64,000 nucleotides of DNA from a virus. Within the stretch, counting starts at the first letter, position 1, and each line of letters begins with the position of its first letter. Shown here piece after piece: positions 1 through 64,000 of this stretch. Both the position numbers and the translations under genes were made by a program. The notes beneath the pieces are model-generated. The model was not told the origin of the DNA and searched no databases. It saw only the letters and a list, made by a program, of their open reading frames with translations. Where the stretch lies: IMG/VR virus record IMGVR_UViG_3300021376_000028, positions 21,678 through 85,677 of that record; one strand, written 5' to 3'.

Positions 1-24
1 ATATACGGTTTCTCTCACTTCATC

Positions 25-64
25 AGCTGGCGTGCAGGTCGGCTTACTGACTTAAACGCCAACT
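25..64. repeat. Palindrome P1 (degenerate member of the TGGYGTTYAA-N14-TTRAACRCCA family)
   Basis: agctggcgtgcaggtcgg-ctta-ctgacttaaacgccaact; TGGCGT..ACGCCA spans 34 bp. Confidence 0.7.
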
Positions 65-113
65 CATACAGACAGGCCAGACTCTTATATTTAATATACA
101 CTTTCTCCCTGTA

Positions 114-153
114 AGCTGGTGTGTACGAGCTTTAGCGAAGTTAAACACCAGCT
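114..153. repeat. Palindrome P2
   Basis: agctggtgt...acaccagct perfect 9-bp arms; 34-bp core span. Confidence 0.85.
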
Positions 154-156
154 TTG

Positions 157-215
157 TTAGGTTCACCTAATAAAAAAAAGAGTGCGTTTTTGTGACGGTG
201 TGCTATTGTAAGGGC
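157..215 (+). promoter_or_regulatory. Cassette-1 promoter: TTAGG-N4-CCTAA dyad, A-tract, extended -10 (TGTGc TATTGT); leaderless start
   Basis: TATTGT at 204-209, 6 nt before ATG 216; block nearly identical to 802-861. Confidence 0.75.
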
Positions 216-599
216 ATGGCAAACAAGCCGGAGCCGACCGCTAAGGCGGAGGACAACAACAACAACCACAGCAAGCCGAGGAAGATCAACCTCTCCGAAC
301 TGAAAGGCACGGTGTCCCCACGGGGGCGCAAGCCCTACACGGACGAGGCGTTGGTCCAGTACCTCACGGAGATGGTGCAGGACGGAGAGGGCTTCGGACT
401 GGACGCTCCCTACGAGGTCACCGACGACATGCGCAAGGGCACCCCACGGGGCGTGAAGGCGCAGAACCGCGAGCGTGCCAAGTGGCGCAACCGCATCGTG
501 TCGGTGTGGACCTCCACGCTCGGCAGGGACAAGGGCGAGATCACCGTCGGGTGGACCTCGGAGCACGAGGTCACCGTCTCCCTCAGGAACAAGGCGTAG
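216..599 (+). CDS. GC-rich cassette protein 1, basic, RGRK motif, putative DNA-binding
   Basis: Strong GC3 bias; paralog of 862-1209 (KINLSxLKG, RGRK, EGFG, AKWRNRIVS, WTxxHE); start moved to ATG 216. Confidence 0.85.
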   Translation: MANKPEPTAKAEDNNNNHSKPRKINLSELKGTVSPRGRKPYTDEALVQYLTEMVQDGEGFGLDAPYEVTDDMRKGTPRGVKAQNRERAKWRNRIVSVWTSTLGRDKGEITVGWTSEHEVTVSLRNKA

Positions 600-609
600 A
601 AAGGCGCTG

Positions 610-656
610 AAAAACCGCAAGGTTTTTACCCTCCCCTTCGGGGGAGGTTTTTTTTT
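610..656 (+). terminator. GNRA hairpin plus UUCG hairpin with U-tract (intrinsic terminator)
   Basis: aaaaacc-gcaa-ggttttt, then cctcccc-ttcg-ggggagg-ttttttttt. Confidence 0.9.
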
Positions 657-667
657 GTCCAAAATCG

Positions 668-703
668 TTGGCGTTCAAGATGCTGAAGCATCTTGAACGC
701 CAA
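668..703. repeat. Palindrome P3 (17-bp perfect arms)
   Basis: ttggcgttcaagatgct-ga-agcatcttgaacgccaa; identical to 1277-1312. Confidence 0.95.
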
Positions 704-759
704 TCCGTACAAGGCAACGCTCTCTTCCCTTGAATACATTTTCCTAACTTACTTGAGAA

Positions 760-797
760 GCTGGTGTTCAATAGCTTTAGCTAAATTGAACACCAGC
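760..797. repeat. Palindrome P4 (13-bp perfect arms)
   Basis: gctggtgttcaat...attgaacaccagc. Confidence 0.9.
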
Positions 798-801
798 GAT
801 G

Positions 802-861
802 TTAGGCTGACCTAATAAGAAAATGAGTGCGTTTTCGTGCCGGTGTGCTATTGTAGGAGTC
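802..861 (+). promoter_or_regulatory. Cassette-2 promoter, extended -10, leaderless start
   Basis: TGTGc TATTGT (849-854), 7 nt before ATG 862; repeats the 157-215 block. Confidence 0.75.
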
Positions 862-1209
862 ATGGCAACCAATGCCGGTGACCGCAATAGCGGAACCAAC
901 CCAAAGAAAATCAACCTGTCCGACCTGAAAGGTAAGACTTCCCAACGGGGGCGCAAGCGGTACGCAAACGCCACCCTCACGGAATACCTGAGGGAAATGG
1001 TGAGCACACGGGAAGGCTTCGGTGTTCCCGAACTCTTGACCGTGACTCCCAAGACAACGGAGAAGCAAATCCAGACCCAAAAAGCAAAGTGGCGCAACCG
1101 CATTGTGTCATTGTTTGAGGAACTGAACTTCCCGGGACACCGCATCAGTATTTCGTGGACGGACGCTCACGAAATGGTCGTGGAAATGGTTGAGACCACC
1201 GAAGGCTGA
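862..1209 (+). CDS. Cassette protein 2, paralog of 216-599
   Basis: Shared motifs with protein 1; about 54% GC in sampled lines; start moved to ATG 862. Confidence 0.85.
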   Translation: MATNAGDRNSGTNPKKINLSDLKGKTSQRGRKRYANATLTEYLREMVSTREGFGVPELLTVTPKTTEKQIQTQKAKWRNRIVSLFEELNFPGHRISISWTDAHEMVVEMVETTEG

Positions 1210-1220
1210 GGAACCTTCAT

Positions 1221-1265
1221 AAAAAACGAAAGTTTTTTGACTCCGCTTCGGCGGAGTTTTTTTTT
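1221..1265 (+). terminator. GNRA hairpin plus UUCG hairpin with U-tract
   Basis: aaaaaac-gaaa-gtttttt; actccgc-ttcg-gcggagt-tttttttt; compensatory changes relative to 610-656. Confidence 0.9.
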
Positions 1266-1276
1266 GTCCAAAATCG

Positions 1277-1312
1277 TTGGCGTTCAAGATGCTGAAGCAT
1301 CTTGAACGCCAA
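1277..1312. repeat. Palindrome P5
   Basis: Identical to P3, inside a shared block of about 55 bp. Confidence 0.95.
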
Positions 1313-1390
1313 TACTTTTATCCTTATATTCATACTAATTGAGTATACTTACTTGGCAAGGTTAGACCCTCCTTATATATTCTCTTTTTT

Positions 1391-1436
1391 TAATTGGTGG
1401 TCGTTTAAGAAATGCATTTCTTAAACACACCAATTA
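1391..1436. repeat. Palindrome P6 (variant)
   Basis: taattggtg-gtc-gtttaagaaatgcatttcttaaac-a-caccaatta; 24-bp perfect core. Confidence 0.75.
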
Positions 1437-1861
1437 AATTAAATTTATTCTTTCCATTATGTTTAGTATTTTCTAATCGCATAGTCATCGCGTTGTCCTT
1501 TCAATTGCATTTCCTAATTGATTTGCGGGTGCCAATGGCTCACCAGTTCCCTTGGTAAATTCCCTCCTAATAGCCTGGGTGAATAGGTCACTCAAACCCC
1601 CCCTCAATTTACTCAACAAGAATAAAATTCATGGATCTGGATATAGATAGGGTTAGGAGCATAGGAATAGTCTCTTCATATAGCCGCCTTCCCCAAATTC
1701 ATATTAAAAATCGGGTTAAAAGCCCTCTATTCAACCTATATAAGAGGTATAAGAATAAACTTAATGGAAAATAGGCAAAATTTTTTTGTTTTTAATTAAA
1801 AGTTGACTATTTTAATCAACTTTTATTAAGTTTTAGAATAAAATTAACCGCTTTTTGGCAC

Positions 1862-1910
1862 AAAAAAAAGCCTTAAAAATAAGATTTCTCTTACTTCTAA
1901 GGCTTTCTTT
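1862..1910 (-). terminator. Intrinsic terminator ending the leftward accessory transcription
   Basis: Minus strand agccttagaagtaaga-gaaa-tcttatttttaaggct followed by a T-run. Confidence 0.8.
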
Positions 1911-2044
1911 GCTTAATTACAATGGATTCGGGGGTACACCATAGTAATTAATAAATATTGACGCAAATTGTCGTGCGTGTCGTCTCTTTATAATACTTTT
2001 GAAGCATATATCTTTTAAATATTTGCTTCTTGTTTTAGGGCTTC

Positions 2045-2206
2045 CTAAGACTCCTGGAGATCTTCCTCTATATCTCTAAAGAACTCTTCATTAGCCCAAT
2101 CCCATTTTTCTTTTTCCCGCTCATACCAAACAACATAACAACCCCAGCACATTGGGTTTGCCATATCTGATATATCACAGCATAAATCTTGCTTATTATC
2201 TATCAT
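2045..2206 (-). CDS. Small Cys-containing hypothetical protein (53 aa, not in ORF track)
   Basis: MIDNKQDLCCDISDMANPMCWGCYVVW...; ATGA overlap with the upstream gene. Confidence 0.55.
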   Translation of the reverse strand: MIDNKQDLCCDISDMANPMCWGCYVVWYEREKEKWDWANEEFFRDIEEDLQES

Positions 2207-2409
2207 TCCTTGTCTTCCTTTAAATAAGGGAATTCGTATTCAAAATTGTCAATCACTTGGCGGATTACATCCAATTCCATTTCCAGCCATGTAACATCAT
2301 TTTGATCCATATAGGGAATGTCCTGAGAGATCTTATTATAATAGTATTTTAAAGCGGCCACCGTATATTTGACCTCTTTGCCACTATAAAAAGTAACGCT
2401 CCCGCTCAT
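2203..2409 (-). CDS. Hypothetical protein
   Basis: ORF in operon; GAGGA RBS before MSGSV. Confidence 0.65.
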   Translation of the reverse strand: MSGSVTFYSGKEVKYTVAALKYYYNKISQDIPYMDQNDVTWLEMELDVIRQVIDNFEYEFPYLKEDKE

Positions 2410-2538
2410 AATTTCCTCTTTTTTTCTATTATTCACAGTCATGCCCGTATTGATATTCCTCTAAGGGAATATCCTTATTACACTCAGGGCAAGTAACAAG
2501 CCAACCAATATTCTCTAGAATTTCTTCTTCCTCATCCA

Positions 2539-2913
2539 TCACGTAAGCCTGTAACTTCTATCTTTTGAATAGTTTCCATCACCGTCAAATACCATCATAG
2601 CAAGATACTTTTCCCATTCCTCTGGAAAATAGGAATCATGAAGGAATTGCAAATCCCCAAGCATTTTAAAAGAAGTAGGACCCATGTCCCACTCAGGATT
2701 ACTCTTCTGGATAGCTTCTACAATGTAATCTCTATCATAAGGCTCCCCCTCAAAAAATGCCCTGTAATTATTATCGTGTATAAGAACACCTACGGCACAC
2801 TTTTTATTTTTGCTACCGCGATAACCGCACCCCCATTCATCATTCAGGCACTTTTCATTCTGCTGCAAGAGGTGATCTTTCACAATTTTAAAGATGTCTT
2901 GATCGTTCATCAT
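2539..2913 (-). CDS. Hypothetical protein, paralog family A (CxYRG...KCAxGxLI...SNPxW...LQxxHD)
   Basis: Motifs shared with 5859-6449 and 18843-19253. Confidence 0.8.
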   Translation of the reverse strand: MMNDQDIFKIVKDHLLQQNEKCLNDEWGCGYRGSKNKKCAVGVLIHDNNYRAFFEGEPYDRDYIVEAIQKSNPEWDMGPTSFKMLGDLQFLHDSYFPEEWEKYLAMMVFDGDGNYSKDRSYRLT

Positions 2914-3037
2914 GTTTTCTTTCCGTGTACACAAGTGTACACATTTGATATATTGTACTTAGGATAATTGGTATTAAATATTAGGTTTATTTTACAAGCC
3001 ACCAAGCTTGTAAATCTTAATTTCTTTTTTAAATAAC

Positions 3038-3298
3038 TTATAAAATTGGATAACCAGTGTTGTCATGGCAAGTATCAATATCGTTAAAGTTAATCTTTTT
3101 AACCAAGATTGCACCATCATCGTCCTTTATGTCAGAAATAAAAAGTTGTAAGGTATCAATAAAATCATCAAGATCACCCTCACGGAATGTACCGTTTGTT
3201 ATGGCAAAATCATGCAATTTTTGGTCATTTGCAAAACAAGCCAAACCGACAATGATAGTCCCAATATTTTGTTTACTTAAAAAAATGTTGTCAATCAT
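3038..3298 (-). CDS. Hypothetical protein
   Basis: ORF in the minus-strand operon. Confidence 0.65.
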   Translation of the reverse strand: MIDNIFLSKQNIGTIIVGLACFANDQKLHDFAITNGTFREGDLDDFIDTLQLFISDIKDDDGAILVKKINFNDIDTCHDNTGYPIL

Positions 3299-3512
3299 TA
3301 ATTACTCCAAGTCTTGATGCTTTTTCGTATAAAAAATTGTATTTATTTCTAAAGTGTGTGATCTTTGCGCTAAAAAGATTGCGCTCTTCTTCGCTCAAAA
3401 GATTTATTGATTCCTCCAGGGTACTGTCTAGTTGTTTAAGACTAGCTTGAAAAAGCTTAAGTTGTTGTCTTGCCTCTGTTTTTAAATTTTCTTGAGCATC
3501 ACCCTTCTCCAT
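3291..3512 (-). CDS. Hypothetical coiled-coil protein
   Basis: Start at MEKGDAQ, overlapping the upstream gene end. Confidence 0.6.
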   Translation of the reverse strand: MEKGDAQENLKTEARQQLKLFQASLKQLDSTLEESINLLSEEERNLFSAKITHFRNKYNFLYEKASRLGVIND

Positions 3513-3768
3513 CAGCAAGCATTCCTTCCTCAAGAGGAGTAATACTGATAGCGTTTCCCGTTTTGGTAATTCCAAACAAAGAGCCTGGACCATTACCCTC
3601 AGGATCACAAGAAGCATAAACTTTGCTACCATCACTAAATTCTAATACTGCTGTATTATTCCAACGAATATCATCCCAGCCTTCGTTTAGTGCTTCTTCT
3701 TCTGAAAGCCATCTCACATTCGTACACTTAAGGCCAACTGGATGCGCTACCTTTTTACTTTTCATCAT
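3499..3768 (-). CDS. Conserved-looking phage hypothetical protein (DPEGNGPG motif)
   Basis: ORF with a recognisable phage motif. Confidence 0.7.
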   Translation of the reverse strand: MMKSKKVAHPVGLKCTNVRWLSEEEALNEGWDDIRWNNTAVLEFSDGSKVYASCDPEGNGPGSLFGITKTGNAISITPLEEGMLADGEG

Positions 3769-3942
3769 ATTTTACTCAATTCTTAAATGTTTCTTCAAAT
3801 TTATTTATTAAAACTTCTATTGTATTTCTTGCATTATCATTCTTAGACAACCAATAATCTAACAATTGGTCGTCAAGTATAAGATTATGCAACCCAGACA
3901 ATAAAATCTTGACTTCTTCTTTGTTTAAATCAACAACACTTC

Positions 3943-4155
3943 TCACAGAGATTCCTTTGGAATACAGCGCCTAGTGCAGTATCCCAAATTATTTTCTTCG
4001 TAAAAGATACCGCGAATAAAACTTTTGTTACACATTGCACAAACAAAAGGATTCGCCCCCTTAGACCCATAAAATAAAGCTGCCTTACCAAGCAACTTTG
4101 GTCCTTTATCCCTATTTTGTCCAGCAATGGGTTTTGCTGGCTTCTTACTAGCCAT
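3943..4155 (-). CDS. Small zinc-finger protein
   Basis: CAMC...CTRRC. Confidence 0.65.
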   Translation of the reverse strand: MASKKPAKPIAGQNRDKGPKLLGKAALFYGSKGANPFVCAMCNKSFIRGIFYEENNLGYCTRRCIPKESL

Positions 4156-4636
4156 TTATTTCCTCTTTCTTTTTAATTGATAGCAATGACTCTTCAAATT
4201 CATTAGAAAACTGCTTATGAAATTTTCCAAGATTTGCTGGGGTCAAGTGCTTTAGGTCTTCTATATTTTTCCAACTACGGATCATTGAATTTATCCAGTC
4301 TGTCTTTTTACGCTCGGAAGCGTTTGTTGTAAGACCAAGATGTTGCATAACAACTTCAGGTGTCAAATACACATAAACCAAATCTGAATCTTTCACTTTG
4401 TAATAAAGATAAGTGTTTTCAAACTTTTCTAAAATCTTCCAACGAGCATAAAAATCTGCTGCAGTAGAAAACTTAATATTACCAATACAAACAGCCATAC
4501 TGCCGAATACTAAAGATTTAGTTATAGCATTTAAATCTGAGTATTCTTCGGGTGTATCTTGATTGTAGATTGTGAACAATTCGTTGGGGTTATCGTTAAA
4601 ATATTTAACCCTTTCGGCATTCCAAACTAGCGGCAT
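4148..4636 (-). CDS. Hypothetical protein
   Basis: 162-aa ORF with RBS. Confidence 0.75.
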   Translation of the reverse strand: MPLVWNAERVKYFNDNPNELFTIYNQDTPEEYSDLNAITKSLVFGSMAVCIGNIKFSTAADFYARWKILEKFENTYLYYKVKDSDLVYVYLTPEVVMQHLGLTTNASERKKTDWINSMIRSWKNIEDLKHLTPANLGKFHKQFSNEFEESLLSIKKKEEING

Positions 4637-4658
4637 TGATTTTCCTTTCTATTTTTAA

Positions 4659-4862
4659 TTATTCCTTGGGTTCTTCATAAAGGATATTATCAGAACGATA
4701 CATTCTTTCAGCTGCGTCCATAACAGGCTTGTAATAATACCAAATTTCTTCGTCTCCATTTGCAACACTCGGAGGAATAAGACCTTCCTCGTACAAATCA
4801 TCATATGCCATTTGTAGATAAAGCATTTGTGTTGCCTCGTCAGCATCGTCAAAGCGATTCAT
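4659..4862 (-). CDS. Acidic hypothetical protein
   Basis: ORF with RBS. Confidence 0.65.
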   Translation of the reverse strand: MNRFDDADEATQMLYLQMAYDDLYEEGLIPPSVANGDEEIWYYYKPVMDAAERMYRSDNILYEEPKE

Positions 4863-4871
4863 ATTGTTTCC

Positions 4872-5228
4872 TTACAGTTTTAATTTTTCTTTATATTGTA
4901 AAATAAGTTGTATCAAAGTATTTGGAACAGAAGTATCATAACCCTCTTCATCAACATCACCAATAAAAACCACATCACCGGCAATATAATCCCCAAGAAG
5001 AATTTTTTCCCCTGAGTCATACCACAAAGCTGTTGCAATTTTATTTTCTGGCAAATCGATTAATTTACCCTCATCATTTATATATGCAACAAATCGGAGA
5101 TTTCCAAAACGCACAACATCAAAGAATCCACCTACTGCTTCATTCATTTCCTGTGAAGTCCAAGTGCTTGTTATTTCTTCAATATCACCGCTTGCTGATA
5201 CAGTGATTGCTTTTTTATTTATTAACAT
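4872..5228 (-). CDS. DUF3846-like protein
   Basis: VGG..INDEGKLIDLPENKIAT..IAGDVVF motif. Confidence 0.8.
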   Translation of the reverse strand: MLINKKAITVSASGDIEEITSTWTSQEMNEAVGGFFDVVRFGNLRFVAYINDEGKLIDLPENKIATALWYDSGEKILLGDYIAGDVVFIGDVDEEGYDTSVPNTLIQLILQYKEKLKL

Positions 5229-5234
5229 AGTTAA

Positions 5235-5699
5235 TTAGTACAACCCGTACTCTTCTCTTTCTTCTTCTGTGACTATAGTAACAGTGCTATTGCTTCCCAT
5301 TGGAGCATCATGATGACTAAGAGAATAAGTGATTCTATCTTCTTCAATAAATCCCCGCATTATCCACTCGCTTTTGACACTCATTCCCCTGATCAAATCA
5401 ATAGGTTTGCGTGCATGAACAAAACCACTATGATTTCCATCCCATAAACGCAAATTAGAGATTTTCCAAAAACCTGTCTCGTTTTTGTCAAAAAGTTGAG
5501 AAGTAATATCAGTAAAAGCAAATATTGCTTCTTCCCAGCAACCAAAACAATCTTCTGAAGGAACAGATTCGTCTGTTTCTTCATCAAATGTAGTACATGT
5601 ACATACATTTGTAATCTCAAATGGAACTATTACGCTAAACATTGACATATCTAATAATCTTTCTTTTCTAATCGTCTTGAATTGTTCTATGATGCCCAT
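5235..5699 (-). CDS. Hypothetical protein (CTC..CFGC, HHDAPMG)
   Basis: ORF; true start may be downstream. Confidence 0.7.
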   Translation of the reverse strand: MGIIEQFKTIRKERLLDMSMFSVIVPFEITNVCTCTTFDEETDESVPSEDCFGCWEEAIFAFTDITSQLFDKNETGFWKISNLRLWDGNHSGFVHARKPIDLIRGMSVKSEWIMRGFIEEDRITYSLSHHDAPMGSNSTVTIVTEEEREEYGLY

Positions 5700-5853
5700 T
5701 AATGGGAATTAAAGATGCAACTTCACCAGTACCAAGAATGTCTGAAAATTTCTTATTGCCGAGAGCTGCTTCGTAAACTTGATCTATAGCATCAGTTACA
5801 TCTTTTCCAATAACAAAATAAGTTGCTGTAACTATTATGCTAAACTTTGGCAT
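5668..5853 (-). CDS. Hypothetical protein
   Basis: ORF in operon. Confidence 0.55.
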   Translation of the reverse strand: MPKFSIIVTATYFVIGKDVTDAIDQVYEAALGNKKFSDILGTGEVASLIPINGHHRTIQDD

Positions 5854-5858
5854 ATATG

Positions 5859-6449
5859 TTACTCTTTCCTTTCTAAAGTTTCATCTATTAATTCATTCAA
5901 AGTTTCATCATGGGCTACGACGAATGAACCATTATCATCAAATCTATCTTGCAGTGCAGCAAATTTCATTGGCCAATCTTCAACCTGATAGGTATCGTGA
6001 ACAAGTTGCATTAACCTAAGAAACATTAAAGAGTTTCTACTAATTTTCCAATTAGGATTTGATTTCTGAATTACCTCAATAATTTCAACACTACCAACAC
6101 TTTCTCCTTCTATTTCCTGGGTATAGTGAGTAGAATCAATAAGATGACCAATTGCACATTTCAAATTATAAGGAACGCTAAGGCACAAATCTCTGTAAAT
6201 ATCAGAGATTACTGCGTATTTTTCTTCCTCATCTGAATAAAAATGATCTTTTTCACATTGTTTCTCAGCTTCGTTATAACAATTTTCAAACACAGAATTG
6301 TTTCCACCTCTGTATCTGCATTCGCCATTTTCATCTGTTGACCTTGCGGCTTGCTCAGTCAAAGATTTAACTATGTGTTGATACGCATCTTTATCTGTTT
6401 CGATATGGTAATCTTTCATGTTTTCCTTATAAGAATCTGTGCTTGACAT
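5859..6449 (-). CDS. Family A paralog with an insertion of about 45 aa
   Basis: CRYRG ... KCAIGHLI ... SNPNW ... MQLVHD. Confidence 0.8.
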   Translation of the reverse strand: MSSTDSYKENMKDYHIETDKDAYQHIVKSLTEQAARSTDENGECRYRGGNNSVFENCYNEAEKQCEKDHFYSDEEEKYAVISDIYRDLCLSVPYNLKCAIGHLIDSTHYTQEIEGESVGSVEIIEVIQKSNPNWKISRNSLMFLRLMQLVHDTYQVEDWPMKFAALQDRFDDNGSFVVAHDETLNELIDETLERKE

Positions 6450-7072
6450 TATTCCTCGTCCGAAGCCTCATGTATTCTATTTAAAACAATTTCTCCGTTA
6501 ACAATTCTTCTCAATACATCTGCTACAACTTTGGGATGAATTGACCAAGTTGCGTTCAAAGTTGAATTAAAATTCAAACCATACTCAAGTTTAACCCGAT
6601 CCCAAACGGAACGATCTGTACAATAGAATAAATCCTGTGCTTCTGCTTCAGCCAAACCAAGATAATCTTTAGCCCAATTTCTCATCCAGCCAGAGTTAAT
6701 AATTGAATTAAGTTCTCCTAAATCATCAGCCAATGGTGCTTCTGCATAATAGTAACCATTCCATTTTGTGCGAGGCTCAACAATTTTATCTGTTGATTGT
6801 GAAAAATATGCATCAAGCACAGCCCAACCTGCAAGGCAAGCAGTTGTGCCACAATTCAATTTTTCTAAATTAGCGTCACAAATTTCGTCTAAAGTATCAG
6901 CCAATGATGCTTCTGCATAAATTTGATCAGCATTGATTGGAAATTCTTCTTGAAGTTCATATGTTTCGTCTTCTTCAAGAACTCTTCCAAACCAAGCACC
7001 CATGTGAAAATTTTCTGGGCTTGCGTTTTCAATTCTATTTGCTAATTGCAGCATTCTTTCTTTATTCATCAT
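6449..7072 (-). CDS. Hypothetical protein, paralog family B (FHMGxWFGR, CxTTACxAGWAV)
   Basis: Paralog of 18189-18764. Confidence 0.8.
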   Translation of the reverse strand: MMNKERMLQLANRIENASPENFHMGAWFGRVLEEDETYELQEEFPINADQIYAEASLADTLDEICDANLEKLNCGTTACLAGWAVLDAYFSQSTDKIVEPRTKWNGYYYAEAPLADDLGELNSIINSGWMRNWAKDYLGLAEAEAQDLFYCTDRSVWDRVKLEYGLNFNSTLNATWSIHPKVVADVLRRIVNGEIVLNRIHEASDEE

Positions 7073-7243
7073 TATCCTCAATTTCTTCAATATCTGTGCT
7101 TCTACCGGACCATTGAACTATTTTCATTATCAATGCCCAGTCTTCATTATCTATTTCTTCTTGTCTAAGAATTTGTGCTATCCAATCCATTGCTCCTTTG
7201 TCGTCTAAATTATCTGTACGATGAAACATTGCCATATGATTTC

Positions 7244-7651
7244 CTATATCTGTCTTGTATCAAAAGTATTTGATAAGGAAAAATTTAAGGTGAATGTATA
7301 TAAACTGTCATCAATTGGTTTTTGACATTGAGTTATATTCAACCACCAACCTTTGTCTTGAACAGTAATTTGCGTACTATCAGGAAGATCTGCAATCACC
7401 TTTTTTAATTCTCCAACAGTGATTGTTGGACTATATCTAGTTATTCCACATATCCATTTTTCATAAAGATTGTTTTTCCATGTTAAAAACTCTTCAAACC
7501 ATTCATCATAGCTTATACCAAAAGGATATTTTTCAGATGTATCTAAGTTAGAATCAAAATCTAATTCTTCATAAGTTTTTAAAAGTTGCGATAAAGGATT
7601 TGTTAAATCCTCAACACATTGATAAAACTTTTTTTGTTTCTCTGTTGTCAT
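7244..7651 (-). CDS. Hypothetical protein
   Basis: ORF; C-terminal TVGELKKVIADLP motif. Confidence 0.7.
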   Translation of the reverse strand: MTTEKQKKFYQCVEDLTNPLSQLLKTYEELDFDSNLDTSEKYPFGISYDEWFEEFLTWKNNLYEKWICGITRYSPTITVGELKKVIADLPDSTQITVQDKGWWLNITQCQKPIDDSLYTFTLNFSLSNTFDTRQI

Positions 7652-7669
7652 TTTTTCTCTTTCTGAAAT

Positions 7670-7957
7670 TTATTCAGTTGTGATTATTCCTGTCAGTTCG
7701 CTTAGCTTTTCAGTCCAATACCTACGAAATCCGTCAGGTACCGATTTGCTATAAAAACTTTGAGATGTAATATTGAAAAATGCGGTTAGCAATTTATTAT
7801 AATTTATTTCATTCCATTCATATTGCTGAATCATTTCTACTGTTTGTTTAACCTGCTTCTCTCCATTTAGAAAAACACGATAGTCGTCGCTTTGATGATA
7901 TTGCCAGTCTGTTTTGTTAATTATTATTGCTAACTCTATAATTTCTTCATTATTCAT
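7670..7957 (-). CDS. Hypothetical protein (DWxYxxSDD motif)
   Basis: AGGAG RBS before MNNEE. Confidence 0.7.
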   Translation of the reverse strand: MNNEEIIELAIIINKTDWQYHQSDDYRVFLNGEKQVKQTVEMIQQYEWNEINYNKLLTAFFNITSQSFYSKSVPDGFRRYWTEKLSELTGIITTE

Positions 7958-7974
7958 TTGCTCTCCTTGTTTAG

Positions 7975-8088
7975 TGGGAATGGTGAGAGTCGAACTCACT
8001 ATACAGTCTTTAGACTAACAGTTATCAACTTACCCTAGACAACAAAAGAAGACTGATAGTCGTACTATATACTCCGGCATACATTCCC
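7975..8088 (-). ncRNA. tRNA-like RNA (114 nt) without a canonical D or anticodon arm
   Basis: Acceptor GGGAATG/CATTCCC+A, T-arm GTGAG-TTCGACT-CTCAC, long central stem CAGTCTT/AAGACTG. Confidence 0.7.
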
Positions 8089-8190
8089 GTGGTGCATATT
8101 AATTAGACTTTGCTCATACATATGCAAGATATGAGATAACCTCAACCGGTAAGGTTTATTAATTAACAGGCTCTAATCAAACCTGTATCA

Positions 8191-8892
8191 TTATGGCGTT
8201 TCAATAGAAGGTATTTGGAAAGGATTATACTTTCTATATTCAGCCATAATAACATGTCGATATTTAGTGAAAAACTTGTTATAGTATTTATCAGTGACCG
8301 GTCCAAAATAACCGTCAACACCTACGCCTATAATTTTCTGTATTTGATAAACGTATTTGTTTTTATCTCCAAGTTTATATTCTCTAAATAAGATCTTTGT
8401 AGGAAATTTCTTAAAAAGAACTGGGTTCCCTACATTCTTTTTACATCCCCAGCCACCAAAACCAACAGCATCTCTAAAGAAAGGTTTTTTAGTTAACTTG
8501 TCTTTAAGAGTTATAAATTCATTTTTAGTTTGATATCCCTGAGTTGATATCCTGTTTGCAACAGTAATTTGCTCTTCAACCGTTGCTAATTCTGGCTTTT
8601 TAGCGAACTCTAATCCGCCAAAGTTAATCCATGTCTGAGTATATATGCCCAATCCACCGGACCATTTTCCTTTGTCTTTCCAGTCACCACCTGTTTCGCA
8701 TTGGGCCATCCTATGCCAATACAAATTCAATGCTCTGGGTTTTCCCCGCTCACTAAAAGCAGGGACGTTATTATTAATTTTAATTTCCTGTGTATTTGTT
8801 TCAGCCTCAACAGGAACTGGCTGATAATAAAAATAGCCGTTCGTGAGAACGGTTAAAAGTAAAAATCTTAATATAAGATGTTTAGTTTTCAT
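8191..8892 (-). CDS. Secreted Rpf-like lytic transglycosylase with a C-terminal peptidoglycan-binding-like domain
   Basis: N-terminal hydrophobic signal; WHRMAQCETGGDW, GGLGI..TW..FGG, ATVEEQITVANR; GVDGYFGPVT. Confidence 0.85.
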   Translation of the reverse strand: MKTKHLILRFLLLTVLTNGYFYYQPVPVEAETNTQEIKINNNVPAFSERGKPRALNLYWHRMAQCETGGDWKDKGKWSGGLGIYTQTWINFGGLEFAKKPELATVEEQITVANRISTQGYQTKNEFITLKDKLTKKPFFRDAVGFGGWGCKKNVGNPVLFKKFPTKILFREYKLGDKNKYVYQIQKIIGVGVDGYFGPVTDKYYNKFFTKYRHVIMAEYRKYNPFQIPSIETP

Positions 8893-9059
8893 TTTTCGCT
8901 CCTTAAAACTATTGGTTTTACGGAACATTAATATAGCCTACAAACTACATAACATTTCCGTATTAGCATACTGCTAAGGTTGCGAAACAAGATCACTGCA
9001 CATTAATAATGCTACTTGTTCCACAAGATTACTCTTATAGGCATCACCTCCAAATACAT

Positions 9060-9078
9060 AATTATAATTATATCAGAT
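9060..9078 (-). promoter_or_regulatory. Extended -10 promoter (TGaTATAAT)
   Basis: atctgatataatt; the same 13-mer lies upstream of 46846. Confidence 0.65.
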
Positions 9079-9084
9079 CTTAAC

Positions 9085-9161
9085 TGGTACCGCATATGGG
9101 AATTGAACCCATCAATGGATGTTTATAAGACATCTGTGTTCAACCAGCTCACCCATGCGGC
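9085..9161 (-). tRNA. tRNA-Ile(UAU), CCA encoded
   Basis: GCCGCAT/ATGCGGT acceptor; GATGT-CTTATAA-ACATC anticodon arm; ATGGG-TTCAATT-CCCAT T-arm. Confidence 0.9.
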
Positions 9162-9168
9162 TAGTTTA

Positions 9169-9531
9169 TTAGAACTCTAAATCTTCCTCTGGAAGACTAG
9201 CAATCAGATCACTAGCATATTCAGGTCTATTGCCAAGCATCTTCGCCAAGTTGATTCTTTTTTCGCTGTACTTTGAAACATACTCATCTATTGCTTCTCC
9301 CATCGGAACACCTTTTTCTTGTGCAATTTCTTGCATCATTAAAAACATATGAATCATACTTCCATAAACCAAACCTGGCAGGAAAACCGGATTTTTAGCG
9401 TCATCTTCTAGGGATGAGATAAGGAAAGTTATCATCTCTTGACTGTTTTCGGAACAGTGAGCATTGAAAAGTTGCATTATATAATCTGTAAAAAGAACAT
9501 CTTGATACTCTTTGAATGGCCGGATTTCCAT
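9169..9531 (-). CDS. Hypothetical protein, leaderless
   Basis: TGaTATAAT 6 nt upstream of the ATG. Confidence 0.75.
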   Translation of the reverse strand: MEIRPFKEYQDVLFTDYIMQLFNAHCSENSQEMITFLISSLEDDAKNPVFLPGLVYGSMIHMFLMMQEIAQEKGVPMGEAIDEYVSKYSEKRINLAKMLGNRPEYASDLIASLPEEDLEF

Positions 9532-9543
9532 GATCCAATTATA

Positions 9544-9612
9544 TCACCCGTTCAGGTATAATAAAAGTAAACCTATCGCAGATAATACAGTTATCAAGAA
9601 TAATTCTCTCAT
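9544..9612 (-). CDS. 22-aa hydrophobic peptide
   Basis: MRELFLITVLSAIGLLLLYLNG; GAGGT RBS. Confidence 0.4.
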   Translation of the reverse strand: MRELFLITVLSAIGLLLLYLNG

Positions 9613-9614
9613 TT

Positions 9615-9698
9615 TCACTCACCTCTTTGGGCAAGCAAGTGAGAGGCGATAATCGTTATTATTGTAATTGCTCCATAACCCATTATAAATTTGATCAT
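9615..9698 (-). CDS. 27-aa hydrophobic peptide
   Basis: MIKFIMGYGAITIITIIASHLLAQRGE; GAGGT RBS. Confidence 0.4.
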   Translation of the reverse strand: MIKFIMGYGAITIITIIASHLLAQRGE

Positions 9699-9760
9699 TA
9701 TGATTAACCTCACGCCCGTTGATTTATTTTTATTCTTAGCGCATTTTGAATACGCAATAG

Positions 9761-9832
9761 TAGGCCTATAGGGAATCGAACCCTACTCCACAGATTAAAA
9801 GTCTGTTGCTTCACCATCAAAGCTTTAGGCCT
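9761..9832 (-). tRNA. tRNA-Lys(UUU)
   Basis: AGGCCTA/TAGGCCT acceptor; ACAGA-CTTTTAA-TCTGT; TAGGG-TTCGATT-CCCTA. Confidence 0.92.
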
Positions 9833-9854
9833 TTAGACACGCATTCCCCTACAA

Positions 9855-10127
9855 AAAGATCTAACTGGACAATATATACTACTTGTAAGAACCGTCGTAT
9901 ATATTGTCGGATTAATATAATTTCTTATATTACGGGTTCACAGTCATCTACCGTATAAGCCAAAATCTTATACACAAGTCAAAGCTACAGGCTATTAGCT
10001 AGTTGTGTATTGCAGTTAGTTTTTACAAATAGTGTTTCTATGGACTGAAAGCAGTCCGTTCTGGGATCTCCCCAGACACTCATGCTATTTGTGAGATAAC
10101 TAACAACTTAGACTTTCCCCTAACTAC
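9855..10127 (-). ncRNA. Highly structured candidate ncRNA with RNase P-like motifs
   Basis: At least eight stems in a gap with no long ORF; GGGGAAAGUCUAAG pairs with UUUGGCUU leaving a bulged U. Confidence 0.6.
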
Positions 10128-10321
10128 TCTTCTCGCCAGATTGGATTTTGCAAGATAATAGGTTTATTTTGAACAGGTACAGGTTCAGAATTATTGGAAA
10201 ATAAACAAGGTTCAGACTCCATCATTAGTTTAATTAAAAGAGCTGGTTGAATATTTGTACCTTTAAGTTCTTCAGCCAGTTCTTTCTCATAAGCCTCTAT
10301 ATCGTGAGTGTCTCTATTCAT
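10124..10321 (-). CDS. Hypothetical protein
   Basis: ORF with GAGGA RBS. Confidence 0.6.
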   Translation of the reverse strand: MNRDTHDIEAYEKELAEELKGTNIQPALLIKLMMESEPCLFSNNSEPVPVQNKPIILQNPIWREE

Positions 10322-10355
10322 TTAGTGTTCCTCATAATTGTGAAAATTTGCATAA

Positions 10356-10733
10356 CTAATCATGAATAATTTTCCATCTGTCAACGCCTGGAATGAGACC
10401 TAATTTAGATCCATCATCCCAGGTGACAAATACTGTACCAGTATCATCTATATAATCTATTGTACCAAGATCACCATACTGAAGTTTGGTATATTCATCA
10501 TTGGTGCTAATAAGTTGAATTCTTTTACTAAGACAATGAAAAGATTGTTTTTCAATTTCAAATGGGTCCATTGTTACTCTTGCATCATTAAGAATCATTT
10601 GATCAGTTAATTCAGAGTATTTAAGAATCTGCAGACCACCATAGTTCTCATCCATGAATTGCTTGCAATTTTCAAGCGATCCAGAATAAAGAACAAACTG
10701 ATCTCCTATGTCAACTACGTAATAAATGCTCAT
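10356..10733 (-). CDS. DUF4314-domain protein
   Basis: GDLGTIDYIDDTGTVFVTWDDGSKLGLIPGVD. Confidence 0.8.
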   Translation of the reverse strand: MSIYYVVDIGDQFVLYSGSLENCKQFMDENYGGLQILKYSELTDQMILNDARVTMDPFEIEKQSFHCLSKRIQLISTNDEYTKLQYGDLGTIDYIDDTGTVFVTWDDGSKLGLIPGVDRWKIIHD

Positions 10734-10927
10734 TTCGTGCTAGCTTTATCTGAATTTGTAATCATTCCATTTAAAGAAACTTGCCAAGCCTTTTTGGTTT
10801 GTGGTTTTGTTTGCTTTAAATATTCCTGTTCAGTAGCGGACATTCCATATAAGATTGCTCCTGTGAACGCAATAAGAAAAATTACCGCTCCAAGGCAAAA
10901 CAAAGTTGTTTCAGACACAATCACCAA
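10730..10927 (-). CDS. Small membrane protein
   Basis: One TM helix. Confidence 0.6.
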   Translation of the reverse strand: MVIVSETTLFCLGAVIFLIAFTGAILYGMSATEQEYLKQTKPQTKKAWQVSLNGMITNSDKASTK

Positions 10928-11112
10928 TCTCTATCTTTAAGCGCTATCATAAAAGAGCCAAGAGCAAGAATAGAAGGTACCCAAATACCAACATATATTC
11001 CATTGAGCTTGTCTAATTCAGTATCACCGCCAAAGAAAAGCGAGATGCTAAGAACAAGACCAATAAAGGCTGATAGGATTGTTGTTGATTTAAGAATTTT
11101 TAATGGTTTCAT
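10921..11112 (-). CDS. Small two-TM membrane protein
   Basis: Two hydrophobic segments, GIYVGIWVPSILALG. Confidence 0.7.
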   Translation of the reverse strand: MKPLKILKSTTILSAFIGLVLSISLFFGGDTELDKLNGIYVGIWVPSILALGSFMIALKDRDW

Positions 11113-11160
11113 AGTTGTATCTTTTCTGTTATTGATTTTATAGGACAGGACACGGAAATA

Positions 11161-11724
11161 TTACTCAGCAGTTTCGTCAATTTCCCCCTCTAAATAGATT
11201 TTTAAATTTTCAATTTCTTGTTGAAGAAGTGTATCAACCGGAGATGGTTTTCCAAACTCATGAGTGTACTCATCAACAAAATTAACTTCAACATAACCGT
11301 TCTGATAAACCATATCTTTGTCAGTAAAGACATATCTCCAGTAAGTGCCATCTTCACCTTGGTAAGTAATGTAAGAGCCAGGTTCAATGTACCCCGAAAA
11401 ACAAGTCAAAAAATAATCTTCGTTACCGATTTTGTCAGAATATATAAGATCAACAAGATTGCCATCTATATCAAGACGATACTCAAATCCAAGCGCAGTA
11501 AGGATTGCAAACATATCGCTACAAGTTTCTGGGTAGTTATAATCCATCCAAGAGAACCAAACATTTGGATTATAGCGAGTAGTATACTCTTCAGTTTTAG
11601 GATGCCTACCACCTCGCTTTAAATCATCATGATCGTTCAGTTCACACATTCTTTCGTAGACAGAATTAAAATGCTTTTTATCCAAAAAGATTTTAGTTTC
11701 AGCTGTGTTGACATAGTAACCCAT
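11161..11724 (-). CDS. Conserved-looking phage hypothetical protein
   Basis: MGYYV...PGSYITYQGEDG..WRY. Confidence 0.75.
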   Translation of the reverse strand: MGYYVNTAETKIFLDKKHFNSVYERMCELNDHDDLKRGGRHPKTEEYTTRYNPNVWFSWMDYNYPETCSDMFAILTALGFEYRLDIDGNLVDLIYSDKIGNEDYFLTCFSGYIEPGSYITYQGEDGTYWRYVFTDKDMVYQNGYVEVNFVDEYTHEFGKPSPVDTLLQQEIENLKIYLEGEIDETAE

Positions 11725-11754
11725 ATTTTTACCTTTCTGTTGTTACTTATGTTG

Positions 11755-11827
11755 TGGGTATAATGGGATTCGAACCCATACTTTAAAGATTTTAAGTCTT
11801 TTGCCTCTGCCGTTGGGCTACATACCC
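11755..11827 (-). tRNA. tRNA-Leu(UAA) with a short variable arm
   Basis: GGGTATG/TATACCC+A; AAAGA-CTTAAAA-TCTTT; ATGGG-TTCGAAT-CCCAT. Confidence 0.9.
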
Positions 11828-11841
11828 GTTTTAACTTTTAC

Positions 11842-12309
11842 TTACAAGATTGTATCCCGGCCAGTATAGTTAAAAAATTGTTCTGTGTAGTTTTCCCATC
11901 CAGTTTGATGGACTTTGTTATGACAATTCATACAAAGCAAAATTAGGTTTGAATCATCATCATCGCCACCATTTGCAACAGGTATTATGTGATGAACTTG
12001 AAACCTAGAATAACCAGATTTAGTCAAGCAACTTTGACAAACATTATTGTCACGAACCTTGATTCTTTCTCTGGTTATTGGATCAACACCATGTCTAAAA
12101 GTACCCTTTTTGATTTTCTTTTGTGCTTTTTTATAATTGGAATGTTTAACTTTATTATCAATTGTAATTTTGCACAAGTCATTACCACACCATCTTTTAT
12201 TTCTATAAAAAACTGTTTTGTTAGCAAAAAACTTGTTATTACAACCAGCACAAATTACTTTACGCTGAATCTCCATGTTCATTCTTGTTGATGTCAATTT
12301 TGTACTCAT
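11842..12309 (-). CDS. HNH endonuclease with an N-terminal Zn finger
   Basis: RDNNVCQSC...VHHIIPVANGG...NLILLCMNCHNKVH. Confidence 0.9.
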   Translation of the reverse strand: MSTKLTSTRMNMEIQRKVICAGCNNKFFANKTVFYRNKRWCGNDLCKITIDNKVKHSNYKKAQKKIKKGTFRHGVDPITRERIKVRDNNVCQSCLTKSGYSRFQVHHIIPVANGGDDDDSNLILLCMNCHNKVHQTGWENYTEQFFNYTGRDTIL

Positions 12310-12643
12310 CGCCTATGCTGACTTTACTAATCAAAGTTTCATAATCATGAAGATCCTCAATAGATAAATTGTGATGATTTAATTCATTAAATAAATTAAT
12401 ATTCTTTACAATTTCTCTATAGGTAGAAGAGTTTGGATTATAAAAATATTCTTTTGATAACCCTGGTGATTTGCTTCTTGTTGAATATTCAAAAATTCTT
12501 GCAAACCAGTTTGTTGGCTTAAAACCGTGAACTCTTTCACATATTCTATTAGCTTTAGAAACTGCCTCTGCTACAGATGAAACATCTTCTATTATTACTG
12601 GAAAACGAAACTCCACTACAAAATAATTTTCATATTTTGGCAT
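12260..12643 (-). CDS. Hypothetical protein
   Basis: 127-aa ORF coupled to neighbours. Confidence 0.7.
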   Translation of the reverse strand: MPKYENYFVVEFRFPVIIEDVSSVAEAVSKANRICERVHGFKPTNWFARIFEYSTRSKSPGLSKEYFYNPNSSTYREIVKNINLFNELNHHNLSIEDLHDYETLISKVSIGDEYKIDINKNEHGDSA

Positions 12644-12759
12644 TATTTACCGCTTATCGCAAACATAAATAAAGCAAGGAATACAATAATTGCTATTGGG
12701 AACAATATTATTATTGCACAAACAGTAAAAATTTTGCTTAGCGTTGATACTTGTAGCAT
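12643..12759 (-). CDS. 38-aa single-TM peptide with RBS and AUG inside a hairpin
   Basis: MLQVSTLSKIFTVCAIIILFPIAIIVFLALFMFAISGK; AAGGAGG RBS; TAATG coupling to the next gene. Confidence 0.65.
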   Translation of the reverse strand: MLQVSTLSKIFTVCAIIILFPIAIIVFLALFMFAISGK

Positions 12760-12833
12760 TTTCAACCTCCTTATAGGTTGTGAAATGCTACCATAGTTGA
12801 GTCTTATTAACTTTGATTCCTGAGTAAAATTTG

Positions 12834-14318
12834 TCAGTTTCCTTCCTTGTTAGAGAGCCAAAGTCTGTAGATCAATTCACCAATTCTATCGTCTGCTAAA
12901 TTTCTAAACATCCTGCCCTCGTAATTTCCATCACCAATGCTGGATGTAAAATGATCCCATTCGTGGACAATAACTGCAATAATTTCTTGGATAGAAGAAT
13001 TCTCAACATCTGTGTTGAGAAAAATTAACTTCTCTTTCTTTCCAGTTTCATCATTTTGAATACAGGTTGTCATACCTAGAGCCATAGACTCTTGTTCTTC
13101 ATCTACAAAGGTGCAAATAGAAGGAAGAATTGTTTCAAACTGCTCTCCGTAAATTTCTTGTAAAATATTTGCAGCCTGTGCAATTTGTGGATAAGAAGCA
13201 AAACCTTTTGACCACTTATAAATAAAGCTTTCGTCAAAAAGATTTTTTGCTGTTGGAATGCCAGTCTTTTCCAAGAAGTTATATGCAGATTCTGTATAAA
13301 CAACCGCTGGGGAGTAGCCTTTTGACCTAATAAACTCACAATGGTTAATTGTAGCCAACTCTTCTGAGGTTATGACAGATTTGCCATGAGTGCTTTCAAA
13401 ACAACTATTCCAAATATTGCTTTTGGAGTCATTAAAACCATTCCAAACTGCACTACCCGCAACAACAACATAGTTTGGAATATTGACTAATTCGTAATAA
13501 GTCTCCACATCATCTGGATTCTCAACAAACAAATCAAGGACTCTCTGAATATGCTCAGAATCTTTAAGATTGGCGAGAGTTCTCATAATTGAAACATTCA
13601 TGTCATACTCAGAGTTGACTTTGCGCTCTTCATTAAGTTTAAGATTATCTAATTCGTAATCAAAAATACCTTGTAATGGAGCACCTGACCAAGCAGCAGC
13701 TGTATTTGCAGAAGAATAAACCAACATGCCCTTACAATAAACTCTTATTGAATCATCCAATGGTTCATAGAGTTTAATTTTATGACCTTGCCAGTAATCT
13801 TCGTAAATAGGCGTTCTATTCACCGAAAAATAACGGTCAAAATTATGGTGGATTTCCAGCATTTCAAGTGTTGCTCCAATAAAAACAGAAAACTCACCAG
13901 GAATTGAATTAATTTGATCATCATTAACCAAACAAACTGTCCAATCAGTATTGGACAATTTGGATTCGTCTATTGCATTGGCGATAACTTCTCGGTAAAT
14001 CTGATATTCAGTTTCCCAAGAAAGAGAACCCGCTTCCACAGTAAAAGAAGAAGGCTTTTCATAATTTTCATATTCATAGTAAATAGACGGGATACCATCC
14101 TCGTCTTTTACTGTATAGCGCAAAATATACGGCCCCTTATCATCAGAGCCAGTAAAGACAAAAGGAATGCCTTTCCTAAGTGCTGAAATTGGAGCAAACT
14201 TAATACCTGAACCAAATTGACCAATTGTTGAGGCATCATCTCTTTTAGTAGAAAAACCAAGTTTCTCCAACTTCAAACGATTAACATTTTGACATTGATT
14301 TGTAATTTTAATATACAT
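12834..14318 (-). CDS. GHKL-type ATPase-like N-terminus with a C-terminal HExxH motif
   Basis: LGFSTKR..IGQFGSGIKFA, REVIANAIDE; VIVHEWDH. Confidence 0.7.
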   Translation of the reverse strand: MYIKITNQCQNVNRLKLEKLGFSTKRDDASTIGQFGSGIKFAPISALRKGIPFVFTGSDDKGPYILRYTVKDEDGIPSIYYEYENYEKPSSFTVEAGSLSWETEYQIYREVIANAIDESKLSNTDWTVCLVNDDQINSIPGEFSVFIGATLEMLEIHHNFDRYFSVNRTPIYEDYWQGHKIKLYEPLDDSIRVYCKGMLVYSSANTAAAWSGAPLQGIFDYELDNLKLNEERKVNSEYDMNVSIMRTLANLKDSEHIQRVLDLFVENPDDVETYYELVNIPNYVVVAGSAVWNGFNDSKSNIWNSCFESTHGKSVITSEELATINHCEFIRSKGYSPAVVYTESAYNFLEKTGIPTAKNLFDESFIYKWSKGFASYPQIAQAANILQEIYGEQFETILPSICTFVDEEQESMALGMTTCIQNDETGKKEKLIFLNTDVENSSIQEIIAVIVHEWDHFTSSIGDGNYEGRMFRNLADDRIGELIYRLWLSNKEGN

Positions 14319-14341
14319 ATGATATTACCTTTCATTACGAC

Positions 14342-14369
14342 GCGGGGAGGCAGTTTCCTGCCTCCCCGC
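14342..14369 (-). terminator. Strong GC hairpin without U-tract (terminator or mRNA stabiliser)
   Basis: gcggggaggcag-gaaa-ctgcctccccgc, 12-bp stem. Confidence 0.65.
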
Positions 14370-14390
14370 ATCATTGTTATTGTTTGTAAA

Positions 14391-14912
14391 TTAAATTATT
14401 GCTTCTGGATTATTGCCAAGAGCAGGATTATTTGCAGGAACAGCGAGACCAAAAGACTCCGCGATCATCTCTTGTAAAATTGGCTTGATCTTATCCTTCA
14501 AGTTTTTGAACTCTTGATCAAGAACAAGTTTAACCGAATCACTGATTTCTGTTTTGACAAGATAAGACAACTCCGCCTTAGTAAGCGAGGTCAAGTTTAT
14601 CCTTGATTCATCAACGAGATATTTGAAACCCGACTCAATAGCCTCAGTAAAAGCTTCGCCAGTACGACAAGCATTTCCTGGGCTATACATTTCCAACAGC
14701 CTCCGTGCTTCGTAAAGATAATCAACATCAAGATCGTTTGAATAATCTGATATATCAAAATTATTACGGAACCAAGACTCAATGTAACTGTCAAGGTTTG
14801 ATTCAACCCAGTTTTCAATTTCGCTGTGGTTGCTATCTGTTTCAAAGATCTTGGTAGCAAGATCATCAATGTCAACATCAATAGTTAACTTTGCGTTGGT
14901 TGTAATTTCCAT
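14391..14912 (-). CDS. Acidic hypothetical protein
   Basis: 173-aa ORF. Confidence 0.75.
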   Translation of the reverse strand: MEITTNAKLTIDVDIDDLATKIFETDSNHSEIENWVESNLDSYIESWFRNNFDISDYSNDLDVDYLYEARRLLEMYSPGNACRTGEAFTEAIESGFKYLVDESRINLTSLTKAELSYLVKTEISDSVKLVLDQEFKNLKDKIKPILQEMIAESFGLAVPANNPALGNNPEAII

Positions 14913-15262
14913 TACAGGTATCCTTGTTCTAATAATGATTCACACCAGTTATAGAGAGGTGATGTTTCTGATATTTTTCTTTTAGCATGATCAAACCAAT
15001 CTGAAAAATGATAGTACATTTCTAAAATTTCTGAATCATCACACCAAACTTCTACCCAATCTGCTGGGCCACCAGTTGACAATAGAATTGTAATTACTTT
15101 TTTTGAATTAATATCTAGTGGCAAACTGTTAAGTTCATCCAAAGCATCTTCATCATCTTTTTTTAGCCAGCGCTCAGATAACTCTTCAATTTGAGTTTCT
15201 CTTTCAGCAAGCTCATCGTAAATACGAGCAGCACAACTTGCTTTTTCTTCAGTCACGATCAT
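14912..15262 (-). CDS. Hypothetical protein (LSTGGPA motif)
   Basis: Recurrent phage motif. Confidence 0.75.
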   Translation of the reverse strand: MIVTEEKASCAARIYDELAERETQIEELSERWLKKDDEDALDELNSLPLDINSKKVITILLSTGGPADWVEVWCDDSEILEMYYHFSDWFDHAKRKISETSPLYNWCESLLEQGYL

Positions 15263-15635
15263 CTATCCAATCTTGATATTCTTCACCACATTGATCACAC
15301 TGCCACCAGATTTCTCCACGATAAGATTGTTTTTCTGCACCAATGTTATTGCAAGTATATGAAATAATAGTTGGCTCTCCTTTGGTTGCATTAATAATCT
15401 CATTTCTTAATCTAGCTAAATGAGAAGCGAGATTTTTAGATATAATTTCATATCTAACTTCATCTGTATATGATGATAGAAAGTATTCAATCTTTTTAAA
15501 AACATCCAATGGCAATTGTACTTCCTGAATTTGATTTTTACAAATCCAACTGTCGTCATACCATTCTGCATCGGGTCCAGCAATCTCATATTCATTGCCA
15601 GTAACACCTGGCGGATAGTTACTCATATTCACCAC
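15249..15635 (-). CDS. Hypothetical protein with a C-terminal Zn ribbon
   Basis: SNYPPGV...WQCDQCG. Confidence 0.7.
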   Translation of the reverse strand: MVNMSNYPPGVTGNEYEIAGPDAEWYDDSWICKNQIQEVQLPLDVFKKIEYFLSSYTDEVRYEIISKNLASHLARLRNEIINATKGEPTIISYTCNNIGAEKQSYRGEIWWQCDQCGEEYQDWIDDRD

Positions 15636-16546
15636 AAAATCTTTTCATCAAGGCGATTGGTCTTTAACTTCTTGTTGTAATCACGAATTGCAACGATTGC
15701 CATTCCAATAGAACGATCTTTCACCTTAAGCTGATTTGAAACAATAGAGCCACTGTTTGACCAATGACTAATGCTTCCAAACAACTTCAAAGCATTAATC
15801 AGTCTATTCCTATCCATATTGGGATAAATGCTAACCATATTGGAAACAGAAACAAGAGCAAAATCAGTAAACGATGAGGAATGATTGCCAAAAGCAAGTT
15901 TTAGAATTTCAATTGTCTTATCAACATTTGTAGAGCCGTTTTTCTTATACAAATTACTGACAGTGCCAACTGCTCTAATAAGGTTAGCACCTGCCTGATT
16001 TGAAGTAGAAAGATTGTGCTTTTTGAAAATCTTATCAATTTCAACTGCGCTTGAATCATGTGCAACAACTTTTGCCTTAAACAAATCTTGTGTCTTTGGC
16101 TTGGTCCGATTGTCATTGATCAAGTTAAAAAGATTTGCTTCCTCAGGGATAGTGAGTCCGAAATAAACTAGGCAATCAACAAATTGGTCGTCAAGCTTCA
16201 TCATTCTCATTGCAGCAATGCGATGGCCACCGTCAAGAATAACGATAGTGCCATCTTCTCTAGCTGAGCAAATGATAACACCAAGGGCACCCTTATCAAA
16301 ATTCTTGACAATCTTGTTAACTTTTGTTTCATTGGGATATCTCTGGTATGAAAGATCCAAAACAAGATCTTTCACCAAAATCTCTGAAGAGAGAGTGGAC
16401 TCATTTCCAATAGATTTGCTCCGGTTAATGACAGTATTGGTTTTTTGTCTGATAACCGGAACAATGAGGTTTGCATTCACTTCTTTCGGTGTTGTTGTGT
16501 TGTCAAAGGACAACTCTTGGTTTTTATTTGCCTTTTTGGTAGCCAT
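15629..16546 (-). CDS. ParB-like (DUF6551-type) protein
   Basis: DLSYQR...ILDGGHRIAA...EEANLF..IN. Confidence 0.8.
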   Translation of the reverse strand: MATKKANKNQELSFDNTTTPKEVNANLIVPVIRQKTNTVINRSKSIGNESTLSSEILVKDLVLDLSYQRYPNETKVNKIVKNFDKGALGVIICSAREDGTIVILDGGHRIAAMRMMKLDDQFVDCLVYFGLTIPEEANLFNLINDNRTKPKTQDLFKAKVVAHDSSAVEIDKIFKKHNLSTSNQAGANLIRAVGTVSNLYKKNGSTNVDKTIEILKLAFGNHSSSFTDFALVSVSNMVSIYPNMDRNRLINALKLFGSISHWSNSGSIVSNQLKVKDRSIGMAIVAIRDYNKKLKTNRLDEKILW

Positions 16547-16547
16547 A

Positions 16548-16892
16548 TTAGCCTCCGTGATTTTTGATTAGGATTTGTGCTTTGATTGATTTGATTTCTT
16601 TATTCACCAGCATTTTGCAGAGATCAATGCTGAACTCTTCTACTGGATAAAGATTTGTTAATGCGTAGCGTTCTTTAGTAGAGAATGAACCCCAAATACC
16701 GAATGCCTCATCGTTCTCAATTGCATAATGCAAACACTCTGCAGCAACTTGACACTTACTACAAAACATTTTTGCCATTGCTTCATTCTTTCGGTTCAGT
16801 TTGCTGTCGCCAGTTTCTGAATAGAAAAAAAGAATATTAGTGCTTTTACATTCTGCTCTATCTTGCCATTGGTCAGTCAATATTGTCTCCAA
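16548..16892 (-). CDS. whiB: WhiB-family transcription factor
   Basis: WQDRAEC...AKMFCSKCQVAAECLHYA...GIWG. Confidence 0.92.
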   Translation of the reverse strand: METILTDQWQDRAECKSTNILFFYSETGDSKLNRKNEAMAKMFCSKCQVAAECLHYAIENDEAFGIWGSFSTKERYALTNLYPVEEFSIDLCKMLVNKEIKSIKAQILIKNHGG

Positions 16893-17220
16893 TCATTGGT
16901 CTAATTATTACATTGTCAAAATAATTAAAATACGATTCTTTGTTATCACAGGTCATAAGCAAAGCAAAAACATGTGAAACAAGACCCATAATGATATTCA
17001 ATGCCTCCTCGTTTGAATCGTTAAACTCAAGACCAGTCATGTTGAAAATTTTCATCATCAGATGATGACCACCTTTTAGAGTGGAATCATAATCAATATT
17101 TTTCAACGCATTAGTGATCATCATAAGCGATGAGGGAAAATTACCCATATCCACTTTTTCGTCAAAGAACCTGTTTTGATAAAATAAACCGTCTTCCTCA
17201 AAATCTTCAAAATTAAACAT
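16873..17220 (-). CDS. Hypothetical protein
   Basis: Likely start MFNFE. Confidence 0.65.
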   Translation of the reverse strand: MFNFEDFEEDGLFYQNRFFDEKVDMGNFPSSLMMITNALKNIDYDSTLKGGHHLMMKIFNMTGLEFNDSNEEALNIIMGLVSHVFALLMTCDNKESYFNYFDNVIIRPMIGDNID

Positions 17221-17221
17221 T

Positions 17222-17656
17222 TTATAAAAGCAAATTTCTAATAGCATCCTTAAGAGGACCAGTTGCATTATCATGATCAAAAAGAAGATTGTCGGGGTCG
17301 TCAGAAAACTCAATAACACTCGCAATATCTTTATCATTCACATCAACAGTTATAATCAATCTGACCCTTCGTCTTTGAGGGTCAACAGATGGTCTATTTT
17401 TAACCTCACCATTTTCATCTAAAGGTGCTGCCCAACCAGTTGTGATAACTGCATAATAATCATAATTACTGATATTCATAATTCGATCTTGTTGGAGGTT
17501 ATCAATCATTGAATAAATGTCAGGATGTTGAGCCAATTTTTTAAATGTAAGTCCATCATCAAGATACGTAATGCCGTAAAATTCAGCTGCTTCCATTTTT
17601 TCTTTACTTGGCAAAACGCCATGGATTTCTGTAAGAATTTTTTCATTAATAGTCAT
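17222..17656 (-). CDS. Hypothetical protein (TTGWAAP...RRRVRL)
   Basis: 144-aa ORF. Confidence 0.75.
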   Translation of the reverse strand: MTINEKILTEIHGVLPSKEKMEAAEFYGITYLDDGLTFKKLAQHPDIYSMIDNLQQDRIMNISNYDYYAVITTGWAAPLDENGEVKNRPSVDPQRRRVRLIITVDVNDKDIASVIEFSDDPDNLLFDHDNATGPLKDAIRNLLL

Positions 17657-17668
17657 TGTTTTATTTCC

Positions 17669-18205
17669 TTAGTTGTTTCCAATGTACTCTTCATATAGAT
17701 GTTGTTCATCAAAATACTTGCTTATTAGATCTCCCGACTCTGATTGTTGCTTTTCTCCTTTTGCCCAAACATCTGAACCACAAAACCCCATACCTGGCTC
17801 TTCGTAATAAAGGCAAAACAATAAATTTGGATAGTCTTGGCTAATTTTATCAAATGCTTCAATAGGCGGTGCCCAAGGAGTATCAAAATTAAAAGCAATT
17901 ACTGATGTTCCATCACCATTGTTGGTATAATCTTGACCTACAGATAAATCAGATTCTGGCCACTTACAGCCCCATTTAGCAATTCTCCAGTCATACCAGC
18001 TTTTGTATCCATAATTTGTTAGATTGTCAAGTTGTTTTTCGTCTGGAATTATTGAGGCATCACCTATCATCAATTCTATAGGGGTCGGATAAAGGGATTC
18101 TAAAAGCATATAGTCATCTTCCCCAATCCTAATGACATCCAAAATATTTTGCATATCATCATCTGGTCCATAAATGGACAAGTGATTTTCACACCAATTC
18201 GGCAT
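17669..18205 (-). CDS. YubB/DUF1281 ferredoxin-like fold protein
   Basis: MPNWCEN...WYDWRIAKWGCKW...FDTPWAPP...YEEPGMGFCG. Confidence 0.85.
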   Translation of the reverse strand: MPNWCENHLSIYGPDDDMQNILDVIRIGEDDYMLLESLYPTPIELMIGDASIIPDEKQLDNLTNYGYKSWYDWRIAKWGCKWPESDLSVGQDYTNNGDGTSVIAFNFDTPWAPPIEAFDKISQDYPNLLFCLYYEEPGMGFCGSDVWAKGEKQQSESGDLISKYFDEQHLYEEYIGNN

Positions 18206-18764
18206 CGTCATCCTCACACTCTTCGTCATCCACATACTCTTCATGAAGTTTTAGGTCACCATTTGCAATTCTTCTCAGAACGCTAGCCACCATAATATTA
18301 GGCAAATCCCAAGTTTCTGGATGATCTCTGTCATAATCAAATTCATATTCATGTGCAACTTCATCCCAAATTGAACCCTCTTCGCAAAAGAAAAGTCTTT
18401 TTGATTCAAGCCAGGATAGATCAAGAATTTCTGATGCTTCAGTCTGAACCTGACCAAATTTCCTATCCTTGTCTTGCAGCCAAGCATTAAACACAGCCCA
18501 ACCAGCAATACATGCCGTAGTATCACACTTCAAGCTATTCTGGAAATCTTGATCAACAATATCCTCCATGTTTAGCCAAGAAGAATAAGTGGAGACATTT
18601 ACTTTATCACCTGGACCGAAACCTAAACCTTCCATTTCATATTGAGCATCATCGTCAAGATCGTCAAATTCAGTATTTCTACCAAACCAACTTCCCATAT
18701 GAAAACTCTTTGCATCTGATCTTTGAATCAGATCTGCAATTTCAAGCATTGCTTTTTTGTTCAT
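18189..18764 (-). CDS. Family B paralog
   Basis: FHMGSWFGR, CDTTACIAGWAV, VLRRIANG. Confidence 0.8.
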   Translation of the reverse strand: MNKKAMLEIADLIQRSDAKSFHMGSWFGRNTEFDDLDDDAQYEMEGLGFGPGDKVNVSTYSSWLNMEDIVDQDFQNSLKCDTTACIAGWAVFNAWLQDKDRKFGQVQTEASEILDLSWLESKRLFFCEEGSIWDEVAHEYEFDYDRDHPETWDLPNIMVASVLRRIANGDLKLHEEYVDDEECEDDDAELV

Positions 18765-18842
18765 TGTTTTTTCTTTCTTTGATAATTATTTTTATAAGTT
18801 AAATTATTTTTTAATTGTAAGTATGTTTATTTATTTTTGATC

Positions 18843-19253
18843 TTAATATCTCCAGATGTTATTTAAAAAATGGCCTTCTGCAGAAAATTTAAATCTGCCA
18901 AGAAAATATTCCCAAGAAAAAGGAAGTTCTGAATCATGCAGATTTTGAAGTTCAGATAAAAGACGGTGTGATGAATTACTCACTTCCCAGTCTGGATTGC
19001 TCAACAATATTGCATTAAAAATATCCGCATCATCACAACCTTTGCGCTCAAAAGATGAATCATAAAATTGATCAGATATGATAGCACCTATAGCACATTT
19101 TGTATTTTCTTTACCGCGATAGGCACAACTTAATGCTTTTTTCCCGTCAAGATAAAAGTATTCCTGCATTGATCTACACCTTTGTCTCAACAAATGATTT
19201 GCGACAACTTCAAAGATGTCTCTGTCTGTTTTAATTATCATTGCTTTCCTCAA
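18843..19253 (-). CDS. Family A paralog
   Basis: CAYRG..KCAIGAII..SNPDW..LQNLHD. Confidence 0.8.
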   Translation of the reverse strand: MRKAMIIKTDRDIFEVVANHLLRQRCRSMQEYFYLDGKKALSCAYRGKENTKCAIGAIISDQFYDSSFERKGCDDADIFNAILLSNPDWEVSNSSHRLLSELQNLHDSELPFSWEYFLGRFKFSAEGHFLNNIWRY

Positions 19254-19938
19254 ATAGTTTAAGTTGGTTTAGATTGTTATTGATTTTTTTAAATTTGATT
19301 GTTGCCCAATTTCTATCATTGCACCACTTATCCCACTCCTCTGTTTTTTCTTCATTAAACAGGTTTGCATGATAAACGGCTTCTAAGATTTCTCCATCTT
19401 TTGGCCACAAATCTGCGTCTGGTACAATTTCAACATTCATATAATTAACAAGTTCACTATAAACTTTGAACACCCACTCTGGGTCAGAAGTATCAATCAT
19501 TTCCAATAAATACGCTGGTAATTGATTAAAACTTTCTTGAATTGCTTCAAATTCTATATCATAATAATGCGACTCATCTGCAATTGGATACATTAATAGA
19601 TTATTATGCCAATCTATTACAGCCTTAAAAGCTTCGGTAATGTTTTCATTAACAAAACCATTTCGTTCACTATGTAGAATATGACAAACTAAACGATTAA
19701 CATGACCAACAGCCCAATGACGATAGCACTCTATTCTAAAATCATCAGGAAAACGATCCATTAAATCTTTGCTGATGACTTCAAAATTAGAAAGGTCAAC
19801 TAAACTAGAATTTCCGTAACGATCAATTCCGGTAAAACCCCAAGTGACAAACATATCGTCAGAACCCCAATAAGAAAAATAGTCAGGCTTTTGTAAAGCA
19901 TGACGAGCGTAATCTGGGATTTTCTCTATTTCAATCAT
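19231..19938 (-). CDS. Hypothetical protein (HWAVGHV motif)
   Basis: Likely start MIEIEK. Confidence 0.75.
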   Translation of the reverse strand: MIEIEKIPDYARHALQKPDYFSYWGSDDMFVTWGFTGIDRYGNSSLVDLSNFEVISKDLMDRFPDDFRIECYRHWAVGHVNRLVCHILHSERNGFVNENITEAFKAVIDWHNNLLMYPIADESHYYDIEFEAIQESFNQLPAYLLEMIDTSDPEWVFKVYSELVNYMNVEIVPDADLWPKDGEILEAVYHANLFNEEKTEEWDKWCNDRNWATIKFKKINNNLNQLKLFEESNDN

Positions 19939-20167
19939 TATCTTTTTCCCAATCCAAGAAGTATTGCGGATCTCCAAGCCAAAACGCACCGGTTCCGTTT
20001 GCGTTGTCCAACCACTCATCCAAAGCAGCATGCAAAAACTCTCTGTAATTGCTGCTCATCTCCTTATTCGGATCTGATTTCGGATTGCAATTGTGACAGA
20101 TATCGGAATGCACCAAGTCTTCGTTATCCAATCCCTTATTGTAGAGGATTTCTCCACAGAATCTCAT
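19931..20167 (-). CDS. Hypothetical protein
   Basis: Coupled ORF. Confidence 0.6.
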   Translation of the reverse strand: MRFCGEILYNKGLDNEDLVHSDICHNCNPKSDPNKEMSSNYREFLHAALDEWLDNANGTGAFWLGDPQYFLDWEKDND

Positions 20168-20496
20168 TGATTTTCCTTTCCTATTTCTTTTAGAGCTTCA
20201 TCATCCCATTTTTCAGGGAGTCGCCATTCAATGTCTAAAGCTTTTCTTGTTGATTCTTGATCTGCAGCATCATAAACAGCAATCACTTCTCCATAGGTTC
20301 CAAAATCATGGGTTTCCCATTTAATTTTAAAACTAACATTGAATTGATCAACATCAGCAAATGTCCGATACAGTTGAGCAATATAAGCATTCATTTCTTT
20401 TATTGCTAATGATCTATAACCATCTTGTCCAACTTGAGCACAAGTTTCATCACAAGGCGTTGGACCAAGATACATATAATCTATTTCCATTGTCAC
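20164..20496 (-). CDS. Hypothetical protein (CAQVG, HDFGTY)
   Basis: Recurrent phage motif. Confidence 0.75.
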   Translation of the reverse strand: MTMEIDYMYLGPTPCDETCAQVGQDGYRSLAIKEMNAYIAQLYRTFADVDQFNVSFKIKWETHDFGTYGEVIAVYDAADQESTRKALDIEWRLPEKWDDEALKEIGKENQ

Positions 20497-20728
20497 TTTC
20501 CCATTTTGCAGTTAGAAAATTTACATTTACCCATTTGTCTTCCGGCATAGTTCTAAAACAATCATCACAAAATGAAATGTCATCTTCTAAAACAGCACAG
20601 CACATTTCACAAAGAAATGTCATTAGTTAACCCTTTCATCTCTTTCTTTTACAACACTTTGCTCATAGCAAATTGTACAGATTCTTTCTTCCGGTTCTTC
20701 ATCATAAACCGCTTCACAATTTATACAC

Positions 20729-21052
20729 TTATACGCCACGATCAAGCATATCCGTCCAGAAAAGAAGAAAATTAATTTCATTCAGATTTGCGTTCATTTC
20801 ATCAACTCTTTCGTGACTAATAAGTCCTTTATTCATAAGAGATTTCAAGTATTTTTGGATATCTCTAACTGAACGCCTTGCTTTGACACAAAGCATTTCA
20901 GTTTCATCCCGAAATCTTTCTCCGTTCTCATCTACGACAGAATTCATTAACCATTCAAATTCTGATTTGAATTCATCAAAACAAAAATCACAGATGAACT
21001 TTTCTTTGTGATCTCTTTCACAAGTGCATTCTTCAGTTGCGTACATTGTCAT
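20729..21052 (-). CDS. Hypothetical protein with N-terminal Cys pairs
   Basis: CTC...CDFC. Confidence 0.7.
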   Translation of the reverse strand: MTMYATEECTCERDHKEKFICDFCFDEFKSEFEWLMNSVVDENGERFRDETEMLCVKARRSVRDIQKYLKSLMNKGLISHERVDEMNANLNEINFLLFWTDMLDRGV

Positions 21053-21058
21053 TCCTTT

Positions 21059-21277
21059 CTAAAGTTTTCCTAAATATTCCAATTCCCAAATGGCAAAATC
21101 TTGGTTATGCTCTATATCTAAAGCCCAATCATAAACCACTATATTTTCTCTTTTTGGATAATCCAAGAGAAAATGAACTTGTTTTATGCACAATTCTTTA
21201 ATTGTGTCATTGATCAAATTATTAAGATTCATCTGATCTTCTGGCGCGATCATTGAAGACTGCCCAGCCCAATTCAT
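21059..21277 (-). CDS. Hypothetical protein
   Basis: ORF in operon. Confidence 0.55.
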   Translation of the reverse strand: MNWAGQSSMIAPEDQMNLNNLINDTIKELCIKQVHFLLDYPKRENIVVYDWALDIEHNQDFAIWELEYLGKL

Positions 21278-21425
21278 AAGTCAGCTTCTTGCTGAGTTGA
21301 ACAATTTGATCAATTTCATCTTTTTTAAGCAACTCGGAACTTCCATTTTCACGGATTTGATCAATCAATCTTTCAAGTGTTAATGAAAGAACGGCTGCTT
21401 CTTGTAAGGTTGGTTTTTTACTCAT
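21222..21425 (-). CDS. Hypothetical protein
   Basis: Likely start MSKKP. Confidence 0.55.
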   Translation of the reverse strand: MSKKPTLQEAAVLSLTLERLIDQIRENGSSELLKKDEIDQIVQLSKKLTYELGWAVFNDRARRSDES

Positions 21426-21702
21426 TGTTGTTGTTTTCCTTTTTGCAAGGGTCTTTTCTAATATCATTTATATCACCATGCCCAGCCAATAAATCAGACC
21501 GAACATTAAGTAATTGCAATTGATCTCGTCTAGTCCAAAAGTAATTACACTTATGAAGTAAAGCTGGAATGTAGATTTTTCTGAACTCTGCTGTCTTTTC
21601 AGCAAGTCCTTTGTTAGCACAATCTCCAACCATACAATAATCGTAACCAGCTTCTAAACGCTCATCTGAAAATTCAGAGTTACAATATTTGCAAATTGCC
21701 AT
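21418..21702 (-). CDS. DksA-like C4 zinc-finger protein
   Basis: CKYC..ERLEAGYDYCMVGDC. Confidence 0.65.
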   Translation of the reverse strand: MAICKYCNSEFSDERLEAGYDYCMVGDCANKGLAEKTAEFRKIYIPALLHKCNYFWTRRDQLQLLNVRSDLLAGHGDINDIRKDPCKKENNNNE

Positions 21703-21713
21703 TGTTTTTCCTT

Positions 21714-21908
21714 TCAGAAACAAGTATCGCAAGTGCAATGATTTCTACCACCCGGATAAGACCTACAAAAAGAAAAAGCTTCGTGCGACGGAAATACTAT
21801 GTTTCCTTTTGCCCTTTCTCGGTCGCAATAAATACATTCTCCAACCGGAGCAATTTGTCCACGCTTTTCCATTTCGTAGTAAATTTCTTCTATTGTCTTC
21901 GCTGTCAT
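21714..21908 (-). CDS. Small Cys/His-rich protein
   Basis: CIYC..H..C..HCTCDTCF. Confidence 0.7.
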   Translation of the reverse strand: MTAKTIEEIYYEMEKRGQIAPVGECIYCDRERAKGNIVFPSHEAFSFCRSYPGGRNHCTCDTCF

Positions 21909-21924
21909 TGTTATTTCCTTATAA

Positions 21925-22164
21925 TTAGTAATCTATTTTAACTTTAATTTTTGTTTTGTCGTCTAACTTTGTTACTTTTGCATCATTAATGCAATTATAA
22001 AAAAGAGATTTTTTAATTGCTTTTAAAATTTCTTTGATATCAGTATCGACATCAATGATAATTTCTTCACCATATTTTATTGTAGATATGATACGGTGAA
22101 TCTTTTTTTCTAATTCCGTATTAAAACGGAGGTTTGCTTTTTTTGAATTAATCATAATATCCAT
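21925..22164 (-). CDS. Hypothetical protein
   Basis: ORF with RBS. Confidence 0.55.
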   Translation of the reverse strand: MDIMINSKKANLRFNTELEKKIHRIISTIKYGEEIIIDVDTDIKEILKAIKKSLFYNCINDAKVTKLDDKTKIKVKIDY

Positions 22165-22190
22165 ATAGTTACCTTACTTTTTTAGTTAAC

Positions 22191-22219
22191 AAAAAAGGTC
22201 AAGGCATTGCCTTGACCTT
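22191..22219 (-). terminator. Intrinsic terminator
   Basis: aaggtcaaggc-aat-gccttgacc-tttttt. Confidence 0.85.
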
Positions 22220-22248
22220 ATTCATTGTTTTGTTTTGTCTTGCTCTAA

Positions 22249-22653
22249 TCAGATTAGAGTAAAAGTATATTTGGCTGCTGTTTCGTCAAAATCTACGACC
22301 ATAAAATGCTCAGTATCAGGAGTCATAAATTCTTTGATTCCATCTGTTGCGAATAAGATAGTCATATAATGGAACTCATACTCACGGAGATTATCACGGT
22401 CTGCCTTTGACAATTTTGAAACTCTATCGTCAGATAGAAAATCATACATATGGCCAAGGTTCAGAGAAAATCTAATGTCTGGTCTAACTTGACCCTTAAT
22501 GATTTCACTACCTGGATCATTACCCCAATAGGTTTTTTCAACAGATGGCGCATCATAAAGAGATGGAGTCATCTTTCTTTTTGTATTACGCCGCGAAACT
22601 AATCTTGTCTTAGCTTTATTGTATTCCGCAGCACTTAGTTTTCTAATTTCCAT
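22249..22653 (-). CDS. Hypothetical protein with a basic N-terminus
   Basis: 134-aa ORF. Confidence 0.75.
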   Translation of the reverse strand: MEIRKLSAAEYNKAKTRLVSRRNTKRKMTPSLYDAPSVEKTYWGNDPGSEIIKGQVRPDIRFSLNLGHMYDFLSDDRVSKLSKADRDNLREYEFHYMTILFATDGIKEFMTPDTEHFMVVDFDETAAKYTFTLI

Positions 22654-23087
22654 TACTGAATCCTTTCCGGGAAACTATCATTGCTAGTTACAGTTGTTGT
22701 AATATTAATTGATTCGTTATTGATTCTGGCAATCGTATCAATACGGCCAGTCATTTGTGCTGACTTACTGTGAGCTTTTGGTCTAGCACGAACCTGAGTA
22801 TTTGAGAAATTGTTTTCGGGATCCAAAATCTCAATGTTTGGATCATTGTTGCTATTACGCTGATCTTGAGCTTTAGTCATACGATTTACCGCAGCTACAA
22901 GATTAAGAAGAAGACCAGCATTAAACTGAAAGCCTTTGGTTGTGTAACAGATAAAGTTAGAATCAACTTGCTCAATACGGCAAACCACGCCATAATCGTT
23001 ATCTTCATCCTCAATCTCCAAGCCCATCAATTTATCATCAATAAGCTCTGCCTTTGACTTGTTGTCAGGTATGAACATACTAATCAC
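22653..23087 (-). CDS. Hypothetical protein
   Basis: 144-aa ORF coupled to the next gene. Confidence 0.7.
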   Translation of the reverse strand: MISMFIPDNKSKAELIDDKLMGLEIEDEDNDYGVVCRIEQVDSNFICYTTKGFQFNAGLLLNLVAAVNRMTKAQDQRNSNNDPNIEILDPENNFSNTQVRARPKAHSKSAQMTGRIDTIARINNESINITTTVTSNDSFPERIQ

Positions 23088-23258
23088 CTATCGCTTTCAT
23101 TAAACTTATCATTAGACTTATTCGCTGACTCATGGGGTCACCCATTGGGACAGCCTATCAGACAGAAAATTCATACACTACACATAGAACACATTTTTTT
23201 TTGGCTGACGGAATCGGCCGCTAAACAGCGAATTCTTTATGAAAGCCTAAAAAGAAGA

Positions 23259-23313
23259 GATCGCACAAAGCTGCCGCAAAGCCTGCCGCGAAGCTTGCAC
23301 AAAGACTGCGATC
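23259..23313. repeat. Four imperfect 10-12 bp direct repeats closed by a 7-bp inverted repeat
   Basis: gcacaaagct/gccgcaaagcct/gccgcgaagctt/gcacaaagact inside gatcgca..tgcgatc. Confidence 0.7.
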
Positions 23314-23435
23314 AAGCCGGGAATAAATCATCAATTAAATAATTAACGCCCCGTGATTTTATTTAAAATTATCCTAAAATTGAGTATGCGTTTCTTGGGG
23401 TATCGCAGCGTTTTGCTTTTTTCCCGATTTCCAAA

Positions 23436-24254
23436 CTAATCTGGCTTAACGATATTGCGCTCTAGCCAGTTAGCCATTACGCCTTCATATCTCATACGAC
23501 CCCAATGAGTCATTTCAATAGATGGATCTGTCCAAACTTTACCGCCAATTTCTTGCCAGTATCTACAGAATCCATAATCCTCTGATAAGAATCTGTGCTT
23601 GACATCATCAACATAAGAATTAAAGAAAGCGTATGTCCATTCACCTTCTTCTTTTGTAAGACCGCCTGTATCATCAACATATTTCAAATGGGGGTATGCT
23701 TCTATAAGTTTGAAAATAGTTTCTCTTTTTATGAGCATAAAACCAGTACCGGCATCATAAACAGAAATAGCACCCTTATCAACCTCAACACGGTTATTGA
23801 CAGGATCTGCAATAGCATTAACAACATATCTCAAACCGTGCTCTAATAACTTATCTGGCTCCACGCCATTTTTTGCAGCCAAAGCAACAGCTTCCCAGTT
23901 TACATTTTTAATTGGATAAGACCCGGTAACAACATCTTTATCATGCCATAAAAGTTTTATAATGTCATCAGGAATAAAAGCAAGGTCACAGTCAATAAAC
24001 ATGATATGAGTGAACTCTTCATTGGCCATAAACTTGGCAACCATCTGGTTTCTTGATCTAGAAATTAAAGAGTCAGAAAGCGTGCAAACTGAAAATTTTA
24101 AGCCGACTTCTTTAAAAGCCATGGCTGTTCTAATTAAAGACATAACAGTAGGCTCAGATATTAATTGGTCATAACATGGTAAAGCTAACATTGGATACCA
24201 CTCAGCAATTTGCTCAGCGTTAATCTCAATGGTTTCTTCTTGGAAAATTGTCAT
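23436..24254 (-). CDS. GT-A fold glycosyltransferase-like protein, leaderless
   Basis: SLISRSRN, HIMFIDCD, AGTGFMLIKR, LSEDYGFC. Confidence 0.85.
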   Translation of the reverse strand: MTIFQEETIEINAEQIAEWYPMLALPCYDQLISEPTVMSLIRTAMAFKEVGLKFSVCTLSDSLISRSRNQMVAKFMANEEFTHIMFIDCDLAFIPDDIIKLLWHDKDVVTGSYPIKNVNWEAVALAAKNGVEPDKLLEHGLRYVVNAIADPVNNRVEVDKGAISVYDAGTGFMLIKRETIFKLIEAYPHLKYVDDTGGLTKEEGEWTYAFFNSYVDDVKHRFLSEDYGFCRYWQEIGGKVWTDPSIEMTHWGRMRYEGVMANWLERNIVKPD

Positions 24255-24268
24255 ATAGAAAATTATAC

Positions 24269-24310
24269 AAAAAAAAATGGGCCTGGGAGTTACCCAAGCC
24301 CATTTTTTTT
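24269..24310. terminator. Bidirectional-type terminator
   Basis: A-run atgggcctggg..cccaagcccat T-run. Confidence 0.85.
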
Positions 24311-24329
24311 AATTTTGTTTACAAATTAA

Positions 24330-24686
24330 TTAGGCATTATTCCTGGAAGAAGTCTTGACAGACTTAACATCCTTAGCCGTAACACTGCTCTTTGCATTCT
24401 CTGAGTTATTTTCAGCAACAGTTGGGCAGCGGTAGAACAGTTTGTTTTCGTTCCGATCAAAGTGAATCGTAACTTTCATGTCAAGTTTCTTGGCTTGAGC
24501 ACGAATTCTCTGCTGTAAAGAATTAAACTTCTTACCAGGCTCAACATTTGCGATCATCTTAACCGCTCCCGTCTTGCTGGAATCAATCAAAGAATCAATG
24601 ATTGACTGAAGTTCTGCCGATGTTCTACCCGACCGAGTGATCTGGGGAAAACTATCAACATTCTGGATACTGATGTTCATTGTCAT
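24330..24686 (-). CDS. Small basic putative DNA-binding protein
   Basis: AAGGA RBS; RSGR motif, basic tail; own TATAAT and terminator. Confidence 0.7.
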   Translation of the reverse strand: MTMNISIQNVDSFPQITRSGRTSAELQSIIDSLIDSSKTGAVKMIANVEPGKKFNSLQQRIRAQAKKLDMKVTIHFDRNENKLFYRCPTVAENNSENAKSSVTAKDVKSVKTSSRNNA

Positions 24687-24830
24687 TTCCTTATTTTTGC
24701 GAGAGCACCTTGCTCTCTGTTGAACGTCATCGTAGCAGTCACCCAACTGAATTGTCGGTTGTTTCTCAATGAATTATAAAATTCTTTGTTTGCCCAAAAG
24801 ACTGGTGCCGGTTGGTTTCGGAAAAGACCG

Positions 24831-26582
24831 TTAGATAATCTCTAACCATTTTTTATTTTCTTCACTATTTAATTCATGCTTGCTATACCCATCAACAAAG
24901 GTTTTAATATCAGAGTTATAAACTGTCACAGTTCCATAATCTTCCATGTCTTCTAAATCCTCAACCGCTCTTGGATCTTCAACACCATATATTTCAACTT
25001 CAAGTTCTAACTCTACGGCCATGTTGTCAATAGAATTAAAAACAGAACCGGCCAAAGCATCAGCCAAATCCTTACTTCCAGAATTGGGATGGTCAATTTT
25101 ATTATTGGAAAAAAGTCTTAATTTCAACAATTCTTCCTCAACAAGAAGTTCATTCCAATACCCCCTCAGTCTTGTGTCATAAATTGAAGTCATCAAGGTG
25201 TCATAGTCTGTCTTCTTAACGCTATGGAAATCTGCATTAATGCCTTGAGCCCTTAAGCTTTGGATCATTTCAATTGATTGCCAACGGTCAAAAGTCACCT
25301 TAGCAACATCAAATTTTCTACACAAATCTATAATCATTTGTCGCACAGAAGCAAAGTTAATTTCGGCACCGGGGCTTGCTTCCCAAGCATGAACAAAATC
25401 AACATTAATGATCGGCAACTTTTCAATCCCCATTGAAGTTTTGACTTCTTTAAAGCCAGAACAGTGAGTCATACATAAAGCCGATCTGTCTCGTTTTAAT
25501 CCAAGGTCAACATGGATAAATCTCCTGTGTCCATCTTTATTGTTGAACCAGGGCTTATAAACTCCGTCTTCATCAACAGGGTTATCGCTGTGCATAAAAG
25601 CTTTTCTTACAAGATCTGCATCTCTAAAGTAAGCATCTTCCATGTTAGGTGGCTCACACTCAAAGCGAGCCTTTGCCTCAATTGGATTTCTGATGTATTC
25701 GGACTCAAGTTGCTCTCTTTGGATAGTAGGGTTAACTTCCCAAGTTGCAGCTTTAATTGACCAAGTTTTAGGTTCTCCTTTCTCAATTGAGCCGAAGTAC
25801 CTTTGCTGAATAAAGTCTCCTTTATATCTTGGGAACGAAAGTAGAATAACTTTGCCGACTTCGGGGAAACGAGACATAACGGATAACTTACTCATGTTAT
25901 AAATCGCTGAGGCTGAGCCTTTTGCTCGGATTTCACCTTTAACTTCTGCGTCCGTCTTAAAAGCTGATATTTCATCCAACACAACGGTTAAAACTTCATA
26001 ACCTTCCCAACCTTCACTTTCAGAGTGACCAGAGAAACATCTTACAGGTCTGCTAAAGAAAAAAATCTCAGAGACTCTGGGTTCAAAACCAACTTGATTA
26101 AAAAACGGAGAACTCAACAAAAGGTTTTTGAGAGGTTCAAAGAAAACACGCTGAGCTTGTTGCGCATTAACGGCCAGGTTGAGCAAATCTATATACACAC
26201 CGTTGGCTTTACCGTAATAACCAAGCGGGTCCTTTAAGCAATGTAATAAATAAGAAGTATATGCAATTGAGATCCTTGAGCAGTGGTCTTTTCCGCTACC
26301 CTTACCCAACATGCAAATCACTTCATTATCTGTATATTTCTTATAATAATCACTACCAGCTTTTGTACCCATTATCTTTTGTAATGTTTTTTCTTTAAAA
26401 ATTTGCGTACTATGACGGACAATTTCTGATTGAATTGGCGACAAATTAGGGAGACCAAGATATTTTTTATCAGTAACAAAAACGTCAATAGAAACTGGTT
26501 CTTCAACCAGTTCATCTTGATTCAACAATTTATCAAAATCTTCATAATTAAGATTGACACCAATAAAGTCAGACATAAACAC
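24831..26582 (-). CDS. terL: Terminase large subunit
   Basis: Walker A GKGSGKD, Walker B VVLDE, nuclease HVDLG, TFDRWQS, KDLADA. Confidence 0.93.
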   Translation of the reverse strand: MFMSDFIGVNLNYEDFDKLLNQDELVEEPVSIDVFVTDKKYLGLPNLSPIQSEIVRHSTQIFKEKTLQKIMGTKAGSDYYKKYTDNEVICMLGKGSGKDHCSRISIAYTSYLLHCLKDPLGYYGKANGVYIDLLNLAVNAQQAQRVFFEPLKNLLLSSPFFNQVGFEPRVSEIFFFSRPVRCFSGHSESEGWEGYEVLTVVLDEISAFKTDAEVKGEIRAKGSASAIYNMSKLSVMSRFPEVGKVILLSFPRYKGDFIQQRYFGSIEKGEPKTWSIKAATWEVNPTIQREQLESEYIRNPIEAKARFECEPPNMEDAYFRDADLVRKAFMHSDNPVDEDGVYKPWFNNKDGHRRFIHVDLGLKRDRSALCMTHCSGFKEVKTSMGIEKLPIINVDFVHAWEASPGAEINFASVRQMIIDLCRKFDVAKVTFDRWQSIEMIQSLRAQGINADFHSVKKTDYDTLMTSIYDTRLRGYWNELLVEEELLKLRLFSNNKIDHPNSGSKDLADALAGSVFNSIDNMAVELELEVEIYGVEDPRAVEDLEDMEDYGTVTVYNSDIKTFVDGYSKHELNSEENKKWLEII

Positions 26583-26653
26583 CTGGGTTGGGGCAGTTTG
26601 AAGGGTCTCTTTGTATAAGCGTAATGTCTAAAATTACAGTCTCTTGGTATAAA

Positions 26654-27244
26654 TTATTTTTCAATTTCAGCCTCTTCAATTTCTTCTGTATCAATAACAT
26701 CTTCTTTGTCCATAATCTCAAATGCTATTGCAAGTTCCTTCCTAACAGCGTCTGCAATCTCTGGATATTTTGAAATAACATCTCTGAGAACTCTTGATAA
26801 GATTTGGTTCACACTTTCTGCCTTCTGCATTCTTGAAATATAATCACTATCAGAAGTGTTCATGCCCAATAGTTTATGCAACTGTGCTTTTTTGGTAGCT
26901 AACTCACCCGCTAATTTGATTGCCTGAATTCTCGCTGGCACCATGCCATGATCTGTAGCAATATTGATTGTTTCCCATGCTTCTTTGCTTAACTGGTCAA
27001 ACTCTTGTAAAGCTTTGATTGTATTAAACTGAACTCTTTCAAGAAAGTAAGGGTCTTCGTCCACCTGTTTAGAAAGTATTTTTTTATACTCTTCTATGTA
27101 GTCTTTGACTTCGCCGGGTTTTAATGACATTAAAGATGATATTTCATGTATAGAATAACCTTTTACATGAAGTTGGCCTACATCTTCAACATCTTTTAAT
27201 TTTTCAATTAAAGTTTGACTTTTTGCTCTTTCAATATCTGGCAT
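26654..27244 (-). CDS. Probable terminase small subunit (HTH plus helical region)
   Basis: N-terminal HTH (GYSIHEISSLMSL); directly upstream of terL. Confidence 0.6.
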   Translation of the reverse strand: MPDIERAKSQTLIEKLKDVEDVGQLHVKGYSIHEISSLMSLKPGEVKDYIEEYKKILSKQVDEDPYFLERVQFNTIKALQEFDQLSKEAWETINIATDHGMVPARIQAIKLAGELATKKAQLHKLLGMNTSDSDYISRMQKAESVNQILSRVLRDVISKYPEIADAVRKELAIAFEIMDKEDVIDTEEIEEAEIEK

Positions 27245-28287
27245 ATTCTATTACCGTAATCTTTCACTGCAGACTCCCAAATCATTTCATCATATACTTT
27301 TACAACATTTTGGTATGTCTTGGCAGAAACTTCTTCATAAGAAGAAATTACATATAACATTTTATCACATAAATCTTGGAAATTTGGCTCTGCCCATTGC
27401 CCATGCCCTTCATATATACCATTCATGTTGGCTGTTCCCATTTTATAATCCAAAGCAACTGACAGCTCTGCATACTCCGTACATGCCGTAGCGTTAGTGC
27501 ATATTGTTGGAATTGCTTTTGCCAAAGATTGATAAGGCAATAAACCCCAACCCTCCCCGCTTGTTGGATATATTAAGCAGTCAACTTGATCGTAAATTAA
27601 ACTTAATTCGTTTGCTGGCAAATCTACATCAACAACTGTTATGTTAGGCTGATTGTATACACTCTTCATTTCTCCATTTTTAAAAATTCTTGCATCTGGA
27701 GAATCAACGCTTTTATAAAGAAGATGAACATCGTCTCTCTCGCCAAACAATTTTAAAAAAGCATTGACAGCAATCTGACTGTTTTTTCTTATTGAAGGAG
27801 AACCTATGCTTAAAAATGTAAAAGGTCGGTGTGGATACTTTTTCAAACTTGGGCTGTACAGGTTTTTATCTACCCCCAGTTTAAAATTGAATACAGGCAC
27901 TTCTACGCCCGAATCAATAAACACATTCTTTGCCCACCGCGAAGTCGTCCAAATCTCATCCATTTTGTTCATGTGCTCAACCCATTCTTTAGGCAAAGCA
28001 TTTGTTTCCCAATACGAAAATCCGATATTGTACCCATTGCAATAAGAATAATCATTTGGAAGACGATTATTAATTAAAATATCACAATCAACATTTATAC
28101 CTTGTGATTGATATTGAATACCAATACCAGATGTAGTTAAAATTTGGACATCACTTGGTATTAAACATGTTTTTTCTATTTCAAACTCAAAAGAAGCAAG
28201 ATGGTTGAAAATATTATCTTCGGCGTTCTTATATCCTTCATTTCTTTCTTGAGCTAAACTTGTTCCATTCCAAACAATTTTTGTCAT
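27208..28287 (-). CDS. GT-B (GT4-like) glycosyltransferase
   Basis: WETN.LP, RKN, YPTSGEGWGLLPYQSLA. Confidence 0.9.
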   Translation of the reverse strand: MTKIVWNGTSLAQERNEGYKNAEDNIFNHLASFEFEIEKTCLIPSDVQILTTSGIGIQYQSQGINVDCDILINNRLPNDYSYCNGYNIGFSYWETNALPKEWVEHMNKMDEIWTTSRWAKNVFIDSGVEVPVFNFKLGVDKNLYSPSLKKYPHRPFTFLSIGSPSIRKNSQIAVNAFLKLFGERDDVHLLYKSVDSPDARIFKNGEMKSVYNQPNITVVDVDLPANELSLIYDQVDCLIYPTSGEGWGLLPYQSLAKAIPTICTNATACTEYAELSVALDYKMGTANMNGIYEGHGQWAEPNFQDLCDKMLYVISSYEEVSAKTYQNVVKVYDEMIWESAVKDYGNRICQILKEQKVKL

Positions 28288-28288
28288 A

Positions 28289-29044
28289 TTATTCTTCTGG
28301 GTCAAATGCAAGTTCTCTACCAGAATTGTTAGCGGCTTTCTTTAATTCTACAAGCGAATAACCGTGTAGTTTTGTATATTGCACCCTGTAGTTGTACCAG
28401 CCAGATGTTCCTACCCAAAACTTTGGGTCTGTATCTTTTGCTAATTTTTCTAGTTCCTCTGCTTCAAGTAAGAAACTTAAAACACCCAAAGGCATATACA
28501 CTGTCATGTCGTAATTTTCATGTTTTTCTTTTGCATATTCAGCCAAAAGGTCTTGGTACATTTTAATAATTCGCTTTACCGGCTCACCAGTAAAATGATC
28601 AATCTCTCCATTGGCATTTCTAATTCTGGGGCAGTAACTGTCTACAGTTGTAATGGTTCCAAAAGTTCTACACACCATCGGGCGGTATTTATAAATAGTG
28701 CATCCGTTTTTGTAGAAAGCACAAAGCCTTTTGGATTCACCACCTGGTTGCCAACTTTCATCATACATGGCATCAATCAGGGCATTTTTAATACCATCAA
28801 ACCATTCATCAGCAGCTTCTTGTCCCTTATCCTCTAATACCAAATAATAATTTTGATTTAAATTATAAGCTATATTGGCACACTCAGTCATTGGAATAAC
28901 AAGACCAATGTGACAGCACTTACCAGAGCCTAAGCACTTGTATTCGGTTGTGTTCTGCTTTGCCTCAATTACTCTAATTTGGTTATACACCATATCTAAT
29001 TTTGCAAAAGTTGTAATATCTCTTGCTGTTACACTTCTTTTCAT
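28289..29044 (-). CDS. YkgJ-type Cys-cluster (Zn/Fe-S) protein
   Basis: CLGSGKCC...CAFYKNGCTIYKYRPMVCRTFG. Confidence 0.85.
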   Translation of the reverse strand: MKRSVTARDITTFAKLDMVYNQIRVIEAKQNTTEYKCLGSGKCCHIGLVIPMTECANIAYNLNQNYYLVLEDKGQEAADEWFDGIKNALIDAMYDESWQPGGESKRLCAFYKNGCTIYKYRPMVCRTFGTITTVDSYCPRIRNANGEIDHFTGEPVKRIIKMYQDLLAEYAKEKHENYDMTVYMPLGVLSFLLEAEELEKLAKDTDPKFWVGTSGWYNYRVQYTKLHGYSLVELKKAANNSGRELAFDPEE

Positions 29045-29337
29045 TTTCCTAATCCCTTTCTTCTTTTTCTATTCTCTTTTGCTCTTTGTCTTCTTCTTCT
29101 TTCAACCTCTAACTGCATTGCTGATTTTGGTTTTCTTAAAGAAGTGGCGGCCAGGTTTCTTCCTTTGCCTCTAAATTTAAGCAAATCATATTTTTTTACC
29201 CAGTTATATAAGGCCTGGGGAGTTATAGTTATACCATAACTTTGCTTTAAAATTTTGCAAATATCCGTCAAGTTCATTCTTTTTTTGACATAATGTTCGT
29301 AAAGCCAAGTTTGATCTTTGTAGGGTTCGTTTGCCAT
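29041..29337 (-). CDS. HTH DNA-binding protein
   Basis: YKDQTWLYEHYV..LTDIC..QALYNWVKKY. Confidence 0.75.
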   Translation of the reverse strand: MANEPYKDQTWLYEHYVKKRMNLTDICKILKQSYGITITPQALYNWVKKYDLLKFRGKGRNLAATSLRKPKSAMQLEVERRRRQRAKENRKRRKGLGK

Positions 29338-29957
29338 TATTTGACTTTCCAATACCAAAGGGAAATTCCCATTGCATCAACAATGTCATCGTCTTCTAAA
29401 TTTGGAGTTTGTAAACCAAAACTTACACCGACAATTTCACGAACTCTTTGCTTTCTTTCATTTTTCATTTTAACCTGCAGAGATCCTTTTTGACCATTCT
29501 TTGCTAAATTTGCAGAGTCTTGCTTTGACAAATTTTTATAGCCGATGGCTGGCTTCCAAACAAGAGGGCTTACATCCTCTATCGTGGAACATTTGTCTGA
29601 CAGCACCCCCCAAACAAACCCAATGATATACGAAAGAATCCTGCTGGTCTGAAAATTTTGAATATAGACAGACTGTTCTATAACAGCACAATCTGGCTTG
29701 TATTCTTCAACAACCAACAGGAGTTCTTTTTTAATTTTTCTGAATTTATCTGACTGATCTTTATCTTTTACTAGATCAATTTTTCCATTTGCGATAAAGT
29801 TTTTTTCTCTGTCAACTATAGCCCAAGCAAGAGAATGAGAAGCTGGGTCAAGGGCAATAACCCTTGACCACTCATGTTTGCCAACTATATTTTTTAAACT
29901 CACACAAATATTATAACTCTTTTCTGAGCTTTTCTTCGTCCCAACCCCAAGAAACAA
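29337..29957 (-). CDS. RuvC-like Holliday junction resolvase
   Basis: IALDPAS, AVIEQ, DDIVDAMGI; true start probably near 29900. Confidence 0.85.
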   Translation of the reverse strand: MFLGVGTKKSSEKSYNICVSLKNIVGKHEWSRVIALDPASHSLAWAIVDREKNFIANGKIDLVKDKDQSDKFRKIKKELLLVVEEYKPDCAVIEQSVYIQNFQTSRILSYIIGFVWGVLSDKCSTIEDVSPLVWKPAIGYKNLSKQDSANLAKNGQKGSLQVKMKNERKQRVREIVGVSFGLQTPNLEDDDIVDAMGISLWYWKVK

Positions 29958-30258
29958 GTCGTTGTATAAATCTTTCTATTTTGCATTGTTCACAAAGATT
30001 TTCTTTATTATATTTTGACAATACAGTTGTACAAGTTTTTGTTTTACAAATTCTTTTGTTGTTTTTATTTTTTTTATTTTCGTGATATTTTGCTAAAGTT
30101 TTTTGATTAGTTACAATTTTTCTACACTCACTGGAACAATAAGTTGCATTGTATACTTTAGCAATAAAAATTTTTAAACAATCTTGGTTTGTGCATACCC
30201 GCTCTTCTTCTCCGAACATCGTCCTCCGGTTAAAAGGGGTCTTCAACCCCCGGCGCAT
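29911..30258 (-). CDS. Zinc-finger protein
   Basis: Eight Cys in pairs. Confidence 0.75.
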   Translation of the reverse strand: MRRGLKTPFNRRTMFGEEERVCTNQDCLKIFIAKVYNATYCSSECRKIVTNQKTLAKYHENKKNKNNKRICKTKTCTTVLSKYNKENLCEQCKIERFIQRLVSWGWDEEKLRKEL

Positions 30259-30970
30259 CCTCTGACCAGCACATCTTGGCTAAATCGCAGTTTTGACAAT
30301 TTGCCGAGGTTCTCTTGTAAGGGTGCTTTGGCTTATTACCATCAACAAAATCTTGGTAGATCTTGTTGTATTTTTTAAATAACTTGTCAATAAAATCATC
30401 ATCTTTTTCTATAAATATTGGCAAGATCTCTTGGTTATTTTTATTTTCGTAAATTACATATCCACTATTTAAATTCAAACATTTCATATATATTTGAGCT
30501 TGCCTGTAGTGTTCATCTTTTGGCTTGTTGTAGAGTTGTCTGTAGTGGAAGCCTTCTGAACTTATTGACTTTAGCTCAATTAATTTATGACCGTACCAGT
30601 CAATTATACCATCGGCAGTGCCTTCAATCGAAGGATTAGAATAACTTACAGGAATCTCCTCTGCAACTAAGATCCCAATATTATTAAAATATTTATAAAG
30701 ACGATCATGCACAGCATGCCCATTGTCAAATATCCTATGCGTTTGTGCGCTGAAGGATGTCTCCAAAACAACGCCCTCAAATAAATAATACCAATATCTA
30801 GCGCACTGGTTGGTATAACTGGGGTGGAAGCCACCTACTTTTTTAAATTCAGGTTTGTTCCTCTCATTTAAACTGCTGTCTATCTTTAATAACAACTCTT
30901 CGGTTATTTCAGCATCAGTCCTTGGAGCCTTTACCTCTTTGGGTGCCTTTAATACTTTTAAAGATTTCAA
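30230..30970 (-). CDS. Cas4-like PD-(D/E)XK exonuclease
   Basis: C..GHAVH..GTADG..ELKS..QAQIYM..CQNC..C. Confidence 0.9.
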   Translation of the reverse strand: MKSLKVLKAPKEVKAPRTDAEITEELLLKIDSSLNERNKPEFKKVGGFHPSYTNQCARYWYYLFEGVVLETSFSAQTHRIFDNGHAVHDRLYKYFNNIGILVAEEIPVSYSNPSIEGTADGIIDWYGHKLIELKSISSEGFHYRQLYNKPKDEHYRQAQIYMKCLNLNSGYVIYENKNNQEILPIFIEKDDDFIDKLFKKYNKIYQDFVDGNKPKHPYKRTSANCQNCDLAKMCWSEDAPGVEDPF

Positions 30971-31287
30971 TTATTCGCTCCTTTTGCAGCAATTTTTAGT
31001 ACATTTATATTTTCAGATAAAGCTTCATACATTGTTTTCCAAATGTCATTTACAAGTTTGTCTTGTTCACTCATCATAGTAGACTTTCTTTTAAAAGCCT
31101 GCGACTTAATAATCATTTGAGTTCTATAGGCAGCCAAAACATTGGCATATTTAATTGCTTGGACACCATGATAATCACTAGGATTATCAACAATATCTTG
31201 CACTACCCTCATACACTCTAAAAACTCACGAGCTCTATCTCCCATAAGTTTTCCAATTAATTCTACATCGACAACAATGTCCGTCAC
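30967..31287 (-). CDS. Hypothetical helical protein
   Basis: Coupled ORF. Confidence 0.7.
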   Translation of the reverse strand: MTDIVVDVELIGKLMGDRAREFLECMRVVQDIVDNPSDYHGVQAIKYANVLAAYRTQMIIKSQAFKRKSTMMSEQDKLVNDIWKTMYEALSENINVLKIAAKGANN

Positions 31288-31817
31288 AGCAATTTGTCTC
31301 TTTCAGTTTTGTCAGCCCAGCCAGACGCTCGGGAGATTGCACCCAGTATATCGGGTAAAATTTCTGTGCAACTGTTTATTATCATGAGATTATCCATTAT
31401 GTTGAAATCTTCAATTTTGGGATACAGTTCAGATCTAAGCCATTCTGGTCTATCATGGTAAACCTTCTGTAGATACTCGTTCACTCGGTCAATATATTCA
31501 CCTGGTAAATAACCGTTGTAATGCCCGTACACTTTTTTATTTAAGGCTCTAGCGTACCCAACCTCAACACAAACACCAGGGTCGGCAGAAGGTCCACGGA
31601 AAGGTTGTAAGTTTGCCACAATGCAATCTGCCATATTAATTTTTGCAAGATTGATTTCATATATCTCTTCGTGTTTTACAACTTTTTCGCCCTGGTATCC
31701 GTTGTCTATGGGTAAAATTGGTTCAACATTATAGTTTTCACAAATAGATGCTATGAAATCAAACCAGCCCTGATCGTATTTTCTTAACACATCAGGTCCA
31801 GCAAAATAAATTTTCAT
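31284..31817 (-). CDS. Nucleoside 2-deoxyribosyltransferase family protein
   Basis: IYFAGPDV, PFRGPSADPGVCVEVGYARAL, DNLMI. Confidence 0.9.
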   Translation of the reverse strand: MKIYFAGPDVLRKYDQGWFDFIASICENYNVEPILPIDNGYQGEKVVKHEEIYEINLAKINMADCIVANLQPFRGPSADPGVCVEVGYARALNKKVYGHYNGYLPGEYIDRVNEYLQKVYHDRPEWLRSELYPKIEDFNIMDNLMIINSCTEILPDILGAISRASGWADKTERDKLL

Positions 31818-31818
31818 T

Positions 31819-33141
31819 TTAACTCCTAATTAATTTATGAAGTTCGTTGCCAATCCATTCGGCAACTGGTGAGGCTATTGCATTGCCACACATTTTATAC
31901 CGATTGGTATCGGCAATTTTTTTACCATTAGAATCAAGTTGAGTGTGGTTATCAGGAAAGCCCATTAATCTTTCACATTCTAAAGGTGTTAATCTTCTTA
32001 AGACAAGCTCTGGTGTGCATACAGCATGTTGAGATGTTGTATCAATAGTATAACTAGGATCACCAACATCACCAAATCCTTTTCCAGCTGGCCCTGCCGT
32101 GTCTGAGCGACCAATCAACGTGCCCTGTATTGGAATAGCAATTTGTTCACCAACCAAGGGTACTTGCCCTCCGCCTGTGCCCATCCTATGTTTCAAGGTT
32201 GGGAAGATTTCATCTTCATATATGCGCACATCGTTGACTCTAGTACCGTCAACAATTAAAACAGTAGCCCTGCTCTCACCACTATTATCAAAAGAATTTA
32301 AAGTAGGACTGGTTTCCTCGCTACGCCACACTTCGGCTGGCAGGTTACCTTCATCATCTCTAGCGCCCGACCTAACCACCTTGACATACGGTTCAGGAAC
32401 GGAATTCATATCAGGTCGTTCATGATTGTAGAAAGATGTGCTCACCCCTCCTTGACCGTATTTACTATATCCTGTTTTTCTACACCAGATAGGTTCACTA
32501 ATGCCTGCCTCAAGGGCTCGGGCAGCCTGTTTCCTTTTCTTTCTGCCCTTTTTAATATCCCCATCGCTGTCTTTGGGGACAGATAATATTTGACCTCCAC
32601 TTCGCTCAATGGCTGTAGGATCCCAACAAGCGACGAGAAAAACCCTTCTTCTTCTCTGGGCGACTCCGAACCACTGTGCATCCAACACATGCCATTCAAT
32701 TGCCAATGCCCCGATGTTTGCCATTTGGTTGATGACTTCACCGAAATCTTCTCCTTTATTGCTTGTGAGGGCACCAGCGACATTTTCCCAGATTGCCCAT
32801 TTTGGATATTCTCCGTTTGTTGCATCTCGCATCTCCTTTATTATTCTTACACCTTCAAAAAATAAACCAGATCTTTCTCCTCCTAGACCTGATCTTTTAC
32901 CAGCAACCGATAAATCCTGGCATGGCGACCCAAAAGAAATTAGATCAACAGCAGGAAGCATCTTTGCGCTTACAGTTCTCACATCTTCGTATTTGATTAC
33001 ACCAGGCCAATGTCTTTTTAAAATTTCTTGACAATTTTTATCCCATTCAACTTGGAATTTACAATCCCAACCTGCTGCATCAAAACCTAAGTCAAATCCA
33101 CCGACACCGGCAAATAAACTTCCATAAGTTAATTGTTTCAT
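31819..33141 (-). CDS. DNA (cytosine-5) methyltransferase
   Basis: LFAGVGG, GSPCQD, WENV, QRRRR, RRLTPLECERLMGFP, CGNA. Confidence 0.95.
   Translation of the reverse strand: MKQLTYGSLFAGVGGFDLGFDAAGWDCKFQVEWDKNCQEILKRHWPGVIKYEDVRTVSAKMLPAVDLISFGSPCQDLSVAGKRSGLGGERSGLFFEGVRIIKEMRDATNGEYPKWAIWENVAGALTSNKGEDFGEVINQMANIGALAIEWHVLDAQWFGVAQRRRRVFLVACWDPTAIERSGGQILSVPKDSDGDIKKGRKKRKQAARALEAGISEPIWCRKTGYSKYGQGGVSTSFYNHERPDMNSVPEPYVKVVRSGARDDEGNLPAEVWRSEETSPTLNSFDNSGESRATVLIVDGTRVNDVRIYEDEIFPTLKHRMGTGGGQVPLVGEQIAIPIQGTLIGRSDTAGPAGKGFGDVGDPSYTIDTTSQHAVCTPELVLRRLTPLECERLMGFPDNHTQLDSNGKKIADTNRYKMCGNAIASPVAEWIGNELHKLIRS
32442..32825 (-). CDS. Nested alternate-frame protein resembling the M.EcoHK31I beta-type polypeptide
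   Basis: AAGGAG upstream; SSLVGIL..KYYLSPKTAMGILKRAERKG..LP..L..AL. Confidence 0.65.
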   Translation of the reverse strand: MQQTENIQNGQSGKMSLVPSQAIKEKISVKSSTKWQTSGHWQLNGMCWMHSGSESPREEEGFFSSLVGILQPLSEVEVKYYLSPKTAMGILKRAERKGNRLPEPLRQALVNLSGVEKQDIVNTVKEG

Positions 33142-33142
33142 T

Positions 33143-33538
33143 TTATTTTCCTTTAAATATAATTAGAGCAGAAGGGAATGGTGCGGGGTTCTTCTGGTCG
33201 TCAAACTTTAGTCTACCCTTGATAAAACGAATTTCATCAGAATTCATGACAAAGTTATGCCACCACCGAGTATCGGTACGACTAGGAATAAGAAAAACTG
33301 AAGTCTTCCCTTTTGCCTGTTCCTCAACAGCTTTTTCTAACCACTTGGCAATAACATTGCCATAAGGAGGGTTAACGAAATTACAGTTACCCCATTCAAC
33401 TTCCAAACCATCAAACTGAGGATTAGGAGGACAAGGATCAAAATCAAAATTAAATTCTTCATTAAGTTTCTCATAAAATGCCTTTGGTGTTTTCCAGTTA
33501 TCTCTTGCAGCAGTAAAATGTACTTTACTCTTATTCAT
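33143..33538 (-). CDS. Phage N6-adenine DNA methyltransferase
   Basis: WKTP, FDFDPC, NPPYG, LIPSRTDTRWWH, GRLKF. Confidence 0.9.
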   Translation of the reverse strand: MNKSKVHFTAARDNWKTPKAFYEKLNEEFNFDFDPCPPNPQFDGLEVEWGNCNFVNPPYGNVIAKWLEKAVEEQAKGKTSVFLIPSRTDTRWWHNFVMNSDEIRFIKGRLKFDDQKNPAPFPSALIIFKGK

Positions 33539-33684
33539 CCCATTTTTTCCCTATAATAATTTTTGGTGTTTCATGGCATATTCCACATCTACCCCAACTA
33601 CCATTGCCCCAGTGAGTTTTCCACTCACGACAGCATTTAATTACTATTTCAGGACCGTACCGCTGCACTAATTTTTTTCTACCT

Positions 33685-33984
33685 TCATTCATAATCACTG
33701 TCTCGTATTAATTCTTTAAAGACATGCCATTCAACTATTGCAACTTTTACATCTGAATCTTCTCCAAATACAACCGAGATACAAGGATGTTTATGATTTT
33801 GCTTCCAAGCATCTCGACGCATTTTAATCCAGGCTGTTCTGGATAAAGTGAATGACGCGCCATTATGTTTATAGTCAACGAGGAATTCATGAAATTCAGC
33901 ATCCCCTTTTTTAAAACCCCTGCCAGAGTTTTTAACTGGTTTTGCACCATCTCTTTTCGCTTCTTGTTTTTCATTTCTTTTCAT
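33685..33984 (-). CDS. Small PD-(D/E)XK nuclease/resolvase-like protein
   Basis: NSGRG..KGD..LVDYK. Confidence 0.65.
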   Translation of the reverse strand: MKRNEKQEAKRDGAKPVKNSGRGFKKGDAEFHEFLVDYKHNGASFTLSRTAWIKMRRDAWKQNHKHPCISVVFGEDSDVKVAIVEWHVFKELIRDSDYE

Positions 33985-34326
33985 CTAAAGCCTCCTTACA
34001 TAAACGACATGTAAATTTTTCTTTATTTTTTGTTACATAATACTTTCCACCAGTTAAACCGCAAGGAGTTTCGTAAAAATCCTGACCGTATTTACCGATT
34101 GAGTAATGAATTGTTATGTCGTCTTCAATTTTCATATTACTATTCTACTGGTTTGGAAGGCACAGCATAGTCGTCACCACGGCATGCACACGGGCATTTG
34201 GATTGATTTTAAAATTACTCCCAAGGTCTTGATTTGTCATGTTTGTCTTCCATCCTTTGCACAGCAGCCATAAAGAAAACAATACACAATCCCAAAGCAA
34301 AACCAACAGGATCACAAATAAAAGTT

Positions 34327-35253
34327 TTAATCTTGTTCATTAGATATAATCCTAGCAGATATATCGGCTATCTGCTTTTCATCTAGTTCAATCTTACTAA
34401 TTCCGTTCCACTTTTCTTCTTTATAAAAGAACCAAGCTCCCCTCCTTTCAATAATGTTCATCTCAACAGCAATATCAAGGAGTTCACGATACTTGTCCAA
34501 GATACCTTCTTGGGGAAGGACATAGTAATGACCACTTGTCCCGATGCTTGGAATTTGCTTTGTCTTTTCAATTGTCCAAGTGACTCGCTGTGAAGTAATC
34601 ATGTTTGTGTCATCCCTTTCCATTTCCTTAGAAGACATTGACAAAAACAGTTTAACAATATTGTGCATGTTGTGATGAACAGTGTTGCCCATTTTTGCTT
34701 TTGTAACTGCATACATACCAGAAAGATCAATAGTTTGATGAGCAATAAACATCATCATATTTCTTTCTTTATGTAGATAGTTGACTAATTTTTGAAGCAG
34801 GAAACCTTGAGATCTAGACTGCAGACCCATTGCTTTGCCACCTTCAGGCTTGTCGTAAAACTCTTCCTTAATAATATTTGAGAGAGAGTCAAATAAAAAA
34901 ATATGTTTTTCTTCTTCATGAGTCAAATACGGATAGACATTCTTAAGAATATCTTCTGCAACTGTTGATTGAATGACAACAATGTCATCAATATCAATAC
35001 CACACTTGGCAGCATACCCTTCGTTAAAAGAATATTCAGAATCAACAATAACTGGTCGGAATCCTCTTGCTTGTGCCTCGGATAAAATCCTAAAGGCCAT
35101 CGTGGACTTGCCCACTGATGGCGTACCCCAAAATAAATGTGTTGCACCTGTGTTCAAACCTCCACCCAATGCTCTATTTAATCCAACGCTGGGCGTAGGA
35201 ATAACCTCATGAACTGGCATGGTGTCACCCTTGCGCTTATCAACTATTAACAT
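34327..35253 (-). CDS. recA: RecA-like recombinase
   Basis: LNRALGGG, GTPSVGKST, VDSE, FDSL, GAWFFY. Confidence 0.92.
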   Translation of the reverse strand: MLIVDKRKGDTMPVHEVIPTPSVGLNRALGGGLNTGATHLFWGTPSVGKSTMAFRILSEAQARGFRPVIVDSEYSFNEGYAAKCGIDIDDIVVIQSTVAEDILKNVYPYLTHEEEKHIFLFDSLSNIIKEEFYDKPEGGKAMGLQSRSQGFLLQKLVNYLHKERNMMMFIAHQTIDLSGMYAVTKAKMGNTVHHNMHNIVKLFLSMSSKEMERDDTNMITSQRVTWTIEKTKQIPSIGTSGHYYVLPQEGILDKYRELLDIAVEMNIIERRGAWFFYKEEKWNGISKIELDEKQIADISARIISNEQD

Positions 35254-35262
35254 TTTTTATTC

Positions 35263-36315
35263 CTATCTAAAAAAATCTGTTCCGAGTCTTTTTACAACTG
35301 ATTTCAAGAACTCATCACAGCGAGTTTTCCAATTATAGTTGGCGTAAACAGCCGGTGCCTGACCAAAATAGTATTTTATTTCGGTATCAAAGTTGTCTAC
35401 AACTTTTCGCATAAGATACACTAATGAATCAACATTTGGCAGAACAACTTCTCCCTGGGTGTATCCTGTGTGTTGTGTCGGCCCAATTGTTGATTCAACA
35501 ACATTTGACCCCAAATAATTTTCATAAGAACACCATACACCTGTTGATATCACAGGCATCCCTGTCGCAAGAGCTTGAAGCGGTATAAAACCAAATCCTT
35601 CACCTTCACTTGGGTATACCAAAACATCATGATCATAGTAAAGTTGCACCATTTTTTCTTTGGTATACGTTTCATAAATATATTTAATACCTTCGTGTGG
35701 CGACACCAAGAATGATGAGTGACCAAAGCCCTTTGCTTCTTCATGACCGTGATATTTCAATGTCAAAGAAACATCCGCTCTATGACGAAAAGCCTTTAAA
35801 AAAGCCTCCTGAGCCAGATCAGCACGCTTACGGGGGCTTCCAGAATCAATATGCAGGAATTTTATTTGACGATTGTTGCCTCTTTTTTTAGGTTTCCACA
35901 CATCATCAATACCCATCTCAAAAACATATGTTGGAGTTTTAATATTAGAATTTAATACAGATTGTTGAGCAAAAAAGTTGCCAACCCAAATTTCATTAAC
36001 AGAATTCATAGCATCAATCCAATGATCCCAAACTTTAGTTGCTTCTAAATGCACCCCTTGTATTTTGTATTGATGATCGTAAAATTTTTTAAAATCTGGA
36101 GAGCGCAAATTTTGCATGTTATGCAAGTTATACCACTCTGGTTCCATATAGAATAATTGAGTATTTGCATCTGGTGAATTTTCCAAAACTTGCATTTTTT
36201 TGTTTCTATATGAAAATTTTGGAAAATGTTCCAAAAATTTATAATAACTGTATGAGTAACCCGAAGCGCCATTTGCATCTTTAATATGCTGGTCTGTATG
36301 CAGAGATATTTTCAT
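35263..36315 (-). CDS. GT-B (GT4-like) glycosyltransferase
   Basis: RKR, YPSEGEGFGFIPLQALATG; paralog of 27208-28287. Confidence 0.9.
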   Translation of the reverse strand: MKISLHTDQHIKDANGASGYSYSYYKFLEHFPKFSYRNKKMQVLENSPDANTQLFYMEPEWYNLHNMQNLRSPDFKKFYDHQYKIQGVHLEATKVWDHWIDAMNSVNEIWVGNFFAQQSVLNSNIKTPTYVFEMGIDDVWKPKKRGNNRQIKFLHIDSGSPRKRADLAQEAFLKAFRHRADVSLTLKYHGHEEAKGFGHSSFLVSPHEGIKYIYETYTKEKMVQLYYDHDVLVYPSEGEGFGFIPLQALATGMPVISTGVWCSYENYLGSNVVESTIGPTQHTGYTQGEVVLPNVDSLVYLMRKVVDNFDTEIKYYFGQAPAVYANYNWKTRCDEFLKSVVKRLGTDFFR

Positions 36316-36839
36316 TGTAAAACAACAAGTCTTCTTGTTGAATGAGGAATGAACCCGGGGGTATCAACATGACAAAACTTCATATCTATTGATGCAACAA
36401 GAGTCTTTTTTGTATTTTTCATTATTAATTCAAATTGATCAACACTCGGTTGATGTTCTATTGAGTGTTCAATTATGGTAATTTTTGATTCCTCAACAAT
36501 CTTAAAAAATGAATCCCATTCATCTTTCTCGCCTTCAATTTCCAGACCGAGCGCCATGACACCAAAATTATCATCCAACAAATCACCATGTTCGTTAACC
36601 CATGCTGAAACTGTTCCATGATAGGAATCAACCATTGTTTTTAAAGGATCAATTGGTATTACATTATATGGGTACGCGCCCCCAATTGTTCTTTTATAAG
36701 CACCAACATCAATAATAAAACTTACATCAGATAAAAAATATTCTGCAATGTGATGTCTCAAAAGATACTCTTTTGATATTAAATATTCCCATCTGTCCAC
36801 TACTTGCCAACTCTCGGCATTATTAAAGCAGTTCCACAC
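36312..36839 (-). CDS. Putative SAM-dependent methyltransferase-like protein
   Basis: IIDVGAY, IPIDP. Confidence 0.55.
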   Translation of the reverse strand: MWNCFNNAESWQVVDRWEYLISKEYLLRHHIAEYFLSDVSFIIDVGAYKRTIGGAYPYNVIPIDPLKTMVDSYHGTVSAWVNEHGDLLDDNFGVMALGLEIEGEKDEWDSFFKIVEESKITIIEHSIEHQPSVDQFELIMKNTKKTLVASIDMKFCHVDTPGFIPHSTRRLVVLQ

Positions 36840-37405
36840 CCAACCGCAAAATTCACCATATCATGACCGTTTTCTTTTGCCCAATCAACAGCGGCGTAGT
36901 AAGAGCCAATGGTCGGATGATCCCCATCAGAGCTATTGTTTGTATCATGAACAGTTATAGCCCAAACCTTATGTTTGTTCATATTTCCACCATAATTATT
37001 TAAATCTTTATATACCTGTTCGTATGAATGGTCTGCATCAACATGTAAATAATCAATTGAAGGGAATAAACCGTAACACTCATCTGTTGTATTGACAATC
37101 AGATTTATTTCTGGATAGCCCTCTATGCCTGTCTCTGTGTACACGGGCAACCCCCAGGGACCAATATTTGCATCAATTAAATTAATATTAAACTGGCCGA
37201 GAAGACCTTCTTCAATTAATGTTCTTTGCGCCTCTACCATTAACTTTGGAACAAAGCCAGCCCCCGAACCCAAGCACACAACACTACTGGCTCTTAACGA
37301 GTAGGGTAATGTGTAATAAAAAGATCCCATGCCTAAATGATTACCAACAGAACCGTGTGATTCTGACCATTTAGATGTTTTGATTATCTCCTCAAACCTT
37401 GACAT
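36800..37405 (-). CDS. Class I SAM methyltransferase (Methyltransf_24-like)
   Basis: VCLGSGAG, IDYLHVDADHSYEQVYKD, VHD. Confidence 0.85.
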   Translation of the reverse strand: MSRFEEIIKTSKWSESHGSVGNHLGMGSFYYTLPYSLRASSVVCLGSGAGFVPKLMVEAQRTLIEEGLLGQFNINLIDANIGPWGLPVYTETGIEGYPEINLIVNTTDECYGLFPSIDYLHVDADHSYEQVYKDLNNYGGNMNKHKVWAITVHDTNNSSDGDHPTIGSYYAAVDWAKENGHDMVNFAVGCGTALIMPRVGK

Positions 37406-40400
37406 AATCTTCCTTTTTAAGAGATTTTCTTTCTATGTAATTGTCAATAGAAATTATACCATTCTCGTTTTCAATTTTGTATGAATCTAAGCGAGTTAAT
37501 GTTTTTTGGTCCTCAATTTTATTGAGTCTAACAGCATACCAATTTCCAACCGAGACAACATGTCTAAGTTTTTTAAAAATTACAGGGAAAATAACAACCT
37601 TGAAGATTGAGTCTCCGTCCCAGCAGTAAAGGTTGGACATGTCTGTGCCTTTTGATGTGGTAAATGTCCTCTGATGGAATACATACATCAATGTCTTTTC
37701 ATCATTTACCAAACCCAAACCAGTGTTATACAACCACTCTTGTTCATGTTGCTTGCCTTTTGATATTTTCATCATTAGGTTGTATAAAGGAGTGCCGTGG
37801 TATTCATATGCATCACAAAAAGCATGCAGTGTCCTGTCACCTATTAATGCATAAACAAAATCTCTTGTTGCAAGTTCAGTATTTCTTTCTGCAAAAACTG
37901 TTGTTGAGCCTGAATGATCTTCAAATTCAATCCGCAAATACTGAGGTGTCTTTTTTGTAGACCGGACCACCGCTTTTACAAGAGTGAGAGGAGAATTTGT
38001 TTCATGGAAATCAACAATCTCTCCCACAAGAGTGTCAATTTCGTTTGCCCCTCCAGTTTGCTTGAGAGAGAAACCCAAGATGGGCAAGTAATACTTTTCA
38101 TGGTCATACTGAGAAGCATGACCGATTTCAGAAAACGCACCAACCTTGTCAAAGTTTTCTCTCAGTGTGCTCTTAACAGCTGTCTTGCGACATTTATTTG
38201 TGAACTCTTCATAAGAATTAAAAGGTCTCTTTGCAAAAATTTCTTCAATAGCAGCTTTACCACAAGAAGCAACATTTGAAAGACCAAAACGAATTGCGTC
38301 ACGATCAATTGTGAACAACTCACCTGAGATATTAATATCTGGAGGTAATATCGTGATACCCATTCTCTGCGCTTCCATCAAGTATGCAGTAATCTTGTCA
38401 GTCGCAGTTTCGTTATACAGCAAAGCCCAAACAAACTCAACAGGGTAATGTATTTTTAACCACATCGTTTGGTATGAAAGCATTGAATAAGAAACCGCAT
38501 GAGATTTATTAAACATGTACAAGGCTGCCAGTTCAAACTCAGACCAAATTTTCTTTGCTGCAGTCTTTGTAATATAAGGATTGTTAATAAACTTCTCCTT
38601 AAACTCATCAAAACCGGCAACATCCCTTTTCTTACCAATGATCTTCCTCAACTTGTCTGCTTCGGCCCATGTAAAACCAGCAATAAGCACCGCCATCTGC
38701 ATCAGTTGCTCTTGGAAAATAACTGTTCCATAAGTTTCTGCAAGGACTTCTTTCACAACCTCATGAGGGTATGAAGGTTTAGCGTTGCCCTTCTTGCAGT
38801 CAATGTATTTCTGCCCCTGCGAAAGAAGAGCGCCTGGCCTAACAAGGGCGTTGGAAACAACTAGGTCATTGAAATTGTCAATGCCCATTCTTTCAATTAA
38901 ATTTCTATAAGCAGCGGCATCTGCTTGGAATACACCTACAGTATTACCAGAATTAAAATTCTCAAAAATTAAAGGGTCGTCTAGGGTTAGCGATGCCTTT
39001 CGTGTATCAATTCCCCTTGTTTCCTTAATCTTGTTTATGCAATCTTTAATCACAGAAACAGTCTTGAGACCAAGAATATCAATTTTAATTAGACCGACAG
39101 CCTCGGCATCTTCCATATCAAAAGCCGTAACAACCGATCTTTCACCGGTTGCCGAATCTTTACGGGTTTCAACAGGGCAAACTTCACTTAACGGTAACGA
39201 GGAAACCACCATGCCAGCAGCGTGGACTCCAGCATTTCTAATCCGACCTTCAAGCATCCTTGCAGTTGTCGGAATATCTGGATATTTCCGACAGAAGATT
39301 TTACCCTTCTCTGTTGCAACCAGTTCATCAATGGTTTCAAAGTATGGGGTAATAGCATTGATTTCTTGATACGGAACCTGAAAGACTCTAGCAACATCCT
39401 TAACTGCTGACTTTGGTTTGAACTCTCCATATGTCGTGATAGCTGCAACATTATCTGCACCCCAACGCTCTCTTAAATAATTACGGACCTCACCACGGCG
39501 CTTGTCCTCAAAATCAAGGTCAATATCTGGGTAGTCGTTTCTTTCCGGATTGATGAATCTAGAGAACAGAAGCCCATACTTAATGGGGTCTACAAGAGTA
39601 ATATCCAAAAGGAATGCCAAAACAGAACCACCGACAGAACCACGACCAGGGCCGCGACCAATACCGTTATTGTCTGCCCATTTAACAAGATCCCAAACAA
39701 TCAAGAAATAATCAGAGAACCCAAGATTGTTGATAATTGACAATTCTTCTTCAAGCCGAACCTTGTATTGTTCACCAAGACTCCTGTTCTTGATTGCAAA
39801 CTCTGCAATTTCACGCAGATAATTGTTTGATTCAAGAACCTTGGAATATTTGGGAAGAAGATTGCGTTTTGTGACAACCTCGGCTGAACACTTCTCAGCA
39901 ATCTCCATTGTATTTTCAAGGTATAGCACATTATCATAGCCAACCTCTCTAAACCAAGAATGAACCGTTTGGGCATCTGCAATATAAGGATTAATCTCAT
40001 CAAATCTTAAAAACCTCTGAGGATACATTGCATTTATCTTGTCCACAAGGTCATGCTTGTGGTCGCTTACTGAGGTAATATTGGCTTGGGCAATTCTAAT
40101 ATCTGCAGCACTTAATGAAGGGTACTGAGACACCATTAGAAGAACCTCTTCGGCTCCACGGTGGCTGTGCGTTGGAAAATGGCAGTCAGCCGTAGCAACA
40201 ACCTTTTTGTTATAGGTGTTGGCCAGTTTGATTAGATTGTCATTGAGGTTTTTTGAGTTCCATGCTTGGATTTCGTAATAAAAGTCATCTCCAAAGATTT
40301 TGATAAATCTCTCGGACAATTCTTCAGCCCTGGCATAATTACCAGCCTCAATTGCCTTTGAAATTGCACTGGCCATACAACCAGAAAGGGCAACAATATC

Positions 40401-40787
40401 GCCCCTGACCATCTGCTCTAGAAGAGCAAAATCAATGCGTGGTTTATAATAAAAGTTTTTGGTCCAACCCAATTGAGACATTTTGAAAAGTTTGTTTAAG
40501 CCCTCATTATTCTTTGCAAGAAGGATGAGATGAAAACGCTCGTACTTTGTTTGTTCGTCTTGACCAATTGAGGGGACAAAATAAGCTTCAATGCCAAAAA
40601 GGGGTTTTACATTATTCTTACGACACGCATCCTGAAATTTAAGAACTCCACCCATCGTGCCGTGGTCTGTAATTGCCGAAGCAAATTGACCGTTTGTACT
40701 TGTAATCTGTGCAATTTCATTTGGCGTAGACATACCATCTAGCAATGAATATTCGCTGTGACAGTGCAAATGCACAAAGTCAATCAT
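37392..40787 (-). CDS. dnaE: DNA polymerase III alpha subunit
   Basis: PHP HLHCHSEYSLLDG, GRGSVGGS, PDIDLDF, HAAG, FNKSHA. Confidence 0.97.
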   Translation of the reverse strand: MIDFVHLHCHSEYSLLDGMSTPNEIAQITSTNGQFASAITDHGTMGGVLKFQDACRKNNVKPLFGIEAYFVPSIGQDEQTKYERFHLILLAKNNEGLNKLFKMSQLGWTKNFYYKPRIDFALLEQMVRGDIVALSGCMASAISKAIEAGNYARAEELSERFIKIFGDDFYYEIQAWNSKNLNDNLIKLANTYNKKVVATADCHFPTHSHRGAEEVLLMVSQYPSLSAADIRIAQANITSVSDHKHDLVDKINAMYPQRFLRFDEINPYIADAQTVHSWFREVGYDNVLYLENTMEIAEKCSAEVVTKRNLLPKYSKVLESNNYLREIAEFAIKNRSLGEQYKVRLEEELSIINNLGFSDYFLIVWDLVKWADNNGIGRGPGRGSVGGSVLAFLLDITLVDPIKYGLLFSRFINPERNDYPDIDLDFEDKRRGEVRNYLRERWGADNVAAITTYGEFKPKSAVKDVARVFQVPYQEINAITPYFETIDELVATEKGKIFCRKYPDIPTTARMLEGRIRNAGVHAAGMVVSSLPLSEVCPVETRKDSATGERSVVTAFDMEDAEAVGLIKIDILGLKTVSVIKDCINKIKETRGIDTRKASLTLDDPLIFENFNSGNTVGVFQADAAAYRNLIERMGIDNFNDLVVSNALVRPGALLSQGQKYIDCKKGNAKPSYPHEVVKEVLAETYGTVIFQEQLMQMAVLIAGFTWAEADKLRKIIGKKRDVAGFDEFKEKFINNPYITKTAAKKIWSEFELAALYMFNKSHAVSYSMLSYQTMWLKIHYPVEFVWALLYNETATDKITAYLMEAQRMGITILPPDINISGELFTIDRDAIRFGLSNVASCGKAAIEEIFAKRPFNSYEEFTNKCRKTAVKSTLRENFDKVGAFSEIGHASQYDHEKYYLPILGFSLKQTGGANEIDTLVGEIVDFHETNSPLTLVKAVVRSTKKTPQYLRIEFEDHSGSTTVFAERNTELATRDFVYALIGDRTLHAFCDAYEYHGTPLYNLMMKISKGKQHEQEWLYNTGLGLVNDEKTLMYVFHQRTFTTSKGTDMSNLYCWDGDSIFKVVIFPVIFKKLRHVVSVGNWYAVRLNKIEDQKTLTRLDSYKIENENGIISIDNYIERKSLKKEDYVKV

Positions 40788-41312
40788 TTAGTTCCAATCT
40801 AAATCGTAAAGTGTTTCTATTGTTGGAAATTCGTTCCAGTGCGGCTCATTGTACCACTGCTTTCTCAGGTAAGCATTTACACCTTCATTCAAAAGAATTC
40901 TTACTTCGTTCGGATTATCTTCAACAACAAAAGCCGGATTCAATTTTTCAATCACGCCGTGCTTCTCATGTATGTTTGTAAAAGAAACACTGGATGCTCC
41001 AACTCTCCATGTGTCCAGCCATTCATGAGTCGTCTTCATTGCAGCACTACAGCGCCTTGCTGTCACAATATGTATATCAATATTTTGGCTAAACCAGTAG
41101 TTGATCTGGTGCCATGCGTCCGCGTATGGCTTTAAATTTTTCCAAAATATTGTGTTGTTGAATACGTTCATTGCCTCTGGATCATTTGAATCACTAATCA
41201 ACCAATGTGAATAGTCATAATCGGCCACGCCTTTTGCCATGAATATCTGGGATATGGGCGTATCAATGTCGGCAATAACGCCATCTAAATCTAAAACAAT
41301 ATTTTTCTTCAT
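40788..41312 (-). CDS. HAD 5'(3')-nucleotidase-like protein
   Basis: LDLDGVIAD, IVTAR, VEDN. Confidence 0.85.
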   Translation of the reverse strand: MKKNIVLDLDGVIADIDTPISQIFMAKGVADYDYSHWLISDSNDPEAMNVFNNTIFWKNLKPYADAWHQINYWFSQNIDIHIVTARRCSAAMKTTHEWLDTWRVGASSVSFTNIHEKHGVIEKLNPAFVVEDNPNEVRILLNEGVNAYLRKQWYNEPHWNEFPTIETLYDLDWN

Positions 41313-41330
41313 AATTTTGGACAAGCAAAT

Positions 41331-41352
41331 AGGGAGCCCCGAAGGGCTCCCC
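41331..41352 (-). terminator. UUCG hairpin after SSB (weak terminator)
   Basis: gggagccc-ttcg-gggctccc. Confidence 0.75.
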
Positions 41353-41365
41353 ATCGCCATTCACC

Positions 41366-42010
41366 TCACCAAGTGTCTTTTTCAATTTCTCCGGTTGTAT
41401 AAAACTTCTCCTGCTTCTCATAAGGAAGAGTTAAATACATATTTGTAAGATCATGATATGGCAAATTCTTAATTGAATCTGGCATTTCAGAAACCTCAAG
41501 AGGGATCAGGCTGTAGTTTGTATCTGATGCACCTGAGCCAGTTCTAGAAATCTTATAGAACCGGTCTGTGATCGTACCAAACTCCTTGGCATACTCAATC
41601 AGAGTAAGACCAACATGGCGCTGATTAAAAGTCGTGTCAAGAACTCTCGGCTCCCAAACACCCGGCTCTGTCTCAACAGCAATGTTGATCAGAAGATGAG
41701 GCTTTGGTCTCCAAGCTTTATCAACAGTAGACTTCTCAGCAGCCCAGCAACGATAGTTGTACTTTTCTAAACCGGCAGTAGAGGCAGCCCTCCACTTCCA
41801 ATTAATTGGCGATGTAACAACCGGCACATTAATTGCAGTACCAGACTCATCGTCATAATTCTTAGCGTCCTCCGTCATTTCCTGACGGAATCTGATCCGG
41901 TACGACTCTCCTGCCGACACCGTGAAATATTTCTTAACAGATGATTTTCCACCTTGTGGTGTGACCACCTGCTTTTCTAATTCATTTAAAGTTTTCATTG
42001 ATTTAAACAT
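41366..42010 (-). CDS. Probable ssDNA-binding protein (gp32-like)
   Basis: YRIRF, YKISRTGSGASDTNYSL; next to primase. Confidence 0.7.
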   Translation of the reverse strand: MFKSMKTLNELEKQVVTPQGGKSSVKKYFTVSAGESYRIRFRQEMTEDAKNYDDESGTAINVPVVTSPINWKWRAASTAGLEKYNYRCWAAEKSTVDKAWRPKPHLLINIAVETEPGVWEPRVLDTTFNQRHVGLTLIEYAKEFGTITDRFYKISRTGSGASDTNYSLIPLEVSEMPDSIKNLPYHDLTNMYLTLPYEKQEKFYTTGEIEKDTW

Positions 42011-42019
42011 GTTGTTCTC

Positions 42020-42952
42020 CTATATTGTAAGTTTTTTGTTTTCAATTATGTTTTGTATTTGTTGTTTGTTCATCTCACCTGGGTCTTTAAGCCCAGTTGA
42101 GTTTTCCACCGTGTAAATCTCTTTACCACGGCAGAGATCTATTATAGCACATTTCATTGCCTCCCCTGCCTCGTCGTTATCAGAAAAAATTATGATTGAA
42201 TCAAAATACCTTTTCATCATCTTGACTTGGCTGGATGTTACTTGTGCTCCAAGAGTTGACACAACATTTGGATAACCGGATTGATGAATTGCCATAGCAT
42301 CAACACTGCCTTCTGTAATTATACAACTGTTAAAGGATTTGGCGTTCTGGAGATTGAAAAGGTAATCAGCCCTACGAAAACCACGGTTATAAAGATATCT
42401 AGGTTCTTGATCCTCACGAATTGCCCTGCCGATGTAACCGACCAGTTTATAAGACTGATCCCTTACTGGTATTACGATTCTTTCTTTAACTCTGGAAAAG
42501 CCGACCTCAAAGTATTCAAGGGTTTCAAGAGTAATGCCTCGATTTGTGATCCCCTGCAATAACACAACATCTTCTTCTTTTGAAAAATCAATTTCAATAT
42601 CAACAATGTCCAAGTCTTCTGTATGCTCTTTTTTGAAAAAACCTTTTTCTATCTCTTTCTTAAGAGCAATCGGATCTAACTTGATATCTTTACCGTATGG
42701 CTTGCCAGTTAATGCTTTGTAAAGTTGTCGGAAATTTCCTTTCTTGCCACAAGATGGGTTGAAGCATTGCCAAAGCCCAGTTTTCCTATTGATATAGAAC
42801 GCAGGACTATTTCTGTTTTTGTGAAAAGGACAAAACAAATTAAACTCTTGTGATGTTTGAGATTCAATGCTAATAGAAAGTTTCTCTAACAACTCAAGAA
42901 TCTGTGATTCCATATCAAATATTGAAAATGATTTGAAATTTGAAGATTTCAT
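42020..42952 (-). CDS. dnaG: DNA primase (CHC2 Zn finger plus Toprim)
   Basis: CPFH..WQCF, TEGSVD, DNDEAG, KDPGE. Confidence 0.93.
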   Translation of the reverse strand: MKSSNFKSFSIFDMESQILELLEKLSISIESQTSQEFNLFCPFHKNRNSPAFYINRKTGLWQCFNPSCGKKGNFRQLYKALTGKPYGKDIKLDPIALKKEIEKGFFKKEHTEDLDIVDIEIDFSKEEDVVLLQGITNRGITLETLEYFEVGFSRVKERIVIPVRDQSYKLVGYIGRAIREDQEPRYLYNRGFRRADYLFNLQNAKSFNSCIITEGSVDAMAIHQSGYPNVVSTLGAQVTSSQVKMMKRYFDSIIIFSDNDEAGEAMKCAIIDLCRGKEIYTVENSTGLKDPGEMNKQQIQNIIENKKLTI

Positions 42953-43115
42953 TTTTTCTGTCGTAGTCTGTTTTCAGCACAGTGTTTTTAAATTCTCCGT
43001 GCTGAGAGCGCCATTCATCCTCAATCCAAGGTCTAAGCCTTATAATAGTTTCAATATCTTCGGCTTCACCTGAAATTGCTTTCTTAGGTATTAAATATCC
43101 CATTCTTCCTGCCAT
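42915..43115 (-). CDS. Small hypothetical protein
   Basis: Bridges helicase and primase. Confidence 0.5.
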   Translation of the reverse strand: MAGRMGYLIPKKAISGEAEDIETIIRLRPWIEDEWRSQHGEFKNTVLKTDYDRKNEIFKFQIIFNI

Positions 43116-44308
43116 TTCCCTGTTTCAAGGTTCCATCTTAAAAAGAAACCAAATTGTGTTGATCTTCTGACTTTTCTAGATACGATCTGGAACAGGTCGG
43201 AATTATATTCACGGTGGATAGCAAGCACTAAGTCAGCGTCGTAAGCTAACTGCTTGCTCCAAGCAACCTCTTCTAATTCCGGTGGTCTTTCGGAGTGACC
43301 ATCGCTCATTGTTACAGCAGCAACATCAACAATTGGCACACCATTCTTGACTGCCATTCTTTTAAAAGCTTTAGATAAATTTTTGGCTTTCTCTGTCTCA
43401 TTGCGAGCACCAGAAGCGTCATCAAATAGACCGTGATAATCAAGAATAACAATGTCTGGTTTATACTGATCTATTTTTGCCTGCACCATATTCTGGTCTG
43501 CTGTTTCAAGACCCTCAGATGTGACAAGATGAATAGCGTGCTTACCATCAAAAGTCTCCTCAGCCCATTTCTCATAAGGCTCAACAACAGTTGGATTGGC
43601 CCTTACAAGATCTGTATTAGTAAATACACCACTGCCGTTTGTAAGTAAAGTGTCTAGCCTGTGGCCTTCCTGCTGTTTATTCATTTCTAATGAAATAATT
43701 AAAGGCCTGTAGCCTGCGCGCCATGCGTTTACTGCGAACAGTCTTGCAATAAAAGACTTACCAACTCCAGTCCATCCCAGCAGGACAATAAAATCACCCG
43801 GTTGCCAACCGCCAAATTGCTTATCAATAACATTGATACCACTAGGGATACCCTGCAATTCGTTATTGCCCCTCTTGGCTCGCTCTCTTAAATCAACAAC
43901 CCTGTCCTTCCACTCACCAGCAAGATCAGTATCTTTGAGGTTGCTGGAGAATTTATAAAGTTGTAATGTGTTCTCCATAAGATACGCCAGCGCCTCTTTG
44001 GGACCAAGATCACCAAGAAGCGCATTTGCTCTAGAGACAATAACCCTAGTTTGATAAGACAAAGACTCTTTCTTTGCCTCATCTATATAATATTTTAGTG
44101 GTTCTGGAGTTGCATAAAACTCAAACTCAGGATGGTGCTGTTTTACAGTTTCTTTTGACGGAACTTTTTTGTGCTCATCATAATGATTGGTAATAAAATT
44201 CCAAACATCTCTATACTCTATAAAGACATTTTCAATGCCTTCGTTTACTGCCGTAACATAATCATTTGTTTGCATTAAAGAATTCAACAAACGTACTTCG
44301 TAATTCAT
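43091..44308 (-). CDS. dnaB: DnaB-like replicative helicase
   Basis: GWTGVGKS, ISLEM, LDY, AYDADLV. Confidence 0.93.
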   Translation of the reverse strand: MNYEVRLLNSLMQTNDYVTAVNEGIENVFIEYRDVWNFITNHYDEHKKVPSKETVKQHHPEFEFYATPEPLKYYIDEAKKESLSYQTRVIVSRANALLGDLGPKEALAYLMENTLQLYKFSSNLKDTDLAGEWKDRVVDLRERAKRGNNELQGIPSGINVIDKQFGGWQPGDFIVLLGWTGVGKSFIARLFAVNAWRAGYRPLIISLEMNKQQEGHRLDTLLTNGSGVFTNTDLVRANPTVVEPYEKWAEETFDGKHAIHLVTSEGLETADQNMVQAKIDQYKPDIVILDYHGLFDDASGARNETEKAKNLSKAFKRMAVKNGVPIVDVAAVTMSDGHSERPPELEEVAWSKQLAYDADLVLAIHREYNSDLFQIVSRKVRRSTQFGFFLRWNLETGKWQEEWDI

Positions 44309-44622
44309 TCTTTCATCATTCTGTCGTGAGTGTCCTTAACAATTTGCATAAACATGTTCTTAGACTCTCGTTCTTGCTTTACCTTGTCTGTAATTTTTTT
44401 AGACTCAACCGCAAAATCAAAAATAAGAAACGGTCCTGGTCTTGATTTTACGAAATGGGTTATGGAATCAAACAACAACCCTGAGTCGTAGTGTTCGGCT
44501 AATGCTTGAGCAACAGCCTCTTGCCTCGGTGAATCTGGAATAAATAATTTATTTGATTCTCTGCAGGATTTTTCTAAGAACAGAAGAAGATCTTGTCCTG
44601 TTGTTCTGTCGCTCATTTTCAA
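44305..44622 (-). CDS. Hypothetical protein upstream of helicase
   Basis: Coupled ORF. Confidence 0.65.
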   Translation of the reverse strand: MKMSDRTTGQDLLLFLEKSCRESNKLFIPDSPRQEAVAQALAEHYDSGLLFDSITHFVKSRPGPFLIFDFAVESKKITDKVKQERESKNMFMQIVKDTHDRMMKE

Positions 44623-44854
44623 CCTCCTTCCAAGTGTAGTTTAGATATTCAAATTCAGAAATACCACCGTAAGTTCCATAAATGTCTCCAGAATTCCATG
44701 CATATGTAAAGCACTCTTTTCTTACTGAACATTCATTGCACACTTGAACGGCTTGTTCTATTTCTGATTTTTTGTATGAAAACCAAATACTTCTATCTTT
44801 GTGTTCAAAACACAAAGCTTTAGATTTCCAATCTTGCGTATTACTGCTTTTCAC
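44549..44854 (-). CDS. whiB: Second WhiB-family protein
   Basis: WKSKALC..AVQVCNECSVRKECFTYA..GTYGG. Confidence 0.88.
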   Translation of the reverse strand: MKSSNTQDWKSKALCFEHKDRSIWFSYKKSEIEQAVQVCNECSVRKECFTYAWNSGDIYGTYGGISEFEYLNYTWKEVENERQNNRTRSSSVLRKILQRIK

Positions 44855-45047
44855 TGTCTAACTCTTGGAGTTTGGCTTCAATTTGGCTGTCAATTGAATC
44901 CCAAAGTCTCTTCCAAGCGTCTTCATCTTCAAGCGAAGTCGCCTTGCATTTAGCACCAGCATCAAGCCTTAGCGATTCGTAATTGCCAAGATTTTTGGTA
45001 ATACCAATGGATGCCCAAATCTCCACTTCATTTGTATTCTCTGCCAT
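44841..45047 (-). CDS. Conserved-looking small phage protein
   Basis: TKNLGNYESLRLD motif. Confidence 0.75.
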   Translation of the reverse strand: MAENTNEVEIWASIGITKNLGNYESLRLDAGAKCKATSLEDEDAWKRLWDSIDSQIEAKLQELDSEKQ

Positions 45048-45048
45048 G

Positions 45049-45480
45049 TCATTCCCTTGTTTTTGCTTGGACCTTCCGAGAAAGGTTTTGTATTGTGTAT
45101 TTTTTTGTATTTACAACTGGTCTACCAGGTGTTCTGGTGTTGAAAAATTCAACCATGATGTAAACATCCTCCTCAGTATAGTAGCGCCAATTGCTATAAC
45201 CGGGGCATCCGCCCCCAAACTTTTTTGCTTCAGGGATAAGAAATTTTTTTTCATATTTTCTAAGAGTATCAGGTCTTTTTTCCACAATCTTAGCAACTTC
45301 ACCAACAGTATAAATTCTATATAGAATTATTTCGTGACCAACAAAAGGAATTTCAATAATTTCTTTGTTATCAAGTCTTTGTACATAAATTTTATTTATC
45401 CTCTTGGATATTTTTTTTAATTTAACGATATAATTTGAATATGTATAAAATTTATTAGTAACAAGAGCATTATTAATCAT
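45049..45480 (-). CDS. MerR-type HTH protein
   Basis: YTVGEVAKIVEKRPDTLRKYEK..WRYYTEEDV. Confidence 0.88.
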   Translation of the reverse strand: MINNALVTNKFYTYSNYIVKLKKISKRINKIYVQRLDNKEIIEIPFVGHEIILYRIYTVGEVAKIVEKRPDTLRKYEKKFLIPEAKKFGGGCPGYSNWRYYTEEDVYIMVEFFNTRTPGRPVVNTKKYTIQNLSRKVQAKTRE

Positions 45481-45677
45481 TTCTGCCTCTTATAACCACT
45501 ATTCATCTTAGAGACAAAATCTTTCAAAAAGGATAATTTTACATCTCTAGTATCTGCACATATGGCACATGTGATATCAATGTAATACTCACCAGCAAAC
45601 CAATACTCTTCTCCTGCAAACTTTGGTCCACCGCATTTGGAACACTTAAACCTTAGACCTTTGATGTTCATAATCAA
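45477..45677 (-). CDS. Zn-ribbon protein
   Basis: CSKC..CAIC. Confidence 0.65.
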   Translation of the reverse strand: MIMNIKGLRFKCSKCGGPKFAGEEYWFAGEYYIDITCAICADTRDVKLSFLKDFVSKMNSGYKRQK

Positions 45678-46846
45678 TCCAGCCAGCAGTTGTATTCAGC
45701 AGTAACAATTCCCCTCTCTGGGTGAACAAACATCAAAGGCTGAGAGGCTCTGCCAACAGCAGCCAAACTCTCCATTGCATAAGTATTTGTTGACTCTGGG
45801 CTACCCGAAATACGGCACTGAACTGTGTTAAATGTCATTTTAGTAGGAGTATGGAAATGTCCAAAATACACATCATCAAAATGTTCCGGTATAGCACCAA
45901 CCTTCCAACCGTACACTTTTTTCTGGAAAGAGTAGAATGTTGAAAGACTACCGAACTGGTCCCCGTGAATTAATAAAGATGTATAGTTTCCAATCCTGTC
46001 TATTCCGTACCAGTTTCTTTCACCCCGGCCGTCTGGGATAACAAACTTAATACGCTTTTCACTTTCAAACATTAACTGCACTATTCTATACAACATTCTG
46101 TCCCCATTTGTCTCTGGGTCGTGATCTCTTCTACCTCTGCCACCAATGGCACCGTGATTTCCGATCACACCAACAAAGGTTATGTTTTCAAAATTTTCCA
46201 ACATCTTAGTAATGAACTTTTTCATTATTCTTGGACCATCGACGGTAATTTGTCTATACAAACCACCGTCAACGAGAAACGACTGGCCAGGGAAGATCAA
46301 TTCCCCTTCAATAATGTCACCCAAACACCAAATGTGTAAATCCTTAACCGGATGGTCCTGCCTTTGGATTTCAGTAAGGTGTATAACCTTTTCTGCAAAC
46401 TGGTCAATCCGACCTTCGCAAACCGTTGAGTTGTAATCAGGAGTAACTTTACACAACTGCCAGTCAGCGAGAACGGCAACAGCAACCTCTTCATTTTTCT
46501 TAGTAGAAAGTTTGGCAAGTTTTGGTTTGGGAACAGGAGCAATTTTGTTAGACTCAATGTCTTCCTTAACTGCACGGTAAACAGCATCAGCTAAATGGTC
46601 TTCTTTGCTCTTTAATTTTTCAAACTCCTGCAGCAGTTTTGTATAACTTATTTTTAATTCTGATTCCGACAATATCGGGGTGTCGCTCAAAGCATCTTTT
46701 GGCATTTCAATAATTCCATTTTCTTTTCTATATTTACAAAGCCCCATAGAGTCAATAGACTTACGGCACGATGAGTCTGCATAGCGCTGATTGGCGGTAT
46801 TTGGAGTGAACTCCACGCCACAGCCCTCTGCTCCACAAATTTTCAT
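45674..46846 (-). CDS. Calcineurin-like metallophosphoesterase, leaderless
   Basis: LADWQ, LGDIIEG, GNHG, HGD, GHFH; TGaTATAAT 7 nt upstream. Confidence 0.88.
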   Translation of the reverse strand: MKICGAEGCGVEFTPNTANQRYADSSCRKSIDSMGLCKYRKENGIIEMPKDALSDTPILSESELKISYTKLLQEFEKLKSKEDHLADAVYRAVKEDIESNKIAPVPKPKLAKLSTKKNEEVAVAVLADWQLCKVTPDYNSTVCEGRIDQFAEKVIHLTEIQRQDHPVKDLHIWCLGDIIEGELIFPGQSFLVDGGLYRQITVDGPRIMKKFITKMLENFENITFVGVIGNHGAIGGRGRRDHDPETNGDRMLYRIVQLMFESEKRIKFVIPDGRGERNWYGIDRIGNYTSLLIHGDQFGSLSTFYSFQKKVYGWKVGAIPEHFDDVYFGHFHTPTKMTFNTVQCRISGSPESTNTYAMESLAAVGRASQPLMFVHPERGIVTAEYNCWLD

Positions 46847-46881
46847 AAGGTCAATTATATCAGATTTGGCAGGGGGCGGGT

Positions 46882-47340
46882 TTAATCATTTGGGAATTTT
46901 TTTCTCGGTGAAGGAAGCCGATTTGTAACCTTTTTTTTACCAACCCGATTTCTATCATTCATGTTCTTGCGCAACTTTTCACGGTGCTGTTCGCTTGGCC
47001 TTTTACCTTCTCTATGAATTGCGCTGTGTTCTTTCTGTGAACATAAAAATAAATTTTCTAAACGATTATCTGTTTTTATCTCATTAATGTGGTGAATGCT
47101 TTCCCAAGCATGCAAATATCTTTCTAAATATTCCTCAAAAATAGCTCTATGTTCATAAATATAGCCCTTAATATTTGCGGGGTGATCTGGGTTGAGTATT
47201 CTTACATAGCCTTTATCGTCTATGTATTTACCACCATTATAGTTTGGGTTGGATTCTCCGAAACCAACTTTATCAGACCACTCAACATCTTTTCTTTTGG
47301 ATGCGAGTTCTCGTCTTTGCATTTTATCCCTGACCGCCAA
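46882..47340 (-). CDS. HNH endonuclease
   Basis: YEHR..IHHINEIKTDNRLENL..EHSAIH. Confidence 0.9.
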   Translation of the reverse strand: MAVRDKMQRRELASKRKDVEWSDKVGFGESNPNYNGGKYIDDKGYVRILNPDHPANIKGYIYEHRAIFEEYLERYLHAWESIHHINEIKTDNRLENLFLCSQKEHSAIHREGKRPSEQHREKLRKNMNDRNRVGKKKVTNRLPSPRKKFPND

Positions 47341-47983
47341 TGTCCTCTACATAAAATTGCATTCTATTTTCATTGCAAGGAATTGTGAAAGTTGACGGGA
47401 AGGCATTGCTTGAACCGCTGTCTCGGTAAATTTCAACATTAAAAACTCCACTACCATTAGAACCAGCAATTCCTGCTGAAGTGGTAGTAACAAATGTGTA
47501 TGTGCCAGCTCCAAAAATAATAGGAGCTGATCTTATGGTTGTATTTGCGGTAGTCGGAGCACCAGCAGCGGCATTTAAGTATGTGTGAATTGGCTGGTGG
47601 ATTTTCCAATTATATATAACAGTTCCAGAAGCAGGAACATTACCAGATGTTAATCTTAAAACATATGTTGCATCTTCTTGCCCAGGGTTGGAAACTTGAA
47701 TGCCGGGGAATACAAGGTTTAACCTAATATATCTGCTACCTGGTAGTGTAACTGAATTATCAACACCGCCACCTTCATTTTTAAGATTTATTATCTCATG
47801 GTATGTGTCCATGGTTGCATGAGATATTGAAGATGTAACTTGTTTAATTTTTATTAAACCTCGCGGGTTGTCGTCAGTTGCCTCCTTTACCTGCTGTATG
47901 TTTTCAGACATCTGCTGAAGGCGCTCGGATGTGATGGGGGTACCCGCTGTCCAAGCAACCTGAGTATAATTTTCATAAGCCAT
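47324..47983 (-). CDS. Minor tail protein
   Basis: Beta-rich, ends FYVEDIG, in tail module. Confidence 0.7.
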   Translation of the reverse strand: MAYENYTQVAWTAGTPITSERLQQMSENIQQVKEATDDNPRGLIKIKQVTSSISHATMDTYHEIINLKNEGGGVDNSVTLPGSRYIRLNLVFPGIQVSNPGQEDATYVLRLTSGNVPASGTVIYNWKIHQPIHTYLNAAAGAPTTANTTIRSAPIIFGAGTYTFVTTTSAGIAGSNGSGVFNVEIYRDSGSSNAFPSTFTIPCNENRMQFYVEDIGGQG

Positions 47984-47992
47984 ATTATTCCA

Positions 47993-49468
47993 TTATACTC
48001 CGATTATCTCATTTAATCTAGCCTCTAGATTTTCTACTCTTTCTATTAATTCTTTTATGGCAGAGGTTAATATGGGGACTAGCCCAGCATAATCAACCAT
48101 CCATGGACTATTTTTAACATCGTCACCGCCAACTGTGACAGGATGGGGATACGCTTTGTATAAATCTTGGGCTATAAAACCATGTGCTTCTTTATTGGGA
48201 TCTTCAATCCATTTAAATGAAACTGGATTAATTTCTTTGATTATTGATAAACCGTTAGACAATATTTTAATATTTGATTTTAATCTACTGTCTGACGAGG
48301 TGACGTACTTAACTGCCGAACTTCCATTAAATTCAATAGCACCAACAGCGTTGTTAGTATTGTAATTTACAAATCTTATGAAGTTCATGCCGTTGTCGTA
48401 ACCCCTACTCATATCAAACATCTCACCAGTAGTGCTTGTCATTGTAAAATCGCAACGCCCTGTTGACCTAATACGTGCCTCAGCGCCTGATCCATTGGAG
48501 GTAAGGAAATAATCTTCAGCACTAAAACGATCAGTTCTTATGAAATCCTTAAATAACTGCGTGTTCCCTGTGCTGTTATCTGAGTTCATTATTCTTATAC
48601 CGGAACCACCCGTCCCTCTCAAAAACCCGCTTGTAGTGATTTCAATACCGTTTGTCCCATCCGAGACCATCATTGAACCGCTAAAAACACCATCTGCACC
48701 CGTTATTGTTGCACCCGATAATGAACCTTGAAATAATCCTTCTTGTGCATATAGATATCCATTAGAATATAGAACAGCACTTCCGTTGTTGCTGGCAATA
48801 TAAGTTGAAGCAATGTCCCATCCGCCAACATAACCATCATTTGCGATAACTGTTCCACGAACCAACACGTCGCTAAATTCAGCAATACCATTTGCATTGA
48901 TTGCCCAACCTACACTGCCTGATATATAATTATTGCTTTTAATTATAGCATTTGTTGTAACGAAATCTGACTGCAGATCAATGATTGACATTACATTTTC
49001 AATTTGCGTGTTGCCAATTGCATTGGCTGCTATTTTAATACCAGTAATTGTCCCAGTCGCGATTTCATTGGCCGTAATAGTGTTAGCAGCTATTTGACCA
49101 GCAGTTATGGTGTTGGCAGCTATTTGACCAGCAGTTATGGTGTTAGCAGCTATTTGATTAGCAGTTATGGTGTTGGCAACAATTCTGTCTCCTTGAATTG
49201 TATTGGCGGTTATTGCTTTACCATTGAAAGTATTTGCTTCAAGCCGAATACCAGCCGGTTGTAAAACTTTAGACTGTATAGTTCTGACAATAAAGTCTTC
49301 AAAATTAATTCTATTTTGCTCCTGACGAGTGATTCTAGTGGGGGAACCAACAGTGCTGGTTGTAAAATCAAAAACAGAATATTGGCCAACATCAATCAAT
49401 GTAGAATTAATACCATTATGGCTGTGACCGCCGGTTGCTTGAAAATAAATTGAATTTTCTGATGCCAT
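47993..49468 (-). CDS. Tail fibre/spike with a C-terminal intramolecular chaperone (peptidase S74) domain
   Basis: ANTITAxQIA repeats; SDSRLKSNI..HGFIAQD..VDYAGLVP. Confidence 0.88.
   Translation of the reverse strand: MASENSIYFQATGGHSHNGINSTLIDVGQYSVFDFTTSTVGSPTRITRQEQNRINFEDFIVRTIQSKVLQPAGIRLEANTFNGKAITANTIQGDRIVANTITANQIAANTITAGQIAANTITAGQIAANTITANEIATGTITGIKIAANAIGNTQIENVMSIIDLQSDFVTTNAIIKSNNYISGSVGWAINANGIAEFSDVLVRGTVIANDGYVGGWDIASTYIASNNGSAVLYSNGYLYAQEGLFQGSLSGATITGADGVFSGSMMVSDGTNGIEITTSGFLRGTGGSGIRIMNSDNSTGNTQLFKDFIRTDRFSAEDYFLTSNGSGAEARIRSTGRCDFTMTSTTGEMFDMSRGYDNGMNFIRFVNYNTNNAVGAIEFNGSSAVKYVTSSDSRLKSNIKILSNGLSIIKEINPVSFKWIEDPNKEAHGFIAQDLYKAYPHPVTVGGDDVKNSPWMVDYAGLVPILTSAIKELIERVENLEARLNEIIGV
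49060..49190 (-). repeat. 30-bp coding tandem repeat (ANTITAGQIA)
   Basis: gtgttrgcagctatttgayyagcagttatg units. Confidence 0.85.
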
Positions 49469-52400
49469 TACTCCGCCTTTCTTAATAAAATTTTATGTTC
49501 AATTGTGTCGCCAAAAGAAATGCTATGAGAAATAACCCAATAACTAACATTTGTAATATCCAAACTTAACAATTCAGTTATTTCAATTCTATCACCAATT
49601 TGAATTTGCGGGATGGCAATGCTCGTAACATCCACGACAGGCATTGGTGTTGTAAATTTTGATATTAAAAAATCTGCTATGGTTTGTGCTTTTACAGGGT
49701 CCATAATATATGGATTATTAATTACGACTTCTTTTAAACCATATCTTCTTATAGATTCAGACAAAGATGCCACTTGTTTTTTAACTTGGTTAGAACCAGA
49801 TTGACCAATCACTGGGACACCAGAGATAGATGTTGCCTCTTGCTCCCCCGTTAAAGGGTTTGTGCCCTGAATGTACGCTAGATTACCGCTAGGAAGCGCC
49901 GAGGTCGCTGATAAAACGAGTTCGGCAAAATACGGCGTTGTGTTGAATTTAGAAATTTCCAGAAGCGGTGGCGATCTAAAAGCAGCGTTTGCTGCCGTAA
50001 CGAAAGGGAACAGGATATTAAAAACTGGGGCTCCTTCATATTTAATTTCATAATACCTAGATTCTCTGACAGGATCGTTTGCATAATGAGCAGATGGTGT
50101 TGTGTCAAACATCCCTCTTTCAACATTTAAAAAATTTTGTGAATCTAAATCATTATATTTAATAATTTCGTTACTTATTTTAATATAACCGCTTTGACTA
50201 AAAGGAGGAGTATTTGTTGTATTTACAGGTATGCTATTAGATGATGAAGATATATTATTTCTTAAAGTAACAGCACCAAGTGTAGAGCCCTCTGTTGCGT
50301 TCCACACAGGTCTCCTGGATGTCAAAGCAGGAATTTCGTCTGTAACCTCAACAGTTACTTTATTAACTTGTAATTGTACATTATATTCTGCTGAAACGAT
50401 GTGAGAGTTGCCTGATATTTGTTTTTGCACAGAGTAGTGTTGGTCAATTGATGGTTCATAAAATCTATAAAAATGGTAATAAGTAAATTTATTATTTTCA
50501 TCAACAAAGAATCTGCCAAAATCACCAAGTGCAATATCATCAATAATTGCCTTCACACTCTTTTCGTTTCCGTATAAATGTGGAAATTTTGTTAGTGGTT
50601 TAATTTGTGTTGCAATATATCTATTGCGAATTTCGTCTCCATCTAAACACTTGTTATATATAATCAACTCATCAATTAAAAAATCTTTACCAGCATTAGC
50701 AATTGTGATGTCTCCCAAACCAAATGTAGAAACTATGGAGTTGCTTTCTGTGGCTTTATGTTGGCCGTTTAAATAATATTTTATAACTTTATTTTTTTTT
50801 GTTACACAAATGTGTTGCCATTTATCAGGATCTAAGGCCGTATTTGTAGATACTATTTTATTTCCATTGCTACCATTTAATGTAAAACCATTTCCAGAGT
50901 TATTATAAAAAAATGTATAACCATAATTAACGGAATTTGCTGTAGTTACATTTGTTATATATGTTCCGCTATTGCTAAAAGTTCCATTAGGAAATTTTAC
51001 ATATAATTCAATAGTAAATTCTCCATCGTTATATTTAGAAGAATTTGTATTTTCTAAATCTAGAGATTCGTCATAAGGAATTACTATGGAAGAAGACGTT
51101 ACAACTTTTACAGATTTGCTTCCTGGCTCTGAAACAAGTCCGGTTGTTTGATTAATTTCAACAGGACCAATATACTTTCCGTCATTTCTGTAATGATTTC
51201 TGTTTTTAGAATTTTTTACAGATGTCACATTTCTTGAGCCAACAGCATCCTCTGCGACAGTTGTGTACGCAGAACTGACGGGGATCTGCACTTGACCTGA
51301 CCCAGAAAGTTGGCTATATAGTTTCAATTGGAAACTGCTCCCGCTACCTTGAGCGCCAGCTCCATGGTAGAATTCAATTCTTAATTTATAAGGCACACCG
51401 GCATCTAAATTTAAATAGAATCCCAAATATTCATAAGATGTCAAATTTCTTGTTGCAGTTGCCGTTGCATTTAAATTCCAATAATCAAGAATTATTGTAT
51501 TATCTAAGTACGCCCTAATCCCCGCATTTCTTGTTGAAATATTAATAGAGTAGTCTCCACTTTGAGTAGGAACAAAATATCCGTCAACAACCCCATTAAA
51601 ATATTCACTTTGAGCTGTTGAGTTTACGCTTTGCAAAACTCCATTAATACTTGGAATAAAAGCAAAATCTGAAATGTCTAGGCACAACTGAGTGTTTGAG
51701 TTGAATCCGTAAACGCCCGACGCAGAGGTGCTGTATGAAACATAAGAAGCAGGAATGTAAGGTTTAATTCTTAAAGCCCTGTCGTATGCTGAAAGCTCTC
51801 GGTCAAGAGCGTCAGCGACAATATCTTTAAGAGTGTTTTCTTTACCTACTTCAATTTTCCAAGCACGCAGTCTCAACCCCTGTCCTGGGGTGATTGCCAC
51901 ACCCGTTTTATCTGGAGAAAATTCTGAAAACGAATACAGCGCAATTGCGTTTTTTCTTCCATAATCGTTGAATGGATAGATTTGATTTGATTCTTTTTTT
52001 GAAATATTTGTCAACATCATTAAGTTTTCAATGGCTTCTCCAACAGTTGCGTTTTGAATATGGAAACCTTTAGTAATTTGTTTTTCAGTTAAAAATTTTG
52101 TTTTATCAATGCACTTAACAGAAACCTCCATTGAACTTCCGCCAGTCCACTCATCAATATAGAATTCTCCAAAGTCAATGTATTCAAAAGGATCAAAAGA
52201 CACAACTTCTCCAGAAGTGTGAGAAGAAGCTGTTGTCGTACCAAACCCGCGTTCTAAAATTGTCACGGTTTTATCTGTTCTTGTGGAGCACAAAACCATT
52301 TCTTCATTTAGTTTGTTTGGAGAAATTGTCAAAATAAAGTTGTTTGTTGCATTTCCATTCAAAAATCCTGCCGCGTCCAAAACTGTGAGGCTGTTTGAGG

Positions 52401-53415
52401 TCGTATTCATGTTTGCTGTCAAAACAGTGTTAACGAGTAAAGAGTTGCTTTTTACAATTTGCCAACCGTTATATATGTTAACTTTAAGATCTTTTTTCAT
52501 ATACTTGCCGTATAGTGAATTATCATTAAAAGGACTGAAATGTTTTGTTGTATTATCAAGAGTAATAGAGGCCGTGCTTGAGCCACCTCCTCCGATAGGA
52601 ATGGAATTTTCATACAATTCCCCCACCCTATCCACTGAGTGACTAATTACATAGTCTGTAACATCAACCTCATAAATTGGAACAACTTCCATTATCCGAG
52701 CATTGTCTAGTTTATTTCTAGTACTTAAAATTGTAAGTTTAATTTGATAAATATCGTATGTTCCAGCAGTATCTGGAATATTATGAATTTTATAATATTC
52801 GTCTTTGCCCATTTCACCGTACTGATCATAAATTTTTGACAGTGTGTTATTGTAAGCTTCTATTCTATACCATTGAACCTTGCCGAAATATTCAGATGTT
52901 ACAATTTTTATCTTATTTATTTTTCTTTGTGTAAAAGTATACTCAACATAAGGGGATGTAGTAAACGCAAAACCGCCATCGGCATATGTTGATGATGTTG
53001 ATTTAGCATTTGATCTCCAACCAAATTTAAAATTATCTTCTGTGTCTGATGGCATTGCGTACCAGTTGCCATTTGCTCTAATAACTTGACCGTGCTCATC
53101 TTTATCATTACAGACAGCCCAAGCAAAAGTTTGGCGTTCAGAACCGCTCATTGATTGTTCCGGTTTAAAGTAAAACCCAGATTGGAGAGTGGTCCCCGCC
53201 ATTTGAGTACTCCTAGTACCCCGAGATGTGTTGGAATATGTATCATTTGTTGCTATCGTAAGATTTTCTACATGTCTATTATCTAAAAATGTAATTAAAA
53301 TTTTAGGTTTGACCCTTTGTGCATATGCATTCGTAGCACTAGAAAATGAGTTGGACAGCGTTTTGCCGTGCATATCTTGCGTTAGCATTAAACTTCCTCC
53401 AACTCTAAATCGCAT
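49468..53415 (-). CDS. Large minor tail protein with PA14-like and LamG-like domains
   Basis: GYFVPTQSGDY..YKLRIEFY (PA14); FTIELYVK..WQHICV..IDELIIYN (LamG). Confidence 0.8.
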   Translation of the reverse strand: MRFRVGGSLMLTQDMHGKTLSNSFSSATNAYAQRVKPKILITFLDNRHVENLTIATNDTYSNTSRGTRSTQMAGTTLQSGFYFKPEQSMSGSERQTFAWAVCNDKDEHGQVIRANGNWYAMPSDTEDNFKFGWRSNAKSTSSTYADGGFAFTTSPYVEYTFTQRKINKIKIVTSEYFGKVQWYRIEAYNNTLSKIYDQYGEMGKDEYYKIHNIPDTAGTYDIYQIKLTILSTRNKLDNARIMEVVPIYEVDVTDYVISHSVDRVGELYENSIPIGGGGSSTASITLDNTTKHFSPFNDNSLYGKYMKKDLKVNIYNGWQIVKSNSLLVNTVLTANMNTTSNSLTVLDAAGFLNGNATNNFILTISPNKLNEEMVLCSTRTDKTVTILERGFGTTTASSHTSGEVVSFDPFEYIDFGEFYIDEWTGGSSMEVSVKCIDKTKFLTEKQITKGFHIQNATVGEAIENLMMLTNISKKESNQIYPFNDYGRKNAIALYSFSEFSPDKTGVAITPGQGLRLRAWKIEVGKENTLKDIVADALDRELSAYDRALRIKPYIPASYVSYSTSASGVYGFNSNTQLCLDISDFAFIPSINGVLQSVNSTAQSEYFNGVVDGYFVPTQSGDYSINISTRNAGIRAYLDNTIILDYWNLNATATATRNLTSYEYLGFYLNLDAGVPYKLRIEFYHGAGAQGSGSSFQLKLYSQLSGSGQVQIPVSSAYTTVAEDAVGSRNVTSVKNSKNRNHYRNDGKYIGPVEINQTTGLVSEPGSKSVKVVTSSSIVIPYDESLDLENTNSSKYNDGEFTIELYVKFPNGTFSNSGTYITNVTTANSVNYGYTFFYNNSGNGFTLNGSNGNKIVSTNTALDPDKWQHICVTKKNKVIKYYLNGQHKATESNSIVSTFGLGDITIANAGKDFLIDELIIYNKCLDGDEIRNRYIATQIKPLTKFPHLYGNEKSVKAIIDDIALGDFGRFFVDENNKFTYYHFYRFYEPSIDQHYSVQKQISGNSHIVSAEYNVQLQVNKVTVEVTDEIPALTSRRPVWNATEGSTLGAVTLRNNISSSSNSIPVNTTNTPPFSQSGYIKISNEIIKYNDLDSQNFLNVERGMFDTTPSAHYANDPVRESRYYEIKYEGAPVFNILFPFVTAANAAFRSPPLLEISKFNTTPYFAELVLSATSALPSGNLAYIQGTNPLTGEQEATSISGVPVIGQSGSNQVKKQVASLSESIRRYGLKEVVINNPYIMDPVKAQTIADFLISKFTTPMPVVDVTSIAIPQIQIGDRIEITELLSLDITNVSYWVISHSISFGDTIEHKILLRKAE

Positions 53416-54389
53416 TTATAAAAATAAACATTCTGAGTTAAATCTCTTCTCACAATGTCTTCTGTGTAGGACTTTACAAATACATTATAACTCGTCTCAA
53501 CCGGCAAATCTTGAGGATTCGTACCGTAACTTATAATTTTCAAAATATGAGAATTCATGTCGCTTGCAATTTCTCTTATATAATCCCTGGCTTCTCTTTT
53601 ATCAAAAGTTTCATATTTTTTAGATGGCAACCATTCCCAGCCAATTTTTACAACCATTTTATTTGGAGTACTTGATTTATAATATCTAGATTTTTTAGAA
53701 TTCCAATTTATTTTTTCAACTTTTACTTGACCAACATCATAACTAATATTTCTATTTTGAGCGGTGAGAGGCTTGTCGTCTAAAACGATTAAAGAAACAA
53801 TTGAACCTGGGAAGCGGCTTGTTGAGGTTATTCTGAGTATGTCAGCAACAACCAGACCTGTGACTATTGACAAATTTGCTTTTAATAAAAGAATTTCGCC
53901 AGCCAGCAACACAAACAACGAAGAACCAGACAGGTTTGCACTTAAGAGTTTGATAATTTTTGCATTTATGGTTGTGTTTAAATTTGAATCAAGATTAACA
54001 GCAGCCTTTATTATTTTTAAAGATGTAATGTTTGTAGAAAGATTGCCTGTTTGCGTCGCTGGTATGGCATACCTAATGGCAAGAGAAGTTGCGCTTAGGT
54101 CCACACTCGCATCGGCAATTACCAAAGCTTTTAAAATGTAAATTCCAACAACGACCGTTGCGCCATCAATACTGAGTATTGAACTAACTGTTTGAATTAG
54201 ACCAGCCAAAGCGGTTAGATTTGATTCAAACGACAGAGCAGAGTCTGCTTTTACAATTTTTCCTGCAACTGCTGTTTGTTCTGACTCAATAGAAAGGACG
54301 GCAGCAATTCCGATAATTGGGCCTCCGTTGTAGAACTTTTCACCAGAAGCATTTGCTGTAATCTCATATGTAAATTCTTCGTTAGACAT
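53388..54389 (-). CDS. Minor tail protein
   Basis: C-terminal 130 aa resemble 54389-54784 (WxxLPS..DxRxxRDY..YxExxxRR..xEEV). Confidence 0.7.
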   Translation of the reverse strand: MSNEEFTYEITANASGEKFYNGGPIIGIAAVLSIESEQTAVAGKIVKADSALSFESNLTALAGLIQTVSSILSIDGATVVVGIYILKALVIADASVDLSATSLAIRYAIPATQTGNLSTNITSLKIIKAAVNLDSNLNTTINAKIIKLLSANLSGSSLFVLLAGEILLLKANLSIVTGLVVADILRITSTSRFPGSIVSLIVLDDKPLTAQNRNISYDVGQVKVEKINWNSKKSRYYKSSTPNKMVVKIGWEWLPSKKYETFDKREARDYIREIASDMNSHILKIISYGTNPQDLPVETSYNVFVKSYTEDIVRRDLTQNVYFYKCDLELEEV

Positions 54390-54784
54390 TACACTTCCTC
54401 AAAAACCATGTTAACTCTATAATAATCACAACCTTGAGAAATTTCTCTTCTTATAAGAGATTCCGAATAAGATTGGAGATATACATCTATTGTTTCAGCA
54501 TTCTCATCTGCTGTAATTTTTATTTTCATTGGTATTTTATTTGCAATTGCTGTAAGCGACTTTAAATAATCCCGCCCTTTTCTATTGTCTATTGTTTTTG
54601 AAGAAAGAGATGGCAAATAATCCCATTGAAAAGAAAATGTTCTTTTAATAGACCTGTAATATCTTCTTTTGGAGCCAGAGTCCAGTTCAACTTCTGAGGC
54701 ATTAATGTTTATCACATCATTTATTTGTCGGCCCTGCTCGGTAATTTCTTGATTATTTAAAGACAAAAAACTTACAATTGTCAT
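54389..54784 (-). CDS. Distal-tail-like protein
   Basis: Immediately after the tape measure. Confidence 0.65.
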   Translation of the reverse strand: MTIVSFLSLNNQEITEQGRQINDVININASEVELDSGSKRRYYRSIKRTFSFQWDYLPSLSSKTIDNRKGRDYLKSLTAIANKIPMKIKITADENAETIDVYLQSYSESLIRREISQGCDYYRVNMVFEEV

Positions 54785-57700
54785 TACATTCCTCTATTCA
54801 AGCCATTATATGTTGTTATAACCCTTGATTCAAGACCGGCTTGTTTTTGGTTGGCTGGGACAACCTTTACATTGTATTCCCTCATCATTGAATTAAACCA
54901 TTCTTTTTCACCAATAAAGTTATCAACATAGAAGTTATAATTATGAGTACTTTCAGAATTTAGACTTTGTACTCCAACTCCTCCGTTTACAATTTTTGCA
55001 TATGTTGACATTGGTGGAACATACTTTGGTATTTCCGGGACAGAGATGTTGCTGACATAGCCACCGACTTTGTATTGTTTAGCCCCACTAAATATCCCTT
55101 TATTTATTCTTGAAAGGAGATCAATACCGTATTTATCAACTGATGCTTTGTTAATAACATATTCTCCGCCATGAAGAATTGCTGGCACTCCAAGGTCCGA
55201 CAGACCTGTGATCCGCCCCCCTTGGAAGCGTCCTTTTGCTCGGTACCCGTCTAAGTAAAGCTGTCTTTTTCTATAAACATCTTCTCCGCCGGGGAAAAAT
55301 TCTTTTCTTGATTTTGCATCCCAATCAAGCGGGTTACGAAGTGCCTTTTCCGATCTTGGCTTCCACCCCTCAAGTCTTAATTTTTTTGATTCATTTGGTT
55401 TTGCTATAGTAGTCCAGCCCCCAAGACCTACCGAATCTTTCTTAGTGTCAGCAGTTTTCTTGGTCCAGTTTTCGTCCATAAAATTAGAGTCCCAACCAAG
55501 AGCAGCCATTCTATTAGCAACCAGCATTTGTTGCAAAGGGGACGCTTGACCTGCTGTTTGTGGATTGCCGTATAGCAATGTACCGCCAAAGTCTTTCCAA
55601 GCTTTATTATTTATACTTAAGCCACCAGTTTTTTTCTTAGAAGTATAGCCAACTTTATCCGCGTCCTCTGCCCAGCCGTGCGCTGATTCTTTTGGCTGTA
55701 CCAAATTCCACCATTTTTCGGATAAACCACCGTTTTTCTTTTGTTTTTCAAATTCAGCTCTTTCTTGTGCAACTTGTTTGTTTTCCCCTATTTGTTTTCC
55801 AAATTCTTTTACAATTCCACCCTTAAAGAATCTTGGGATTAAACCACCAGTAAAACTTCCGTCAGGATCGGGCGGGAGACCTCTCTCGATCCGCAGCTGG
55901 TCTAGGAGTTCTTGTATCTCATCTTCTCTTGAACTTTGAATATATGCTATCTCTTCTGAACTCAAGACAAGGCGAATGTTGTTTAAGGTTCTGTTAACGT
56001 TTTCTCTCATCTCGTCCACGATCGCGGCCGTCTCTTCAATGGCTCTTCTTTCTGCTTCTCTATATGCCATTTCTGCATTTTCTAATTCAATGTCTCTCAT
56101 GGAGTCTGCATGCTGCTGAGTTTCAGATGTTTCAGCTCTTCTTGTGGAATTAGTTGCTATTCTTCTTGGCAGTGGTTGTGCCCATGGAGAAGAAGCACCA
56201 TCAGCGGCATCTGGATGTACTCTTGTATTTGTTGGAATCTTTTCTTGCAATGGTTTTAAGATTCCTCTAGCTTGGTTGCGATACTGCGCTAAGTGAGCAA
56301 CAACCGTTTCCACTCTTAATCTTTCATACATATCAGATAATGGATTCTTCTGTAGGGCAATATGACTGCCCCTCCAAAGGTCCAACATCTTTACTTTCCA
56401 GGGTATATTTAACCACGTTTGCGCAATATCGTTTTGGGTACCAGCGAGATCGCCCCCAGTTATTCGCCAGTCAACACCAGGCAACATCTCACGAACAGAC
56501 CGACCAAAATTCTCAGAAAAAGGATTTGTGCTACCTGATCTGGCCATAGTTATATTCCTAGGAACAATAACCCTATCAAAAAGAAATGCCATACTTTTGA
56601 GCATTGCTTTTAATGTAGAGCGGTTCGCCATCGGGTTCCTTGGGTCGTTTGCCGAATAGAGACCTGAAATTCCTATCTCATTCCCTCCAGTGTGATAACT
56701 CATAGAAATAAGTCTCCTAAACACTGCTTCAGACTGAGGGTCCGAAAGTAAGTTCATATCGCCCCTCGGGGCAAAGGCGGGATCCATATTCCTCAGGAAA
56801 TCTAGTATGTCTGTTCGTCTTTTTTCATCTAATAATTGAAAAACATTAAAGCCGTCAGGATCGGGGCCAAGACCAAAAACATATTCATTTCCTTTTTCTG
56901 CTTGTTTTATTATTCTTTTAATTTCATCTAAAGTCAATTCATTTGAGAACGGTATTGATCTACGAACAAATTCAGAAATTTTTTTTACAAGAACTGCGAC
57001 AGGATCTGTTTGATTTAACACATCTCTTATTCTTGTAGTAGAGTATAATTCATCAATTAATGCTCGACCTTCTTGATCTATCCGAAGACTTTCCCCGTAT
57101 TCTTGCCAAGTAAGAGGAATTCTTCTAGGTATACCTGGAATATCAGCCGCAGAAAGCGTCTGATTCGCTCCAGGCAAATTAGCCGAATACATCCGGTCAA
57201 GGGTTTGTCTAATTTCAGCAAGCCTATCTGAAGTAGTCAATGGACCATGAGAGCCAATCATTATTCCTCTTTCAACTTGGGTTGCAATCCTCATGGCTTC
57301 TTCTTGTTGTCTTAGCAACAACTCTCGCTGCTCCTCTAGCGCTCGTCTTTGTGGGCTTGTTGGTCTTGCTATGGGGTTCTTTAGTGTTGGTCTCAATTCA
57401 ACGGGCGTGAGGTCTCTCATCCTCCCTGGAGACAGTGGTCTATAGCCGAATGCTGGGAAACCCATCAGAGGATCTGAGCGTTGGCTGGGTGATTGCGGAC
57501 GTTGATAAATCCACCGATCAATTCCCAGATAGTCGTCCACGACGCGCCTATAATTGGAAGTTATATTTGTGTCTAATATTGGATTATTGAGACCAAAATA
57601 AGACCTAAAATTATTTGGTATATTTTTTATATAATTAGTAAAATTAGAATATTTTTGTATTAAAAGACTGCCAAGAGTTCGGCTTACAAACCTTTCAGCA

Positions 57701-60700
57701 AAAAACTTTTGAAGAAATGACTCATATTGTGGCGGTTCATCTGGTAAAAAAGCGTCACGAAATGATGGGGGTCTTGGGATTCGGGCGGGACCTCGGAAAA
57801 ATCGATCAATTGAGTAATTCCGATTGGCCGGTTGTGATCTCAAAAAATCAAGAAGCTCTTCCCTTCGCTCACTTGCCACTAAAGCATTGAAAATTGGGCT
57901 AGGGGGATCTCCTTGCATCTGTCCCCAAGGAGGGCGGGGAATATCAGATCCAGGTCTCAATATATCAAAGGCCGCACTTCGCCACCGAGGGGGGGAAGTT
58001 CCATAAGAAACATTTATAAAAGTATCTTCCAACTCACGAACACTGCCAAAGTGTTCTTTGGCCATTTTCCTATAAGCCAATTGATCTTTAATAGCTTTTA
58101 AGTTCAATTTTGCTGGTTTAATAAATTTATTAATTAAAGGTTCTTTTATTTGCATTTTTGGCATTACCTGCCCTTGCATAAAAGATCCAAGCTTGCTTAA
58201 TTCTGGAGTTGCATAAAGCCCCAGAGCTCCCGCAACCGATGAGGGTGTCTTTGAAAGAGAATTGCCAAGATTCATTCTTGCGTACAATTCATCGCCCCGT
58301 CCCGCAAGGGATTTAGAAATCCTAGAAACTAGATTTGGTGCAACCTTTGTGCCAACTGTTTTTGCAATTGGTTTTAATAGTTTTGCACCCGTTAGAAGAG
58401 CAACAACAGCACCGGCAAGAATACCAACCTCTTTCAGCCTTCCCTTTCCAGATACTTTTTCACCAGTTTCAATATCTTTGCCAAAAACGACTCTTGATGC
58501 AATTGGCAATAATTCAATTGGGTTTATCAAACGAGCTCCAAAACCGAAAGCTTTCCAAGCTTTACCAAAAGTTGAGTTTTGAAAGTCTTCTCTTATTTTT
58601 GCAAGTTTTTGGTCTTTTAATGGATCTGTGTAAGAAACGCTTGGCGTTTTCGCACTCGCAGCAAATTGTGCAGGGTTGTTAACTGCATATCTGATTCTGT
58701 CTCCAATATCTTCTTTGTCTGTTTTTTTCTTTGCTTTTGTTATTGGAGTTAAACCAACTTTGCCTTTTGATTCATCAAGAATCCCGCCCTTTGCTGAACC
58801 GACTCTTCCACCCGTAAAATAACCTTTTGTTTTATCGAATACGCCTTGATTGATATTTTGAAGCATTCCGCTACCATATTTATCAACAGCACTCTTTCTT
58901 ACAACATATTCTCCACCATGTAGAACTGCGGGAATTCCCTGATGCATTGGACCGGTCGTTGGACCGCCTCCTGAATAATTAATTGGACCTCCGTGGAAGG
59001 CTATCGGAGTTTTACCTCTTGAACCACCAGCATTTTGTTTGAGACCACCAGCATTCTGTTTGAATTGGTTTGGGTTGATGTTTGTTGGGTATAGAGAAAC
59101 CTCAACAAGTGATGGGTTAAGATATGCCTTATTTATAAAACCACTCAACTCATCTGTAGCAACCTTTGTCCAGTCTCGCCAAGGGTCTGTTGACTTTGAA
59201 CGAGTTCTTGACCAGTACAAACCCACAGCAGCATGGTGACCAGTATCGGACAATGCTCCCCGTGCGCCTGAACCTGCTCCTGGTGCGCCCGTTGTTGTTG
59301 TCGTTGTTGTTGATTCACCAGCGGCTTCAAGTTCAGCCATTGTATCTTTAATTGCTTTTTTAACCGCTTCTTTGATTGCCAGTTTTTCAAGAGATTTGTT
59401 CATTTTTTGAACAACGCCGTCCATTGCAGAGCCTATTCCTGTTTGCGCCTTCAAAAGTTCTTGTTTTACAGATTCATTGGCATCAGCAATTGCTTTTGTG
59501 AAAAGACTCTTCAAACTCTTTGGATCGTCTCCTTGGTATTTTGATTCAAGATATGTATTTAAAGCATCAAGACCTGTCCCATAAGCGGTCTGGATAGAAC
59601 CACCAGGGGCGAATGCCGCTGTAATTGCGGTTCCTTGACCGGTGAGCATTTGTCCTGTAATACCCAAAAGCGATTGAGCATTTCCACCAGTTCCGGTATC
59701 AAGACCAAATTTATTTCTGGCTACAGTAATGAGGCTATCAAAACCTGCGGAGAAGAAACCAACGGCTCCGGTTGTGGAATCCATACCGGCTTGTATTTGT
59801 GCTGGAAGGGCTGTAAAGAAATTCTGAAATGCCGTAGATATATCTGAAGATGTTGTTTTTGCTCGCTCCGCAATTGTTTTAAATCTTGTTTCAAAGTCTT
59901 GTTGCGAGATCGCCCCCAGCGATGTTTGTGTTGAAATAAATGTTTCAAGTTCCTTGATTGATTCATCAAACAGTTTTGAAGCTTCTTCCCTTTGATTTCT
60001 TATTATTGTTATTGCATTTGATCTGTTATATGACTGCAATTCTTTTGTGCGCTCTTTTTCAAGATTATTCATTTCATCAGTGAAATCTTGCTGGGTCTTC
60101 ATTTCCTCTAAATCAAGATTTCTTGCATCGTCAATACGACCTTCATAAATAGCAAGCGCCCTGTTCTTTTGGTAGTTTTGACTTTGTAATTCTCTTTCTC
60201 TTCTTCTCTTTCTCCTATCAGCTTCATATTCTTCTGTTTTTGTAAGTCTTTCTTCTGCTTCCGCGAGGGCTTCAATACCAGCAATTTGATCATCAAAAAC
60301 CTTAAGAGCAGCGTCTTTTTGTTGATTAAGAGCATCAACCAGCTCATTACCCAATTGAGATAATGTATTGCTGAGGTTAGAAACAACAGCATCATAGAAA
60401 CTCTTTCTTACTTCTTCTTTGGCTTGTGCTGTGGCCTGAGACACCGCTTCTGCAATTTTTTTACCAGCAGCATTGGCGGCTGCTGGATCTTTGAAAGAGT
60501 TCAAAAATGCTTTTAAGAGACCCTTGCCAACTCCTGGCATTAGCGTCTCAATCTTCTCTCCTAACTTTTTTATGCCGACCTTTGCCTGATCGCCTAAGTT
60601 TCTAATGACATTAGAAGTTTTACCAATTAATCCATTAATTTTATCTCCAACAAAATCAATTGCTCCAGAAATACCGTTTTGCATTGCTTGTAAAGCACCA

Positions 60701-63700
60701 CGGATCTTGCCCCCCAACCCTGGGATCCAGCCAAGTCCTTTGGCAAGAAATTTAAGAGCTTCAAAGAAAAGGTTGTTAATGGCTTTTAATGACCATCTAG
60801 CCGCATTAACAACACCAATAGGAATTTGTTCAAGCAGGTTAACTGCCGATATAGCCAAGAGGGTGATAATTTCAATTACCAGTGGCGCGAAGTACTGTGT
60901 TAGGAAATTCAAAAGCATCTTAAAAAGTTTTTTCAACCCTTCTCCAATCTGGCTAAATGCTTTTTCAATCATTTCACCACCCTTGGTTGAGTCACCTTTG
61001 AATTTTTCAAACAAGCCCCTAACCAAAAGAATAAATCCACCGATCACTTTCCAGACAGCTGATGCAATAGTTTTGAAAACGTTTAATGCAACGCTTACAA
61101 ATGGAACAACATATTTTTCAACAAACTCTTTAATGTTTTCGGCGGCCTTTTTAACATTTTGGCTGAACCTTTCAAGCCCTTTACCCATATCGTCCATTGA
61201 TTCTCCGCCCTCTTTTCCTGCTCCGAGGAAACCTGCAAAAAGATCAAAAAATGGGGCAAGGAGCGCAATTGCAGTATCTTTAACCACAAGAAGTGTTTTT
61301 TTGAAATTTTCCATTGCTCTTTTACCAGCTTCACCAAAATTACCAATAGTTTTTTTAATTGTGAAGAAGCCAGTAATGATTAATCCAATAACAAACAAAA
61401 TTGGCAAGCCAACTTTGGGAATTCTTAATAAACCTTGGACAAGAGATGTGAGCGCTTGGTCTGCAACCATACCGAACTGACCCATGTTGTATGTAAGTTG
61501 GTTTATCAAACCAGAAGACAAGAAGCCTGCCTGTCTTTGCAAACCGGCACTTGCTTTTTGAGCCCCACTCCTGAATCTATCTCTAAAAGTAGGTCCGGTT
61601 CCATCCCCCCTAAGCCCAGAACCTGCTGCTCTTAAACCAGCAAGCGCTGCTGCTCCTCGGGACGCGCCAGATGCTTTTGCATCTTCCATTGCTTGTTTAG
61701 CAGCTTCTCTTAATTTTCCTAAGCCAGTAGTGGCCGTAACAAAAACATTGGTTATTGTTTTACCAAAAGGTATAAAGCCAAGAGCAAAACTTGCTATTCT
61801 TCCATGAGCAAAAATAATGTGTTTTGCAAATTGGGCACTTCCAAGACCAAACATTTTAACAGCAATACGAGCCGCTTCCAAACCTTTTATTAAACCTGTA
61901 GTATCAAGTCCAAAATTTTGTCTAATTCCTGAAAGGGCAGGATTCGTTACAAGATTTCCTTGTGCATTGCGGACATTCAGAGGTGTAGAATGAACAGTTA
62001 ATGCTCCGTAAATGTTTCCAATACTTGCAATATTTTTTGTAAGCCTATCAAAGAGTTTACGAGCTGCTTCACCGGCTTTCTTTTGTCCTTCTGTTGCTGT
62101 TAGCTGTTGTCCTTCAATTATCGTTCTTTCAAGATTTGCAATGAAATCTATTGCTGATTTTCTTAAAAGACCGCGAACTGCCAAGATTGGCGCAAGGGCT
62201 GGCCCAACAGTTACGCCTACGCCAAGTCTCGCAGGGGTAAGACCTGCAAAGAATCTTCGCACTCGCCCAGGAGTTCTACCGGGAGGCGTTGGACCGCTTG
62301 GAGGCGTTGGACCGCTTGGAGGCGTTGGGGGTGGACCGCTTGGAGGCGTTGGACCGCTTGGAGGCGTTGGACCGCTTGGAGGCGTTGGGGGTGTTGGGGG
62401 AGTGCTCCCTCCACCGGCTCCTCCTCTTGCTGATCTGGCGGCCCTTACTGCCGCAACTGTTTCTTTTATGTCAGAAATTTCATCACGAATTAGTATTTCA
62501 GCTTCATCAAGTTCATCATCAATTATTGTTCCAAAAAACTCAATAGCTTCTGAAGTGTCTCGTATCCCATCTGAAATGTCATGTACCTCGGTGCTGACTC
62601 TGTGTCTAAGGTCTTCCATTTCTTCACCAACTCTTTTGACCCATTGTTCAATATCAACACCCTCAATTTGAGTAACCGGCAGCGCCCCCAGTGCTGTAAT
62701 TAAATCACTTAATTCATCAATTGTTGCTGTTTTAATTTTTGACAAACGATCTTTAATGTTGTCAATTGAATCTTTAAAGATTCTTGCTGGTTTACCAAGT
62801 TCTTCTGTTGCCACAGCAATCATTGAATCAATGTCCATACCCGAGTATGAACGACCAGTGAATTTTTGCAACTGGGCGATAAGATCAATAATTTGCTCAG
62901 ATGTTCTGCTTTCTATTCTATAAAATTCTTCAATTAATTCATGAATCACATAATCAAATTCATCAGCAAAATCTGGAATGGGAGTGGAGGCAACATCGTC
63001 AGCAACATCTGTGATGGTCTCTTTAGCAACCTCTATCTTTCTTTCAACCTCAACCGCAACTTCTTTCAAAGCTTCGGCTGGTGTTTTTGCAACATCGGCT
63101 GGTACGGGCACCGGCTTGATTTCTGCTGTTGCTGTTTCAATTGGTTCTATAGCAACAGTTGTTATTGATGCATCAACAACAATACCCATCTCTTTAAGTT
63201 TTGCGACAAGCGCTTGAATCTTTTGTGCAGAGTTTCCACCAGCAGCCTTACCTCTTACATCAAAAGCACGAAGAATATATCTTAATGTGTCGCTTTGGAA
63301 CTCAGCAAAGTTTTGAGAAGCAACTCCTGTTTCAATAATTTGCTGTTTAATTCTTTCAGCCAAAATAAGTCTTTCATCTCTGCTTATACCAAACCCTAAA
63401 CTAGCTGTTTTTGATGGAGCGCCAGCAACTGTCTTTTCTGGAGTTGTCGGCGTGGAGACTGCAGTTTCCTTTGGTTGGAATCTTGATATGGTTCTTGCCT
63501 TTGCCTTTGCAAGATCCATTTCTTCATTAAGAGTTTTTTGGAACAGAACGAGGCGCTTAAATAATTCTTCTATACCTCCACCTTTTTCAAATATTTTAAT
63601 GTTTTTAAGTTTTGCAAACGCCTCAATTGGATTTCTAAGGGCATCTTGAATTGTTAAACCAATCTTTGCTAATTCATCTTTTAATTTTGAAACTTCATCT

Positions 63701-63999
63701 ATTGCCAAAGAGCCAGCAGTTGTCGCTATTACATCAAGCCCTTTACCTTGGGCTTTAAGCGTCTCTAAGAACGCAATAAGCACATCTTGTGCAACTTGCA
63801 AAGATTCTTCAATTTCGGCATTAATTTGACCCAATACCGTTGGACCGTCTGGAACGGCGGCACTTAAAGATTTTGGTCGTGCAGATCTTGGCAGGTCAGT
63901 AGGTTGTTTCTTAAATTCCTCAAGAGGTCTGAATGGAATATCCATTAAAGGCTGCATTGCCGCAAACAGGTCAGGGTATGAGAGGCTCTTGTATTCAGC
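54784..63999 (-). CDS. Tape measure protein (5' end outside window) with C-terminal cargo including an Rpf-like domain
   Basis: More than 3057 aa, frame open to the window edge; Ala/Gly-rich TM region, coiled coils, two HGGEYV motifs. Confidence 0.9.
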   Translation of the reverse strand, partial: AEYKSLSYPDLFAAMQPLMDIPFRPLEEFKKQPTDLPRSARPKSLSAAVPDGPTVLGQINAEIEESLQVAQDVLIAFLETLKAQGKGLDVIATTAGSLAIDEVSKLKDELAKIGLTIQDALRNPIEAFAKLKNIKIFEKGGGIEELFKRLVLFQKTLNEEMDLAKAKARTISRFQPKETAVSTPTTPEKTVAGAPSKTASLGFGISRDERLILAERIKQQIIETGVASQNFAEFQSDTLRYILRAFDVRGKAAGGNSAQKIQALVAKLKEMGIVVDASITTVAIEPIETATAEIKPVPVPADVAKTPAEALKEVAVEVERKIEVAKETITDVADDVASTPIPDFADEFDYVIHELIEEFYRIESRTSEQIIDLIAQLQKFTGRSYSGMDIDSMIAVATEELGKPARIFKDSIDNIKDRLSKIKTATIDELSDLITALGALPVTQIEGVDIEQWVKRVGEEMEDLRHRVSTEVHDISDGIRDTSEAIEFFGTIIDDELDEAEILIRDEISDIKETVAAVRAARSARGGAGGGSTPPTPPTPPSGPTPPSGPTPPSGPPPTPPSGPTPPSGPTPPGRTPGRVRRFFAGLTPARLGVGVTVGPALAPILAVRGLLRKSAIDFIANLERTIIEGQQLTATEGQKKAGEAARKLFDRLTKNIASIGNIYGALTVHSTPLNVRNAQGNLVTNPALSGIRQNFGLDTTGLIKGLEAARIAVKMFGLGSAQFAKHIIFAHGRIASFALGFIPFGKTITNVFVTATTGLGKLREAAKQAMEDAKASGASRGAAALAGLRAAGSGLRGDGTGPTFRDRFRSGAQKASAGLQRQAGFLSSGLINQLTYNMGQFGMVADQALTSLVQGLLRIPKVGLPILFVIGLIITGFFTIKKTIGNFGEAGKRAMENFKKTLLVVKDTAIALLAPFFDLFAGFLGAGKEGGESMDDMGKGLERFSQNVKKAAENIKEFVEKYVVPFVSVALNVFKTIASAVWKVIGGFILLVRGLFEKFKGDSTKGGEMIEKAFSQIGEGLKKLFKMLLNFLTQYFAPLVIEIITLLAISAVNLLEQIPIGVVNAARWSLKAINNLFFEALKFLAKGLGWIPGLGGKIRGALQAMQNGISGAIDFVGDKINGLIGKTSNVIRNLGDQAKVGIKKLGEKIETLMPGVGKGLLKAFLNSFKDPAAANAAGKKIAEAVSQATAQAKEEVRKSFYDAVVSNLSNTLSQLGNELVDALNQQKDAALKVFDDQIAGIEALAEAEERLTKTEEYEADRRKRRRERELQSQNYQKNRALAIYEGRIDDARNLDLEEMKTQQDFTDEMNNLEKERTKELQSYNRSNAITIIRNQREEASKLFDESIKELETFISTQTSLGAISQQDFETRFKTIAERAKTTSSDISTAFQNFFTALPAQIQAGMDSTTGAVGFFSAGFDSLITVARNKFGLDTGTGGNAQSLLGITGQMLTGQGTAITAAFAPGGSIQTAYGTGLDALNTYLESKYQGDDPKSLKSLFTKAIADANESVKQELLKAQTGIGSAMDGVVQKMNKSLEKLAIKEAVKKAIKDTMAELEAAGESTTTTTTTGAPGAGSGARGALSDTGHHAAVGLYWSRTRSKSTDPWRDWTKVATDELSGFINKAYLNPSLVEVSLYPTNINPNQFKQNAGGLKQNAGGSRGKTPIAFHGGPINYSGGGPTTGPMHQGIPAVLHGGEYVVRKSAVDKYGSGMLQNINQGVFDKTKGYFTGGRVGSAKGGILDESKGKVGLTPITKAKKKTDKEDIGDRIRYAVNNPAQFAASAKTPSVSYTDPLKDQKLAKIREDFQNSTFGKAWKAFGFGARLINPIELLPIASRVVFGKDIETGEKVSGKGRLKEVGILAGAVVALLTGAKLLKPIAKTVGTKVAPNLVSRISKSLAGRGDELYARMNLGNSLSKTPSSVAGALGLYATPELSKLGSFMQGQVMPKMQIKEPLINKFIKPAKLNLKAIKDQLAYRKMAKEHFGSVRELEDTFINVSYGTSPPRWRSAAFDILRPGSDIPRPPWGQMQGDPPSPIFNALVASERREELLDFLRSQPANRNYSIDRFFRGPARIPRPPSFRDAFLPDEPPQYESFLQKFFAERFVSRTLGSLLIQKYSNFTNYIKNIPNNFRSYFGLNNPILDTNITSNYRRVVDDYLGIDRWIYQRPQSPSQRSDPLMGFPAFGYRPLSPGRMRDLTPVELRPTLKNPIARPTSPQRRALEEQRELLLRQQEEAMRIATQVERGIMIGSHGPLTTSDRLAEIRQTLDRMYSANLPGANQTLSAADIPGIPRRIPLTWQEYGESLRIDQEGRALIDELYSTTRIRDVLNQTDPVAVLVKKISEFVRRSIPFSNELTLDEIKRIIKQAEKGNEYVFGLGPDPDGFNVFQLLDEKRRTDILDFLRNMDPAFAPRGDMNLLSDPQSEAVFRRLISMSYHTGGNEIGISGLYSANDPRNPMANRSTLKAMLKSMAFLFDRVIVPRNITMARSGSTNPFSENFGRSVREMLPGVDWRITGGDLAGTQNDIAQTWLNIPWKVKMLDLWRGSHIALQKNPLSDMYERLRVETVVAHLAQYRNQARGILKPLQEKIPTNTRVHPDAADGASSPWAQPLPRRIATNSTRRAETSETQQHADSMRDIELENAEMAYREAERRAIEETAAIVDEMRENVNRTLNNIRLVLSSEEIAYIQSSREDEIQELLDQLRIERGLPPDPDGSFTGGLIPRFFKGGIVKEFGKQIGENKQVAQERAEFEKQKKNGGLSEKWWNLVQPKESAHGWAEDADKVGYTSKKKTGGLSINNKAWKDFGGTLLYGNPQTAGQASPLQQMLVANRMAALGWDSNFMDENWTKKTADTKKDSVGLGGWTTIAKPNESKKLRLEGWKPRSEKALRNPLDWDAKSRKEFFPGGEDVYRKRQLYLDGYRAKGRFQGGRITGLSDLGVPAILHGGEYVINKASVDKYGIDLLSRINKGIFSGAKQYKVGGYVSNISVPEIPKYVPPMSTYAKIVNGGVGVQSLNSESTHNYNFYVDNFIGEKEWFNSMMREYNVKVVPANQKQAGLESRVITTYNGLNRGM
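62283..62400 (-). repeat. 18-bp coding tandem repeat (PTPPSG)
   Basis: tggaggcgttggaccgct units. Confidence 0.9.
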
Positions 64000-64000
64000 T

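Follow-up and report, generated by a model that had tools for sequence, protein, structure and literature searches.

The host-takeover module of SPO1 and the pre-early region of T5 gather many small genes at the genome end, equipped with strong promoters and terminators, and are thought to be the first to act. Integrons carry promoterless cassettes under a common promoter (Pc), together with an IntI-type tyrosine recombinase and attC sites with the core RYYYAAC/GTTRRRY. In T4-type myoviruses, early genes are associated with PeSLs (promoter-early stem-loops) (Arbiol et al. 2010, PMC2839356; Comeau et al. 2014, PMC4122927). The Streptomyces phages of cluster BE have direct terminal repeats of ~11 kb and a GC content ~20 points below that of their hosts (Hughes et al. 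2018, PMC5764925). In the literature that we searched on the BE terminal repeat, it is described as holding "20 to 25 ORFs including lsr2-like", with no mention of a cassette build or a GC shift. Our own inspection of the BE phage NootNoot (MF347636) revealed 21 small genes in its terminal repeat, each of which is equipped with a terminator and a palindrome as well as a TAGACT -10, an SD and a 5' hairpin; their GC3 was 0.75, compared with 0.50 for the core genes.

The window analyzed here, meaning the whole stretch of 64,000 nucleotides, covers genome positions 21678-85677 of an 85.7-kb virus record and begins inside that record, which is classed by IMG/VR as linear with no repeat seen. Positions without further label refer to the window, and the features they locate are on its plus strand. 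We found that the units at 25-1436 close, on the right, a 5.5-kb array (genome 17.55-23.1 kb) containing nine cassettes and ten genes, with one small gene in each cassette except for one cassette with two. A sequence-only reading of the window, which had described two such units, proposed that the array continues to the left, and seven further promoter-bearing units were indeed located there (genome 17.6-21.7 kb). Its own counter-scenarios, a fixed gene pair without conserved flanks in related phages or a lack of further units, are not what we found, given nine units in all and relatives with like frames. It had also called these the only credible plus-strand genes of the window, which is approximately but not strictly right, since a few other small plus-strand ORFs are present. 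The array has a GC content of 51-59% against ~35% in the rest of the genome, with an abrupt step of ~20 points. Contig depth over the array was ~1.2-1.6 times that of the flanks, although these contig-based figures are unreliable.

Judged by its genes, the carrier is an uncultured freshwater actinophage that is distantly related to the Streptomyces cluster BE phages (Stanwilliamsviridae). It contains two WhiB genes above the Pfam cut-off, and its major capsid protein and DnaE share 51% and 38% identity, respectively, with those of the BE phages. The gene order mirrors that of NootNoot, running from the array to ThyX and then, divergently, through GT, RNR, portal, protease and MCP to TMP and, further on, primase and DnaE. 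A ParB-like protein and a tape-measure-like protein of >3000 aa are also encoded. Two other candidates were dropped: a cyanophage or crAss-like identity on the basis of the WhiB and capsid results, and N4-type hairpin promoters with a virion RNA polymerase because the giant protein matched tape-measure families, not RNAP. Many of the loci retrieved with the 213-aa flank gene belonged to unrelated myoviruses. No RNA polymerase of phage type, T7-like RNAP included, no sigma factor and no Lsr2 turned up in the 85.7-kb record. One sigma-70 r2 match was rejected, as it was sub-threshold and lay inside a glycosyltransferase gene.

All cassettes share a non-coding frame of about 230-300 bp (228-298 nt aligned), which opens with a terminator hairpin and an AT box; next come the 36-nt inverted repeat and a dyad of the form GTTAGG-N4-CCTAAC, and then a promoter with an extended -10, ahead of either a 5' hairpin with an SD or a leaderless start. 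The promoter block occurs in nine copies across the array, with no more than three substitutions. Every element that the sequence-only reading had listed for its two units was recovered where it had been placed, but leaderless genes with T-tract terminators are confined to the last two units. In units 1-7, the leader is 35-46 nt long and contains a 5' hairpin and an SD, and the terminators are G/C hairpins lacking a U tract. The 5' hairpins carry compensated changes, and the G/C terminator hairpins gave fold z values of -3.4 to -6.0.

Alignment of ten intergenic frames placed the end of an AT box (start at genome 21670) and a CT-rich spacer at 1-24, which together make up the start of an orphan half-frame after cassette 7. 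In the cassette-8 frame, the frame alignment identified the AT box TATATTTAATATACAC (86-101), which resembles the TTGAGT upstream box. It is followed by an operator-like dyad, GTTAGG-N4-CCTAAT (156-171, with the TTAGG-N4-CCTAA core at 157-170), an A-tract (172-179) and the promoter core (180-209), which consists of a GAGTGCG box (180-186) and the extended -10 TGCTATTGT (201-209). The cassette-8 gene (u8, 216-599) encodes 127 aa with a GC3 of 0.92 and starts leaderless, its ATG lying 6 nt 3' of the -10. Downstream, an A5CC-GCAA-GGT5 hairpin precedes a CCTCCCC-UUCG-GGGGAGG terminator with T9 (610-656; fold of 600-712, z = -6.3). The same build recurs in cassette 9, with the AT box TTGAATACAT (730-739), the dyad GTTAGG-N4-CCTAAT (801-816, TTAGG-N4-CCTAA core 802-815) and a promoter core (825-854) made up of a GAGTGCG box (825-831) and TGCTATTGT (846-854). 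Its gene, u9 (862-1209, 115 aa), is a leaderless paralogue of u8 with the ATG 7 nt 3' of the -10, and is followed by an A6C-GAAA-GT6 hairpin and a UUCG terminator with a T run (1221-1266; z = -8.6). The T runs behind the two UUCG hairpins are 8-9 nt long, and a perfect 17-bp palindrome comes after either gene. A last AT box, TTGAGTATAC (1339-1348), has no promoter after it, and an AT-rich palindrome (1391-1438), whose outer core TTGGTG...CACCAA is that of the array repeats, forms the right edge of the array.

The dyad is present in 9/9 units, centred 40.5-42.5 nt 5' of the -10. A tenth exact TTAGG-N4-CCTAA dyad (2035-2048) lies outside the array, and its membership is uncertain. None of the promoters has a canonical sigma-70 -35; this position reads AGTGCG, and a simple sigma-70 consensus scan did not call them. 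The geometry from box to -10 is kept in the related phages L015, L053 and L056, and the distance of 6-7 nt between the -10 and the ATG or GTG is found in five L015 units as well as in u8 and u9. Direct comparison of the last two units gave 85% identity over 98 nt for 113-210 versus 758-855 and 100% over 58 nt for 647-704 versus 1256-1313, the latter being the block that had been reported as 55 identical bp. Globally, nucleotide identity between cassettes 8 and 9 was 61% for the CDS but 75% for the upstream and 81% for the downstream frames, which bears out the earlier claim that the flanks are better conserved than the genes. Rfam returned nothing near the gathering score for the array, a distant DNA search of the phage collection with both units gave no match, and neither did the exact promoter-block pattern in IMG/VR. 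A looser dyad-plus-box pattern gave four unrelated matches, which we attribute to chance, while nhmmer with the frame profile recovered one L015 unit and nothing else.

The palindromes of the array belong to one 36-nt family with 12 copies. Those in the window include an orphan copy with no dyad or promoter after it (27-62, the P1 of the sequence-only reading), the copy of cassette 8 (116-151), a terminal copy 3' of cassette 8 that is a perfect 17-bp palindrome (668-703), the copy of cassette 9 (761-796), and a terminal copy 3' of cassette 9 (1277-1312) within the 58-nt block identical to 647-704. Across the family the outer pairs are invariant, the inner stem is variable, and a 2x2 internal loop is conserved in most copies. 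Compensatory changes on both sides were observed in 9/16 pairs, and 82% of the repeat cells were paired, versus 74% in shuffles (0/500) and 34-37% when the alignment was slid. Outside the internal loop, the non-Watson-Crick cells comprised 12 G-T and one A-C, which points to a plus-strand, single-stranded form of the repeat. The covariation was seen in the carrier phage itself and partially in L015. On these pairing patterns, the 36-nt repeat appears to act as a hairpin-forming element.

A different role for these elements has to be weighed at this point, namely that the repeats and dyads are mainly duplex sites for a ParB-like or WhiB-type factor acting in silencing or partition, with the repeats serving shut-off. 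The outer half-sites GGYGT...ACRCC are indeed conserved in sequence across the carrier phage, L015, L053, L056 and L011, the phage encodes both kinds of protein, and the NootNoot frames have GGACA repeats and short perfect palindromes of the sort typically seen in operators. However, the inner stems vary while staying complementary and the mismatches are strand-asymmetric, neither of which is expected of a duplex site. We therefore regard protein binding as an unlikely main function; it would in any case concern the role of one element only and be compatible with our main reading of the array as a set of insulated, autonomous cassettes.

The payloads of the cassettes are all orphans, with no Pfam, PHROG or PADLOC matches. 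For u3, u7 and u8, no relatives were found beyond their own clusters; u8 had no PDB match, and a peptide-pattern search of IMG/VR with its protein found none. Paralogues among the payloads are limited to the last two, u8 and u9, whose proteins are 43% identical. A profile of the u8/u9 family retrieved 50 cluster representatives among 1.84 billion proteins, and the family forms the end-piece of the array, as a tandem pair or triplet, in L011, L015, L053, L055 and L056. Its GC3 spans 0.38-0.92 between phages, tracking that of the array in which it resides. A PDB profile search and a Pfam scan of 32 members returned nothing, and a protein-atlas search with the family gave viral hypothetical proteins only. 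Structure models reached a pLDDT of 69 at first and 85.7 when built from 32 sequences. Foldseek with the model found no significant match in the PDB or BFVD, and VIA-align gave Z values of at most 5.8 with R3H, IF3-C, Smr and Stn1 rows, possibly a mere common arrangement. The family is modelled with a basic RGRK arm and a small alpha/beta domain, predicted to be weakly R3H-like.

Codon usage sets the cassette genes apart from the bulk genes of the phage: TTA accounts for 0% versus 27%, ATA for 4% versus 24%, and AAA for 15% versus 70%. The phage tRNAs tRNA-Leu(UAA), tRNA-Ile(UAU) and tRNA-Lys(UUU) read exactly these three codons. Since the GC-rich codons need no phage tRNA, the cassette genes could be translated before the phage tRNAs exist. 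The same codon contrast was found in L015, and array GC3 is also raised in L053 and L056. The avoidance of phage-tRNA codons, like the lack of a detected phage RNAP or sigma factor, lends indirect support to a first transcription by host RNA polymerase. Instead of translational selection, biased gene conversion in a recombining repeat could also have raised the GC of the array.

An abrupt GC step, codon use unlike the rest of the phage and payloads without relatives would also fit a GC-rich island recently acquired from a host or a GC-rich phage, neither ancestral nor specially early. In five related phages, however, the array has the same place, architecture and closing protein family, and a homologous arrangement exists in the cultured BE phages. 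Moreover, the vertically kept u8/u9 family follows the composition of its array across the whole GC3 range given above, which argues for composition evolving in place and not for import, and host homologues were not found. Recent import is thus quite improbable.

Comparison with relatives shows how the content of the array changes. In L011, L015, L053, L055 and L056, the left flank is syntenic and the frames are alike, but the payloads are different. L053 and L056 have two cassettes in common while the others differ, and the HSPs end close to the promoter and terminator; for a u5b homologue in a sister phage, the breakpoints coincide with the ends of the ORF and fall outside the frames. Within the population, two metagenome contigs from other samples are colinear with the array at 99.9% identity, spanning 5.6 kb and 4.0 kb of the array together with its right flank. 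In addition, 20 lake-water runs carry 89-98% of the sampled words of the array; none of the runs matching these words is an RNA run. Order and content are fixed in the two independent contigs, and ongoing shuffling was not seen in this population, loose contig ends being mere hints of array variants. The exchangeable payloads that had been proposed from the sequence are supported between relatives, where payload sets differ within conserved frames, but not as ongoing shuffling, and the fixed array indicates that cassette shuffling is slow or rare.

Site-specific recombination would offer a direct route for such exchange if the 36-nt repeats were folded single-strand sites like attC. The repeats share several attC-like traits, including invariant outer pairs, a 2x2 internal loop, a variable inner stem, compensatory changes and plus-strand G-T wobble; the orphan half-frame (1-113) breaks just 3' of a repeat, and contigs from two runs have loose ends exactly at a palindrome end (L009:4325). 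Against this, no tyrosine recombinase (PF00589) was matched in the 85.7-kb record, from which ~18% of the genome is missing, while the control matched in 14/14 genomes. In contrast to integron cassettes, every unit here also brings its own promoter and terminator. The ends of the repeat, CTGGYGT...ACRCCAG, differ from attC R boxes, the repeat lies between terminator and promoter instead of just at the cassette 3' end, and cassette order is fixed in independent assemblies. Taken together, an integron-like system is very unlikely here. An assembly artefact or chimeric contig, which repeats that break short-read assemblies might suggest (contigs of the four runs examined all end at frames) and which the sequence-only reading had named as a refuting case, is excluded for practical purposes by the independent colinear contigs, the 20 matching runs and the build shared with related phages.

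We consider it likely that the array is a set of insulated autonomous cassettes, most likely an immediate-early or host-takeover set, that are swapped as units between relatives. In each frame, the strong terminator hairpin that comes first would end the previous transcript, and the 16-bp dyad would be the probable operator of one common regulator. The promoter, which has an extended -10 but lacks a canonical -35, would be of an actinobacterial type read by host RNA polymerase, and in leadered units the 5'-terminal hairpin would stabilize the transcript. Because the position of the array corresponds to that of the terminal-repeat small-gene array of the BE phages, an immediate-early role is the most likely one; by this synteny, codon usage and promoter form, the cassettes are most likely the first-expressed genes. 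By the same analogy, the array presumably lies within a terminal repeat. If so, the physical end of the genome is predicted near 1320-2040. The orphan payloads probably function in host takeover or counter-defence. Over evolutionary time, related phages would acquire, drop and exchange cassettes as units. This would probably happen through homologous recombination between the repeated frames, as proposed for PeSLs; no recombinase was found in the 85.7-kb record.

A further proposal is more tentative, and we hold it to be possible but doubtful: across the lineage, including the cultured BE phages, the array would be actively held at host-like codons, and its 36-nt hairpin would be recognized by the u8/u9 family, the sole array product that is conserved. 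Such a two-dialect genome would allow immediate-early proteins to be translated ahead of any phage-encoded tRNA. The repeat would be bound by the u8/u9 protein as a plus-strand hairpin, either of RNA or of single-stranded DNA, and the pair might constitute a circuit for autoregulation or processing that at the same time flags cassette borders for exchange. The locus offers a sharp case of two codon dialects, with host-like presumed first genes and a phage-tRNA-dependent remainder. It also delimits a small protein family that is always accompanied by a structured repeat. Since cultured BE phages have the same build, timing, promoters, the role of the repeat and the functions of the orphans could be tested at the bench.

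Compared with known systems, the array resembles integrons in its small unrelated genes and in imperfect inverted repeats that keep their structure better than their sequence, and departs from them in recombinase, promoters and repeat ends as described above. The PeSL and SPO1 analogies drawn by the sequence-only reading pointed to the right neighbourhood. With SPO1 and T5 the array shares a cluster of many small genes of unassigned function, each here with its own promoter and terminator; the difference is that the long frames around the genes are nearly identical and carry additional structured elements, within a compositionally distinct block. NootNoot is a member of a related lineage with mirrored order around ThyX, single-gene units and raised GC3. 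Its terminal repeat is proven, whereas one in the carrier is proposed from synteny, and the NootNoot frames use TGTCCGGnCCGGACA and TAGACT where the present ones use the 36-nt repeat, the TTAGG dyad and TGCTATTGT. No payload is shared with NootNoot, and no u8/u9-family member was found in its first 60 kb.

The likeness to PeSLs lies in repeated terminator/promoter modules that precede small orphan genes, are better conserved than these genes, concentrate in a hyperplastic region and seem to differ as whole modules between related phages; here, a terminator stem-loop followed by a promoter is repeated before small ORFs in nine frames. The carriers differ, however, PeSLs being found in T4-type myoviruses and the present frames in a siphovirus-type actinophage. 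The PeSL promoter is sigma-70-like (TTGACA-N17-TATAAT or a near variant), whereas ours is an extended -10, TGCTATTGT, and unlike a PeSL region the array shows a strong shift in GC content and codon usage. A PeSL consists of a short stem-loop and a sigma-70 promoter, while the frame of 230-300 bp adds a covarying 36-nt repeat, an invariant 16-bp dyad, an upstream box replacing the -35, and 5' hairpins or leaderless starts, all within one uninterrupted array. From T4-type coliphages, the concept of early-gene shuffling by promoter-terminator cassettes would extend to abundant freshwater actinophages and their cultured Streptomyces relatives, and the frame described here is far richer.

We identified nine cassettes at genome positions 17.6-23.1 kb of the 85,677-bp record (linear class; CheckV completeness 82%), of which the window covers 21678-85677. 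Two of these had been described in a sequence-only reading of window 25-1436, and both of their direct repeat pairs were recovered (113-210/758-855, 85% identity; 647-704/1256-1313, 58 nt, 100% identity). The elements assigned to the units were also present, including the dyads, the A-tract, TGCTATTGT, the GCAA and GAAA hairpins, the UUCG terminators with T8-9 and the perfect 17-bp palindromes. As had been anticipated, the array goes on leftward of the window, where seven more copies of the promoter block GAGTGCGTTT..TGCTATTGT are found. Global nucleotide alignment of units 8 and 9 bore out the claim that the frames, the non-coding stretches around each gene, are better kept than the genes, with identities of 75% and 81% for the upstream and downstream frames and 61% for the coding parts. 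The GC content of the array was 51-59%, compared with ∼35% in the phage genome. An assembly artefact was ruled out, since two contigs assembled from other metagenome samples run colinear with the array at 99.9% identity and 20 lake-water runs contain 89-98% of its sampled words.

When the ten stretches between genes were aligned (228-298 nt each), the frame resolved into six elements: a hairpin 3' of the stop codon, an AT box (TTKARTATRC), a 36-nt inverted repeat, a dyad (GTTAGG-N4-CCTAAY) present in nine of nine units and centred 40.5-42.5 nt upstream of the -10, a GAGTGCG box, and the extended -10 itself, TGCTATTGT. In units 1-7, the post-stop hairpin has a very stable G/C stem and no U tract (z = -3.4 to -6.0), and the leader carries a 5' hairpin (GUCGG..CCGAC) with compensated changes, followed by the SD GGAAAGGA. 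In units 8 and 9, the post-stop hairpin is UUCG with T9, and TGCTATTGT lies 6-7 nt upstream of the ATG, which should place the ATG at the expected transcription start and make both genes leaderless. A tenth exact TTAGG-N4-CCTAA dyad lies off the array (window 2035-2048), where the first minus-strand gene has its 3' end, and could be an additional site of the same putative regulator, or chance. At the left array edge (genome 17555-17600; L004:1379-1424), there is a promoter-like box, AAAATTGAGTACATATCC ... TTTATATA, which is kept in two relatives (L015 and L056). Because the AT box overlaps the -10 of this box in the phage itself, the AT boxes could possibly be weak promoters further upstream, from which the inverted repeat would be transcribed.

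The inverted repeat occurs in 12 copies, each exactly 36 nt and every one within the array: nine upstream of promoters, two as perfect palindromes 3' of genes 8 and 9, and one orphan (window 27-62) whose half-frame has neither dyad nor promoter. No matching family was found in Rfam. Changes on both sides were seen in 9 of its 16 pairs, and 82% of cells were paired, compared with 74% in shuffles (0/500) and 34-37% when the partner column was slid. With the conserved 2x2 internal loop left out, the non-Watson-Crick cells were G-T 12 times and A-C once. Rather than a duplex binding site, this asymmetry favours a hairpin, in RNA or DNA, acting on the single-stranded plus strand; since the copies are related to one another, it is an indication, not proof. 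The repeat of L015 shows the same pairing pattern, in part.

The ten array genes (u1-u9 in array order, with u5a and u5b in one cassette) encode proteins of 58-131 aa and have GC3 values of 0.67-0.92. None matched Pfam, PHROG or PADLOC, and for u3, u7 and u8 a search of 5.8 billion clusters returned no relatives outside their own clusters. A ribbon-like CxxC...C motif occurs in u5a, and u1 resembles a membrane protein with two helices. The sole paralogues in the array are u8 and u9, whose proteins are 43% identical; their family profile found ∼50 cluster representatives in 1.84 billion proteins, almost all ∼100 aa. The family model (32 sequences, pLDDT 85.7) combines a basic extended N-terminal arm (KINLSxL..RGRK) with a small alpha/beta domain. 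Its fold matches are weak (Z ≤5.8) and include R3H, IF3-C-like and Smr rows, offering a lead, at most, towards nucleic acid binding.

Five IMG/VR relatives (L011, L015, L053, L055 and L056) are syntenic with the phage from the portal to a 213-aa flank gene, and all carry an array in the corresponding position, with identical element order, a common repeat core (GGYGT..ACRCC) and an upstream box 20 nt before the -10. Genes of the u8/u9 family close every array in two or three copies, and none of their other payloads is shared with this phage. Between L053 and L056, flanks are 85-89% identical, and two cassettes are common while the rest differ. The 213-aa gene itself, on the left side of the array (L095:16314-16955; phrog_3704, labelled ferredoxin or PurM neighbour), is 33-55% identical to cyanophage and pelagiphage myovirus copies, and the loci retrieved with it are mostly not kin of the array phage. 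Within the phage's own population, we surveyed assembled contigs of the lake runs. The population consensus shows one fixed array order and content, and contigs break at frames. Contigs in two runs depart from the reference exactly at a palindrome end and rejoin it within u9, which only hints at variants. A homologue of u5b (L009:2321-2546, genome 20376-20601) with ∼89% identity was found in contigs of three runs (X20, X19 and X6); its similarity begins and ends at the ORF ends and its surroundings are different, suggesting that it belongs to a co-occurring sister phage. Among relatives, which keep the frame order and differ in payloads, the proposed exchange at conserved flanks is the likely route of this turnover.

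The major capsid protein and DnaE are 51% and 38% identical, respectively, to those of Streptomyces cluster BE phages. Two WhiB-family genes on the minus strand (window 16659-16868 and 44648-44830) scored above the Pfam cut-off. WhiB proteins are characteristic of actinobacteria and the phages that infect them, and those encoded here could retarget host SigA. An actinobacterial setting fits the frames, with their extended -10 and weak -35, leaderless starts, U-less hairpins and SD. We found no RNA polymerase, sigma factor or integrase in the 85.7-kb record (82% complete). On the minus strand, an ORF of >3071 aa with weak tape-measure matches runs off the contig end (window 54784-64000); the record of a relative (G001) likewise stops at ∼85 kb and is 82% complete, and the two may share an assembly break there. 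The gene order mirrors that of Streptomyces phage NootNoot (MF347636), with the small-gene array and ThyX on one side and, divergently, glycosyltransferase, RNR, portal, protease and capsid, then further on tape measure, helicase, primase and DnaE.

The raised GC of the array is accompanied by a shift in codon usage. Three phage tRNAs on the minus strand, tRNA-Ile(UAU) (9085-9161), tRNA-Lys(UUU) (9760-9832) and tRNA-Leu(UAA) (11754-11827), match exactly the A/T-ending codons that are common in bulk genes and avoided in cassette genes; as shares among synonymous codons, TTA falls from 27% in bulk to 0% in cassette genes, ATA from 24% to 4%, and AAA from 70% to 15%. The same contrast is found in L015, and in L053 and L056 GC3 is 0.44-0.45 in the array against 0.25 in bulk genes. 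Since GC3 of the conserved u8/u9 family (0.38-0.92 across phages) follows its own array, the composition has evolved in place and is not a sign of recent import. The small-gene array of NootNoot is its 10.8-kb direct terminal repeat (PMC5764925). In this repeat (L097, 1-10787), we found 21 genes in repeated frames (terminator, TGTCCGGnCCGGACA palindrome, TAGACT -10, 5' hairpin and SD), whose GC3 (0.75) exceeds that of core genes (0.50); no description of this build or GC3 contrast was found in the literature searched. Cassette build and GC island are therefore lineage traits. An alternative source of the raised GC is GC-biased gene conversion acting on a terminal repeat that recombines. We infer instead that the cassette genes have been selected to be translated with host tRNAs before the phage tRNAs exist.

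The array works similarly to PeSL cassettes and to the terminal early modules of SPO1, T5 and BE phages, so the analogies first drawn to PeSL and SPO1 hold at this level; membership of PeSL was rejected, because the -35 and the phage type do not match. An integron was likewise rejected, as no integrase was found in the 82%-complete record, each cassette is driven by a promoter of its own, and the 36-nt repeat lacks the attC cores of integrons. The array is distinctive in its long multi-element frame, its covarying, strand-asymmetric 36-nt repeat, its array-wide recoding and its conserved closing gene family.

Follow-up and report, generated by a model that had tools for sequence, protein, structure and literature searches.

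The question raised by this locus is what is encoded by the 289 nt that separate a small open reading frame from a tRNA-Lys gene in a lake phage, and whether the RNA read from them is related to RNase P. The window, that is, the whole stretch of DNA analysed, comprises 64,000 nt of an 85.7-kb IMG/VR phage record from lake water, which is 82% complete. A sequence-only reading had proposed for the gap either a minimal or rearranged RNase P-like RNA or an undescribed class of tRNA-associated RNA. The parts of the locus are listed here in window coordinates.

9833–10121, minus strand: whole cassette, 289 nt running from the 65-aa ORF stop to the beginning of tRNA-Lys
10124–10321, minus strand: upstream 65-aa ORF (context), with its stop at 10124
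9760–9832, minus strand: tRNA-Lys(UUU), abutting the 3′ end of the cassette (ARAGORN; Rfam tRNA model, 59.1 bits)
10015–10104, minus strand: extended three-way-junction domain, MFE −29.4 kcal/mol, z = −3.37, with 0/200 shuffles as good
10104–10099 and 10020–10015, minus strand: outer helix P0, GUUAGU / ACUAAC, with internal loop UAUCUC / AAAA
10085–10092, minus strand: 5′ strand of P1, ACAAAUAG, pairing with 10032–10025
10077–10084, minus strand: J1/2, CAUGAGUG, one A more than the family consensus CAUGGUG (family alignments)
10060–10076, minus strand: P2 hairpin UCUGGG-GAGAU-CCCAGA, 6 bp with a GAGAN pentaloop
10058–10059, minus strand: J2/3, AC (family alignments)
10042–10057, minus strand: P3 hairpin GGACUG-CUUU-CAGUCC, the variable arm
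10033–10041, minus strand: J3/1, AUAGAAACA, consensus N-UGAAACA, with A for U in the window
10025–10032, minus strand: 3′ strand of P1, CUAUUUGU, pairing with 10092–10085
9868–10009, minus strand: four hairpins (10009–9971, 9972–9954, 9932–9911 and 9908–9868), from MFE and centroid folds and an inverted repeat
9972–9954, minus strand: predicted hairpin UAUAAG-AUUUUGG-CUUAUA
9908–9868, minus strand: predicted hairpin with a 12-bp AU-rich stem
9833–9853, minus strand: junction 21-mer UGUAGGGGAAUGCGUGUCUAA at the 3′ end of the cassette

The 289-nt cassette and the RNase P proposal

The window element is a recombining non-coding cassette that forms the 5′ leader of tRNA-Lys. The longest ORF within it is at most 32 aa (ORF scan, 9833–10121). 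The gap as a whole folds moderately better than shuffled sequences (z = −2.4), and for its first 96 nt z is −3.4, with equally good folds in none of 200 shuffles. The window phage carries a single copy. A full-length homolog at 93% identity is present in L022/L027/L040/L042/L051. Four lake runs contain contigs of two alleles, one of the window type and the other of the L022 type, distinguished by a compensatory swap of P3, which in the L022 type is GCUG-UCCUU-CAGC (the same lake runs contain both P3 alleles), and by seven substitutions in the 3′ hairpins. These contigs are of DNA, and no RNA run was found to contain the stretch. Between window and L022, the hairpin at 9932–9911 shows one compensatory A-U to G-C change and that at 9908–9868 one C-to-U change giving G-U. 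The four 3′ hairpins are confined to the window lineage.

In the lake-run contigs the flanking sequences switch exactly at 10121 and 9833: the upstream partner is either the 65-aa ORF or a tRNA-like island and the downstream partner either tRNA-Lys or a hairpin, and L047 is a recombinant in which an L022-type 5′ half is joined to a window-type 3′ half and tRNA-Lys. The 21-mer UGUAGGGGAAUGCGUGUCUAA recurs 3′ of a tRNA-like element in the related L014, L017 and L018, where it constitutes the 5′ half of a hairpin. The cassette is missing in eight relatives of the 65-aa ORF and in four of the 125-aa ORF; in L003, for example, the 65-aa ORF is followed by 27 nt and tRNA-Met with no cassette between them. 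The motif at the core of the cassette is likewise absent from related genomes that have the same flanking genes, including a complete one of 209.7 kb. Searching GenBank phages with blastn revealed no homolog of the window element, and an exact 24-mer from its CR-I-like end gave zero matches.

The strings on which the RNase P proposal was built are all present on the minus strand where that reading placed them: GGGGAAAGUCUAAG at 10120–10107, UUUGGCUU at 9964–9957 followed by AU, UAGAUGACUG at 9950–9941 and CAGUCCAUAGAAAC at 10047–10034, together with GUUAGUU (10104–10098) and its partner AACUAAC (10021–15), after which comes UGCAA. The inner three-way junction that it described is also real, being better folded than all of 200 shuffles (z = −3.4) as well as conserved and covarying in many unrelated phages. 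A tRNA gene adjoins, and there is a local likeness to bacterial RNase P RNA (E. coli M1), with GGGGAAAGUC resembling CR-I, UUUGGCUUAU resembling CR-V and UAGAUGACUGUGAACCCG resembling the 3′ region. The 8-mer at the heart of the CR-I likeness, GGAAAGTC, is nevertheless at chance frequency: the window contains 3 copies where 1.67 would be expected, and 21 of 100 shuffles contain as many.

Covariance models give no support to the proposal. With all 4,227 families of Rfam 15, cmscan at gathering thresholds found only three tRNAs, and at E ≤ 10 on 9600–10400 and 10000–10110 it found only tRNA; no RNase P, GOLLD or ROOL model matched at E ≤ 10. RF00010, RF00011 and RF02357 (minimal type T) gave 0 hits at E ≤ 10 across the whole 85.7-kb record, whereas the same searches gave hits in positive-control genomes. 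The arrangement is also wrong. In RNase P the order is CR-I ... CR-IV, CR-V, with P4 made by CR-I and CR-V, whereas here the CR-V-like block (9964–9955) lies 5′ of the CR-IV-like block (9950–9941). P3 and the specificity domain are missing, and the predicted minimum-energy folds of the window do not contain the proposed P4 pairing.

Homologs do not rescue this pairing. The proposed P4 strands are found only in the window lineage, where they are invariant in the only full-length homologs, and are absent from all other core-bearing lineages. P0 is similarly restricted to the window lineage and its strands are invariant, so that covariation gives no information on it. What all true RNase P RNAs conserve is the P4 core; here, conservation falls on the three-way junction and not on P4, which is the opposite of the RNase P pattern. 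We give next to no chance to the RNase P-like reading of the 289-nt RNA, whether as a minimal or as a rearranged ribozyme. The other half of the proposal fares well: an undescribed tRNA-associated class is supported, in that the family covaries, is matched by no Rfam model and is enriched beside same-strand tRNAs.

A further candidate, a pseudo-tRNA at 9998–9900, was rejected, there being no match to a tRNA model. The segment 9998–9979 matches a tRNA 5′ end at 16/20 positions (80%) and the loop AUUUUGG of the hairpin at 9972–9954 resembles an anticodon loop, neither of them beyond chance. ARAGORN found no tRNA in 9833–10121, and Rfam at E ≤ 10 found only the true tRNA-Lys.

A family of three-way-junction RNAs

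The core of the window element, 10092–10025, belongs to a large phage-borne RNA family. An exact scan with the hairpin 18-mer CTGGGGAGATCCCAGAAC found nine viral contigs. L022 and L027 are among these and carry the whole 289-nt element at 93% identity; the remaining contigs are from unrelated phages that have only ~75 nt in common, in which the outer helix and one arm are wholly different in sequence with their pairing kept. Scanning metagenome contigs with a 19-mer added 31 further loci, sampled from lakes, the ocean (TARA), sediment and soil; in a collection of 185,579 species genomes, exact copies of the core 19-mer were limited to three MAG contigs. The P2 core thus occurs in unrelated flanks on 9 viral, 31 metagenome and 3 MAG contigs by exact 18/19-mer scans.

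A pattern in which the P2 stem is not prescribed, CATGGTG-N6-GAGA-N7-AC-N8-38-GAAACA, has at least 120 matches in viral contigs compared with ~14 expected by chance (our own estimate). Among the matches listed, 79 were confirmed by the covariance model, 68 of those being new and unique. In all, >150 contigs of viral and metagenome origin carry the motif; they come from lakes, the sea and soil, and the GC content of the motif region ranges across members (model hits) from 40% to 75%. A model, R1, built from L020, L024, L030, L039 and L046 with the window left out, recognises the window over its full length (1–86) with 61.8 bits and E = 1.1e-15, all five of its members having been found via the same P2 18-mer that the window carries.

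None of 28 other motif-bearing loci is matched by any Rfam family, permissive thresholds included. The conserved core was not found by blastn of L024 against 50,697 GenBank phage records, and the published literature gave no match to the conserved strings in a full-text string search, which was not exhaustive, or in a search by words. The family, carried by uncultured phages, appears to be undescribed, as judged from Rfam 15 and the full-text string search, neither of which is exhaustive.

The RNAs are ~70–115 nt long and are built in the order P1 / CAUGGUG / P2 with GAGAN / AC / P3 / NUGAAACA / P1′. P1 is a helix of 8–10 bp and of free sequence in which all four Watson–Crick pair types are seen; its last pair directly borders the junction and covaries between G:C, C:G, A:U and U:A. 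P2, also of free sequence, has 6 bp and is closed by the GAGAN pentaloop, in which N is mostly U. J2/3 is AC in every member seen, including those from the stem-free pattern, in which AC was fixed. P3 is a variable arm, branched in some members, and the base pairs at its foot covary. In the larger set, covariation links the base that precedes CAUGGUG to the one that follows GAAACA; on this evidence a pairing of GUG in J1/2 with CAC in J3/1 was rejected.

In 72 distinct sequences, standard pairs make up 92.6% of the cells compared with 52.3% after shuffling. The covariation score is 0.95 compared with 0.22 for shuffled alignments, with none of 500 shuffles as high, and it falls to 0.10–0.15 when the partners are slid by 1–3 columns. 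P2 is paired in 99.5% of cells, with double changes in 6/6 pairs (72 distinct sequences), and P1 has double changes in all 10 pairs; fitting the alignments to the model biases these figures in its favour, but the compensations in P1 and P2 are plain in the raw sequences. G-U and U-G pairs are common, as fits an RNA read from the motif strand.

The window copy is itself unusual at two highly conserved junction positions and could be a weakened member of the family, judging by its sequence. The extra A in J1/2 is common to the L022 lineage, and the U-to-A change in J3/1 (AGAAACA) is also seen in L166 and L200. The triplet preceding AAACA in the family is ATG in 41 members, GTG in 20, TTG in 17, TAG in 4 and others in 6. 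A small-peptide reading was rejected: ORF lengths from the AUG of CAUGGUG or the NUG of NUGAAACA are random, and the window copy is frame-shifted relative to other members.

Genomic setting and possible roles

The family is enriched beside same-strand tRNAs, sometimes within tRNA arrays. In a first set, 6/16 lineages have a same-strand tRNA within 350 nt, against a background of 3% (P = 4e-6); in a second set, the same distance separates the motif from a tRNA in 8/68 unique members, compared with 1.7% in the background, seven of the tRNAs being on the same strand and one on the opposite strand. The tRNA begins ~6–13 nt past P1′ in L062, L145, L170, L196 and L214. In L062 two tRNAs are followed by 4 nt, the motif, 13 nt and tRNA-Met, and in L170 the motif is the fourth unit in a five-unit tRNA array. 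About 85% of members are not near any tRNA.

The protein-coding neighbours have little in common. No common neighbouring gene was found, the upstream and downstream proteins being almost all singletons; they are not homologous between lineages and hence give no pointer to a phage-encoded partner. Those recognised by Pfam/PHROGs include HNH endonuclease, small terminase, PD-(D/E)XK/DUF2800, DNA polymerase exonuclease and glycosyltransferase.

Some copies lie within genes. In the terminase large-subunit family (PHROG 38) the motif forms an in-frame insertion of ~26 codons, present in 16/80 loci with the P2 stems CUGGG/CCCAG, CCGAG/CUCGG, CAGAG/CUCUG and CCGAC/GUCGG; some homologs have the insertion and others lack exactly that piece. 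The 78-nt motif is identical in L020 and L021, and 45 nt of it, from P1 to the first bases of P3, which is the extent compared, are also identical in L037 and L049, whereas the flanking bases diverge among these four. More distant homologs have compensatory variants of P2, and in one relative, L072, P1 and P3 are kept and P2 is lost. At least one further real gene, in L222 (PHROG 16191), has the motif in the same MV...ET reading frame. The terminase copy shows selection at the RNA level inside a gene and, if this reading holds, is a clean natural case of selection for RNA structure over coding sequence. We note that a start 0–13 nt after an upstream stop codon, seen in ~40% of members, and the copies inside ORFs suit a cis-acting mRNA element no less well than a free RNA.

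The explanation that we prefer is that of a non-coding cassette, distinct from RNase P RNA, whose core belongs to an apparently undescribed family and would work in the manner outlined here; taken as a whole, we consider it evenly balanced between right and wrong. The data show the structure and its conservation, the spread over phage contigs, the enrichment near tRNAs and the limits of the cassette; the mode of action is a proposal. The motif would be transcribed on the gene strand within long phage transcripts and, where it precedes a tRNA, the RNase P cut at the tRNA 5′ end would release it. The released RNA may then persist, being compact and stable, with the closed P1 helix shielding both of its ends. 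The invariant junction and the GAGAN loop would be the surface recognised by a partner that very different hosts have in common, candidates being the ribosome, RNA polymerase, a tRNA-handling enzyme or a nuclease, and the RNA would act as a cofactor or decoy and not as the catalyst of tRNA 5′ maturation. The four further hairpins of the window would be lineage-specific decoration. By itself, this working model of a free stable RNA co-processed with tRNAs is put forward more tentatively, at rather less than an even chance.

A broader possibility, which we regard as doubtful, is that the family represents a new catalytic or machine-binding class of RNA: either a self-cleaving ribozyme or an RNA that docks on a universal host machine. 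It would then dock on RNA polymerase, on the ribosome or on an enzyme that processes or cleaves tRNAs, and many uncultured phages of lakes, oceans and soils would use the motif to control or protect their transcripts and tRNAs.

Several rival readings have to be weighed against this preferred one. The motif might be a cis-acting element that works only within its own transcript, as a put-like modifier of polymerase, as a block to an exoribonuclease or RNase E that stabilises the adjoining RNA, or in coupling to translation termination. It lies nearly always in the orientation of the neighbouring genes, the exceptions being a marine subclass (L025, L036 and L056) with neighbours on the opposite strand. 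An upstream stop codon falls 0–13 nt before it in 38/81 cases and the next start is equally close in only 4/86, all of which is in keeping with a cis element, but the closeness to stops may only reflect compact phage genomes. Similarly, terminator-like hairpins follow within 110 nt in 10/88 cases compared with 4% of random windows, but this association is weak, and intrinsic terminators follow a minority of members, most clearly L024 and L175. That the motif is tolerated and maintained inside ORFs, and that an invariant junction would match a target as universal as RNA polymerase, also speak for action in cis, as do the tandem copies in L032/L044 and L169, which recall the two put sites of HK022 (PMC9378689). 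Membership of the put family itself is excluded, since put consists of two stem-loops with no closing helix and is known only from positions downstream of early promoters. Placement in tRNA arrays at tRNA-like spacing would be odd for an mRNA element, and overall we consider a purely cis-acting role unlikely.

A new class of small self-cleaving ribozyme, punctuating polycistronic phage transcripts including tRNA precursors, seems improbable. The anatomy is hammerhead-like, in that helices free in sequence meet at a three-way junction containing ~20 invariant unpaired nucleotides, and the scattered phage-borne contexts, some beside tRNAs, resemble those of the theta (HDV-like) ribozymes of phages (PMC10879173). 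No Rfam ribozyme family matches, however. The hammerhead core, CUGANGA ... GAAA ... UH with junctions of 7/3/1, is unlike the 7/2/9 found here, and the double pseudoknot and catalytic C of theta/HDV are absent. An efficient self-cleaver would, moreover, be costly to keep long-term in frame in an essential terminase gene, and the distance between motif and tRNA varies, so that tRNA ends are not defined by the motif. That the conserved junction nucleotides and free helices make up an aptamer for a small molecule or ion, in a riboswitch-like sensor, is very improbable: they do resemble three-way-junction aptamers, but there is no consistent downstream gene family, no visible expression platform and no Rfam riboswitch match, and the motif occurs within ORFs and tRNA arrays. 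Hardly credible, finally, is a unit acting at the level of DNA, such as a recombination or packaging site or a miniature mobile element, in which the fold would be incidental. The window element is cassette-like with sharp junctions, some members belong to the packaging module (inside TerL or, in L023, 72 nt after the small terminase gene) and the distribution is sporadic among close relatives. Against this, the helices covary and are free in sequence, unlike the ends of mobile elements and the binding sites of proteins, in which the sequence is preserved; the G-U and U-G pairs common on the motif strand would be A-C mismatches on the other strand; orientation nearly always follows transcription; and the terminase copy has diverged vertically with compensatory changes.

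Comparison with known RNAs

RNase P RNA (RF00010, RF00011, RF00373, RF02357) is similar in that a structured RNA lies by a tRNA gene and contains strings like CR-I, CR-V and the 3′ region, but the conserved part of the motif, a 70-nt three-way junction, has no RNase P counterpart. The hammerhead ribozymes, which are common in phage and metagenome DNA, share with the motif a three-way junction with invariant strands, one of them of 7 nt, and free helices. Their strands read CUGANGA / GAA / H, compared with CAUGGUG / AC / N-UGAAACA in the motif, and no Rfam hammerhead model matches.

The theta ribozymes of gut phages are, like the motif, small phage RNAs beside viral tRNAs. They fold as a nested double pseudoknot without P4, in which P1 joins the 5′-most strand to an internal one and the catalytic C opens J4/2, and they adjoin tRNAs (PMC10879173). 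The motif, in contrast, is a simple three-way junction whose two ends pair to close it, as shown by covariation of its 5′-most with its 3′-most strand. The base before GAAACA is mostly U with no invariant C, there is no Rfam HDV match, and the motif lies 5′ of the tRNA when the two are close.

HK022 put RNA and phi29 pRNA are also phage RNAs of ~70–120 nt whose folded shape acts on a conserved machine, RNA polymerase in the case of put. The pRNA serves in the packaging motor and has a three-way junction and a closing 5′/3′ helix; it is not known outside phi29-like phages, and its function requires inter-molecular loops that covary. The put RNA is V-shaped, being made of two stem-loops; it contains a triplex and lacks a closing helix (PMC9378689). 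Neither has any sequence in common with the motif.

The non-tRNA RNAs of T4, stable RNAs C and D (species 1 and 2), are found in its tRNA cluster and are ~120–140 nt long. They are co-transcribed and co-processed with the tRNAs, their function is still unknown, and tRNA-like acceptor and T-arm ends have been reported for them. Compared with them by description only, the motif is without a T-loop and without a CCA-like end. GOLLD and ROOL, at ~580–800 nt, are multi-domain RNAs. Like the motif they are phage-borne, strongly covarying and of unknown function, and they often adjoin tRNA genes. A preprint describes them as assembling into RNA-only complexes (bioRxiv 10.1101/2024.12.08.627333). The motif differs in its size of 70–115 nt, and neither Rfam model matches it.

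If the family holds, a widespread class of structured RNA has been missed by the curated RNA libraries, the likely reason being that the motif lives only in uncultured phages. An invariant junction across such different hosts would then point to an intrinsic activity of the RNA or to a universally conserved partner. In its habit of occurring in tRNA arrays, which is that of GOLLD, ROOL and the T4 stable RNAs, the motif is a small and experimentally tractable addition to these RNAs, and bears on the broader question of the role of non-tRNA RNAs in phage tRNA clusters.

Placement of the motif in tRNA arrays and tandem pairs

Two contigs have the three-way-junction motif inside an array of tRNA genes, standing in for a single tRNA unit and spaced as a tRNA would be; the copy in L062 is 4 nt 3' of the preceding tRNA and 13 nt 5' of the following one. 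Four further contigs carry two copies, ~190-210 nt apart in tandem except in L175, where the pair is on opposite strands and 1.8 kb apart.

L062:6150-6450 and L170:1480-2570, tRNA arrays holding the motif
L032:65-370, L044, L169:406-702 and L175, contigs with two motif copies

Marine and terminase variants

In a subclass from marine contigs, CAUGGUG is replaced by GUAGAGU and GAAACA by UGAUCA, P1 is longer and P3 is branched. Its frequent terminator-like hairpin downstream and its convergent orientation to the neighbouring genes suggest that it is a separate transcription unit.

L025, L033, L036, L050 and L056, marine subclass (TARA and other marine contigs)
L063-L074, L094, L095, L098 and L119, terminase loci with the motif (in L072, at 1587-1657)

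Within the terminase large subunit, the RNA motif is kept in frame in an acidic linker, with the translation GMVSxExxE...ET, and many close homologs of these terminases are without it. The L072 copy looks to be decaying, as P2 has been lost while P1 and P3 are retained.

The tRNA-Lys region and tRNA-like elements

The D-loop of the window phage tRNA-Lys(UUU) (9760-9832) is unusual (AGCUUUGAUGGUGAAGC), and this tRNA is very different from the tRNA-Lys encoded by L003, a related phage. An upstream hairpin (9972-9954) has the loop AUUUUGG, which resembles a Lys anticodon loop. The 65-aa ORF (10124-10321 in the window, L003:6239-6538) is 97% identical in relatives, and is followed downstream by the cassette and tRNA-Lys in the window and by tRNA-Met in L003. 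The tRNA region, where modules have sharp boundaries, is a hot spot of recombination.

L014:1425-1560, L017:11480-11620 and also L018, conserved non-coding element of ~250 nt in phages related to the window phage
L022:5532-5812 and L027:1-206, non-coding island of ~750 nt housing the cassette in a 202-kb lake phage lineage

The ~250-nt element ends 3' in a tRNA-like minihelix, for which ARAGORN made no call. This has an acceptor-like stem GGGGAUG/CAUCUCC, the third pair being G-U, and a T arm CUGGG-UUCGAUU-CCCAG followed by ACC; the T-stem has the sequence of the window P2 stem. On the 3' side of the minihelix are a 21-mer identical to the end of the window cassette and a hairpin UGUAGGG...CCCUACA. 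The island of the lake lineage contains a T-arm-like AGCGG-UUCGAUU-CUGCU with GCAUC/GAUGC on either side, a structure that is a further mimic of the tRNA top half.
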